DNA from: Schmidtea polychroa
Taxonomy: Eukaryota
Assembly: GCA_044892525.1 (NCBI GenBank)
Contig: CM097886.1
Span: forward strand, 33,542,001-33,606,000
DNA length: 64,000 nucleotides
Direction of reading: 5' to 3'
In this document: positions 1 through 64,000 of the stretch, piece by piece
Layout: each line of letters begins with the position of its first letter
Numbering within the stretch: the stretch's first letter is position 1
Translations under genes and position numbers: made by a program
The notes under the pieces: model-generated
Told to the model about the DNA's origin: nothing
Database searches by the model: none
The model's input: the letters and a program-made list of their open reading frames with translations, nothing else

Positions 1-89
1 AAAAGGACTATATTATAGTCGAAAACTTTTTCATTTGTAATAAATATATAATTCGCAGCAAAAGGGTTAAATTATCATTTAATTATAAG

Positions 90-445
90 ATAACGCCAAT
101 CAAACATTCTTTTCACGATATATTTCGATAGTTTTCCTGTCATCATCAGGTGGGATATAATAACTATATAAATTACGAATTTTAAACAAATTTATTAATT
201 ATATTAAACAAATATTTTTTATTTAATAAAAACATTTAATTATTTTTAAAAATTATAATTAAATTAATATATTATTTTTAAAATTTTAGCATTCAGAATT
301 TAATTAATTAATTTAAAAATTTTTATTAATTATTTAATTTAACACAACAATCAATACATACAATATACAAATAAAATTATTTAAAAACACTTAAAATACA
401 AGTACTCACTGTATTCTGCACATTAATTACGGATTAAATTAATTA
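90..445 (-). mobile_element. Inverted pseudo-LTR of a Penelope-like element (end of ORF, AT-rich tail, hammerhead motif)
   Basis: Minus-strand hammerhead-like motif at 114-152 plus an AT-rich tail, joined head-to-head to a 5'-truncated plus-strand PLE RT. An inverted 5' pLTR is the typical Penelope architecture. Boundaries approximate. Confidence 0.5.
114..152 (-). ncRNA. Minimal type I hammerhead ribozyme motif (PLE-type, stem II mismatch)
   Basis: Reverse complement reads CAC-CTGATGA-T-GACAG-gaaaa-CTATC-GAAA-TATAT-C-GTG: intact core, palindromic stem III (ATATAT), AUC triplet, 3-bp stem I CAC/GTG. Confidence 0.6.
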
Positions 446-454
446 AAAATAAAC

Positions 455-1205
455 AAATTGATGAACAGTTGTTTAAATCTATTCGCTCAATGGGGTCACA
501 ACCAGCAAAAATGTATGGGCTTCCAAAAATCCATAAAGATAGCGTGCCTATGAGACCTGTTTTATCCATGATTGGCACTGCCCAGTATAAAATAGCCAAA
601 ATTTTGGATGAATTATTGAAACCATTAATACGATCAGAATTTGAATGTAAAGATAGTTTTGAATTTGTTTCTTGCATTGCACAATATGATAGACAAAGTG
701 TGGATGAAATTATGGTTTCGTTTGATGTTTGTAGTCTGTTTACCATTGGTTGAAACAATTAAATTATGTTTCTTGTTATGGAATAAAAACATTTCTGAAC
801 ATCAAATTTTGGATGGAAGAACATTTAGTGAACTTCTTGTATTTGCTACTTCAAAAATCAATTTTCTTTTCAATAATGAATGGTATCAACAAATAGATGG
901 ATTTGCTATGGGTTCTCCTTTAGCAGCAACGACGGCTTCAATTTTTTTAAGAAGCTTAGAAAAGAAAGTTGCATCTTTCCAATGTATGAAACCTACTGTT
1001 TATAAATGGTATGTGGATGATATTTTTCTTATATTTGAAAATCAGATGCAGTTTGATCCGTTTTTGCATTATATGAATAGTCTACATAAAAACATTGTAT
1101 TCACATGTGAAACGGAGAAAAAATCATCACTTGCTTTCTTGGATCTGTTAATACAACACAAAGAGAAACACTATGAGACAGAGATTTATAGAAAACCAAC
1201 TGATC
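455..1205 (+). mobile_element. Penelope-like element reverse transcriptase fragment, frameshifted near 750 and 3'-truncated
   Basis: ORFs 469-753 and 641-1282 give QPAKMYGLPKIHK..PMRPVLS, SFDVCSLFT, QIDGFAMGSPLA, WYVDDIF, FTCETEK..LAFLDLLI, YRKPT, which are diagnostic PLE RT motifs. Confidence 0.92.
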
Positions 1206-1500
1206 GAAAAACTGTCGAAATCTCTTTTAGGAAGAAAAGTACACACGAACGGTACTTTAAGATACAACAGACGAGTACCTAGACAGGTTATTGATAATTT
1301 ACCGCCGAAAAATAGCTGTAATGTTGTATACTTGGGAAATGGGATTTTCTATTACAATTTTAACGATAAGAAACATGTTAAATTTGTGTTTTGTTCGTGT
1401 TTTTATTTATATTGTGTTTATTTTCTGAACTTATAATCATGTTTTTAAAGCAAAGAAAAGTAAACGAAGAGTGCCCGGTGGTACAGAAAAACAGGATACG

Positions 1501-1501
<1 letters not shown>

Positions 1502-1563
<62 letters not shown>
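1502..1563. repeat. (TA)n(TG)n compound microsatellite
   Basis: Seen directly. Confidence 0.97.
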
Positions 1564-1564
<1 letters not shown>

Positions 1565-1574
1565 ATCAGAAAAA

Positions 1575-1648
1575 TATATTATGCGGCCCACATGATGTGC
1601 AATAATAGTAAATATGGCCCTCTTTATAAACCGAGTTTGAAACCCCTG
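1575..1648. mobile_element. Right end of a Charlie-type hAT element
   Basis: atgcggcccac...tggccctc...agtttgaaacccctg resembles the right end of the intact Charlie element (agtttgcccacccctg at 45671-45686). No left end found. Confidence 0.6.
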
Positions 1649-1949
1649 CTCTACAACATATAAAACATTAATATTTCATAAGATTTTTCGAATTACTAAA
1701 ATATTTTAAATATTTCTGGAGAATTTCTTGCTCTTTTAAATGATATTCCATAATTCCAATGACTTTCCATAATTATAATGATTTTTCAAGTTTGAATTGA
1801 AAATTGAATAATTTTAAATAATTTTTTGAACATGTGCAATACAAGTGAATGATTATCAAAGATATTGCATATGATTGAATGAATAAAATGAATAATGAAA
1901 TCATTAAAGATATGTTTTGGACTATTAAAAAAATCTTTTTTGACTGGTG

Positions 1950-2075
1950 AAAAAATGTCTTCGATATGTCTCCAGTGACTTAATGTCTTTGTTCTATCTC
2001 AACGATGACCCGTTGCATTCAATTATGTTTCATACCAAAATATCCGCCAATTCATGACACATCTAATCTTTTAAA
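1950..2075 (-). pseudogene. Possible decayed integrase-type zinc-finger (KRBA2/Ginger-like) remnant
   Basis: Broken translation ELADIL/YET*LNATGHR*DRT resembles ELFDILHETHLAIGHGGRDR. Multiple stops and frameshifts. Confidence 0.3.
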
Positions 2076-2639
2076 CATATTAACTTATAATCATACTGGA
2101 CAATTAAACAGACAAATAATAAGTACAAATGGACGATTAATTTACAAAAATATTTCTATATTCATCATTTTGAATTTTAATTTGTGGTCATTTTACTTGT
2201 TAGTACAAACTGGAAAGATTTTGTTCGTATTTTAACATTAGTCAAGTTTTGTCTTTCTTCGTTATCTAACGAATAATCTTTGTATGATCATGAAATTTTC
2301 AAGAAAGGCTCAATGAAACTATCAACATATCACCAAATCGTCTTCATTGTAAAAAATCTCGACTATTATATTTACATTTTGCAAATGAAATTATTTAATT
2401 TTTATATCCATTATGTTTAAATTGTAATTCACAACTAAAAATCCCATCAATCTTTTAAAAGAACTGTCAAATTTAATGCACTAATCCCTATCCAAATATT
2501 ATTTTAAACTAGTGTTTTCGTTTAAAAATATTAATTTGAAATTTATTATAAATTTATTTTGACAAAAACATTTTTAAGAAATTTATTTTAGAAATTCTAA
2601 AAATCAAATAAATATAAAATATTTGTTTTAATTGTTAAA

Positions 2640-3075
2640 TATAAAATCTATAAAGGGATGATTTCTTGGTAGCAGCATTAATTAAATTTTAAACAATTAA
2701 ATGATAATTTAAGCCTTTTACTGCGAATAATATATTTATTACAAATGAAAAAATTTCCCACTATAAGATAGTTCTTTTCAATTTCCTGGAATTTAGTTTC
2801 TTCTATTTTTGAATGCTTTTTTATCTTCTCTTTTATTTTCATTTTCTTACTTCTCATTTGTATAAAATAATTATAAACTTTTTTTCTGAAGAATTTAAAA
2901 GTTTTAAATTTTTATTAAATATCCTCTAAAATTCAAAACAAAGCACTAAAAATATTTTCTAAATTTTCAAAGCTTCTTTAATTATCTCATAGAAACCTCT
3001 TTTAATAAATAATATCTAAAAATATTTATAAAATATAGTTTCTAATACCTATTTATATACGCAATTTAAATAGGA
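2640..3075 (-). mobile_element. ~430-bp dispersed element carrying a hammerhead-like hairpin (copy homologous to 59240-59650)
   Basis: The reverse complement aligns by eye over its whole length with 59240-59650 and over part with 1-90. Motif at 2744-2781 is degenerate. Confidence 0.7.
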
Positions 3076-3103
3076 ATAAAAATCAAAATATAAACATTTT
3101 ATT

Positions 3104-3413
3104 TTAAATATTGTTTAAACTTGCTCTCCTAACTGGTAAATACAAGGGATTTTTTATTTGTATTTGTACAACTTCATCTTGGTCATATGTTTTAATCCAC
3201 ATGGCTTTTAAAAGAGGGATCAGTGAATCACCAACATTTAATAATAATTGAGTTAATGATATCGCTATCGATGAACATTTGTTGATGATTAAATATTTTT
3301 CCTTTACGAATTCCACCGAATTGTTTGTCGTTATATATTTGTTTCTGTAATCTATATGTGTTCAGCAAGTTTTTATCGAATATAACCTCTTTTATGTTTT
3401 CACCAAAATGCAT
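3104..3413 (-). pseudogene. Probable Polinton/Maverick minor capsid (penton) gene remnant, frameshifted
   Basis: Joining ORFs 3228-3413 and 3104-3316 gives HQQMFIDSDII..NVGDSLIPLLKAMWI..VVQIQIKNPLYLPVRRASLNNI. This matches the Polinton penton C-terminal pattern (YxDIIxxxxVGDxxxPLLR...xxPxYxPV). Confidence 0.55.
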
Positions 3414-3982
3414 TTCCTTTCAGTTCAACAGATTTGAAAATACAGGAAAAATTCTTTAAATCAAGTTAGAAGATTTGTCATTCAAAGTTTATAGAAAAGT
3501 AATTGCAAACATTGGTTTCCTTGTCAGTTTATTCAAATTATTCTAGAAAATTGAGTGTGTTTATGAACCTGAAATATTTCCAGCATTAAGGTATACAAAA
3601 TATAATCCCATGCGTGAGTACATATTTTCAAGCGGTAAAGTAGTTATACTGAGAATAAAAAACATCAATTATCATTAATTTGTCGATCAGGTTATTAATG
3701 AAATAAAATCAATAATCGAAGAGGAAGAGTTTTTATATTTTTTATTCTCTTGATTGATTGCAGATCAGATGCAATAAAAGCGTGAAATTATGATTGGCTT
3801 ATTTTTTACCCATGACAATTTTTTGATTGACTGCACACACGCATATAATAGTATAAACGATGATGTATGATGAAACATCATAATTTTAAACATGCATTTT
3901 GTTTTTAAACAAACAAGTCCACTGATAAAAATAACCGGTGAAGATAAATCAATGTTTTTAAAGACAATGAAACCAAACCCTT

Positions 3983-4261
3983 GTTATCCAATCCAATCAA
4001 GTTGAGAACATGACAATATTCAAGTTACTTGAAATTATGACTAATGAAGATACAGCTTTTATCAATAAGATTCTGCATAGAATCAACAAGAAATTAACTT
4101 GTGGTGATAACATAATTATCAACAACCGCCAAACAAGATTCTTTGATGCATTTGAAATCTTTTTTATTAGTATAACTATTCAATGGTATACGATTGATTT
4201 AAATAATGTTATGACTCCAATTTGGAAAGTTAGTAGTGCAAGAATTTTTCTAGGATTTTAG
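3983..4261 (+). pseudogene. Unassigned coding remnant, paralogous to 26150-26580
   Basis: INKKLTCGDNIIINNR...FFISITIQWY..IWKVSS aligns with INKNLSCNENILINNR...LFVNISIQEY..IWKVDS at 26.3-26.5 kb. Confidence 0.55.
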
Positions 4262-5061
4262 ATATTTTATTTAATAAATCTTTGTATACATCTATTTTCT
4301 TATTTATTTGTTTTATAAATGTGTAAATTGTGTATTAATAAGAAATTTTATATTAAAATTAATTTTTTAGCCTAAATTATATTTAAATTATAATTCTTAA
4401 TTAAATTCTTAGTATACATTAAATTATATTCTAAATATAAAGTTAAAATCTAAGTTTAGCTTAAATTAAATTTTAATTCTAAAGTTTTTAATTAAATATC
4501 AATTTATTTATAAAGTAAGTGTTTTGTTTTATTATTTTAAATAATTAAATTTCTATTTTAGGTTCATTTAAAATATGTCAACATTTTATCTAAGTATAAT
4601 TTACTTTGAAATTTATTTATATATTAATGTAAGAAAATCCATCAAAGATAGCGGACAATTCACAGGATAAATTTATGATAAAGTTAAATTCAAATTTGAT
4701 GATATCTAAATTAACTTTTAATGTAAATAAAATAATTTTTATATTTATAAATTTTAATATATATTTTAATTAATTTTAATCAAAGGATGTCAATTGAAGA
4801 AAATTTTAAATGCAGGAAATTTTTTTATAATAATTATTTTAATACTAATTGTTTATGTAGTGAAATTAACTTTATTTTATAAATAAATTTAATGAGTTAA
4901 ACTTTAATTTTAATGAATTTATAATCTTGTAAAATTTATATTTAATGATGTTTAATTTTAAATAAATTTATGGTGACGAACATTCACTAAGAAGAAGTGA
5001 AAGTAACAATTTGATTTTTATATTTTAACATTATGATGGTTGTGGTAATGTCCTTATCCCT

Positions 5062-5243
5062 TTATTTATATAGAGTTTTGTATGCTGGATATCGTGGTGG
5101 ATGTCTGTAATCCTGACCCCTCACATCAGAGTTTTCGTCAACTGTCTTTTGAATAAACTTCCTAAATTCCAAAGTATTATTCTTCAGATTTTTCTCACAG
5201 CGAAGAGACTGTAATATTTTGCAAATGGATCATTACAGACACG

Positions 5244-5246
<3 letters not shown>
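5062..5246 (-). pseudogene. Candidate third (thumb-domain) exon of the DEG/ENaC gene, degenerate
   Basis: Reads LRVCNDPFAK, then after a 1-nt shift at an A-run ILQSLRCEKNLKNNTLEFRKFIQKTVDENSDVRGQDYRHPPRYP. Its position and spacing fit the region after the CxC of exon 2, but expected cysteines are missing. Confidence 0.35.

Positions 5247-5326
<80 letters not shown>
5247..5326. repeat. (TA)n microsatellite
   Basis: Seen directly. Confidence 0.98.
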
Positions 5327-5329
<3 letters not shown>

Positions 5330-5708
5330 CTTTAGGTCTTAGACTGTTTTTCTTAATTAAAAATAATTTTGTTGCACTGTCTTTTGTATTATTGTTTAAA
5401 ATTTTACAAACACTTGATAAGGTATTGCCAAATATTTATGTTAAATATAGAAGAAAGTGATCTGTAGCAAGAATGTAAATGAAGATAAATGAAAATACCG
5501 ACCAAAGGCTAAAAAATAGTTTTATGATTTTACTGATTGATATCTGATTAAATAATAAAATATAATTATCAATTTTTATTATTAGTCAAAACATTTGAAA
5601 AATATAATTTGTTTTTGTTAATGTTACGTAATCATTTTTCAACAACTGAATTTTACTAACTAAATTCGAAAATCATAATTAATTTTTTAATATTCATTAA
5701 AAATTAAC

Positions 5709-5926
5709 CTTTTCATTTGGCATTTCGTGCCGGGGCCACAAGGAGGAGAGGCAATTGCATTCTTCCAGTAATGATTTTTGCAACGCTGCATCTACGCACT
5801 GAGTAAAAGTGTAATTAAAAACGCGATCGAGATCTACTATTTCTTTTTGATCATCTTTGCAAATCTTTACTGGAGTTGATAGAAAAGTCCATTTTATTGG
5901 TTCATATGCAATTTCATTTAATTTTC
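5709..5926 (-). CDS. DEG/ENaC gene coding exon 2 (beta-ball/thumb), with internal frameshift relative to the conserved frame
   Basis: Acceptor tag|GA at 5927/5926 completes the phase-1 Gly left by exon 1, giving QPG-KLNEIAYEPIKWTFLSTPVKICKDD..YTFTQCVDAALQK. The -1 frame then reads IITGRCNCLSSLWPR. Candidate donor aag|gttaat at 5709/5708. Confidence 0.8.
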
Positions 5927-5940
5927 CTATTTACATAAAA

Positions 5941-5947
5941 TTATTAA

Positions 5948-6007
<60 letters not shown>

Positions 6008-6036
6008 CATTATTTATATTATTATTATTATTATTA
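5941..6036. repeat. (TTA)n microsatellite
   Basis: Seen directly. Confidence 0.97.
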
Positions 6037-6371
6037 GACTTTGTGAATCGAGTATTAATTGTATCAATTTCAATTAATTAAAGATTCGAAATTCAAATAT
6101 ATATTCTTATTCACAATATTCAAAAATGAGGACTATTTTACGCCAACAATATATTGAGCAAGAAAACATCATTCTACAATCATTCTATTAATTTAAAGTA
6201 TATATAATTATATTATAATTATACTTACATTTAAATTATTAATATAATATTTACAATTATTATTTACATACCATACTTGTGAAATTCTAAATTAATTAAT
6301 ACACAATATTTAAATTAGTTAATTAATTAAGTTAAGGTTTATTTAACTAATTCCTAACAATTATTATTATT

Positions 6372-6490
6372 TAAAACAATAAAGTGATAATTTAAACCTT
6401 TTGCTGTGAATAATGTATTTAATGAAAAAATTTTACACTATAAGATAGTCCTTGTCAGATGCTGCTACCAAGAATTCATCACTTTATAAT
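6372..6490 (-). mobile_element. Fragment of the GACTAT/ATAGTC hammerhead-like repeat family
   Basis: Reverse complement CTGACAAG-GACTAT-ctt-ATAGTG-TAAA..; flanks match 1-90, 27280-27366 and 59535-59650. Confidence 0.7.
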
Positions 6491-9071
6491 AATAATTATT
6501 ATTATTGTTATTATTATTATTATTAACATTTCCATTAAAATAATATTAAAGACTAATGTGTAAAATATAATTCATTTCGTAAGTTGAATATGAAATTATA
6601 ATAAAAATATTAAAATATCAATACAGTGAATAAAATAATAATAGATAGTTATGTATATTACATAATTCATTTCCTAAATTAATTTGAATATTTTCTGGCT
6701 GTACATCATAAAAAATTCATTATCAAATTTTTAAGAAACCCAATAGTTTAGATTATTATGGTACATTTAGGTTTTGTTTAATAAGAAAAACCAAAATATA
6801 ACTAAATATTTCATGTACAAAAAAGTTAAATTCTGTCTAAATAAATTATGAAAACATAAAAAAAATGTTACAATAATTTTTTTAGATATTTTTGGATAAA
6901 TTTATAAAAATTTAATTTGTGGATTTGCCATGATATAAAAAGGAAGTAATAAAAATAAATTATAAATACTTTTATTTAAATCAATAAAACTCAAACCTTT
7001 GAGTCGATATTTAAATACATTTTTTTTAAATATTTTAAAAAATCTATTAAAATACTACTTTTAATTTAATTTAATAGACAAATCGTGATGTCATTGATTA
7101 AATAAATGAAACTTCCTTTTTAATTCAATACACTTTAGGCTTTTTTTTAGTTTTCGAGTGAACTATTTGCATATTGAAATAGATATCTATGTACATTATT
7201 GATGTGAAGAACTAGATTATAGTTACAAGAACCTAGAGTTTTAAAATATTTGAGTGGCTTATTTTTTCTGCTTGAATGCATATACTTCAAAGGAAGTCGT
7301 GATGGTTTCAGAGCCTCACTTGGAAATGTTTGTTTACAAATAATGCATGTTTGTCACTATGAGTTTCAATAAATCTATATAAAAAGCAGTTTAGCGAACA
7401 CTTATGGCAACATTTCTTCTTTGATAGCATATCATTAATCATTTGAGGACAAACGAATGTATTTATAAAGCATTTCAGTTGGCAAGCAAACACTATTCCT
7501 ATGTGAAGTGTGCTGCTGATACTGATAAAATCAAGACTGTACTCTGTAAGATGAGAAAGTGAATGACAAGGTTAAAGCACTGCAAATTGTCTCAAAGGGT
7601 TTGTTGTGAGTGTGATGCATTAGTTGCGTAATTAGTAAGAAATTTTACAAGTGCTTATTCATGTGAGATATGCTAATTATATACACAGAGTGCCTATTTG
7701 CTGCCCACTTTCATCATAGCACTTAAAAAATATTTTCTGACGCCCATTAATGGGTGATATCATCCAGATTGAAGCTCGCTGAACTAAATGATTGAATTTA
7801 ACAGTTACATTAATGTAGTATCTGAAGCACAGGGTTGAAATTCAATTTCAATTTATCTTTCCCAACAATTTAATCAAAACAATTCAACCTCAAATCCAAG
7901 CAATCCAATCTTTAATCATATTGAAAATATTGGACCACACTGAGATCTGTAAATAATTTATTCTGATCTTTGCAAATAATTTTGATTAGCAACTCATTTC
8001 AATCGTTTTTGATCATGCATAAAAATATTAATGTATAGCAATATTTAGGAATTTTTAATAAATATTTAATATTACAATTTAGCAATTTTAATTAAAATCA
8101 ATAAATAAGACAAATAGACCAGTATATTATTCAGGAATGTGAGGAATTGGTAATTTTTATTTTATGTATAAATATAATTTAATTTATTATGCACAAACAA
8201 ATTAATAATTTGTATAATATAAAAAAAATGAATAATTTTTTTAAAATAATTTATGATCCATAAATTGAAAATACAATAATATTTTATTTTTCAATATAAA
8301 ATTCTATATATAAAATTAAAATTATTTATTTCCTGTAATATAGAAAATAAATACAAAATTAAAATGATTGATTGTAAAATAATATATAAAAATATTACCT
8401 TTTATCTTAGCCCAAATTTAAAGCATTATATTTGCTATCAGCTTAAAGGTAGGCTAAAATACAGCCGATAAGGCAATATAAATTCACAGAGAATTCATGT
8501 ATAACTTTAATACATTCCATACCGATTTTATGCGTATTAAATGTATTAAAAAAGTGGGCAAAATTAAACCACATTTAAACAGTATGAAACGTACGTATAT
8601 AAATTGAAGCATATTTATTGAAGTTAATGATACACATTTGATCATTTGTTTCTCTCTATTAGTTGATGGAAATCATTTATGAATAAATAAATAAAAAGTT
8701 AATGTAAAAATGTATTTCTACTAAGCATGCGGATACTGACTTAAAAATAATTAGTGCTTACCCAATAAATAGTTTGTTTCACTAACGCAGAAAGACATTC
8801 ATTAAAATTATGATATTTCCAGTATTGAGCAAACAATCAACAGACATTATTTCACTTAATAATGTCCTTCGACATCCAAGTCCCACTTTCAGCGAGATGC
8901 GAGTTCCATATTTTTAGAAGAATAATGAGAGTTTAATCTTAAAAAATCCTTTTTTGAATTGAGCTTGAAGACTTTAATCAGTAACATATCGATGTTTTTT
9001 GTTACTCACGAATTTTCGCACTACCTTTTTCAAGTGAATATATATTTTATGAAATGAATTTGGAGTCAATT

Positions 9072-9423
9072 TTTCTAAATTTTGTAGTTGTATTAAGAAT
9101 ATTTTTGACAATCCTGGTTTCTGTAGCCGAGTCTGAACGTACGTTTTTAGCTCAAAACGTATTAAGAATTTCTTGAGATCTACAATGGCACAAGAGCGGC
9201 TAAATGGATTAGCAATGCTGCATATTAATAACGATATTGCAAGAAACCTAAATTTTAGTGAAATAATTGATAAATTTGCAATTCCAAAAGCCCGTAAATC
9301 ATTAATATATTAAAATTTGTTTTTATATTGTGTTGTCGCTAACTATATATATTTTTTAATTATTAAAAAGAGGCCCCAAAAAAAATTTGGCCCCGGGCCC
9401 CGCACTTTCTCTCCTAGGCCCTG
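9072..9423 (+). mobile_element. hAT transposon 3' end: ZMYM1-like dimerisation domain plus right TIR
   Basis: LRIFLTILVSVAESERTF/SKRIKNFLRSTMAQERLNGLAMLHINNDIARNLNFSEIIDKFA (one frameshift), then a GC-rich end ...ctaggccctg. Confidence 0.88.
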
Positions 9424-10718
9424 TATATATATATATATATAGATTATCTTTTATTTCAGATTTGTTGAAAAATACACACATTTCAATATTATTCTTATAA
9501 ATTGTTGATATTTATACAAGCTCTAGAATAATCCAAAAAAAGTTCATCAAAGTTTTGACCATTTTCATTTAAAATTAATATCAGACATTTACATCTCATC
9601 TCTTTTTTCTTTCTCTATTCCATAAAACCTAAGCGATGATGCATTAATGAAAAACAATTTCATAGTCTGGCCAATCAAGAATGAATAACTTAGATGTAAA
9701 ATTTTAAGTCTATTTTTAATTTATTTTTAATTTATTTTTAATTTTTAATTTTAAGTCTAGTTATACCAAAGTGGGAGAAATTTCGAAAACATATAAAAAG
9801 TCATATTCTTTTCAAATTAAAAATATTTTTCAAATAATGTTTACTGCAAGCTTTAAAATTGAACATGAAAACCGAATTCAACAATAAATTTAGAAAAATA
9901 TGTGAAATTAATAATGTCAAAAAATATCAAGAAATTACGATAAAAATTATGTTTTTCTTTCATTTCGGTAAATTTATAAAGAAAATATTAAATAAAAAAT
10001 TTACAATTCACTATAATCTTCACCACTCTACATTTTTTTATTATTAACACTGTTGTAAATACTTGCAATAATTATTTATAAATTGAATTAGTTTAATGCT
10101 GGCTTATTCTTTTTGATATTTGAGAAACGAATGAAATATGAGAGTTGTTTTTAATTTCATGTAATTCCTTTTTATGAATTAATGTTGAATAAATAATTCA
10201 ATTATTCTTGGGAAATTAAATATTTTAGCNNNNNNNNNNNNNNNNNNNNNNNNNNNNNNNNNNNNNNNNNNNNNNNNNNNNNNNNNNNNNNNNNNNNNNN
10301 NNNNNNNNNNNNNNNNNNNNNNNNNNNNNNNNNNNNNNNNNNNNNNNNNNNNNNNNNNNNNNNNNNNNNNTTATTTTTATAATATTTTTAGTCAGTCAAT
10401 AAAATTTTATTTTTTAAAATGTACTTTTATAATTTTTTGATTTTATTTGTATTTAACTTTACAAGCATCGTATCTCAATCGGGTTGTAGAAAATTGCTCG
10501 AAAACGTTTTCTTAAAACAAAATTGCACAAATAACAATTTCTTGAAAAAAATTATTCGAATTAGTTCGAAATAAATTAAAGAAAATTTATTAAATTTGTA
10601 TAAACAAAAATTATTAAATGTACTGGAAAAGTTGTTTCCATTTATTTACAATGAGAAAAATTTATTTAAATAAACACCGTAGACTTTATTAATAAAAATA
10701 GCCATCCGTACATCTTTT

Positions 10719-10759
10719 TAACTATATATTTTGATAGCATCACTATCATCATCAGGTTA
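10719..10759 (-). ncRNA. Degenerate minimal hammerhead motif, same family as 114-152
   Basis: Reverse complement TAAC-CTGATGA-T-GATAG-tgatg-CTATC-AAAA-TATAT-A-GTTA: perfect stem II and 4-bp stem I, but G12 is replaced by A. Confidence 0.5.
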
Positions 10760-11509
10760 CCCACATTCACGAGGGATGAATAAATATACAATTATTATAA
10801 TTTATAAACAAATAATTTATAATTTTTTTTTATATTTAAATTTATTTACAAATATATGCACACTTCACAACCCATTTTGTGAGCAAGATTGCGAAAATAT
10901 CCTGTAATATTTGCGTTGTACTCAAAATTTTACCGCATTTACAGTATTCGTCTTGCACAATAGCGATATTTACGCCAAAAAAAATTTGTTTTATTTTCTA
11001 AAAAGTTAAGGCTTAATTGTTGTTTGATAGTATCTATATATTTACAAATGCAGGGGTAATATGGTTAGGGTTAGGATGAGATTGTTTTTAGGGTTGGGGT
11101 TAAGTGTAAACAAATATAAACAATTTATTTAATTGTAAATATTAACCATTTATTTTAAATACTTACTAAAAATGTAAAATATTATTAGCCGATTAAATTG
11201 TAGTCTTGATATATATAATAATTTCCATATCTATTTTCTCTGTTTACTTTCCACTGATATCCCAATTATATTGAGATCTAAAAAAAACAAGCAGAAATGT
11301 CATAGCTCAGAATGGTACATTAATCTGTTTTGGAAATTGGAATAGGCAATCTTATACATAATCTTATAATTTTAAAGATTTTTATATATGAAAAAAAGAC
11401 AGGTACCTAAGCTTTAACTCAAAGTCAAACAGGAATATGTAAGAATTTGAAGTCAAACTTTCTTAAGTTAATCCTTTAATATATATAAAAAAAGATTTCT
11501 AATTCTCCC

Positions 11510-12110
11510 CTTGTAAGGCCCAATATATGTGAACGTTATGTCTTAGTATTTTCTTGTTCCGATGATATTGTAATCATATAAATGGTCTTCATTCCAATGT
11601 AAAGTTTACAGTGGAAGAAGAAGGTAACGGTTCCGAAACAGAAATAATATAGAAGGCAACAGATACAGGTCTATACTATACTATACACTTCTTTTAATAA
11701 GTTTTGTAATTTTAAATATAATTGTAAATATGATTAAAGATTTGATTGTTAAATCGTGATCATTATTTTTACGTTTGAAAAATTTATCAAAAGTATACAT
11801 AATCTCGCTTCTCTTTTCGATTAAAAATATATATTCAAAGGGTTTTGTAGAAAGATTGACTAAAGAAACCATTGATCGCTTGCTGATTCCGTGTAATGAA
11901 AACAATGAAAATTAAAGTTCATTTAATGTTGGTGTACCTTTAAAATATCATATTTTAGCTATTCCATATTCAAAGGATTTTAAAAATTTTAAGTTCGCTG
12001 TCAGGAAATCAGTAAGCCATTCCAATATATGTAAAATATTGTCAAAATCTTATTATTATTAAATATTTTTGGAATAAATCTGAAACACCAATAGATTTAG
12101 TGTCTATATA
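11510..12110 (+). mobile_element. Decayed Penelope-like RT C-terminus and linker
   Basis: Broken translation RPNICERYV.., NGLHSNVKFTVEEEGNGS, NIYSKGFVE, ILAIPYSKDF, NKSETPIDL. Many stops and shifts. Confidence 0.6.
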
Positions 12111-14055
12111 TGCAGTATTACCTCGATATTCCGGACCTCTATTATTTGGATTAATTTTTGGTTCCGAATTAATTTAAAGAATTATCCTTATCATTTGTCT
12201 GCCACCATAATATGTTTCAAAAAATATTGATCTATCTATTATGACTTATTATATAATCTCAATAAGTTCGGTGCTTATTGAATGTTAATTATAGGGGATT
12301 GTGAATTAATTACCAATACCTCACACAAATCTTTTCTAACTTATTATTAAAAATTTTATACAAAATTGTAAAAACTTTAAAACACTTGCTCCTTTACATA
12401 TTTTTTAGTCTCAATAATATTAGTCACACTTTTCAATAGGCTATGTTTGTGAACCTGCTTGCGGAGATGAGTGGAGTCTCTCCAATTTATGTGACACTGC
12501 ACTCATTGTATGAAATCCTACAAATTGGATCAGACACTCAACCTATTGGAATTTCAGATTTATTCCAAAATTATTTTAATGATTTTAAAGATTTTGACAC
12601 TATTTTAAATATATTGGAATTGCCTAATGAGAGAAAACTTAACATTTTAAAATTCGCTTGAATATGGAATAACTAAATATCACATTTTATAAATCCAAGA
12701 CTATTAACTGAAATATAATTTCCATTGTTTTCATCAGGGGCTATCAAAGGCGATCAATGGTTTTTGTAGACATCTTCTAATAAATTTAAATAAAGTTTCA
12801 TTTACTTCGTTATTAACACTGTGCATGAGGTCTTTGAAATATTCTAGTTTTTGTTGTTTGTTTTATAACGGACAAATAATTGGAAACTAATAAAGAAAAA
12901 TACGCTCGTTATTCGACTATTTAGTTGTTTGATCAGTGTTACTAGTTATTTAACAGTATTTTAGAAAAACATTCGTTATNNNNNNNNNNNNNNNNNNNNN
13001 NNNNNNNNNNNNNNNNNNNNNNNNNNNNNNNNNNNNNNNNNNNNNNNNNNNNNNNNNNNNNNNNNNNNNNNNNNNNNNNNNNNNNNNNNNNNNNNNNNNN
13101 NNNNNNNNNNNNNNNNNNNNNNNNNNNNNNNNNNNGATGGATTATTTTTTGTTTAATTAAATATTTAGTCCTGAAAAATAATTGAAAAGTTTAATTAATT
13201 TTAAAATAAATGAAGAAAATATAATCTGATTCAATTTGTTTGCCATTTTAGCTATAAATCCGATTGAATTCTTATTTTCAGATTTTATTTGATGTATTCA
13301 ACAATAATCTATTAAATTAATTTTGTTAATAAAAGTAGTCGAACTAAATTAATTTTTTTGATTACTTATATAAATGAATAAATATTATTTATTAGAAAGT
13401 AATAAAACTTTTTTTACTCTAAGAAAACTGTAAATATATGTATTTTCTCACAGTTTTCAAGATAAACAAATATTTACATAAAGCAGTTTAAAGTGCCGCC
13501 ATTTGCTCGATTTACCTTTAATTTCAAACCGCATCAAAAATTAACTTTATTATATTGTTTTAATTATTGTTCTCAAGTAAGAACCCCCCAAGAGTAAATT
13601 AAATTTCTACAAACTACGAAATTATTTTCTTTAATTAATAATCACTAAAATATTTTGTTTACTTTTGATTTGCTTTTTTCTTATTTCAAAATTTCATTTT
13701 TCATATTTCGACAACTGATAAATATTTTCCCATTTTATACAATAATAGCCACTGAAATATTCAAGTGTTGTTTTTACAGTCAATTTTGACAAGATATTTT
13801 GTAATATCTTAAAATATTAATTGCAGTTTAATTCAATTGAACGCGCAATAGTTAATAATGCCATGATTAAAATTGGAAATAACAATGAATGTCAAATGTT
13901 AATTATTAATAGGCGAAAATAGTTCAAAACTTCATGAAAAAAGTTGGTATTTAGATGTCGTTTACAAACTTTAAATTCTAGAAATAAAACTATTAATTTT
14001 CTAAAATTTCTGAAAATTGTAAATAATATTTTCCTTGTAAGATTTATTCGCTTAA

Positions 14056-14296
14056 CCTCTTAAAAGGCTATGGCGGATTTGTAGGTCATCAGCATATGCA
14101 TTACAAAACGCATAAGATGAATAAAAATATATCATCAATATTACTTTTGTTAACATATTATCTTAAAAAATATCATCCATTAAGATATTATTTTACTTTT
14201 TGTAACACTATGCTCAAGACGTATATATACGCTAGCGGATAACAAAATTTGTCGCTGAGGAGCGGTTTCGTTTGACGAAATAAATCACATAAGAGG
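14056..14296. mobile_element. piggyBac-like MITE
   Basis: TTAA-CCTCTTA ... TAAGAGG-TTAA (7-bp TIR, TTAA TSD). Confidence 0.55.
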
Positions 14297-16047
14297 TTAA
14301 AAATAAACATTTTCTTGCATTTATTAGGAAATAATTATAAAAATTTATTAATATCACTTTTCAACATTTTTGCATTCAACACGGCTTTCTATTTAGTCAT
14401 TTTTAACAGAAAAAATTCTAAAATTTAAATTATTTAGCATTAAAATTAAAACAATAGATTATTGTTATTTTATTCAGTTTTTTGTGTGATAAATAAAATT
14501 TATGTTGCCTAATAGAAATGTTTTTTTCCAACAAGATTTCGGCAGTGGCCACTGAAATTCATACTTTAAGATCCACAAATATATGTCATATTTCCATTTT
14601 CATAGTAGAATACAGACCAAACTTCAATTAATTCATAGTGTGCTCATTGTTAAAATAATTATAAAATATATAAAATAAATTTATAAAATGTATATTTTTA
14701 ATTTTATAAAATCATACATTAAAATCAAGTTTTCCAAAGTACGAAATTTATCTATTTATGAGAAAAAATAAATTGAAATAATGTTTATAGAAATTCTAGT
14801 TGATCAAGAAAAGTTCACTGGGAAATAAAAATAATAATTTAACTTCATGACTACTTATAATATGAGATAAAAATTTTATGACTGTTTTATTTTTAAAAAT
14901 TTATATCAACTTTAGTAATAAAATAATTTCAAATATTAAGTTATAAATTAATATTTTGTTACTGTATTTTATTTTTGAATAAATATCAGATGTGGCAATT
15001 ATTTTCTTGATGAAGATCTGAAGATCGTGTAAAATCGAAGAAAATGTATCGAAAAAAAGAATTATAATAGCTGAATTATTATTTAATTATAAAATATAAT
15101 AATAAATTATTAAAAACTCAAAAAATCGAAAATTGAAATATAAGTACAAAAGTAATTAAAAATTTTATTTTATAAATACTTATAAATTTTAATTTTTTAA
15201 TTTCTTAAATTAATTTTTAAAAGTTATTATAAATATTCGTTCAATGTCGTGTGTTTATTTTCCGTACGGATTTTGTAGCCAAATGAAATTTTTCATTTTC
15301 TACACTTACAAATGGTTTCTGTATAGAATTTTGTGGTTTCAAAAAAGATATGTGTAATTAATTTTAATAGAAAATATAGGTCATAGAATATTTTTACAAA
15401 AGAATTCTGGTCCAATCAAATTTTTGTGCACAGTTTTCAATTAATAAAGTTAGAAAATAACAAAAATACGAGTAATTTCTTTGAATGAGAAATTCTGGAC
15501 GCTGAAAAGTGACTTTAAATAATAGTATTTAATGATCTCAAAGATTTTATTTATACTTGCTTTTTTAACACTACAAAAATTTACAGATCAAGTCGATCAA
15601 TTTTTAGTAAGTAATAGCTCATTCTTAGCAACATTTCTATCAATAGCAATGATAATCTCTACTTAAGAGATGCCCTGAAAACTATATATGTTAAGTATTA
15701 GAAACATGTTCAATATTTCAAATAATCTTTCTCCTCAATTAGTTTGTAGACATCTTGTGCAATTTCGTAGTTTTTCTGTCGTTCCTCAAAATTAATCAAA
15801 AGTGTGGTCACCATATTAAAAAATCTTTAATGGTGTTTCGAGTATTTATAGGATTCATAATTGAAAAGGTTCGAAAAATATATTCATAAAACAATAGTTC
15901 TTCATAATAAAAAAATCAGAAGAATTTTTTTTCAAAAGTGTTCCTAAACTTAGTAAGATTAAAAATTCAATTCATTTGATCAAACAAATTACTCAATCAT
16001 ATTTATTTATTCATATATTTAATTATTTATTAAAAATTATGAAATAT

Positions 16048-16470
16048 CAGGGCCGTAACAAGGGTGGTGCGAGCGGTGCAGTCGCACAAGGCGCACATCT
16101 GCAAGGGGCGCAAAATTGGAATGTAACATTTTTTTAATGTTGCCAAAAAATAACAAAATATAAATAAAAGAAATTATCAAATGGCCTGCAAAACGACGCC
16201 CTAGCTAGCCTATCTTTACCATTGTTGATTGAACTGGTCCATTAGCGTGCCTTCTTTTTGTTAGTCCACAAAATGGGTTCCTGTCATTTTTTCAATTAGC
16301 AACAGAATTTTAAGAACATTATTACCTATTATAATTGCTGGAGATGAATAAATAGTTAACAATCTTAACATGAATATTATAATTATTATAGTAGGCTGTT
16401 CTGAATTCGGGTTTTAGGGGCGCCAGATATATGAACGCATAGGGCGCAATAATGCCTTATTACGGCCCTG
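16048..16470. mobile_element. hAT-type MITE
   Basis: TIR CAGGGCCGTAA/TTACGGCCCTG, with TSD tgaaatat/tgagatat (7 of 8) and GC-rich gggcgc subterminal motifs. Confidence 0.9.
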
Positions 16471-17045
16471 TGAGATATTATATTTAAGTTATGAAAATTT
16501 TACTCATCTCAAATTTATAAAAATTTTACAAAGCAATTTTATGAAAATGTTAGTTTTCCAAAGATTTACGAATAGGTTTAAACTTTACAATATTTATGTT
16601 TTATAATATTAATAAAATATGAAATTCAGTTTAAATATAATACGAAAATAAAATATAAGGGTAAATGATATTAAATGAAATACATAATATATATAAATAG
16701 GATATATAAATAAAAGTGTAACCAAAAAGGGGATGAGTTCAAACCTTCCCATGAAAATAGAGTCCAACAATGCAAATGAACCAAGCGAGATGTTTATTGA
16801 CATTATGTAATTTTGAAATGTCACTGAAGTAGAAAAGTGAATAATGAACCTTGGGAATCTTTTATCTTTTTTATCTTTTTACTTAATAACTATTTTAACT
16901 CTACATGATAAGATAGTTCCAGAAAGTTCTTTAATTGGCAAAAAATGTTTTTGGGTTGAAATAAATACATTGATTAAACAAAAGTTCTGAACTTTATTCC
17001 CACAGACATATTTTGACTACGTAAAATATAAATAAACTTTAATAC

Positions 17046-17904
17046 CTGGCTGGATATTGAAGCCATCTTTATCTACATCCGGATAAGTACCCGTTTCATG
17101 CAGAACAATTTTCAATCCTTCACCACGCTCTAAAATATCCATTACGAATGCATCTTTTAATTCTGGAATTAAACTAGAAGGTATCAATGAAGCGACGACA
17201 ATTAATGAACTGATGTCATGAAATGTGCCACTCATTGCTTTCTTTGGCTCAACTGTCCAACAGTTGAAATAGTTCCTGTGAGTAAACATTCGGACACTGA
17301 GATATTCTGACAAATCACCAGTACAGTTCCTCGAAACTAACTTTTGATGTATGATGTCAACAACGCAGAATTGAAAGAACTCCTTCAAATGGCTTAGATT
17401 TATTGTTTCATTTACTGTTAAACCAGTGTAGTAATTTTGTACCTCATCCCTAAGAACCATTGTATCAAATTCGATACTGGTTTTATCATATAAATGGATC
17501 AGACTTAAATCTATTAACCGTTGTGTGAATTGATTTGGAGATTTAATTTTTCTGCTTTCCCAAAGAGTATTAGCTTTCAGAGAAAAAGGATTGTGGGAAC
17601 ACATAGTAATTGCTGGGAATAAACTTTCATCTTCAAGTTTCGTACTTGTATGCCAGGCTGTATAGTAGCCCAAATACTCTATCACTAACAGTACAATAGT
17701 AACTAGAAGCATAAATGTAGTCGTGAAAACGAAGCCCACCCATAGAACTTTTAAGAATGGAGTTTGAGCTTTGCTGATCTTTTGCATTCCTCTTATTGAG
17801 GAAGTAGCACAGAATATCGAAAATATATCATTAGAATCTGCCATGATTGGTTTAGAATTGAATTGAGTAATATGTGATGACCTTTTGTTATTTTTGTAAG
17901 ACAT
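17046..17904 (-). CDS. DEG/ENaC amiloride-sensitive sodium channel family, first large coding exon (N-terminus, TM1, finger/palm)
   Basis: Pre-TM1 FCATSSIRG, TM1 VLWVGFVF..LLVIEY, FPAITMCSHNPFS, YFNCWT, GLKIVLHETGTYP..GFNIQPG; donor CCAG|gtatta at 17046/17045. The upstream gap may hide 5' exons. Confidence 0.93.
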
Positions 17905-19925
17905 TATCGTTTTATATTTCTCATNNNNNNNNNNNNNNNNNNNNNNNNNNNNNNNNNNNNNNNNNNNNNNNNNNNNNNNNNNNNNNNNNNNNNNNNNNNN
18001 NNNNNNNNNNNNNNNNNNNNNNNNNNNNNNNNNNNNNNNNNNNNNNNNNNNNNNNNNNNNNNNNNNNNNNNNNNNNNNNNNNNNNNNNNNNNNNNNNNNN
18101 NNNNNNATAACAGTACGTAAAAGTTCTATTCATGAAAAGTAGACATTAAATATGGTACATGTCTGTTTTCCACACATGCATCATTGAAATATATAATAAA
18201 CAATGTCATAATCTGAGAACTCAGACAATGAAGATAATCAATCAAACATGCAATCATTCATATACATAAAATTATAATGGTTAACATAAAATAATATAAA
18301 GGACAAGGAAATCGAATATTCAAATAAAACGATATCACACTCCCTTGTTTTAAATGGCTTTAGCCCTTCTATATTCTCACAATATGTATAATCTTGCTTA
18401 TGTCTAAATTCTTCCAAGACAAGTACTGATTTATCGACACAAATATATATGAATTCTATTTTAATGGTACCATTAACTGATTTGATATTATTTAATATTT
18501 CATTTTCTCTTGATTATTTATATATATGAAAAAAAGAGAGTTTGAAGACTATAAATCGGTAATATTTCGATGTTTGTTGATACTCACGAATTTTCGGCAC
18601 TGCTTTTTTCTAGTGAAAATTCACTGATAAATTCAATGGAAAAATAATCAATGGTGAAATTAGAAAAAAAGGTTCTAAATTAATAAATTTAAAATCCAAC
18701 CGAACTTCAGTTAAACACATATTAAAATAATTCGGTCAGCAAAATACTTTACTTAAAAGGTGGAGCGAAATGGTTGCGATAAATGTGACACTACGACTTT
18801 AGAGGATAATAGAGCTTATTGAGGAGGTCAAACAAGTTATCAGATATTCAAAATAACATTTGTTAGATTTATTTAGGTTAGAACTCTTATCATTTTATAA
18901 ATATTGATTTATGATGAAAATTGTTTATTGATTTATTTATTGATTAATTATATATATATATATATATTGAAAAAAAATTTAATTTATTGAATTAAAATAA
19001 AAAAAACTACTGAATATTAAAACATGTTACATTTTTGTATGTGATTTATACTATAATTAATTTTTATTAAAAATAATTTATCCAATGTTTAGATTCTGTC
19101 AAATATTAAAAATGGTATAATTATTAAATTTAAATAGATTGAAATTTAATGATATAGAAAATTTGGTTTTTAATTTTGTTGTCATTTTTAGTGACTTTGA
19201 AACAAATTTTTTAATTGACTATGTCAATCCTAACAAAAATTAAAATAAAAATAATAGTTTTTAGGTGAAATTTGGTGTCAAAGAAATTTAATTAATAAAA
19301 TAAATCAATTACCATAGGTGCTAAAAAGTATTTACGGTTAGTTTTGGAATAAATACTGTTCCTTTAGTAACTAAAGTTTAGTTAGATCAGGACTACAAAA
19401 TATTGCTATTTATTTTTTAAACTATAAACTTTAAAATAAAGCGTAACTAAACATAGCTTAGCTTAAACAAAGTAGGAAAAATTAGGAAAATAGAAAAAAT
19501 ACATCACAGTATAAAAAATGCATATAAAATTTATCATTAATCGTATGAAAGATAAGCTTAGTATTTGTTATATTAATGAAATCTCGAAAAATTTATTTCT
19601 ATTTGATTATTAAACAATAAAATAACAATTTGATAAATGATGTTACTCACTAAAAGTTTATAAAATTTCCTGTATAAGAAAAATTACAATAAAAAGTATC
19701 TATGAAATTTATCATATGAAATTTATCATACTCAAATATTTTTATATTTTTCACTTTTGATCACTTTTATTTTTTTATTTCTTTATTTTCATTTTTTATT
19801 TTCACTTTGTAATTAATAAAAAAAGAAAATATTTCTAAATGGTTTTTATATTAGTTTAAATTTAACTTGGAAAATTTCAATTAAATATGGATATTATAAT
19901 TTAATAATTAAATAATTATTTAAAA

Positions 19926-20509
19926 CTGGGCGTGCAAATGGTGGCCCGTGGGCCAAATGTGGCCCGTGAGGCGAATTTTTCTGGCCCGTGAAACCATGAA
20001 ACTCCTTGATTTTTATCAGCAACTTTTTCCAGCAAGCGAATTTCCAAATCTATCAAGATTTGTTCAAAAGCGACAGGCTTTGATTGGTAGCACTTACAAG
20101 TGTGAGCAGCTATTCTCCAGAATGAAATTCGTTAAATCAGTTCAGAGATCCAGGATAACTGATCATCATCTTGAAAGTTCCTTGCGATTAGCAATATCCG
20201 GGATTTCACCGGACATTAATTCTCTTGTGGAGAGTTCAAAGTCACAGAAAGAATAAAATAATTAATCTGTTCATTTTTTTAAATAGTTTAAAGCGGATAT
20301 TATTGTACACTATGCTAACTAGCTGCAGTAATTAAGCGTATAGTGTCCTGTTTTTTTAGATTAAAAGGTAAACCCTAAGAAAAATTCCGCTGAAAAGAAA
20401 TTGGGTTTTTTTATTTGAGCGGGGGTTTTTTTTTTAAAATTTTTTCTGGCCCTATAAAAATAATTTTCCTAAAAGTGGCCCTCGGACCACTTTTGGCTGC
20501 ACACCTCTG
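19926..20509 (+). mobile_element. Non-autonomous Charlie/GTF2IRD2-like hAT deletion derivative retaining the transposase C-terminus
   Basis: Perfect 8-bp TSD ATTTAAAA, degenerate TIRs with tggcccg subterminal motifs, and coding LLDFY..FPNL..IGSTYKCEQLFSRMKFVKS..RSRITD.HLESSLR. Confidence 0.93.
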
Positions 20510-23500
20510 ATTTAAAATATTATTTAAGAATTTCGAAAAAAATGTAAAATTTATTGTGAATTTCTAATTCATAAAAAAGAAAACGCTAGGCTATTAAATT
20601 ATTGAAATTAATATTGTAAAAAAGTTCAACATTGAAAAAGCATAATTCTTAATTGGGATTTGTATTAGATTGGGATTTATATTAGAATGATGAAATCAAA
20701 AATGTACTAGATAATTATTTTACTGTCTGTAAAGTAATTTTTTTCCACTTTACCATTTTTGTTTTAATAAAATGAATAGAAATCAATTATATATTATCAA
20801 TTCAAATTTAATATTTTATTTTCATCCCAGTCTGTGAATTCCCAATGGAATATAATGATTTTTGAAAAACGTATAATTAAAAAAATCTCTACAAAATTTA
20901 ANNNNNNNNNNNNNNNNNNNNNNNNNNNNNNNNNNNNNNNNNNNNNNNNNNNNNNNNNNNNNNNNNNNNNNNNNNNNNNNNNNNNNNNNNNNNNNNNNNN
21001 NNNNNNNNNNNNNNNNNNNNNNNNNNNNNNNNNNNNNNNNNNNNNNNNNNNNNNNNTTGTATTAATGACATTCATAATTACGTTACATTTTAAATTTACT
21101 TCATTCAAAAAATCCTACTCTTAATTATATTATTAGAATAAATCTTCAAAAAAAGTTTCTTTCGTTGTTTTAATATATAGAAATGGAATTCAAAAACCCT
21201 TATTACAATTACCAACATATATTCACACAATAATTTATTAAATTTATTATTTTGTAATTTTTTAATAATTTACTTTATTAAATAAACACCTAGATACATT
21301 TAATAATTTTTATATTTCCACAATAAAAATAATAATAATAATTATAATTATAATAACAACATTGTTAATATTATAAATTTATTTTAATTCAAATTTTAAT
21401 TAATAGTTTTTATATTTTTAATTATCGTTGAACATATTTAAAATTATTTTTTGATCTTCAATGTAACTTTGATTAGAAATGAAAAAGTATATTGATTAAT
21501 ATATATATAAAACCAATTTTCTTTATTTTCCATGTTTCATGTATTTTAATTAAAAATAAATGAAATATTTTTAAAATTTTTATTAAGTTGAAATTTAGTT
21601 AATTAAAGTTGTGTAAAAATGAAAATTTCTTAATTTCTCTTNNNNNNNNNNNNNNNNNNNNNNNNNNNNNNNNNNNNNNNNNNNNNNNNNNNNNNNNNNN
21701 NNNNNNNNNNNNNNNNNNNNNNNNNNNNNNNNNNNNNNNNNNNNNNNNNNNNNNNNNNNNNNNNNNNNNNNNNNNNNNNNNNNNNNNNNNNNNNNNNNNN
21801 NNNNNNNNNNNNNNNNNNNNNNNNNNNNNNNNNNNNNNNNNNNNNNNNNNNNNNNNNNNNNNNNNNNNNNNNNNNNNNCGATATAAAATTATTATGGTTA
21901 AATGGCAGAAGTGAGATCAGTTAGTAGAAATAATTATTTCTGTTAAATTTTTATATTTAAATTCTATATTAAATTATATCATATTATATTAAATTATATT
22001 AAATTAAATCAATTAAATGTATGACCAGTAATTACATTAATATTAATAATTATCACGCCTTGGTGTTAAAATACGCTAGTAAACGACACAATTTTGAAGT
22101 TGTTATAAAAAATAAATGCTTGAAGAAGATTNNNNNNNNNNNNNNNNNNNNNNNNNNNNNNNNNNNNNNNNNNNNNNNNNNNNNNNNNNNNNNNNNNNNN
22201 NNNNNNNNNNNNNNNNNNNNNNNNNNNNNNNNNNNNNNNNNNNNNNNNNNNNNNNNNNNNNNNNNNNNNNNNNNNNNNNNNNNNNNNNNNNNNNNNNNNN
22301 NNNNNNNNNNNNNNNNNNNNNNNNNNNNTTTCAATAGTTGAGAAATTATTTAGCCAATTAATTACCGCTAAACTCCAAAGGTATATGTTGACATAGATCT
22401 CAAATTTTCAACAATAATTAATTGATAAATAAATGACACTTTGACAACACCTGAATTATTTACATAAACAAAACATATTTTTACATATCAATTATTCATT
22501 CATTCGCGAAAGAATCATTATTTTCAGGCTTTTTGAATTTTTTTTCATTCTTCACTTGTTGTCAAGCACTTATATTGCAGAATAATAAAGTAGACAAATT
22601 AATTTGGTACAGTAAATTAAGTAAATTAAGATGTTTTAAATAATTTAATTTAATTATTAACTTGAAAGATATTTCGGATTCAATCATTCCCATAAATACT
22701 AAGTGTGACAGTGATTTCGATAAAGTATTAGTATTGCGTAATATGTCGTACCTAAGAAACATGTATTGGATTTATGACAATTTTGGCAGGGAATTCAATC
22801 CCACCTGACTTCACATGTCCTTATTCAAAAAAACAATACCTGATATCGTTCAGCCATATTTTCAAAAAATAACTAAACAATTTACAGTTCAATAAAAAGC
22901 CTCTTTTGAAAAATTGAATTTTGGACCAATATTGCCAATTTCGTTATGCTTGACTCCGTTCATGTAGATGGTAATCATATCTATCTACGCGTCGTATTCA
23001 CTATTTTTCTAATCTTTCTTTTGAATTAATTCAATTAATTTTAAATATTTTTGCCACCGTTTGACATGCCATTATAGCATTTATCAAGCTATTTAATAAA
23101 TTATTTATCAAGCCTAACGATTTGGTTTTCCGACTCAGATGATTGATGTCAACATAATTTTTATAAAATTAATAACTAGTTTGTAACTTTCCTTGGATTC
23201 CCCCTTATTATTCCCCTTTATTTACAATAATTATATTCATCCTTTAATTTTCGTTCGCTTCTCAAACCTAACTTATGACTATAAAAAATCCCTATGAGAT
23301 AAATATAGTGAATGTGACAAAACCTTTCACTGCAACATTTTGATTTTGTCTTGGGTCATCTTTCTAACGTGGGTTTTTTGCATTTGAAAAGTTATAATTT
23401 TTATAAGTCCTATAAAAAAGAAGAAAACTTAAGATATAATGAGCAAATTTTAATATTTTTGTGAATGTCGTTAATTAATTTCAAATATAAAAAAATTGTT

Positions 23501-24255
23501 TTAATATTTGATATTAATTGAGAAGCATATTTTTAAATAAATAAATTTTTGTTACACGAGTTTGGCATTCATTCGAATATTTATTTTGGAATTTTAAACA
23601 TGGAGGAATTACGGATTGCTACAATGAAAAGGAATTATTAAAACAAAAGAATAAAAAACAAAGAATTTAATACATTTTCTTCCAATTGTAGTAATATATA
23701 ACTGAATAACGTCAGTTAAAATATTTTACAATTAATTAGAAGGAACATAAAAAAGCTATTAGTAATTTTCAAAAAATTCATTTGCTAGCTTAAATCGAAT
23801 GGAAACATTACAAAATAAAACATTTCCTTGCAAATATCCTTTAAATGTCGACTTAAATTTGTATTATTTAAACAAGAATTTGAACAAAGAACTCAAATTA
23901 ATAAAATTTACCATTTATTTGAAAAACAGTTAAATTTTTAATTACTTATTTCATCTTTTATTTCAAATATTATCAGATTGTTGAAAATATCTCTTGATAC
24001 GATTATTTCCTAATTCAGTTTATTTAATTAAATACTAAAATAATAAATCAAAAACAATTGAAATTAATTAAGCGGCATGAGAAAAACAATAGAAAGATGA
24101 AAAGAAAAGCAAATTTATTTCAAAAAGAGATTTAAACAATTTACTTTTTGGTTACCAAATATTTTAATTTAAATATTTCAAAAGCAATTTAATGAGCCAA
24201 AAGAAATCAGCGAACGTTGAGATTTCAATTATTATTAACATAGTTATAATTTATT

Positions 24256-24365
24256 ATAATTATTGATTATTATTGATTATTAATGATTATTATTGGTTAT
24301 TATTGATTATTATTGATTATTATTGATTATTATTGATTATTATTGATTATTATTGATTATTATTA
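24256..24365. repeat. (TATTGATTAT)n decamer tandem repeat
   Basis: About 11 near-perfect copies seen directly. Confidence 0.95.
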
Positions 24366-26149
24366 ATAAGCGCATTTTTATTCAATTATTATTTTGATTA
24401 GTTTTTAGAAATTATTTTTTTATTATATACAATTTTTAGTCAGTTTTTTTTAGTGATTTTTATTGTATTCCACATAATTCGTATTTCATATTATAAATAA
24501 ATTTGAGAAACATTATTTTTCAACAAATATTGCAAAATTAAAATTAAAACTTTAGTATTAATGAAATAAAAACGAATAAAAAGAGAAAATAAAAATTGAA
24601 TTAATGTTTTTGGGTTTTTAACTTAAATGTTATTATAGAAAAAAGATCTCGTAATTGAGTAGCTTTTTTATTTGTATGTTTATGAAATAATTTACTTCAA
24701 CAGTATATATCAGTTGTTTGATTGACATTGTCAGAGCTCTGTCTTTTGTTTCCAAATGCTTTAATTCTTTGATGAAGTCAAACTAGTTTTACTAATGAAT
24801 ATTGCTTCACATATAATACGTTATAATTTTCTATTTTACTATTTAAAAAACTTTAACCTCAATGTTAAATTAATAATATTATTAAAAAAATTAATATTAA
24901 AAAATTAAAATTTGAAATAATACTTTTAATATTTTACATTCAAATTAATTAAGGTATGCTAAAATTATTTAATATTTAATAAAATATTTCTTTATTTTCT
25001 ATCTTTTAACCAAATTTTAAAAATCTTTTATCGTAGAAATTCATCTTAATTTTAATTGAAAAATCTTTGAAGTTTTTAGCTTTAATTTATTCACTTTTAT
25101 TAAATATTGTCAAAAACTGAAAATTTATCAAGAGTATCAATATTTATTTTATATTAACAACTTTGTTTTAATTTGCGTGACCAATTCATTTTGAACCGAT
25201 AAATATATGGGCTAACATTGGTTGACTGATGTTGTTGTCTGTAGGAAATATATTCATAATTATTTATAAATAAAATACATTATAATTAGTATTTCACATT
25301 ACACAGTGTTTCATAAGTTAGCATTTATTTTCAAATATTTCAAAAGTAAAATAGAGTAAATTTGCTCAATTTTTTCTATTTTATAGTATTTTTATAGTAT
25401 AATTATAGTATTATCCAAATTATGCATGTAATTGGATTATTTTGCTTTGGTCCTCAAAACTGAATTTTGAAGCCATTGTTTTTTTCTATTTAAGTATTTT
25501 CTTGTTTTTCTTTAAATTATTGATTTTTTGTTAATAAATAATGACCATATATACTCACTTACTTATGAGAGACCTTTGACATGACTCTTTATTTCACTTT
25601 CGTTTTAATTGCCAGTGGTTGATAAAACCATGAATCAAATATATTCTAATTTTTATTAATCATAAAAAAACTAGATGTCTTTGTAAATTTTTTTTTATAT
25701 TTTAAATTTTAAAGTNNNNNNNNNNNNNNNNNNNNNNNNNNNNNNNNNNNNNNNNNNNNNNNNNNNNNNNNNNNNNNNNNNNNNNNNNNNNNNNNNNNNN
25801 NNNNNNNNNNNNNNNNNNNNNNNNNNNNNNNNNNNNNNNNNNNNNNNNNNNNNNNNNNNNNNNNNNNNNNNNNNNNNNNNNNNNNNNNNNNNNNNNNNNN
25901 NNNNNNNNNNNNNNNNNNNNNNNNNNNNNNNNNNNNNNNNNNNNNNNNNNNNNNNNNNNAAAATTAACTGTAAAATACTGTAAGATGTAAAGATTATATG
26001 CCATTATTTTTCAAATACTCTATTACAGATTTTAATTTGACTCGTGAATAAATTAAGAAAGTGTTATTGTTTCCTTATGCAAAAATACATGTTATTTCAT
26101 AGAAATTTGAATGACTTTGGGGAACTTTTAGGGAACTCTAATTTACAGT

Positions 26150-26580
26150 GCTGGTTCAGAAAATTATAAATAAACTAACCAAAATCAGTAATATGTATTG
26201 TGAAAAATATCCAAGTGATGAAGAGTACTATGTGATTGGTGAAACATGAGAACATTCGATATGCAGTTAAATTAATCAAATGGCAATATTCAAGCTTCAT
26301 TGCTGCTGTAGATGAAGCGTTTGGGAAAATCAATAAGAATCTAAGTTGCAATGAAAATATACTCATCAACAATCGAAATTTCAGTTTTCATGATGCGGTT
26401 AAAGAAATTTAATATAAAGATGAGTAAGGCTTGTTTGTAAATATTTCAATACAGGAATATAAAATGAATGAGAAGGATTTCATATCATCGATTTGGAAAG
26501 TAGATAGCATTATAATGGTATATAAATTCAAATATGATGTACTAAAAATGAAATTGCAATTTCATAGGCTCATTAAATAG
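26150..26580 (+). pseudogene. Unassigned coding remnant, paralogous to 3983-4261
   Basis: LVKHENIRYAVKLIKWQYSSFIAAVDEAFGKINKNLSCNENILINNRNFSFHDAVKEI*..LFVNISIQEYKMNEKDFISSIWKVDS; stops and a frameshift. Confidence 0.55.
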
Positions 26581-27279
26581 AAAATTTAATTTCCAGCAAT
26601 CGAATCTTTGAAGTTCTTATTGGTGACGTAATCTGTGTTTATATCAAAATTTCAGATATTACATAACCCTCTATTCAAACAAAATTTTAAATTAGTACGT
26701 AATCGTCGATTAAAACAAAAATTTAAATAAAACGCAATCATCTATTTTAACATAACTAACAAGATTTTGTGATTTGAGATATTGTTTACATAATAAAATT
26801 AAAACTCTTGAATACCGTTGGATTTTATTGTTTAAGGTCAAAATATTTCAACCTGGAATAAAGGATTAACAGTAGAAATGATAGAGGGTTATTTAAAGAT
26901 CCTTTAAATGTTAGCAAGTGTGTGAAGCAGTTATTAAACACTATATAAAGACTAAACAATGGTAGGTCTTATATGTTTTAGGATGAATCAGCACTTTCTA
27001 ACAATAAATAGTAAATAACTTTTTCCATATCGGAAACCCTTCAACTAGCCAAACTATACTCAATACAATAGATTCATTGAAGTCACTTTTGTCAAAAGAC
27101 CTCTTTATTTACTCATGTAAATGATTCTTGTTCAGCACTGTACAATTAGTAGGTCTAAATAAACCTGAAAGAAAGCTATAAAAAATATATAAACACTTTC
27201 ATAAAGTTTTATTTAGATTGGTCTCAAATATGCACAATTATGTCCTAAAAAACAGTATTATTAGGTTTTATAATATAAA

Positions 27280-27366
27280 ACAATAAAGTGATAATTTAAG
27301 CCTTTAGCTGCAAATAATGTATTTAATGAAAAAATTTTCGACTATAAGATAATTCTTGTCAATCTC
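27280..27366 (-). mobile_element. Fragment of the GACTAT/ATAGTC hammerhead-like repeat family
   Basis: Reverse complement TTGACAAG-AATTAT-ctt-ATAGTC-GAAA-ATTTTTT-C-ATT; flanks match 6372-6460. Confidence 0.7.
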
Positions 27367-29399
27367 CATTTTATAATATAATAATTATAATATTATAATA
27401 TAACAATTATAAATTAATAAAAAATTAAATTTCTTTCACTAAATTAGTGAAAATTAAAAATTTTGTTACATTGAAAATATTTTATGAATTTTATATTTAA
27501 TTAAAAATAAAATTTGAGAAAAACTAAAAAATAATTGACAGATGTTATTATACCTGACTTAATTATTAAAATATTTACTTAAAATCGAAAATAATTTTTA
27601 AAAGACATCAGAAAGTTTAATAAGAATAATTTTTATTAAAATTTATTAATTTTTTTTGTATTATATATTTTTTATCGTATTTACAAAAGAAATTGACTAT
27701 GAATAAAGATATCAAAAATCATCGATTTCTTTACTGATTTATAAATACAATTTCAATTGAAAACACCTCAGAGGTGAAAATCGAAAAAAATTCTTATAAT
27801 ATAGTTTTAGTTAAAATATAAAAGACATAAATAATTAGTAAAATATATAATATACCTTTTCTGTAAGCTTCAAGTTTATTTAAAAGAAAAATCAGAATTT
27901 TCAACTATGAGATTGTCCTCTTCAATCTTTTCTTATTCACATTTTATTTACAACACGTTATATTATGGGAATGGTTAAGATTAAAGCCAAAAAACGTGCC
28001 AAAATAATTTCTTTCTGTTGGTCATTATGTGACGTTTCGACGAAAATCAATTGACCCTTGAAATAATTAACATCTGATATCTTAACGATGGGCCAATATG
28101 ACAGGAATAAATATGAAAAAAATAATTTGAGAACCTTGATAAAATATCTATGCAATTTTAAACTGAACTAATCATTAAATATTTTATTTATTTTCATTCT
28201 GACAGTATCAAAAATAAATTTTTTGACAGTAGAAATTTTTGGCTTTGGCTAGAATTACTTTTTGTCAAAATAAAAACAAATTAAATATCTAAAACAAATA
28301 ACCAAAATATAAAAGATTTCACTAATTATTATAAAATTGCCAAATTAACTGTATAACAAGTCAAATATTTTCCAAATGTTTTTCATTGCAAAACTACACA
28401 AAATATGAAATAATTTTGAAATAAAAATAAATTAACTTTGACAAAAATTAGATTTATTGCTTAATTATATGAAAATTATTGCCGGATTAAAACAATATTG
28501 TCAATAGATTTTATTAAAATTTATTACACCAAGAAAACAAATACAGCAAAAGTTTTTATTACCTTTAATGAGAAAATGATTAATGTTCACCATTTCACGA
28601 ATTTCATTAATTATTTATTAATTATTATAATATTATAAATATAAAGTTTAAAAAAATTATTTAAAATAAAATAATTTAAATAATTTTAGTTGAATTTTGA
28701 ATGTTAATGTAATGTAATGAATTTGAAATTTTGCTTTTTAAAAAATGTCATAAAAATATTTAATTTAGAAAATTTTTCAAAAATATTTAGTTCATTTTTG
28801 TACTTCTTTTAATCAAATATTACATTAAAACATTATTCAAATAAATCGGTAAGTCATTTCCGTAATGTATTTTAATTGAACTATTTTCTTCTTTCCAATA
28901 CAAAATTTTAGTGATCTTCTATTTGAATCTTTCTTTTTGTTATTATGACAGAGCCAGATCTAATATCAGATAACCAAAAGTTAAAAAAATTGAAAATCAT
29001 TAAAATTCTTTATTTTCTGTTCCCTTTTGATCTGTTTTCTTTCGATATTTCATTTATTTTAATTATCATTATAGATCAAACTTTAATGTAAAAATCTTGA
29101 GTATAAGCTGTAGCACGTATTATCTGCACCATTTGCATTGAGGTGATATAGGAGTGTATGCAGTAAGTTGCACACAATTTCTTTGTCATAAACAAAATAA
29201 ACAAAAACAATTTTTATTAATTTTCACTGTAAAAAATATAAACCATAAAAAACATGGTTTTTGAAACTTTCTATATTTCACTCCTAATTTCAACATATTT
29301 TAGATATAATTACGTTATCTCTTTAATCTGAAGTTAATGAATAGATAAGAATTTATAATTGAAATAAGGAAATAACGCTAGATTTGACATCTCAATATT

Positions 29400-29580
29400 A
29401 TTAAATTAAGTCAATCCATGATCAGATCGGTCTGAAATTTTCATGTCGTGCAATGTTCTCGATAACAAATCTACTTGCCAAATTTCAGCTCAATCCAATC
29501 AAGGAAAGTAGGTTAATTTGACCTCTCAAAATTTGCGTGGCACAATCAATCAATCAAACTCGAATTTAATATAGAGAGTA
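29400..29580 (+). mobile_element. DINE/Helentron-associated-like non-autonomous element fragment
   Basis: ctgaaatttt...gccaaatttcagctcaatcc...(caat)n...tttaatatagagag layout recalls HINE/DINE-1 elements. Assigned by pattern only. Confidence 0.4.
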
Positions 29581-29783
29581 AAACACTACAAGCAACCTCC
29601 AAAATACATTGTGATTTTAAAATCACCAAAACAAATGTAAAGAAACAATAATAATATGGTAAGTCATTATGTAGAAGTAATTAGATATTTAATTTAATAA
29701 TAACAATTCTAGTGTTCATTGTTTATATAATAATCGACTGATTTCTGCAATATATTATGTCATTTTTAAATCCACGATTAAAG

Positions 29784-30410
29784 ATGGCTATTGATAGTGA
29801 ACTAAAATAAGAGAAACAGCAAAACTCGTTTAGTTCAGCAAAGAAAAAAAGAAATTATTGAAATAGCTCGTCAATTAGGAAACAACGATATAATATCAAC
29901 GAAACTGTGGTTTGACTGTGGATTGCCCAAGACTTCTTATCAAAACAATGAATCTAAATTGAAGAGCTTTGCGTGGTTGTGGCTAGATATCCGAAACAAA
30001 ATGAAACGTAAATGAGAACTTCAAGTGTCAGTTATGCGAATTCGATGACAGGAATGAGCTCTGAATGTGCTGTTAATTTAATGAAAAGCATGATTTACCC
30101 AATAATCATATTTGTATTTCAATATGATATTCCTTTAGGATATACAGTGGAAACTAGAGGTGTGCTTCAGGTTTTAATTTAAGCTACAGGACACGGGAAA
30201 AGACCTTTTAATGCCAGTTTATGTTTACTAAAGATGGTACCAAGCTTTCACCTTTTGTTATATTGAACAGCAAGACACAGATTCCTGAAGCAAAGGTTAT
30301 CGTTTAATTTAATGGATCCGGTTGAATGAATCTCAAAACGCTTCAGATTTGGCTTAAGAAAGTATGGAAGAATCGAATACACCATTGCCTCAAAAGACAA
30401 AGAGTAATGT
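29784..30410 (+). mobile_element. Decayed pogo/Tigger-family transposase
   Basis: N-terminal SFSSAKKKEIIEIARQLGN (HTH-like) and DDE-region ATGHGKRPF..KDGTKLSPFVILNSKTQIPEAKVIV..G*MN..LQIWLKKVW. Confidence 0.78.
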
Positions 30411-32128
30411 AAGCATAAGGAATTTGTATACCACATTAATCCATAACATGCATTTATTTAACATTTATTTCATTTTTATTTATTTAGTTAGTATATATTT
30501 AATTAATAATTTTAATTACATTCTCACAATTAGTTTTTTAAGAATGTTTGAAATTTTTAAAAATAAATATTTATCGAATGTTTGTGTATTTTCAATTGTC
30601 ACCTCATGCTTGCAAAAATATTAGTATAAGATATTGTTTGTTTAAATAATATTTAGTTTTGGATAAAAAATTTTTTGTTTTTAATGGATGTTATTAATTT
30701 AAGAAATTAAACAAACAAATAGGAATTCTTTCAGTAGCAAAATATAGATTTATTGAAATTTATGTCATAAAACATGAAAATACAAGTGAATGGCAAAGCA
30801 CATGTTTTTGGTTTCTTACCAGGGATTGTCATTAATTGTGCCGTATTCAACATTTAGTCTTTCTTTATATATTAGTGACGTTAATTAATATCTTGTATTG
30901 TTTCTATTTTTAAATCTTGGTTGTTGTAATAATAGAAAGTTAAATTATTTTTTTTCTTCATGTAAATTCTAAATAAATTTTTTAAAATATTTGCAGTAAT
31001 AATTTTAATTTATTAAATCTTGAACTTCCCGGAAGTGTGTTGAGATATTTATTATAACTTATCACTGTAATTTTTTCACATGTCAAATTTTGCAAGGAAT
31101 TAGATTAAATAATTTGGAAGAATTAAAAAAATGGAAATGGAAAAGAAAAATTTAAAACATGTCCAAGAATTCTAACGTTAACATTAATAATGCATATTTT
31201 TTTTCCAAAATCAAAGTTTAAAAATAATTTTAAAATAAAACGAAAGTGGAAAATGAAAATGTAGTGTAGTAATTTACCATTAAAACGATAATAAATTGAA
31301 TTTAAATTGTAAGTATGGAATTATTTCCTGCCTTAATGAGTTCCTGGGTTTTGTTTAAAACTTTATTAATAAAGTGCAAACAGATTTTTCATTTTGTCTT
31401 TTTGGCATTATCTATTTCCAGAGAAAATTTCTTTTTTCTTTGTCTGTTTGATGTTGTGAATAAATTATATAATTCTTGAATTTTAAAGATAAAGAATAAA
31501 GATGAGGAAACATTGTTAATCCGATTATTCCAAATTTAAATTTGTTTTAATCTATTAAAAATTAATTTACTTTAATTTTAACTGTAAATAAAATTTTCAT
31601 CACTGCCTTTAAAGTGTTAATAAAATTCGATAAAATAAGTACCAAAAACTTTTGTTTTAATCGAATAATACAGTTTGGTTTGGAGATAATATTAAACTAA
31701 ATAGCAAAACAACTTGTTAAAAAATAAATTTTGAGCACAAGTTTTCTTGCCTTAAACTTAAAAGCAATTAAAAATTTTTAAGATTTCACAATACTTTTCT
31801 CAGATGAAACAAACTGTTTGTTTGCTTCTTACACAAATTTTTAAAAATAATAATATTTATGAAAGAAATGTTCAAAGTTTGTTTTAGATAGTAAAAAGCA
31901 TTAATTTATAGTCGGAAAATTTCAAAAGAAAATTAAAAACATATAAAAAGAGACCAAAAATCTAAAATATATCACCCACCGTATATTATTATGAAGCAAA
32001 GTATTCAGCTTAATACGTTGACAGGATTATTTTTCCCTTCGTTATTATGTCTCCACTAATTAAATGTAAGTCTTCGTGTACAGTTCTTGTAATTCATTAC
32101 ATTACATCCAATAGCTTATCAATCTTAC

Positions 32129-32501
32129 TATTAGAAGCTCCTAACACATCTTCTAAATTATTTTTTAAATCCGGTTCAAAAGTTAACGTCATAATTTCAA
32201 GTATTTATTTAATGACATATTGTCTAATTTCCAAACAAATTTTTAGCGTTGAATAAAATATTTCAAAAACCCTTCATTATCAAATTTCGATATATATTAT
32301 TAAAATATATTTAAAATATATTTATTTAAAAATGATTTACTAATAAAAAGCTTGTTTAATTTTTTAATTTCAAAATTTCAATTTAAAAAATTCAATTTAA
32401 AAAGGTTTTTAAAAGTTATTTTAAATAGTCAATTATTTATCATTTAAAATAATCTTAATAAATCATTGAAATATTTAATTCTCAGCTGAAAACACCTCAC
32501 A
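32129..32501 (-). repeat. Gypsy 3' LTR (TG...TA)
   Basis: Starts TGTGAGG right after the PPT; homologous to 36771-36918 and 39403-39747. Confidence 0.92.
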
Positions 32502-32514
32502 TCCCCCTTCTTTA
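32502..32514 (-). promoter_or_regulatory. Polypurine tract
   Basis: Minus strand AAAGAAGGGGGA immediately precedes the 3' LTR. Confidence 0.85.
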
Positions 32515-32519
32515 AGAAA

Positions 32520-33431
32520 TTTCTTCATCTTTTCAACATTTTTTTGAAGAATTTTCCCACTTTGGTCTTGTAGCATATATCGGCGATCATGGATCTTCTG
32601 CATTATTCTGTATGGCCCTTCGTATCTTTCCTTGTCTTTCGTTCTTGATTCGACTTTTACTAGAACCTCATCTCCAATATTGATTAATCTTTTGGTTTGC
32701 GTTGTTTCTCGTGTATCTTCTTTTCGTGAAATCGGCGCTTTACTATGAAATTGTTCTCGAGTTATTTTCCTTCAAAATATTACTTCTGCGGGACTTCGCC
32801 TTATTGATTTCTGAAATTTTGCATTCATGGTAAATTCAATCTCTGATATGATCTCTGCCCAATCTGTTCTACTTTTTTCTTTTAATGATGCATTTATATA
32901 GTCTCTTATTGTCCTGAATTGACGTTCTATCACACCATTTGTATTATGGTGGTATGGACTTGAAAAGCATTGTGTAATTCCCATTGATTTTGTAAAATCT
33001 TTCATCGTCTTAGATTCAAATACTTTTCCATAATCTATGTGAATTTCCTTTGGTGCTCCAAATCTAAGAATCCATTTTTGTAGTATCGTTTCCTTCATCA
33101 TTTCCTCATCCTGTTTAGCGACAGCAGTCCGAGACATATATCTGCTAAATTGATCAATCATTGCAACTATATATCTTTTCTTTCTGAAAGTTTCCTGTAA
33201 TGGGCCACATATATCAATGTGCACTTTCTCGCACGGCTTCTCTATTGTCAGTTTTATTGTCTTTTCCTTCATCTTTGTTATCACAACTTTCGTTCTTTGA
33301 TATGCCTCACATTGTCCAATTGTTTCTTTTACTGATTCTTTTATGTCTCCCATATTGTAATTGTCCGCTACATATTTTGTCACCTTTTCTGCTCCTGTGT
33401 GTGATAGCAAAATATGCATACTCTTTATCAT
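32520..33431 (-). pseudogene. Gypsy integrase (HHCC, DDE, GPY/F)
   Basis: HTGAEK..CEAYQR, HIDICGPL, IDQFSRY, SSPYHHNTNGVIER; RYEGPYRI near 32620 in another frame. Confidence 0.95.
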
Positions 33432-33625
33432 TTCTTGTTTTCTGTCTCTAGATATTCATATCTTACCCTCAATAGTTTTCACCACATTGTCTACCAGTAT
33501 AAATTTAAAATTTGAACTGTGCTATTTCCTTTGTTATTTGTTCTATTTCTGTATTATCTTTTTGCCACTTATCTTCATTTGCCAATTATCTTCAGCTTTT
33601 TCAATCGTGTTTATTCTTCAGGTTT

Positions 33626-34060
33626 TCATTCTTTCCACTTTCGCGTCTTCGTGTGCCAATAAACATTATGTGCAAGTTCCACATGTTCCGTACCTTTTCT
33701 ATACTCTATTTTAATATTTAGACTACTAAGGTAGTTAATCCATGTCTGAAATTGCGTTGTTATTGGTTTCTTTGTGGATAACATAAACGTGATAGCATTA
33801 TGGTCCGTTCTCAAAATGAACCATTTTCCATATAAATAATGATTGAAGTGTTGGCAAAAATAATTGATTGCCAGCAACTTTTTCCTTGTTATACAATATC
33901 CCTTATCATGATTTCTCATTGCATGAGAACCGTATGCTATAACCTTTACGCACCCGTTGTCGTCTTTCTGTGATAATACTGCTTCAATCATATCAAAACT
34001 CAAATCAGTATCTAGAATGAATTTGGAAACCCTAGAATAGATGAGGACATTAAAGCATTT
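33626..34060 (-). pseudogene. Gypsy RNase H
   Basis: AVLSQ..VIAYGS..YCITRKKLLAI..FNHYLYG..RTDHNAI..IEYRKG. Confidence 0.93.
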
Positions 34061-34095
34061 TTCATATTTTCAAATGCAATGTTGCATCCGTCAGT

Positions 34096-34938
34096 TCAAA
34101 TTAAATTTTTGTTGTTTAACCCGCATAGCTCTTCTAAAACTCTTGCCTTTTTTGCGTATTCTTTTATAAATCTTATTCCTAGGAAGCTTTTCAGATTCTT
34201 AACACATTTTAGCTTTTCAAATGATTTAATCGCATCTAGCTTTGACGGGTTCGTCTTTATTCCATTTTTGTTGGTTATGTGACCTAAAGATTTGACTTCC
34301 TCTTTAAGGATATGGCACTTTTCAGGGTTTATCCTAAGACCCGCCTTTCCAATTTTATCCAGCATTTCATTTAAAACTTCGTAGTGATGATTGATCGTTT
34401 CTGGAAATATCAAAATATCTTCTAGGTATACTGCATATCTCGTACCCATTAATACTTTTCCCATCAGTTCCTGAAATGTACCTGATGCCGCTGGTATTCC
34501 ATATGGCATTCTGTTAGAACAGTATTGACCTGGTTGAAACGCTGTTTTTAACTTTGATTCGTCTTCTAGTTCTACTTGATAATATGCATTTCCAAGATCT
34601 ATCAAACTGAAATACTTTTCTCCATCCAATTTATCTAACATCTCTGTTATATTCGGCATAAGGAACGCTCGTCTCTCTGTTACTAGGTTTAATTGCCTGA
34701 AATCAAGGCCTAATCTGATATCTTGCTTTTCTTTCTTTCAGACGCATATTATTGCAATGTTCCATGGCGAATTACACTTTTTGATAACATTGTTTTCCCA
34801 TAAGATTTTTATTGCTTCATCTATTTTACCTTCCAAGTTAACCGGTTGTCTCCAAGGTTTAATATTTATCGGTTTTCCTTGAGTTGCTATTTTATGCTTC
34901 AACAACTTTGTGCAGTCAATGTCACATTTATCAGCCAT
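34096..34938 (-). pseudogene. Gypsy reverse transcriptase (frameshifted, YxDD decayed to YLED)
   Basis: KPINIKPWR, SPWN, FSLIDLGNAYYQVEL, RMPYG, YLEDILIF, NPEKC, LGH. Confidence 0.95.
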
Positions 34939-35020
34939 AAATACATTTTGATTCTTTTTTATAATGTTTAGTAGTATCGGGTTACTTATCTATAAAGTAT
35001 TCTTTGCTCTTTGAAATCGT

Positions 35021-35700
35021 TCAATCTCCGTTTTTGTCTTCCCAAATTTTGCTTCGATACTGCATATGTGCTCTTGCTTCGCTTTCTCGACCTCTTCTAC
35101 TCGCCATTTTTGTTGTATACCAAATTGTTTTTTGCAACTCTATACCACCAATTATCTCTGGAGTTATATATCTTACTATCGTAAACTTTACCCATCTTTT
35201 CCTGCTATTTATTCCTATTTCTAATATTGCATTACCTTTCGTTTCTAAAACACTATTATTTACACATCTCAATGTGTTAGTCGTTGTTGTTAGCTCTACA
35301 TCTTTAAGTTTCTTAAATTTTCTCCAACTCGTGACATTTACTGTAGCGCCATATCGAGCAAGCATTCCATATTCTGGTCTTGTATTCTAATAGTTGCACT
35401 TGGTCAGCCTTGCATTTTATCATAACTAATAATTTCATTTTTCCATTCGTCTAATGTGAGTATTTGTATTTAAGTATTCTCTTTCTATTTCTGCAAAATC
35501 CTTTTTTATGAATCGGTTTACTTTCCTTATTACATTATTTTCTTCTTCCGTTACCTTTGTATCTTTAACATCTTTTTCTCTAATACATGATATTTTACTT
35601 TTATTAAAATAATTAATAATTTGGGAGTCAGCATCGCTGTTTAATACACTGCACCGACTATCTCCTCTTCTATCGGGGTGTTGATATTTGGGTATTCTCT
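35021..35700 (-). pseudogene. Gypsy aspartic protease region, degenerate
   Basis: LNSDADSQII near 35630 (decayed LDSGA motif), followed by ETKGNAILEIGIN..IIGGIE. Confidence 0.65.
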
Positions 35701-35989
35701 GTATTTATCTTCTATTCTTTCATCACTTGGTTCGTCTATGAATCCTACGTATCTCTTGTCTGCTTGTCTTGTATCCTTTCTAATTCCTTGATAACGATGC
35801 CCTACTTCGTATCAATCTTGTTGTATTCCAAAATTTTCATTTATTCTCAGATATCTCATCCTCTCAAAATTTTTGTAACAATGTGCCTTTTTATGACCTC
35901 TCAAGCTACACCTCGTACACCTTATTTTTTGGCAATCTCTTCTTATGTGTCACGGGGTACCACACGCATAACATTCGACTACCTTTCTC

Positions 35990-36770
35990 TGCATCTGTGG
36001 ACACTGACTTCTTACATGTCCTTGTTTTTCACATGTAAAACATCTAACTGCCTTCTTTGTTGTGCAATCTTTACTCATATGTCCTACCCTGTGACATATC
36101 CAACATTCATTCTTAGTTCTGTTCGGTCTTTCTTCTCAATACTCTCTCGGCTCGCTATTATATCTTGGTGATACAATATTTCTTGCTTGATTTGTTACCG
36201 CGTCTCTGTAACTTCTTCTTATATTCTGTTCTGGTCTTCTTTCTCTCACTGCATAGATCTCTTGTGCAACTGTATAAGATTCGTGTAACTTCTTAATTTT
36301 TTTCTTCACTTCTGTTGTTCCTTTGGTGTCACTTAGACACAATTCTCGTTTTAAAGTCTTCTCGGCTGCACAATGTACCAGCAGATATTCTGTTAAATTT
36401 TCCTTGTTTAACTCATGCCCCAATATTTTATCGACTAACTCGTCTATGATAGTAAAATATTTATCGGGCTCCTCACTCGTCTGTCTATAAGACATAGTAG
36501 ATTGTATATCCTCTGCCAAACCTTTTTTCTTGACAAATGCCTTCCACAATCCTTCCTTATAATATTTGATATTTTGGTCAACTCCTGTATATACATATCT
36601 TATCAGTTTATCGATCAGTAATTCGACCATCACTTCTTGTCTTGAAGTAGGCATTTGTACCATTTTAAAATATTTATCGCATTCTTTAATGAATGATTCA
36701 ACATCATCTTCTCTATGATAATCGTTTGGAAATAGTTTCTTTATGAAGAAACCCATAAGCGTGGTCAACA
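35990..36770 (-). pseudogene. Gypsy gag with two CCHC zinc knuckles (in-frame TGA at 36136-36138)
   Basis: ORF 36136-36834 continues in frame past the stop to CWICHRVGHMSKDC..CFTCEKQGHVRSQC. Confidence 0.9.
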
Positions 36771-36918
36771 TATTAGAAACTCCTAACATATCTTCTAAAT
36801 TATTTTTGAAATCCGGTTCAAAAGTTAACGTCATAATTCTAAGTATTTATTTAATGAAATATTTTCCAAATAAATTTTCAGCGTTGAATAAAATATTTCA
36901 AAAATCATTTATTAAAAT
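36771..36918 (-). repeat. Gypsy 5' LTR, only the internal-proximal ~150 bp retained
   Basis: Matches 32129-32280; homology stops at ~36918. Confidence 0.9.
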
Positions 36919-36961
36919 AAGATAAACATTACAAGCTTTGTGATACCCAGTGCAAATCCCA

Positions 36962-37003
36962 ATAGTAGACTAGTTTCGAGCTTTTGGCTCTCATCAGTAC
37001 TAT
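36962..37003 (-). ncRNA. Canonical minimal type I hammerhead ribozyme
   Basis: ATAGTA-CTGATGA-GAGC-caaaa-GCTC-GAAA-CTAGT-C-TACTAT: 6-bp stem I, 4-bp stem II, palindromic stem III ACTAGT, GUC cleavage triplet. Confidence 0.9.
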
Positions 37004-39402
37004 GCAGTGTTTCGGTGATTTTAAAAGTAAATACTAGTTTGTTAATAAAAGCGTTTAAAAACTAACAGAAATTCTCGTACAACGGCAGGCAAACAACAAT
37101 AAGCATTTAATTTTCTTAAAAGTTATAAAATAATTATTCTTGTTTAAATAAATAAAACAAATCACAAATCACTGCAAATCTATAAATCTCAAATTATGTT
37201 CTCAGTTAGTCAATCTAATAATAAAAAATAAAATAATTTAATTTAATTAATTTTTAATAAAAAATAAAACCACATTATTTATTAAAAATTAAAATTTTGA
37301 AAGACTAATTAAAACAATTCAAGATGATTTAATAGTTTGTCAAATAAAAACTAAATAAATTACAATTGAAAGTGAAAGTATTTGAGTTTTATTATTTTGT
37401 TTTAATATTTTAATATTTATTCAACTGACCTTGAATTAATTAGATTTTTAATAAGGGATTTTAGAAAATCTAAGTCAATTATTAATTTTTTTACCAACTA
37501 AGAAACAAATTCAATAGTTATGAAATAAATAATTTTTTTGAAATTTTTAATTATACAAAGATTTAATTAATAGAATTTATATTACAAATTTGTTGGAGTT
37601 GCACAAGAATGCTTAAAATAAACGGTAAATGGAAATTGTTAGAAATTAATTAAAGGCTAATTAAATATTCAAAAAAGTAAAGTAATATTTTTCGGGAGTT
37701 TGTGGTTTAAGGTGGCAAATTAAAATTTCAATACGAGTAGAACGAATAGAAGTAGGACGAAAGAAATACATTCAATGAAAAAACAAATTAAATTTTTAAT
37801 CTCTTTTTTTATTCAAGGACAACTCATAAATTATTGGGAAAATCTCGGAGTTGGTAAATTGATTGGTTTCGTAAATCATTTTTAAATGAATTGCTCCAAT
37901 AATTGATTGTGCTGATAAGTGAGGAAATTTGCCAATTTTGTCAGAACAACGAATGTGCGTTTTAAAGACAAAGGAAGAGCTTAAACCAATAGCTAACCAT
38001 CAGATAGCAAATTGTTTTGACGCAGTGAAATCCGTTGGAAATCTACCCCAAGTATAATTTGAAATTATTGTGAATGCATAATATTTTCCTGTGATCAATA
38101 AAAATATTTTATTTTATTGCGTTTTCCTTTGAATTTTTATTAAACACGGGAGTCAGATTCAGAGTTAATTTCTCTTGAAACTTTAATATTATCTCAACAA
38201 ATTTTTAAATCATAAACTTTGTATTTATAATTTTTAATTAAAATTATCAACTATAATGTAAATTAAATTAACTAATAATAATAAATTATTTAATAAATTA
38301 ATTAGGAACGAAAGTAGTGTTTCACATAAATTTAAGGACACCATTTTTTAAAATTTAATTTTGAAATTTATTTTGTCAGTTAAGATGTTATTATCAGGTA
38401 CCAAAATAAATTCATTACCAAATATATATATGTATATTCGTGTAATAAAATCAAAGCTTTATTAATCCTTTTAAAATTAATTGGAAACATTTTATAATAA
38501 CGAGCCCAATAATTTTTGAAACCCGTTGATAGAAAATTTATGACATCAATTAAATTTAATTCAATTAAAAGTGTAAAGAAAATAGTAAAGAAAACATAAA
38601 TAATTTATTATTAATAAATCAGATATTTTTTTATGTTTGGTAAAAGTTTTGTTTCAACATAAGTTATGTTAAAATTCTCTTTCGATTACACATTTTACAA
38701 TGTCCATATACTAAGTCTCAAAATATAATAAAAAATCATTAAATTAAAATTAAAATGATAAAATAATGTAAATAATTTATATTTTTTTTAATATTTAATT
38801 AAATAATTATTATTATAATAAATATTTAAATATTCAAAATATTATAATATTCTAAACATTATATATATTACTATTTTAAAAATATTTATTTTTTGTAATA
38901 GATTGGCTTTAACTTTCAATTTAACTGCGCAAAATATTCTCATTTATTTAACAAGAAATCTTTATTCGATGCTTAATTGTTAAAGAAAGAAAATTTTATG
39001 GAACTTTATAATTTGCAAATTAAAATCAGATTTCCGAAGAAATTTAAAACGCCTACCATCCCTGAAGCCAAGAATTTTAATCTTTCATGTGAATAATAAA
39101 TTCAAACAAATCAAGCGTTTCATCCACTTCCTTCTTATTTACTATAATATAAACTTTTTTTCGTAAATGTCATTTTATACATTGAAAATTGCAATAATTT
39201 ATTTTTACATAACAAATTTTACAGCTAAAACTCAACAAAATATAGTCAAGAAATATAATATTAATAAACCATTGCGTAGATAGCTTATTAAAATACATTA
39301 TTAGGTTCTTTAGAAATAAACATTTAAAAAAGATTTTTATTTTGAAAGACTTTTATACATAATAACCAAAAACTGAAAAATGATGATATATATAATTAAA
39401 CA

Positions 39403-39747
39403 TATTAGAAGCTGCTAGCACATCTTCTAAATTATTTTTTAAATCCGGTTCTAAAGTCATAATTCCAAGTATTTATTTAATGAAATATTGTATAATTTTC
39501 AAACAAATTTTCAGCGTTGAATAAAATATTTTCAAAACCATTTATTAAAATTTCGATATTTAAAATATATTTATTTAAAAATTATTTACTCATAAAACTT
39601 GTTTTATAAAGCTTGTTAAATTTTCCAATTTAAAAAATAAAATTTAAAAATTATTTTAAAAGTTATTTTAATAGTCCATTATTTATCATTTAAAATTATT
39701 TTAATAAATCATTGAAATATTTAATTCTCAGCTGAAAACACCTCACA
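39403..39747 (-). mobile_element. Solo LTR of the same Gypsy family
   Basis: Full-length match to 32129-32501, flanked by a perfect 5-bp TSD AAACA. Confidence 0.95.
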
Positions 39748-42700
39748 AAACATATTTGGCAATGATTTAATTATAAAAAAAGCGTTTATCGAACATTCGT
39801 TAATTATTAATTAATAAATTTGTTCATAGAATCTATAATTTCTATAGTTATTTTATCCTACCTAACAATCACAGAAAAATTGTCAAAATATATTGTTAAA
39901 TATATATAATGAAAAATATTAATTAATTTTGAGTCTCCAAATCGGGTTAATAAAATAAAAATAAATTTAATTAAATAAATCACAATAATACGTGTATTGT
40001 GGAGTGAACATGGCATTGTCATTGTTAAGAAGAGTCAGTTGTAACAAATTTGATTCATCCAAACAAATAGGATAATATCTAAAAAAGAGATTTTATTGAT
40101 TTGCATATTATTGATACAGAATACCTACAAACAGACATACATTCCAACATTCAAAAACAACCATCACACATTATAAATAAACCCTGATATTTAAACGACG
40201 ATTTTGACATATTATTATGCAATAGGTTAGTTTATTTAATTATGTAAAATTTATTTATCATTCTTCCTTACAGGCATAACATGAATATATGTATTATACA
40301 AATACAACTTATCAGTCTAAATTGTCGGGACTAATTGTTGATTGTAACATATATTAGATATTTTACAGTAATTTATTGTATTTTCTCTTATTTGGAAACA
40401 TAAATATAATCATATTTCAGAAATTGGCTACATTATACCAAAACTTTGTTGCAATAGAATTCGCTAAACAAGGTAACATTTTACTCTCAAAATAAAAATT
40501 TAGATATGGACAAAACATCCTAAATATATTCTTTATTATTCATTTTATGAGAATTAATTAATTAAATATATTGAAATATTTGTATTATAGGAAACCTTTA
40601 TGAGTTTATTAATTATTCAGTAATTAATGAAGCCACTGTTGCTAGAAAAGCATATTGTTACCAGATATAATGTTCCATTATGTAAATGAGATGAGGTATC
40701 ATGGTGAATAATACCTCATTGTCCAGTTAACTGTTCCCCATAAATATGAAGTTTTGCTAATGGAGTATTATATTAATTGTCTGGGTTTCTGGTGGTTAAA
40801 TAGAACATGGGATGTAAATTGATATTACTTTTATGTATTGTACATAATCCAACATAAGTTACATAGGAAGATAAGTTGCCCTGCCAGCATGGATCTTGTT
40901 GGTGTAACATTCTCGGTTTAACATTCAATAATTTCCCAACTTAATCTGATCAAATTTTAAAATGCTTTATTCAAACTTTTATAAAATAATGGTTCTAAAT
41001 TGTAGTTTTTAGAACATCAAAGGAAAAGTAAAATGAAAAAATTATTCAGAGACAATAGTTGAAGGAATGTGTTCTGTTTCACTGGACTTTAATAAAGCTT
41101 AAACATTTCAGCTTTTTTACCTTTCCGAATAAATTCAGTTAAAATTTTATATTTATCACCTTGTGCTTGACTGTCACCTATTTTTGCCATATAAAATCCA
41201 CCAACATATTGCTTTACTTGAATAAAGAATTAGTGAACAAACAAATTTTATATGAGTTCGGCTATTTTTTGTTTTTCTAATATAAAAGTTCATTTTCAAA
41301 TTTCTTTAATTCCATAATTAGTAATGTAAATCTATTTTATGATAATAATTATCAATGATCTTATCAAGTAAATATATGGTTTAAAATCACAAATAAATTT
41401 TGAATAATAATACAATTTAAATTGCTCATATAAACAAATAAAAATCAAAAATATTGTCTTTAAATTTTGTCAGATTTAGAAACACAACTTGGTGAGCAAT
41501 AAATAACATTTGCTTATGATGTAATTTATAAAATAAATGTTTTAGATTTTATTTTTATTTTTAAAAGTAAGTTTCTATTTAAAATAACTATAAAAAAATA
41601 AAAAAAAAGTATTCTAAATCTAAATCAATTTAATTAGATTATATTCATAATTAAAAAAAAATTAAGTACTTTTAATATTTAAGAAACTTTATAAATTTTA
41701 TTATTAAACTATATATGTTAGTGCTTGTTTTAAAGTTGATTTAACTAAATATAGTATTATTTAATTAGTAATAATTAATATTTCAATAAAACTTGAATAT
41801 TAAAATATTTAAAAAGAAATAAGTTATATATAATAAAAAAAGTAATCAATTTTGAGATTTTTTTAAATTTTGAAATCTGAATAAATTTCGAAAAAAATTA
41901 TTTAAAAATAATTTATCAAATGTCAACTTACATTTTATTAAATAAACACAATTCTGAACTTGCTAAGGAAAATATTTAGCTCAAATATATTGCATGGACG
42001 AGTATTTTATTTCAATATTTCTAGCTATTCACCAATTGGTTCATACAATTGGTAGAAATAATACATCATTGAAATAGAGACAATATCCTATATATATAAT
42101 TTGTTATTATTATATCTATATAAATATTAACCATTTATCACTTGAAATTTATAATTTCAAATTTCAGATTTATCATTTGTTAAAAAACATAAAATTAAGA
42201 ATTTTGATTTATTTTTTTTGTATATTTTTCATTTTCAGATTCACGTTTTACGAGGGAATTTTTATTTTATTATTTATATTTTATTAAATATATTAGAATA
42301 TTCATGAGACCTACAAAGTTTATTATACTATTTGACTCGTAGAGGAAATTAATTATGTAAAAGAACAATTATTCTGACAGTCATTTAGTAACATTCAATC
42401 ATACAATTTAGCACATATTAATTTATATAATTATACAACTTTACTGATAATACTGGTATTTATGAATATTTTACACAGAAAATGTTAACTATTCATGTTA
42501 CAAAAAACAATCTTATTTTGCTAATGTCGCAAATATGCATCATCTCGTGAAATTAATTAAGCACATAGAAATGAGCTTTCGAAAAAACTAATCTATTAAC
42601 AGGTTAATGAAATATTTTAAACATAAAAAAAGCTAAAAGAATATTGGAAAAACTAACCTACCTTTGATAATACATATGTAATGAACAGGTATTTCAACAA

Positions 42701-42784
42701 AAATTAGAATGATTATGATGGAAAATCAAAAGAAAAAATGTGTAAAATATTGTTTTGTCTCTTGAAATAAGTAGAAGGATGTGT

Positions 42785-43669
42785 TCCCTGCTGAGGAAAG
42801 AAATATTAAGCTAAAATGTTTTTGCTTAATATTTTATGTAGGTAAACTAGTATTTTATTTATTAAGCCAACTTACAAATTTAAAATTTTTACGAATTTCA
42901 AAGTTTTTTAAAGAAACTTTTCATAATTTTTATGTAGGTTAACTCAAAAATTATGTAATTCACACAGACACACATCCCCATAACACTTGTTTCCCTTCCA
43001 GCACAGTTTATATATAGTTATTAAATAAGTAGGTCATATATATTTAATTAATAAATAAGTAGGTGATAGATACACATATAGTTTTAAAACTATATAGTTT
43101 TAAGATATGTAGGTCAGATATACGCACATATTATATAATTTTTAAATATGTAAGTCACAGACACGCATGATCATAAAAACTTCCAGGACAGTCTATATAT
43201 AGTTATTAAATAAGTATGGCATATAGATTTAATAAATAAATAAGTATATTACAGACACATACACACTATAATAAGTAAATAAGACATATAGTTTTCCTGT
43301 TGATTATAACTTCAAATTGAATTGCAAAACATTTTAAAGATTTCCTACGATATTTCATTACAAGTTCTTTTGAAATTCATCAAATTATTAGATTTGTGTT
43401 CACTAAATTATCTCAATAGGTTTTCATCTTGGGAATTGGATATCATTTCTACAACAACTAAAAGGTTTATTTAGATGATTATGCGTATTATCAAATTAGC
43501 TTTTCAACTTTTGAATTGGGCTGACACATCTTTTCAGTACCTATATGAACGTATTGGTTTCATTGTATTTTAGTAATTAACTCTTTTAGTTAATAATTTG
43601 GTATGTAAAAGGTCTTTAATAAATATTTTATTACAGTGTATTTAGTTAATAATAATAAAAAAACAATAA

Positions 43670-43704
<35 letters not shown>

Positions 43705-44002
43705 AGAAACTTTCAATAATCAACTTTGAGTTGGCGGCCCTAACTTTTAATGCCGATTTGAACTACATAATTTTTCTTAAAAGTTGTTGACTATCCCTAT
43801 TTATTGTCCATTAAATGCATACACACACAGCAAGTTTTTTAAAACACTATTTTTTTCTTATTTGACAGACTTTTAGTTAGAATATTTATTGAAACAATAT
43901 AATATGTGTGTATATGACCAACTTATTTATGATTAAATCAATATGACCTACTTATTTATTATGACATCTTTATAGTGTGTGTTTCTGATATGAATATTTT
44001 CA

Positions 44003-44066
<64 letters not shown>

Positions 44067-44235
44067 TGTGTGTGTGTGTCTGGGACCTACTTATTTAATA
44101 ACTATATATAGACTGTTCTGTAATGGTAACAATTGTTTATGACGATGTGTGTCTGTGTAAGCTCTATAAAAACTTGAAAATTGTAAAAATTTGACTTATT
44201 TTTTAGCTTAATATTTTTTTCCTCGGGAAAGGGGT
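42785..44235. mobile_element. Foldback-like element with long modular inverted arms
   Basis: 42962-43036 is the reverse complement of 44085-44158; the repeated aaataagtaggtc unit occurs in both arms; the outer match gaggaaa..atattaagctaaaa extends the arms. Confidence 0.75.
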
Positions 44236-44628
44236 TTACAGTACTGGGAACGACAGTATTACTAAAATAATATACATATATTTTTATTTTAGACTTAAAT
44301 GCATCATCAAACATTATAAGGCAATATGTTCTATCTTACGAATTTTGGAATCCTTGGAAATATATTGTTGATGGTTTAACTGATTGTTCTTCAAGTGTTG
44401 GAACGTTTGTAAATTTTCATCCAAATATTCAACATTTGACACATGACATATTTTCATAGAAAAAATGAATAACCAAAAATACTAATAGAACATTATATGA
44501 AAGATAGTGATGATTGTTTACAAAAATAAATTATTGTATTTTAAAAGAGTTCCTTAAATAATAAAATCAAAAATTAATGTTGAAAAAATTTTTGAAAATT
44601 AAAAATCTGAATAAGGAATCATATATGC

Positions 44629-45686
44629 CAGGGGTGGGCAAACTACGGCCCGCGGGCGGCATGCGGCCCGTATGCATGTACATGTGGCGATCCTATGCGA
44701 AATTAATTTTTTTGTTTGGAGCTTAGACTTGCAGTTTTGCCTATATTTTTGAAATGTATTTCTTATTGCTTTGATTCGAATTTATGGATATTAAATCGAT
44801 TTTATGGCTTCAGAATATTATTAATTACTGGTCATTACTAGTTAACATTGAAACTGCTTTTCCGCTCAACCAGAAGAGGATTTTATTTACAATTTACATT
44901 TTGAAAGGCTTTGTAAAAATTGTAATTTTAAAGCGAATAGACTTTGAATTACCCATGAGTGTTGCTAAAAAAAGAAAGATTGAAGACGAATGTCGTGTTT
45001 TTAATGTCGAATGGACTGCTAAATACTGCTTCACGAGCGTTGGGAGCAAATCAGTCTGCTTGCTGTGCCGTGAGTGTGTGAGCGTCTTTAAAGAGTACAA
45101 CTTGAAAAGACACTACGAAACAAGACATTTGGATTTCGGGCGCAATTTAACAAACGAAGAGAGAAAAAAGAAATGCCAGGAGTTGGTTAATAATTTAAAG
45201 AAGCAGCAAACTGTTCTCACCAAACATTCTGTAATACAAGATATTGCAACCGAGACCAGTTTGATGCTATCCCATAAGATTGTAAAACGTAACAAGCCCT
45301 TTTCTGACGGCGAGTTCATTAAGGAATGCTTGTCAGATGCAGCAAGCATTATGTGTCCAGAACAGAAAACAAAATTTGACAGCATTTCTTTATCAAGGAG
45401 AACCGTAGTCAGATAAGTGACTTTTGTTGGAATAATTATGAATAGTAAAATCTTATTCCCAAATTAGCAATTCGTTTAGTTCCTATTCGAAAATGTAATG
45501 TGCATTTGTAATAGAGTGGGAATGTGAAATAAACTGACAAATACATGACTATTTTCATCAATTCATATTTTCATAAGTTGTAAAAATTGTAACTAAAGTA
45601 AAGTAGTAGACAAAATATATATGCAGCCCCCGATAACAATCAAGTTTTCTATGTGGCCCTTTATAGAAAAAGTTTGCCCACCCCTG
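44629..45686 (+). mobile_element. Charlie/GTF2IRD2-like hAT internal-deletion derivative
   Basis: Perfect 16-bp TIR CAGGGGTGGGCAAACT and perfect 8-bp TSD ATATATGC. Confidence 0.97.
44955..45416 (+). CDS. N-terminal part of a GTF2IRD2/Charlie-like transposase (zinc finger), truncated before the catalytic domain
   Basis: MSVAKKRKI..RVFNVEWTAKYCF..SVCLLCRECVSVFKEYNLKRHYETRH..KPFSDGEFIKECL..ISLSRRTVVR. Confidence 0.88.
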   Translation: MSVAKKRKIEDECRVFNVEWTAKYCFTSVGSKSVCLLCRECVSVFKEYNLKRHYETRHLDFGRNLTNEERKKKCQELVNNLKKQQTVLTKHSVIQDIATETSLMLSHKIVKRNKPFSDGEFIKECLSDAASIMCPEQKTKFDSISLSRRTVVR

Positions 45687-45739
45687 ATATATGCAAATTA
45701 CTATGAATAAAAAGTTACAAAAATAATAGTAATAATAAC

Positions 45740-45743
45740 AATA

Positions 45744-45808
<65 letters not shown>
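45740..45808. repeat. (ATT)n microsatellite
   Basis: Seen directly. Confidence 0.97.
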
Positions 45809-45809
<1 letters not shown>

Positions 45810-46149
45810 AAATTAATAATAACTTATTTTTTCAATATTTTGAAACTAGTTTGTGAATATACTTTCATAATTTAAAAAAGAAATTAATTTGAGGTTTCGG
45901 AATTCAATTTGTAATTTGTATGTCATATTTGGACAATATTTAATAATATTCAATTAATTAATATGAAATGAAATGAAAGATTTTTCAATTTTAAATAAAC
46001 TTAAATTTTATTAAAGTTTTCTTTAAATTTATCTAAAGAAATTAAGAGATTTTAATAAAACAAATTTTAAGAAAAAAACATGGATTTTATTCTAATTGGT
46101 TTGATAGAAAAAATTGAGTATTTAATTTGAATAATCTTTTCCTTTTTCT

Positions 46150-46202
46150 ATTTTTATTATTATTATTAATATTATTATTTATTATTATGATTTTTTTAGT
46201 TG

Positions 46203-46267
<65 letters not shown>

Positions 46268-46285
46268 CATCATCATCATCATTAT
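46150..46285. repeat. (ATT)n(CAT)n microsatellite
   Basis: Seen directly. Confidence 0.96.
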
Positions 46286-46507
46286 TTTATTCATTTTATT
46301 ACAGGATATGCTTTACAATCATTTAGATAACATAATCTTCTTTTGTCTTGACAATAATATTAAATTGAATATCAAAAAAATGTTAAAATACTTTTACGTT
46401 GAATCTAATTGAGCTTGGCTCATATGCACAAGTCATCGGAATCTATAGTAAAGAAAATAAATGAAGAAAAGTTTTGAAAGTGGATTCTACAAAGTAAATA
46501 ATCTTAA

Positions 46508-46930
46508 CCCTTTCAATACTGTAGGTAAATAAATGATATTATAAATAAATGACATATTGTCTCAGAGAATTTCTAATAATTACTAAAATAATTTAAATGC
46601 TTAGAAATGCTTTGGGATCTGGAATTTTAGTACTGTACGGTCATAGGCTCGTAAAGAAGTCCAAACCTGTCTGCTTTGTTGCTGTTTGCTGTCTGGTTTT
46701 TTTCTTTTCTATAAAATTTTGTCAGTCTAGATGTTGCTAACAAACAGTAGACAAGTGTCACGCTTATTACTAACTGTGTTTTTATATGTATTGTGCTCGA
46801 AATTGCTAAGTAAGCTATTTATAATTTTATTTTACTTATTTAGTATGCAACGACAGTTTTTATGAATTTTTTTATTTCCAAAAATAAAAATGGGACTTAT
46901 ATGTTCCAATAGCGTTAATTATTGGGATAT
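46508..46930. mobile_element. piggyBac-like non-autonomous element, right end eroded
   Basis: TTAA-CCCTTTCAATACTG at left, partial inverted CAGTATTGAA at right, and tgggac..gtccca subterminal repeats. Confidence 0.5.
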
Positions 46931-48934
46931 TATGTCCCATCAGTATTGAATAACCTATATACTCAAAATTTTCGTTTTAGAATGGATAAACCTTGCAGAT
47001 CATTTATTTAAATATTTGTTTTTCCCGTAAAACTAAATTAGCAATACATACTTTGTGCTATAAATATTACATGAATTATTAAAATAAAAAAATCGTATTA
47101 AAAGGATTAATAATTATATTTTGTGGTGTTTATCGGAAATGTACAAATTTCACTTAAAGAAAGAAAATATTTAATTACACCGAGAAGTTCATACAAGGAG
47201 TCATTGTTAGAAATAATTGATCCCAGGAGATCTGTAGATTTTAATTTTTTTAACTTTGGGAATTATTTAATCGATTTTGAACACTGTTTCTAAAGTTTTT
47301 AGAGATGAAAGAAAAGTAACGATTCGTTATTTCTTGTCCAATAAACGTTATTCCCAAAAGATTTCCTGAAATAATTATTCAATTAATAATAAATTATTAA
47401 GTAAATTTTTATAATTCAAATATTTAATTGAAGAATCATTATCTAATTTATCTAATTCATTATCTTATTTTTGTGGTATAAGGTTTGATTGGGCAAAATT
47501 TCCCATCGACTGTTGAAAAAAGCAATTCTCATTTCACTACTTTTGAAAAATACATTCAGAACTTTTTCGACTTTAGTCATTACTTTTGTCATGATAGCTA
47601 TCTGTTAACGTCAAATTAATTTATGAATTATTTTTTGACATAGCCACAAATGACAAATCTATCGAATTTAATTACTATTTATTTGAAAAAAGAAATTAAA
47701 ATGCAAAATAAAATTTTTAATTTTTAAAATCAATAATTTTTGTAAAAAAGGTAGCAAACGAAAAGTTAAAGACGAATCAAATGACTTTTAATTGATTTAA
47801 GAGCAATCAAACGCAATTAAAAAATATTAACTAAATAGTTAATTAATTAAAATTTAGTTGATGAAAATCATTATTTATTTGGAAAACAAAATAGTTGTGT
47901 TTTACAGGAATAATAGCGGCATGTTAAATTTATTTTTATATATTTAGTGATTTTCTCTAACATAGGGAAGAATTTTATAATATTTTTCTCAGAACATAAG
48001 TGGTTAATATGAAAGCAGTGTATAAAAACAAAAATAAACTTTTTACAAATCCTAGTAATGATCAAAAGGAAATTGCTAATCACTGATTAATTGCCGAAAT
48101 TTCCATTTGGGAAGTATCTAAGGCATCATCTGTTTATAAAAAATAAAAATACATTTGATAAAGTTATCAAATGTAGTATTTGATCGAAATTTATATAATA
48201 ATATCAGTTATCAAATTTGTTCATGAGAATAAAAATCTTTATTTTTTGGGTTTATTATTGTTTATTAAAAATGCAGAAAGCCAAATTAAATTTTAATCGA
48301 ACTGCAATTTTTATAATCCCATGAAACTAACAAAATAAAGAAAAAGTTTAAATCGATGGATATTAATTTTCAGCGCATGTCGCATTGTGTTATAATTATA
48401 AGAACATTTTTCAATTTTCACTTCTGATTTCTTTTCAATTGACATTTTATTTATTAAAAAAATTAACTATGAATCAGTAAAGATATCGATGTTTTTTTAT
48501 ATTCACGAATTTTTGGCACATCTTTTTTCAAGTGCAGAATGAAATGCTGTATTATGAATTATTTATAATAAAGCTACAAAAATTTCACGAGAAACCTTAC
48601 ATCATAAAATACTTATGAAATCACAGGGTTATTAGTTAGAAATGCATTTAGCTTAGTTAGAAATTTTTAAGCTCTATAAAGAGTATCTGTATAGCAACAT
48701 ATAATAAGGTATTAGGTAGAGATGAATAACATTTTTACAATCAACTAATTACAAATTTCAATGTGTTGTACGGTTTGCATATAAGAAAACTATAAAAATA
48801 TGAATAGTAAATCAAAGACACAAATGATCGCTTTATTAACAAAATAAACATAATAACAACTCAACACAAATAAGACATATAATGGAAATTCTATAAAAAA
48901 CCAGGAAAAGATAATTATTACGGGGAACAGCTAT

Positions 48935-49162
48935 TTAATGAGAAGTTCGGCATTGCTTTTTTGCAACAAATTGGTATATATTTGCAGATATAAAAGCAAC
49001 TCGCACGCAGTTTTCCAATCCTACGTCATTTAGGTTTGCAGAAAATAATTGCTCGCCTGCGTGAGTACTTCCAAAAAGTGTTATGATTTGCATTGCATGC
49101 GTGACTAATCGAGGAAATATTTGAAATATTATGTAATTTAGATAAAACATGTGGATGCCCAC
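48935..49162 (-). mobile_element. Charlie-type hAT transposase C-terminal remnant
   Basis: FPRLVTHAMQIITLFGSTHAGEQLFS..LENCVRVA..KKQCRTSH*. Confidence 0.8.
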
Positions 49163-49341
49163 ATTCTAAAATATATTTCTGAAATCAGTGTTACTTTGTA
49201 AATCTCTATAAATTCTATTTATAACTCATCTAAAACTGTTTTCACATCTATTTTATATGGCAAGTAAAAATATAAAAAACTAACAATACTAAATTTGGTT
49301 AAAGGTAGTTTGGAAACTTCCTAAACTCATATGAAGATGCT

Positions 49342-49530
49342 TTGAGAAACTTAGTGAGACGGAAATACATTGGAAATACATTTACATCAAGTGATGGAGA
49401 TAAAAGATTTAACAATTCATATTATTATCGGTTGACCATAAATTCAGTATCGGTGACTAGAAACTGTTTAGAAGGTTCTGAAAGGCCTAAAAGTGTTTAT
49501 TGTTTTTGTTGTAGATTATTTACTTTTCAT
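49342..49530 (+). mobile_element. hAT (ZMYM1/TTF zinc-finger type) transposase N-terminal remnant
   Basis: KRFNNSYYYRLTINSVSVTRNCLEGSE..SVYCFCCRLF matches the TTF-type pattern RxFxxxYYxR..RxWLxYS..vYCFCCKLF. Confidence 0.78.
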
Positions 49531-51142
49531 TCTGTTAAAAGTTTTATAATTTAAGTCTTCTGATTACGAAGAGACATGCAGATTGAGGACCTTATATCTC
49601 CTTGAAACTTCCTTTAAAAGGAGAAAAAAAATTTAGTTTTATTGACATTGCAGATTAAACTGGTAATAGATTGACAAATTCTTTAATAAATAAAATTAAA
49701 AAAATTTAATTTAGACATTTAAAAAAAAGATTATGATAACAAAGCAAAAGATAAAAGAAATAATCTTCAACGACATATCCTAAACATTAGCCCTATTTCA
49801 ACTTTTACATCCTGTTCTTCTCATTCCTGGAATTTAGTCGTTAGTAACACTGGGAACATTAATGATGCCTCATTTAGAACTTCATAAAGATATGAAAATA
49901 TAAAATAAGTGTTTAATATAATAAGATAAGACATTTTGTCTGAGTTTTATGTAATAAAAATTAAAAGTTTTCACTTTATATTCTTGTTTGTAATTTTTTT
50001 TGATGAAACTGAATAGAAAACCTTTTAGAAAAATGCTTCAAATTATAGCGACATAAATTGGAATTGTATTGGACGCTTCTAATCATATACTTGAAAATTG
50101 CCAACTATGTATATTAAAATATATCATTGCTATATATTTCGACTGTTTAACAATCTTCTTCAGGCTAGGAATCGTATTATTAACAACTAAATGAAAATAA
50201 GAATATTCAAACAAATTAATAAATAATAATTGTAATAAAATTGTATCAAACTAAAAAATATTTTAATAAAATCTTTCTTTTTTTTGAGAATTATAAACAT
50301 TTTTTAATCATAAATATAATTATTTTAATTTTAAAAAAACGCACAAAATTGTTAACATTCCCATACAAAATTCTTGAGCATTGCCGGCAAATGGATTGAC
50401 CCACGTTAGTGATCATTTTAGGAAGTGTACCAGTAAAAAAATAAGTATTTCTGATCTTAAGATTTTGTCAAAAAATTTGAGTAATTACTGGGAACGAGTA
50501 ATCAATCTTTTAACTGTTAAGCGTGAGAACTATTTCGATAATGTCGCAGATACGTATCATCACATGAAATTAATTTAGATCACAGAAACAAGTTAACAGG
50601 AACAATTTAACAACGCACAACACCAATTTTGATTTTTTAAATAATATTAAAAATTTACCAAATTTAAAGGATAAAAAAATTAAGATGGTGATAAAGAGGA
50701 GAATGGGAGCTCAGACTAAAAAAGAAGGATACAGAGAAATAATATTTTTAGAATTGTCTAAAGAAGTTTAGCACTTTTACGTTATCTAGTACGTGTTTAT
50801 TTGGAAATATAAATCATAGCTGAGACATTTTGTTTGAACTTGTTTGCTCTTAGATACATGCTAATAATTATTGCTATTTTGTCATGCGCAATTTGTACGG
50901 GTCACTAAACTTTACATATTAATAGAGTTGATACTTATTATAAATTAGATTATTCATATTCTGATCATAAATACTTATTTCACTTAATTAACATGAAACC
51001 TTGTAATTACACATATAATAATTAATATAAATTATCATATAAACATCATAAAATTTTCTAAAAATATATATATATTATAAGAACTTTTTTTTTAAATTTC
51101 ACCATTGATTTCTTTTTCATTGACATTGTATTTATTGAAAAG

Positions 51143-51210
<68 letters not shown>

Positions 51211-51269
51211 TTTATTCGTGTATAACATAATATCATCTCAATTTACCTTTTACAAGGATTCCAACGCTC

Positions 51270-51910
51270 AATTTGACATTCGAGTGCTCTTTTATCTAAC
51301 AAAATTGTTTGCAATAGAAAAATGACTTTCCTTTTCAGAAGAGGATGTCTTTATGGTACGAAAAGCATTCAAAAGACGCATTATATTTTGAGTTCACTTC
51401 CCAGTTATTTCAAATATGTTGAATTCTTTAGTTAGAACTCCATATTGATCATTTTCAGGTATCTTTTTCATTTTCCTCAATTGCCAAATTCAATTTTTGT
51501 TATAAAATTTATTCATTAATTATATCATACTATTTGCAAACTTTATCATTAGCAATATATTGTTCTTGTTCGCTTTCAGAATCTGGATCACATAAAAAAA
51601 CTTTGTTAGTATGGTTTAGATGCTCTATATAAATATCCGTTTTTCATTTTCTACTTGTTGTTATTGCTTGATAAAACCATTAGAATACTGACGAAAATTT
51701 ATAAGAAATTAATCTTTTGTTCCTTCTCTTAGATATCTTTTCTTTAACAATGCCAAGAAGTTCTCAGTTTAATTCTTAATACTTTTTCCAATTGTAAAAA
51801 CAAAGGTTTAAGTGTTTATTTAACAATGTGTTAACAATGTGTCATCATCTCTATGAAGTCTTTTAACAGCCAGTCTCAATGGTTTTAATGTTTCTAATAC
51901 AACAATAATT
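51270..51910 (-). mobile_element. Decayed hAT transposase C-terminal region
   Basis: VLETLKPLRLAVKRLHRDD and AFRTIKTSSSEKESHFSIANNFVR*KSTRMS (dimerisation-domain-like). Confidence 0.62.
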
Positions 51911-53991
51911 TTCGCTCCACATATTAGTTTTTATGTACTCTTTATTGATATACTAATTCTTAAGAATACATTCTATTATAATATAAATGTACATTCATAC
52001 ATCCTTTATTTTTCATATCAGTCCATTCATTAAGAATGTGATTTCTGTAATTTAATTTCTGTACTAAATCTGCTTTTTCTGTTCATAAAATTCTAATATA
52101 GACTGCTTGATATCGGTAGAATAAACTTTTTTGAAGATCATATGAACAGATTTGTTTAAAGGAAAGTTTAATCTTAAGTGAGGGATTTATTTGGTCGAAT
52201 GTTGAATCAAATGATCAATAATTATGAGAATTTTTAAGGTTTTGATTGTTACTCTGTATATCTTTTGGATCTCAGTAAACATTATTACATTTGTAGAGCA
52301 TGTTGAATTATTGTCAATGAAAACACGAAACAACCAATCAAAATTGAATATACATGTAAGTTTAGTTTTAAGAAATTGTTTTACATTTTTAGAACATATT
52401 TAATTTTTTTGTTAAAACGAACCAACCAATCAAAATCATACACGTAAGTTTACTTTTAAGAATTTATTTTAATTAATTCATCTTCAAGAAAATATTCAAA
52501 TTAATATCAATTTAAAAATATTTATTTGCCTAATTAGACAATTTAATTAATAAAGATTCAACTCTTTAATAAATAGGTTGAAAATTTACTTGATTATTAC
52601 TGACTAGCATTTAAAGTTCTTTTATACCTTTTGCAAATTAATTATCTTTTTATGATATTTAGTGTCATTTTTTAGAATAATTTAAATATTCACATTTTAC
52701 AATTTTAATTTAAAAATTAATTAAATTTGCATATTTATATAAGAATCCTACAACTATTATATGAATAAAAAGAAAAATGTATTTATTATTCAACAACCAA
52801 TTTCTTAACAATTCACTTGAATGTTGAAAATGTTTTTTTAAAAATCAATCGATTACATTCATTTTTATGAAAAGCATTAATCTTTTTAATTTAAATCAAT
52901 AATTTATTAAAGTTTATTATAAAATCTTAATTAAATTAATTTAAAAAATTAAAAATCCATCAAATTTATTATTCACTTTTTGAAAACTTACTTATTTTAT
53001 TCAATAATTAACAATTAAAGTTTAATTCAGTAATTATTATTACAAAAAATAATTATATTACAACAATCATACACACAATCTTTCTCTAAATTATTCATAT
53101 TTTGTTTTTAAATAGATGTATTCACCATATAATCAATGAAAACCTAGAATATCATGTGAGTATCTATTTTGTGATGGTTTTAGATTTCCTATTAATTTTT
53201 ACATTAAGTACCCTGTGACCAGTGTGGTTTTGTTGCATTGTATTTTGATCAGATGTTCAGTTATTATTTAGGCTATAGTAACTATCCCGTAATTGAAGAA
53301 TATCAATGATCAAGAAGAAATTAGGTTAACAGACACAATTCCACACTTGCCCGTAAGTAAAAACCTGTCTTCTAGTGACATGACATATTTTTAATCAAAA
53401 TGAAGAACTTTTACTTTGTATTTTATTAAAATGCGGGCATTTTAATCCAGGTATTATATGTAATTTTGTTGATTAACATTTATAAAAAATTCATACAACT
53501 TTACATCTAAATTAAATATTAATCCACATCTATTGGCCTGTGGTAATTCTCCTATCAGACAATAATATTTTAATATTTGGCGTTCAATGCCCAAAAGTAA
53601 TCATCAAACCATTATTGAATTACGAAAATTGAGAAATTATTAATATTTTGCAAATTACCGAAACGAAATTTTATTTGGAAAAATTTATCATTTTGACATA
53701 ATTGCAAATTACTTCTTAAACATATTAACAAAATTCTATTAAATGAAAAAATTAATTTTTGAAATTATTTTTATTTAAAGTTGTAGAAATTTAAAATATC
53801 TTTTGTTATACAAAATGATTCTATAGTAACTTAACAACTATATTTACAAAAGTTTTTTATTGAAGTCTAATTATTGTGTGTAATTTGTAATATTTAATAT
53901 AAATTGTAGCTGATGGTGTTTAAATTGCTGCTCTATAAAAAAATAGAATCAAACCAAGTCTCCTGTAAAAGTTTATCGGATAGATTGCAGG

Positions 53992-54270
53992 CAGGGCCGA
54001 TTCTTCCGTTAGACAAACTAGGCAGCTGCTTAGGGCCGCCAAATTTGCAAAAATAATTTAAATAGGTATCTAAAAAAAATTTTTTTTAATTAAAAACAAA
54101 ATAATGTAACAACGTCAATATTGATGCAAAAATAATATTTTATATGTAATATCGATATTTATATAACAAACGCGAGAAATTGACATGGTGACATTGATAT
54201 ATCATATATGGGTAGAGTAGCCAACATGAATTTATGCCTAGGACCGCCAAATGACTGGAACTGGGCCTTA
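53992..54270. mobile_element. hAT-type MITE, degenerate
   Basis: Left CAGGGCCG..gcttagggccgccaa and right gcctaggaccgccaa..ctgggcct; no clear TSD. Confidence 0.5.
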
Positions 54271-56466
54271 TGTTGTTGTTATGTTGTTAAAAATATTTGT
54301 TGTTATATTAAAATGGATTAAATAATAAAAAAACTATTATCCCATACAAAACCTTATTTATAAACAATAAATTATACTTAATATCTGTAATTAAATTAAA
54401 TAGGATCAAAACATGTGTTATACAGAAAAATTGGTTATCAAAACTGGGATTTTCTTCAAAATGTTCTTGTGATTAATTTAGATAAAATTAGCTTTATTTG
54501 AAGTCTAATTTTTAATTGGAAAGATCAATAATATAGAAACGTAATAATAACCGGAAAATATATTTATTGGATTCCACTTCTTTGTACAAAGGGTATCTGG
54601 TATTTGCTAATTTAGCAATGTCATTGTGTTTCATTGAATACGACTCTCCTGGTTTCGGATTGTTTAAATATTCAATTGCGATGGTGATTTAAACTTAACG
54701 TATCCATTGACTGTTCTGTGATCTGACGACGAAAAGGAGTACCAGTAGCAGCTTTACGAGATTGATCGTTCGTAATGCCTATTCGAAATATTGATGAAGC
54801 ATATCCACAAATTGTTCTAATTGCAGAGTTTTGAGTAAATTTTTTATGTATTAAAAGATATAGAATTTGGAAAGAATTTGGATATATAAGAATATTAAAA
54901 CAACGTATTTTAATTTAATTAATTCAATAATGTATTTGAAATTTAATTATTAAATTAATTTATTTATTAATTTGTNNNNNNNNNNNNNNNNNNNNNNNNN
55001 NNNNNNNNNNNNNNNNNNNNNNNNNNNNNNNNNNNNNNNNNNNNNNNNNNNNNNNNNNNNNNNNNNNNNNNNNNNNNNNNNNNNNNNNNNNNNNNNNNNN
55101 NNNNNNNNNNNNNNNNNNNNNNNNNNNNNNNNNNNNNNNNNNNNNNNNNNNNNNNNNNNNNNNNNNNNNNNNNNNNNNNNNNNNNNNNNATTAACTTACA
55201 AATTTAAATTTTAAAATAATTAATAAAACATGATTAAAGAAATTAATTTTCAAAGACTACTTTCACAAAAATATTTTTAAACAAATTATACATCATTCAA
55301 TAGTTGATATTCATGTTGTCGATAAAAAATAAAAGTTATGATAAAATTTTAATCAATTATTAATAACTCACAAACTGTTGGACACATCTAATAAATAAAG
55401 ATTACCTTGTTTCTTATTCATATTCTGTTAATTTATTTCGTGTAATAAATGCAATTATATAAATTTCAAACTTGAATTTAAAAATATAAAAAATTGGTCC
55501 ACGTTAATTTCATTTGAATAAATATGAATCAAAGTTATAAGTCAATTTTATTAAATTTAACAAATTCTAGTGAAACAACGTTATTAATTTCCGTATGTCT
55601 AGAAGAAATGGAATTTTTATTAGTTTTATAATGTATCAAAATAATTAAATGAAAACTAGAATTTTTAAAAAATTATTACTGAACATAAATATTAATTATG
55701 AATAAATAATTACACAATGCGTTATGACAATGTTATAGCAAGTTTAAGTTTGAAACTGAATAAATAATTTGTCTATAGGAGGGTACCTTGAAGTATCCTT
55801 GAAAAATTATAATTATTTTGCATTTTAGAAATTCAGGGTGACCCATGTGTGATATTATATGTGTTCTACCGACCAATTTTTCATTAAAAGGTGTGTTCTG
55901 TTAATTTGCACAATTTTTTTAACTTATTTTAGAGCACATTATTCACAAAGAAATATTTTTAATTTATTACACCAAAAATATTGTTTTTGGGTGTTATTAT
56001 TTTTCTTTAATAATTACGATAATATTAATGTCGAAATCATTAATTGTGTGATTTTTATATAAAAATCTTTGTGGTACCAAAATGTACACTAAAATAAAAA
56101 TCACGCAAATCATTTTAATTTCTGGATTTTTTTCCTTCAGTGCACTACCTTGAGTTTCGCAGTGTTCTTACGGAATTCGGTTGATTTTTAGAAAACGTTT
56201 TTAATAATTCTCCTTTGCTAAAGTTTTCAAAACGGTCTTATTAATTCTCCCGAAGGATTATATAATACCCAATAAAAACCTTTGTACATCACTACTTTGT
56301 CTAGACAACGGATCTTAAACTTTTTACTTCATAAACCGCATACTAACAAAATCTGAAATCTACGGACCATCAAATAAAATTTCTTCTTTTATAATATTAA
56401 AACAAACACCTCAATAATAATTTGTTGGAGTTATTACTAAAACCAATATATATACTAAAAATTGAA

Positions 56467-56895
56467 TGTCAACGAGGAAAACTGGTATGGTTGAACGCCA
56501 AATTGAAAGACAAATTCAGAAATTATGATGAAAATTTAATAAGGGGTTCCTAGGAAAGGTTATAACTAAAACAAATTAGTTAAAGTTAATTAATTCGTAT
56601 GGGAAGCCCAAGCCCTGAAGGTAACCCGAAGCGCAGTGAAACCCGACTGATTAGATCACCCGATCGCCAATCTGGGGTAATCAAATAAGAATGATTTAAT
56701 AATCCTTAAGATATTTATCAAAATTCTCGAAAGCTAGTTATTTGCAATAATCCTAAATTCTGTAGATAATTGGTCTCTCAGAAAAAATATAAAAAGAGAG
56801 CTCCAAAACAGTTGGTCGAAAAAACAAAAGAGAAGTTGAATGAATAAGCCAATCAGCGATAACGGATGTTTCTGCGTGATTTTAATATTTTGACA
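56467..56895. mobile_element. Solo-LTR-like element
   Basis: TGTCAA...TTGACA termini with flanks ttgaa/ttgac (4 of 5); diverged relative at 62934-63130. Confidence 0.55.
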
Positions 56896-57089
56896 TTGAC
56901 TTCAAAGAAATATTTGAACTGGACTATAATTATTGAAAAAAACATCTATACCTTTCTAGGTTTTTTGCTGAATCTTTAATTTGGGGTAGAAAGATCTATT
57001 GTCAGAGTTCTTCCTTGGAAAAATATGTCTAAATATTAAGAATAAGTAGAAATACATCATTGTATGTTCAATAGTAAAACATTATTTTC

Positions 57090-57260
57090 AGTAAATCATT
57101 ATTTTGCCGATCAATCACTTCAAATTGAAGGTCTGACGGAACCTCTTCCATTTTACAGTCAAATGGATTTTTAAATACGGAAATGTCTTTTGCACTTGTA
57201 TTAAGATCTGAAAACGATGAGAAAGCTGTAGTTTAGCTTCAGAAATATATCCGCCGCGAA
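57090..57260 (-). mobile_element. Charlie/GTF2IRD2-like transposase remnant
   Basis: DLNTSAKDISVFKNPFDCKMEEVPSDLQFEVIDRQNNDLLK. Confidence 0.8.
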
Positions 57261-59239
57261 TATTTTTTGAAATGCGGTATTTGCTAATATTTGAAATTTT
57301 TGACAGCATGGAAATGGTCAAACTAGTTTAATGTAACTTGTGTTTCAAAAAATTCAAATTGTTTGTTGATGTTGTTTAACTATATAATACGTTTCACATA
57401 TAAGCACCGTTTTCTCTATGTTGAGGTCTCAAATAATTTTACTTAAAAATTCAACATGCACATATTCCTATTTAAAAAATACGGAAAAAAACATATACCT
57501 ATTTAAATAATTTTAAAAATTTTTATTAAAATAAAATTTACCAATTAATTTTTGTATTGTTCTTTATACACAATTTATTATTCAGTTATTTTTGATTTTT
57601 CAAATTCACGAAAAGGTGCGTGTTATATATTCTGTTATATGTTGTATTGTTCGTGCTGTGTTATACGTGCAAAAATAAATGTATTAAAAATTTTTGTCTG
57701 TTTAAAAGTTATTATCTCTTCGAAATTTATTCTAAAAGACCTTAGAAATTTGGTTTAATTTTGGGTCAGTATTTATATTGAATTTTAAATGTTATATATT
57801 TATATTGAATTTTAAATGTTAAAATAAGTAAATTTAAATTTATAATTATGTCCATAATATGTGAACATTAAATTTAATTTAATTATACCTATAATTATTC
57901 CATAATTTTTGAATGTTAAAATAGATTTTTACATATTGATATTTTAAAGTGTATATTTCATGAATTATTAATGATTATTAATTACTTAATTATTAATTAC
58001 TTTATATATAATAATATTTTTCACTGTATAATTTATTTTAATTGTTTTAATTTATACACAATAAAATACATAAGATATATTAATAAAAGGCATTCAAATA
58101 TTTACAGATAACAACTGTAGTGCCTCCACTTTATAGATGTACTAAAAGATATATAGGTAAAAAACCACTTGTTGAAATAATCAGAAGGGAAACCAAGCTC
58201 GTATGAAATAAAGAGAAACAAGAATATAAGAAAATATGAAGCTCATCAATAAAGTTTGCAGTAACAATTCAGAAGAAATTTTCATCCAGCACGGGTATCG
58301 CAGCCAAATCATTATTACGTTCAGATGGGATTCAGAAATCAACATTGCAATTTTATAATTAATAAATTTTCGGAGTTATTAATTATAATGTCTTTCATAG
58401 TTACCATATTCGGTGTCGGAAGTCCGGAAAAAGCGAATACATTTACACAACCGATTTGAATTTCGATATTCCATCATCATTTTGTTCGACTAAATATGGC
58501 TACCTACAATTTTTTCAAGACGAAAATTCGTGAAAATATTTACAAATTAATTAATGAAAGAAATTCTCTCATAAACTGTGTCAATTTATCTGGCAGTTTC
58601 AAATCGCTTTGCTATTTTAAACGCATTTTTTAAAATCAATAGTTCATTGAATAATAGTCAATCGGAATTTTCTGTACGATTTATTGTAGTTCATACTGGA
58701 TTGTGGGACAGTTCCTCGTGTTGTATTTCAATGATGAATGGAGTATCCATAGCACAGAAGCATGACATTTGTATCGATGTTTGCATTCTGAATCACGACG
58801 ATTCATCGACAAACAATTCTCAACCGACCAAATTCGATAAGACGAATAAATTTCTGCCAATCTATTTCCCAAAAACGTTAGAAGTGGAGCGACGAAGAAA
58901 TCAACATCAAGCCGGTACCAAGGCGAGATTAACGGGCGAGTGGTATTTTAAATATATTTTTTATTATATTGTTTTTTTATAGATATTTTTATCGATTTCC
59001 AGCACTATTCATTATATATTAAATCAATTGTAAAAATTTCTGTTGAAATTAAATAATTAAATATTACATTATTTTATTATAGTTACAGGTTATTTACTGA
59101 AATTAAAGTTTGTCATTGACCTTGAGAATAACTGATAATAAAAAAATTGTAAAAATAATAATTAAGATAACATAGAAATTTTAGGAAATATGCTTTCAAA
59201 AGATAGGAATAAAAATGAAAATTGACACATTTATTAAAA

Positions 59240-59650
59240 TATTTAAATCGCGTATATAAATATTGGAAGCTTTATTTTATAAATATTTTAAAATATTTTT
59301 TATTAAAATAGGCTTCTGAGTTAATTATAGAAGCTTTAAAAATTTAAAGATTTTGGTTGGTGTTTCATTTTGAATTTTAGAGGATATTTAATTTAATTTT
59401 AAATAAAAATTTTTAAAAATTCTTCAGAAAAAGAAAGTATATTATTATTATTTTTTTAACCAATGAGAAATAAAAAATGGAAATAAAAGAAAGATTGAGA
59501 TGTGTGTTCGGGAAGAGTAATGCTGAATTCCAGGAGATTGACAAGGACTATCTTATAGTCGAAATATTCGCAGCAAAAGGCTTAAATTATCACTTTATTG
59601 TTTTAAATAATAAATGCTGCTATCAAGGAATCATCACTTTATAATATTAT
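59240..59650 (+). mobile_element. ~410-bp dispersed element with a hammerhead-like motif at 59535-59570
   Basis: Inverse homologue of 2640-3075; TTGACAAG-GACTAT-ctt-ATAGTC-GAAA. Confidence 0.7.
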
Positions 59651-59829
59651 ATTATATTACATTCATTTATAAATTTTTATAAATTGTTTAAATTTTCATA
59701 TTTTTCTATATTTCTCACATAATATTATATATTTATATTTTCTAATAATTTTTTGCACAAACTCACCCCGTCGTTTTACTATATTCTAATTATAAATCAC
59801 GCTTGCAAACCTACTGAATCCTTTAAGCG

Positions 59830-60075
59830 CAGCAGCAATTTTTCCCCAACATCTGTCTTGACGCGTTTTGATCACAAAATATGAGAAGTCACCGATGTCG
59901 ATGAGAAGTCACATCCTTCGTGCTATGGGTTCCGAGTTTCCTCAATCACTGAGGTCCTTCCCAATTGAATCTTAGACATCCACTGTTGCATCCTTGGGGG
60001 CGTTCCATCTTTCCTTTCATCCGATCCTGTTCTTTCTAGATTTGGACGAAACACCTTCGTCGTGGTTTCTCATCT
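59830..60075 (-). mobile_element. Possible RTE-clade non-LTR retrotransposon 3' coding remnant
   Basis: LDEKPRRRCF..RMKGKMERPK..QQWD resembles the RTE tail MxxxRxPRxxxxxxxxGxRxRGRPxxxWxD. Heavily decayed. Confidence 0.38.
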
Positions 60076-62574
60076 AAATTGAATAAAAATAAAATAAAAT
60101 AGTCATCCAACATCTGTAATTTTAAGTTAAATTAGTTAAGGTAATATATGAAATCCGTAGCAAATGTCTATTTCTATTACCATTCAATTCGATCATAAAT
60201 TCAGTAATTATGGGTAATTTTTCTCATTTAGAAAAAATTCTATTAATTCTCAGATTTCCAAAAATTCTCGACAAAACCTTTCCACTGCTGATCCATCGAA
60301 ATGCTGTATGATATGGAAAGTCGGCGACGAGTTACGAGAAAATGAGTTATAGCGCGTAATTTTATTTATTTGAAAAGGTTCATGTAATGAACTATATTAT
60401 TCCGTGGCCTGTAGTTTGCCAACCTCTAATCTAGATTATATTTTCTATGATATATTTGTGAGGGACACATTATTTAATTAATTTTATAGATTTTCAATAT
60501 TATTCATTATATATTAAATCAATTGTAAAAGTTTCTGTTGAAATTAAATAAATATAATTTTCAGATAAATCAAATTACAATTCATTAAAACATTTTAATT
60601 GAAATTTTAACTTCTTGTTAGACATTAAATTTCAAAGTTTTATCCAAATATTTACTAAACTTGATTGAGTTATTTTACCTTATATTTATCAATAAAATAA
60701 ATGTTTGCGGCAGTTTGTCAAGTATGATTTTCTAAAGAAAATTCACAGAAAAGAGTTTCTATGGCAACCAGACAATTTGGAGGTATATTACGGTGAAAAT
60801 TACTTATTCATTTATTATTCTTCATTGATCAATTAATGTGGAATTATTAATTAATCCAAAACTATTTTTTCTATATCAAAAAATGTTCATTCCTTTTCTA
60901 CCCTTGTATTTCCTAGGAGTGAATCTTTTTGGGAAATGTGTTTTCACTCGTCTAGATTAAATTTGTTCACGAGCTCAACTTATTGAAAACCTTCAAGCCA
61001 ACTTTGAAACTTTTGATATTTCACTTATTTTCATTACGACTGTTGGGTTATTGGGTTGGTGATAAAATTAAAATTCTTACTCTGACTCCAAGCGTGTCTT
61101 TGACTGACTCGCAATTACCAATGAACACTAAAAACTTTATTGAATATCACAAATATTTTCACAATGATACAATTGGCTCAACAATCTCACTCTCGATTAT
61201 ATAGTGTTTATTACAACACTATGGCGAAGAATAGCACACGCGTATAACCTTGATTTGACAAATCTCTCACAACTGAGGAGTGTAATAATTGGTAATTTTA
61301 ACTGGTTGTTTTCTGATTAGACTTGGATTTACTCGCCGAACTTTAATCTATTATCACTATATAAGCTCTGGTTGCTTCTCTTTATTTTCTTTTTAATTTT
61401 TCCACTTCAATTTTATTCAAATTTTCCAAATAAATTAAATATTATATCTCCAAAGTATTCCCCAAATTTCCTCTAACTGGTCCTTCCCGAATTGTTTTCT
61501 CCATGGTTCATTCTAAATTTTTGTTCTGCCTGCTTTTGCTGTGCTTCCTCATTTTATACCTCTTCACTTTGTAGCACTTCAGTTTATCTTAAATTTCCCA
61601 TTTTTTTTCCAACATGATTTCTCAATTTTCCCTGCGACCGAGTTATCTTTGACAGCTGTCAAGATATTTTCTAATTTTTCCTTTTGCGGCTCCGGCTTGT
61701 TTTTGTTTTGTTCCAGTTATCTCTGACAAGTTGCCGAGATAAGAATATTGTTGTTTCTTCTATTTTTCACGATTTTGAAATTCCTTTTCCTTTTTGTACT
61801 AATTAATTAGTACTGACCTTTGTTTTTGTTTTCAAGTCTGACTTCTTTTATTTCATTTTCATTTTCAATTTCATTTTCTTTTTCTTTTTCATTTCTCATT
61901 TCTTTTTACTTCCGTTTTCTTTTCTAAGTTCCCATAGATCGTCCCATTTATCATGACAATCTTCCTCCAAATAATTTTATTTATTTATCAATAAATTTGT
62001 AATTTAGGTATCCTCAACACGACTATGGATCATATTTGAAGGAATGGAAGTTTCATAAAATATAATTACATAACTTGGATATATTTTTCAGAAATATTAT
62101 GTAAATAATGGTGAGAATGTATTATAAAAGGTATTTATTATATATATATAATATCAAGGTATGTATTAAAAGGTATGTATTATATATATAATATCAAGTC
62201 AAGCATTGACGACAAAATTTGTGAATTACTGTAAAATGTTCATTTTAGTCTTGATGTAGAAAAAAATGGTAAACTATGATGATTATTCATTAACTTTACA
62301 GGTTTTGTTTTTTTATGTTTTGGTTTTGTATTGTGTGAAATGAGATTTGCTGTTAGAAGGTTTGAAAGTGTAAATATATTTTCTAATTGAAAAATTGTTA
62401 TTTTGGTACTCAAAAATTTAGATTATCAATATTTGGTTAATAATATGGTTTCTGATATAAAATTTGATTTAAATAAATACTTTTGTGACTGGTTATTAAT
62501 ATATTGTATTCACTTTGTTTAATTTATGGTTATGCAAAAATTATTATCTGTATATACCCATGTTGGGGTTAATA

Positions 62575-62818
62575 TAAGGTGAATAGATTTCCTGCTTTAG
62601 GCGGGACAGTTCCGATTTTTCACGATTTATCTCGCATCAAAATGAATAAAAATTATGTTAAGGAATATTATACAATTTTTTTATATTTATAAATTGTACT
62701 TATGTTAAAAATCAAAAAATATTACCATATTATTTTTTTCAATATATGAAAATTTTTGTTGATACCCCTCTCCTTCAAAGTTGTCCCGCTTTGCCCATTT
62801 AAAAATCTGATCACCTTA
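62575..62818. mobile_element. hAT-type MITE (TAGGGTGACC-like ends)
   Basis: TIR taaggtgaatagattt / aaatctgatcacctta, perfect 8-bp TSD GGTTAATA, and gggaca/gtcccg subterminal motifs. Confidence 0.9.
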
Positions 62819-62933
62819 GGTTAATAATGGAAGGCACAAAAATAAAATAGAAGCAGGTTAAAATCAATAAAACATCAAAAATAATAAAATTGCAAAAATT
62901 AATTAAACTTCTTTAAAAATTGAAAATTAATAT

Positions 62934-63130
62934 TGTACGGGGCAATTGGATATGGCTGAACACTGAATTATGGAAAAACCCAAGAATAATGATAAAAATT
63001 TAGTGAGGGGTTCTTTGAGAAAGTTATAACGAAATAATAAAGTAATTAAAATTAATTAATTGACTAATAGGAAACCAGTGCCAACTGGAAGACCGAGCCA
63101 ATGGAAAACCCGAGATATGCAGGAATCACT
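62934..63130. repeat. Diverged relative of the 56467-56895 LTR-like element
   Basis: Begins TGTAC; shares tatggctgaac, atgataaaaattta, ggggttc, gttataac and aaacccga blocks in the same order. Right end undefined. Confidence 0.45.
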
Positions 63131-63826
63131 AATAGTCTTATAAGTTATAATCGAATAAGTTATTTTATACTTTCAAAATATGAAGAGAATATGTACTGTT
63201 GAAAATTGTACTGAAAATTGTAAGTAAAAATTACTAAAAATTAATTGTTCAACTAGAAAAAAAAACTAAAAGTTGGCTGTTTGTAAATTTCTTTGAAATT
63301 TTAGATATATAAAGGCTTTTATTTATGCTTTGTAAATAATTACCTAATTTCTTAATATATTTTTCTTTAATATTAACTAAAACAAATAAATTAAGGAAAT
63401 AATTAATGTTTAAAATAGTGTCGCAAAAATTCTGAGTTGTTGCTAAAAAAATTTTACAAGATTATTTTTGAATGTTAAAAATTTACATTTTAATGCTTTA
63501 TAGAATAAATTTTGTTAAAGATGTTTTATTCATCCAAAACGCGTAATATTTTTTCGTGTGCTACAATTTCCCTAGTGTCCGAGAACCTAGAGGCATTGTG
63601 TCCATTTGTTAAATTATTGGTACAACACTGATTAATTATCTTATTTAATATCAAATTTTAAATATAAATGTAAAATAGGATATATTGTTTTCGAATTTAA
63701 ATATATATATTTAAATGTTGATATTCAAAAACAATTAAAAAAATAATTAAAATAATGATAAAAATATTAGAGATAAATAATTGAATATGAAATATAATTT
63801 TTGCATACCTCTAAGAAAAAGGATGA

Positions 63827-63861
<35 letters not shown>

Positions 63862-64000
63862 ATTTATTTAACAATGAATCGAAAATAAGGAAATTAAAAA
63901 TAATTTACACAAGAAAATTTTCTTATCTTTACTGTTTATCTGAAATGACAAAGCAGATGAGAGGGAAGTCCAAGAAAACAGATATTTATCTGGTAATCAA

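Follow-up and report, generated by a model that had tools for sequence, protein, structure and literature searches.

The hammerhead motif at positions 36962-37003 on the minus strand of the window, the 64,000-nucleotide stretch of Schmidtea polychroa DNA analyzed here, very probably belongs to a 109-bp copy, truncated and in part inverted, of a 371-383-bp repeat; the copy likely entered a decayed Gypsy LTR by Penelope-type insertion and is probably inert there. The repeat forms a retrozyme family that, by analogy with characterized elements, we infer to be moved by a PLE.

The motif itself is a canonical type I hammerhead with a predicted cut after C17 at 36968. All of its parts map to the minus strand: the 5′ and 3′ strands of helix I occupy 37003-36998 and 36967-36962 (6 bp), the C3-A9 box spans 36997-36991, and helix II pairs 36990-36987 with 36981-36978 (4 bp, with G10.1-C11.1 as the closing pair and a loop of 5 nt); G12-A14 lies at 36977-36975, the palindrome ACUAGU at 36974-36969 holds the 2-bp helix III and its UA loop, and the GUC triplet has its C17 at 36968. 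The intact core, perfectly paired stems I and II, GUC triplet and C17 position described in the earlier note are thus borne out, as is its view that the weak, palindromic 2-bp stem III would likely need a second copy. The sequence contains each of the features that define RF00163 (core C3-A9, G12-A15.1, U16.1-H17, helices I-III, open at helix I) and aligns exactly over 36962-37003 to the full model (1-45), at 27.4 bits and E 4.3e-5 in a 161-nt search, a score that falls under the gathering score of 34 bits; an Rfam scan of the whole window listed only RF02275 (E 0.37) at the site. With a strict type I descriptor, the window gave 1 match and 300 shuffled windows together gave 7 (0.023 per window). 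Canonical metazoan type I hammerheads, as described by Cervera and de la Pena (2014, PMC4209133), have a helix I of 6 bp, a helix II of 4 bp, a helix III of 1-2 bp and a small palindromic loop, a geometry that the motif reproduces with helices of 6, 4 and 2 bp, the last palindromic. The PLE minimal hammerheads of the same description differ in having a helix II of 7-8 bp, a helix I of 4-5 bp and an additional base inserted between 9 and 10.1; here helix II has 4 bp, helix I has 6 bp, and no extra base separates A9 from G10.1. The label of a minimal, PLE-type hammerhead given to the motif on first inspection is therefore wrong.

Three hammerhead-like motifs of PLE minimal build do occur elsewhere in the window, at ~150, 10755 and 50163, all on the minus strand and all with the extra base before helix II; the motif at 36962-37003 is, as first proposed, distinct from them. 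The motifs at ~150 and 10755 correspond to the 3′ terminus of a GIY-YIG PLE family, and the remnant of an endonuclease is found at 50387-50503. A GIY-YIG endonuclease remnant is also present at 12254-12627 (minus strand). Domain matches in the window further mark an amiloride-sensitive channel exon (PF00858; 17017-17922, minus strand) and a DNA-transposon-like frame with a Spin-doc zinc finger (PF18658; 44775-45416, plus strand), and there is a weak Tfb4 match at 58575-58982 (plus strand).

Free-energy folding of the 42-mer favors a core paired in a slipped register (z -1.97, with 10 of 200 shuffles doing as well), which is expected because helix III is so weak, and folding alone therefore does not single the hammerhead out. 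No compensatory pair changes were seen among the 100 listed of 1282 relaxed-core matches, in which substitutions are scattered, so the assignment of the fold rests on its match to known hammerheads and not on covariation. Canonical type I hammerheads make a loop 1/loop 2 tertiary contact on an extended helix I; beyond the core, the family can form a 4-bp distal helix I, in which one position facing a G is either U (47/57) or C (9/57); the window copy retains 2 of the 4 pairs, at -6.6 versus -11.0 to -12.9 kcal/mol. Pairing of the palindrome in trans contributes only -4.8 kcal/mol. A conformational switch, in which an upstream hairpin would block helix I, was considered and rejected: the probability of helix I is 0.86 with or without 60 extra nucleotides. 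From these sequence comparisons we regard the motif as confirmed, with self-cleavage as its predicted activity.

Search of the animal's own genome and comparison within the family place the hammerhead in a 95-bp, 5′-truncated retrozyme piece (36913..37007, minus strand) whose 5′ limit lies 10 nt before C3 and whose 3′ limit is the "short" one of the family. Adjoining it is a 14-bp inverted piece of the same unit (37008..37021, plus strand), identical to L047 and with one mismatch to the unit of L117; it derives from ~95 nt upstream of the U1-like tip of the family. As a control, 3 of 2912 random 14-mers from the window matched within one mismatch, and none of 1500 with at least 4 G+C did so. 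The two pieces together make a sub-monomer of 109 bp that lacks the U1-like tip. At the other junction, comparison with the solo LTR reveals a 5-bp A/T microhomology between the retrozyme end and the LTR (36913..36917, minus strand). No target-site duplication flanks the copy, and the DNA at 37022-37540 gave no repeat among 40 scored matches. The fragment remains close to its relatives: relative to 70 sampled copies, 0 of 85 positions differ for 4 and at most 2 differ for 40.

The unmasked window (1526 bases were masked) contains no second copy of the family, so dimer activation in cis is not available, and any cleavage of the lone copy would need family RNA in trans. The proposal of dimeric activation through the palindrome thus stands insofar as a second copy is likely needed, and fails insofar as the unmasked window offers no family partner. 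With its single hammerhead, the locus is also not an "active" retrozyme locus as the preprint of Li et al. uses the term, whereas L110 and L160-L162 are. Without a partner in cis, and with 2 of the 4 distal helix I pairs retained, the window copy is likely inert.

When the genome (781 Mb) was searched with 36900-37200, dispersed matches were confined to ~37007-36913, mostly at 96-100% identity (40 scored of 320 candidates), and in the dispersed copies the 95-bp block has abrupt limits on either side. Counts for the genome are 873 for the exact 30-nt core and 1282 for a relaxed one (control 0 for each). The parent of the motif had been expected among retrozymes or PLEs, and the search indeed led to a family of non-coding tandem repeats, with head-to-tail units of 371, 378 and 383 bp and no ORF between the hammerheads. 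The units fall into two subfamilies, of ~371 bp and 378-383 bp (L110 and L160-L162 against L035 and L117), and the indels between them lie mainly outside the region from the U1 tip to the hammerhead. A reading of the antisense strand as an intron plus ORF (a 5′ splice site, then an ATG) was dropped because the units close on themselves after about 370 bp. With a type I hammerhead, non-coding tandem repeats in the 150-450-bp range, and neither LTR nor PBS nor PPT, the family has the makeup of a non-LTR retrozyme. The 378-nt monomer of L161, the one real monomer folded as a circle, is predicted to be highly self-paired (-113.9 kcal/mol, 68% paired, z -5.0 versus 60 shuffles). A plant-type LTR retrozyme, which has a type III hammerhead in each of its two LTRs together with PBS, PPT and TSD, does not fit, since the hammerhead is type I and is absent from the other Gypsy LTRs, and neither does a PLE pseudo-LTR, since no ORF with RT and GIY-YIG lies between tandem cores in the loci examined. 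Contigs of three sequencing runs of uncertain kind, tentatively taken as RNA, also carry family pieces, which have no bearing on strand, ends or transcription; one contig, from a run labeled as a second organism, spans L047 4158-4379 (U1 tip plus hammerhead) with 12 differences in 222 nt. The family may therefore be common to more than one species, or the run may be mislabeled or mixed.

The ends of the copies were characterized in 60 regions, all on contig C1, sampled among the first 100 places listed. These hold 67 distinct cores, 36 of them with the short 3′ end, 22 ending ~40 nt further on and 9 running into the next unit, the last class being inflated because 6 of the 60 loci are tandem regions, 4 of which were picked for their spacing. 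A microsatellite abuts 19 of the 36 short ends versus 3 of the 22 long ones. Pieces on both strands occur in 20 of the 60 loci, and the 5′ break points lie anywhere between 3 and 362 nt ahead of the core; 9 of 58 are, as in the window copy, within 20 nt of it. The targets are AT-rich (ATT). For the Poseidon PLE PAc of the anole, two internal RT start sites, an optional 30-40-bp tail and ATT targets have been described in vitro (Frangieh et al. 2024, PMC11167929); the two 3′-end classes of the family match such a pair of start sites downstream of the hammerhead with an optional tail, and its targets are ATT-rich too, but it differs in that PAc is autonomous, with an ORF starting at the hammerhead, while the retrozyme has no ORF.

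We propose, from known retrozymes and PLEs, that tandem source loci are transcribed, and that two hammerheads, joined by pairing of their helix III palindromes, excise a monomer, which would then circularize. A PLE protein would nick A/T-rich DNA, prime reverse transcription at either of two fixed internal positions that lie downstream of the ribozyme, and copy a variable distance round the template. For the window copy, synthesis would have ended 10 nt beyond the core, after which a short inverted piece would have been added.

An autonomous partner sharing the 3′ end of the retrozyme was not found; one GIY-YIG PLE family (21 loci) was examined. A frame beside the retrozyme in L027 had led to this family (150 scored matches), which was considered as a parent and rejected: it carries its own, different hammerhead, and the retrozyme adjoins only 2 of the 21 loci, one of which had been chosen through the retrozyme. 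The same observations bear on the alternative that fares best, namely that an autonomous PLE elsewhere has the block as its pseudo-LTR end, the short copies being truncated ends of that PLE with no free retrozyme. A PLE-like 3′ tail, inversions and ATT targets would suit it, a GIY-YIG frame adjoins the family in L027 and L054, and retrozymes have been argued to derive from pLTRs (Li, Clavereau and Pollet, bioRxiv 10.64898/2026.07.22.740005). However, the units lie head to tail with no ORF between hammerheads, the widely shared sequence ends within ~0.4-0.9 kb in 20 family loci compared with 3-4-kb flanks, and 19 of the 21 loci of the neighboring PLE family lack this hammerhead. We accordingly give this alternative only a slim chance.

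The copy adjoins a broken Gypsy element. Immediately downstream lies a 144-bp 3′ remnant of the Gypsy 5′ LTR (36771..36914, minus strand), whose first ~225 bp are absent and which agrees with the 3′ LTR at 133 of 144 aligned bases, leaving 11 differences. The internal region (32502..36770, minus strand) is broken into at least 8 separate frames, with a gag-like frame, RT, RNase H and integrase, and ends in the 3′ LTR (32129..32501, minus strand), which follows a purine tract. A solo LTR of the same family, flanked by a 5-bp target duplication, is found at 39403..39747 (minus strand). The LTR termini of this Gypsy family are TG...TA rather than TG...CA, with 5-bp target duplications (39403-39747, 32129-32501 and L038), and the gag-like open frame starts inside the 3′ end of the LTR. 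No clear tRNA primer site was found 3′ of the 5′ LTR remnant. A placement of the hammerhead within the Gypsy LTR, with the purine-rich bases that follow as primer-binding site, was rejected, as those bases are retrozyme sequence and the ends of the LTR are set by target duplications. The fragment is likely younger than the Gypsy element, judging from sequence divergence, because it is near-identical to sampled copies, in contrast to the two Gypsy LTRs, which show 11 differences over 144 positions.

The hammerhead had been placed on the same strand as, and ~45 bp upstream of, the LTR remnant; this is borne out, with a measured gap of 48 bp (36962 to 36914), all of it retrozyme sequence. It had further been proposed to process Gypsy read-through transcripts. 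That reading, or one in which the ribozyme is the sign of a Gypsy lineage whose LTR acquired a hammerhead, can draw on the direct, same-strand fusion of ribozyme and LTR remnant, on a same-strand solo LTR 2.4 kb upstream that could in principle start transcription, and on a second locus, L038, where an LTR of the same family again touches the retrozyme. In L038 (~3360-3780), however, it is the solo LTR that was inserted within the retrozyme hammerhead, dividing it in two and creating a 5-bp duplication, and none of the three other LTRs of the family (the 3′ LTR, the solo LTR of the window and that of L038) has a hammerhead. Furthermore, a query with the junction found a full match only in the window (40 scored of 1423 candidates), the Gypsy element is itself broken, and no second family copy in the unmasked window could act in cis. 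Chance contact between retrozyme and Gypsy is expected because both families are common in the genome. A role in Gypsy processing is thus unsupported and, in our judgment, highly improbable. No more credible is it that the fragment is filler, from family RNA or DNA, put in during repair of a break in which the LTR lost its front: such a capture, or a deletion at a later time, could account for the missing target duplication, the ~225 bp lost from the LTR and the 5-bp microhomology at the 3′ junction, but the 3′ end of the fragment is the commonest end class of the family and its inverted 5′ tag resembles a third of the sampled loci.

Taken as a Penelope-type insertion of a retrozyme, the copy and its family can be set beside several known systems. 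Like metazoan non-LTR retrozymes, as described by Cervera and de la Pena (2020, PMC7229834) and in the preprint (10.64898/2026.07.22.740005), the family combines a type I hammerhead with non-coding, low-GC tandem units (350-390 bp in mussels; PMC7229834), occurs as monomers, dimers and trimers, has a strongly self-paired predicted circle and coexists with PLEs; its weak palindromic helix III is like that of axolotl HHR_Amex1 in the same two sources. It differs from those descriptions in carrying 16 nt of the host U1 5′ end, in the mere 109 bp of the window copy and in that its circles and its self-cleavage are predicted. With the minimal hammerheads of PLE pLTRs, as described in PMC4209133 and PMC6765202, it shares type I topology, a palindromic helix III region and predicted action as a dimer; the longer helix II, shorter helix I and extra base between positions 9 and 10.1 (PMC4209133) set those apart, and they flank an RT-endonuclease ORF, which the window retrozyme does not. 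SINEU of crocodilians (Kojima 2015, PMC4494074) is likewise a short non-autonomous retroposon with U1-derived sequence, which is attributed to template switching. In that account, however, SINEU has snRNA-derived 5′ heads, is moved by Tx1 and comes with no mention of a hammerhead, whereas the retrozyme holds no more than 16 nt of U1, located within a tandem unit that is circularly permuted. A further tandem repeat with a hammerhead (PMC7229834) is newt satellite 2, for which an internal snRNA-type promoter has been reported (Coats et al. 1994, as cited in PMC2220036); any promoter of the retrozyme family is, by comparison, putative.

The U1 tip of the family consists of nucleotides 1-16 of host U1 snRNA, located 46 nt upstream of the core in the unit (L035, L043, L047, L161 and others). 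It matches 16/16 to the U1 genes L071 and L073 and 18/19 to the tandem-array variant L081, is present within two mismatches in 52 of 67 sampled cores, and, together with the next 10 nt, has 770 exact copies in the genome. The tip is predicted to pair with a 5′-splice-site-like strand just upstream in a long cis hairpin, and the 12-nt bins over it are no more uniform than their neighbors (94-95% versus 91-98%). A transcription start at the U1-like +1 gains no support from the 5′ break points, only 2 of 58 of which lie 44-46 nt upstream of the core, without a peak. Several divergent U1 types coexist in the genome, including a tandem array with a period of ~1.77 kb (C4 74.00-74.06 Mb; L081, L082), and U1 variants with changed 5′ ends (L074, L076, L078) lie beside U5 genes at C1 78.84 and 80.76 Mb (L071-L079).

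An octamer-like motif with a TGCA core is found ~65-75 nt upstream of U1, U2, U4 and U5 genes (L073, L075, L080, L083, L093, L095, L099-L103). This motif may be the snRNA promoter element of the animal, and the retrozyme has TGCAA at -65. Of 14 distinct U1/U2/U4/U5 upstream regions, 6 have TGCA at -66 to -70; the repeat, whose unit contains 4 TGCA in 383 nt, has one at -65, a resemblance that is suggestive at most. U5 genes lack TGCA at -66 to -70 and have TGTAA instead. When the 120 nt upstream of 17 snRNA loci were compared with the repeat, the score of the best locus was reached by 2 of 60 shuffles, uncorrected for the many comparisons. The tip would be most simply explained, by analogy, through template switching onto U1 and subsequent amplification. 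A more elaborate reading, in which the captured U1 end is masked by the hairpin and serves either to start snRNA-type transcription or, on an abundant circular RNA, as a decoy that binds splice sites, is speculative and we consider it unlikely. In the literature covered (main texts, mostly of papers available without subscription), we found no account in which part of U1 accompanies the hammerhead of a retrozyme or a Penelope element. The family was also not recognized in the titles and abstract openings of the Schmidtea hammerhead literature.

With about a thousand such scraps dispersed in the genome, the window locus matters little by itself; the U1 tip, the only unusual trait, is that of the family and absent from this copy, whose origin is ordinary. 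It does illustrate that an inserted retrozyme can look like an LTR equipped with a ribozyme. For the family, the two 3′-end classes, the inversions and the ATT targets provide sequence-level support for Penelope-type mobilization of animal retrozymes. The fixed U1 tip, if functional, would make the question of retrozyme transcription directly testable, and such a function, if true, would tie a self-cleaving mobile RNA to the splicing machinery of its host.
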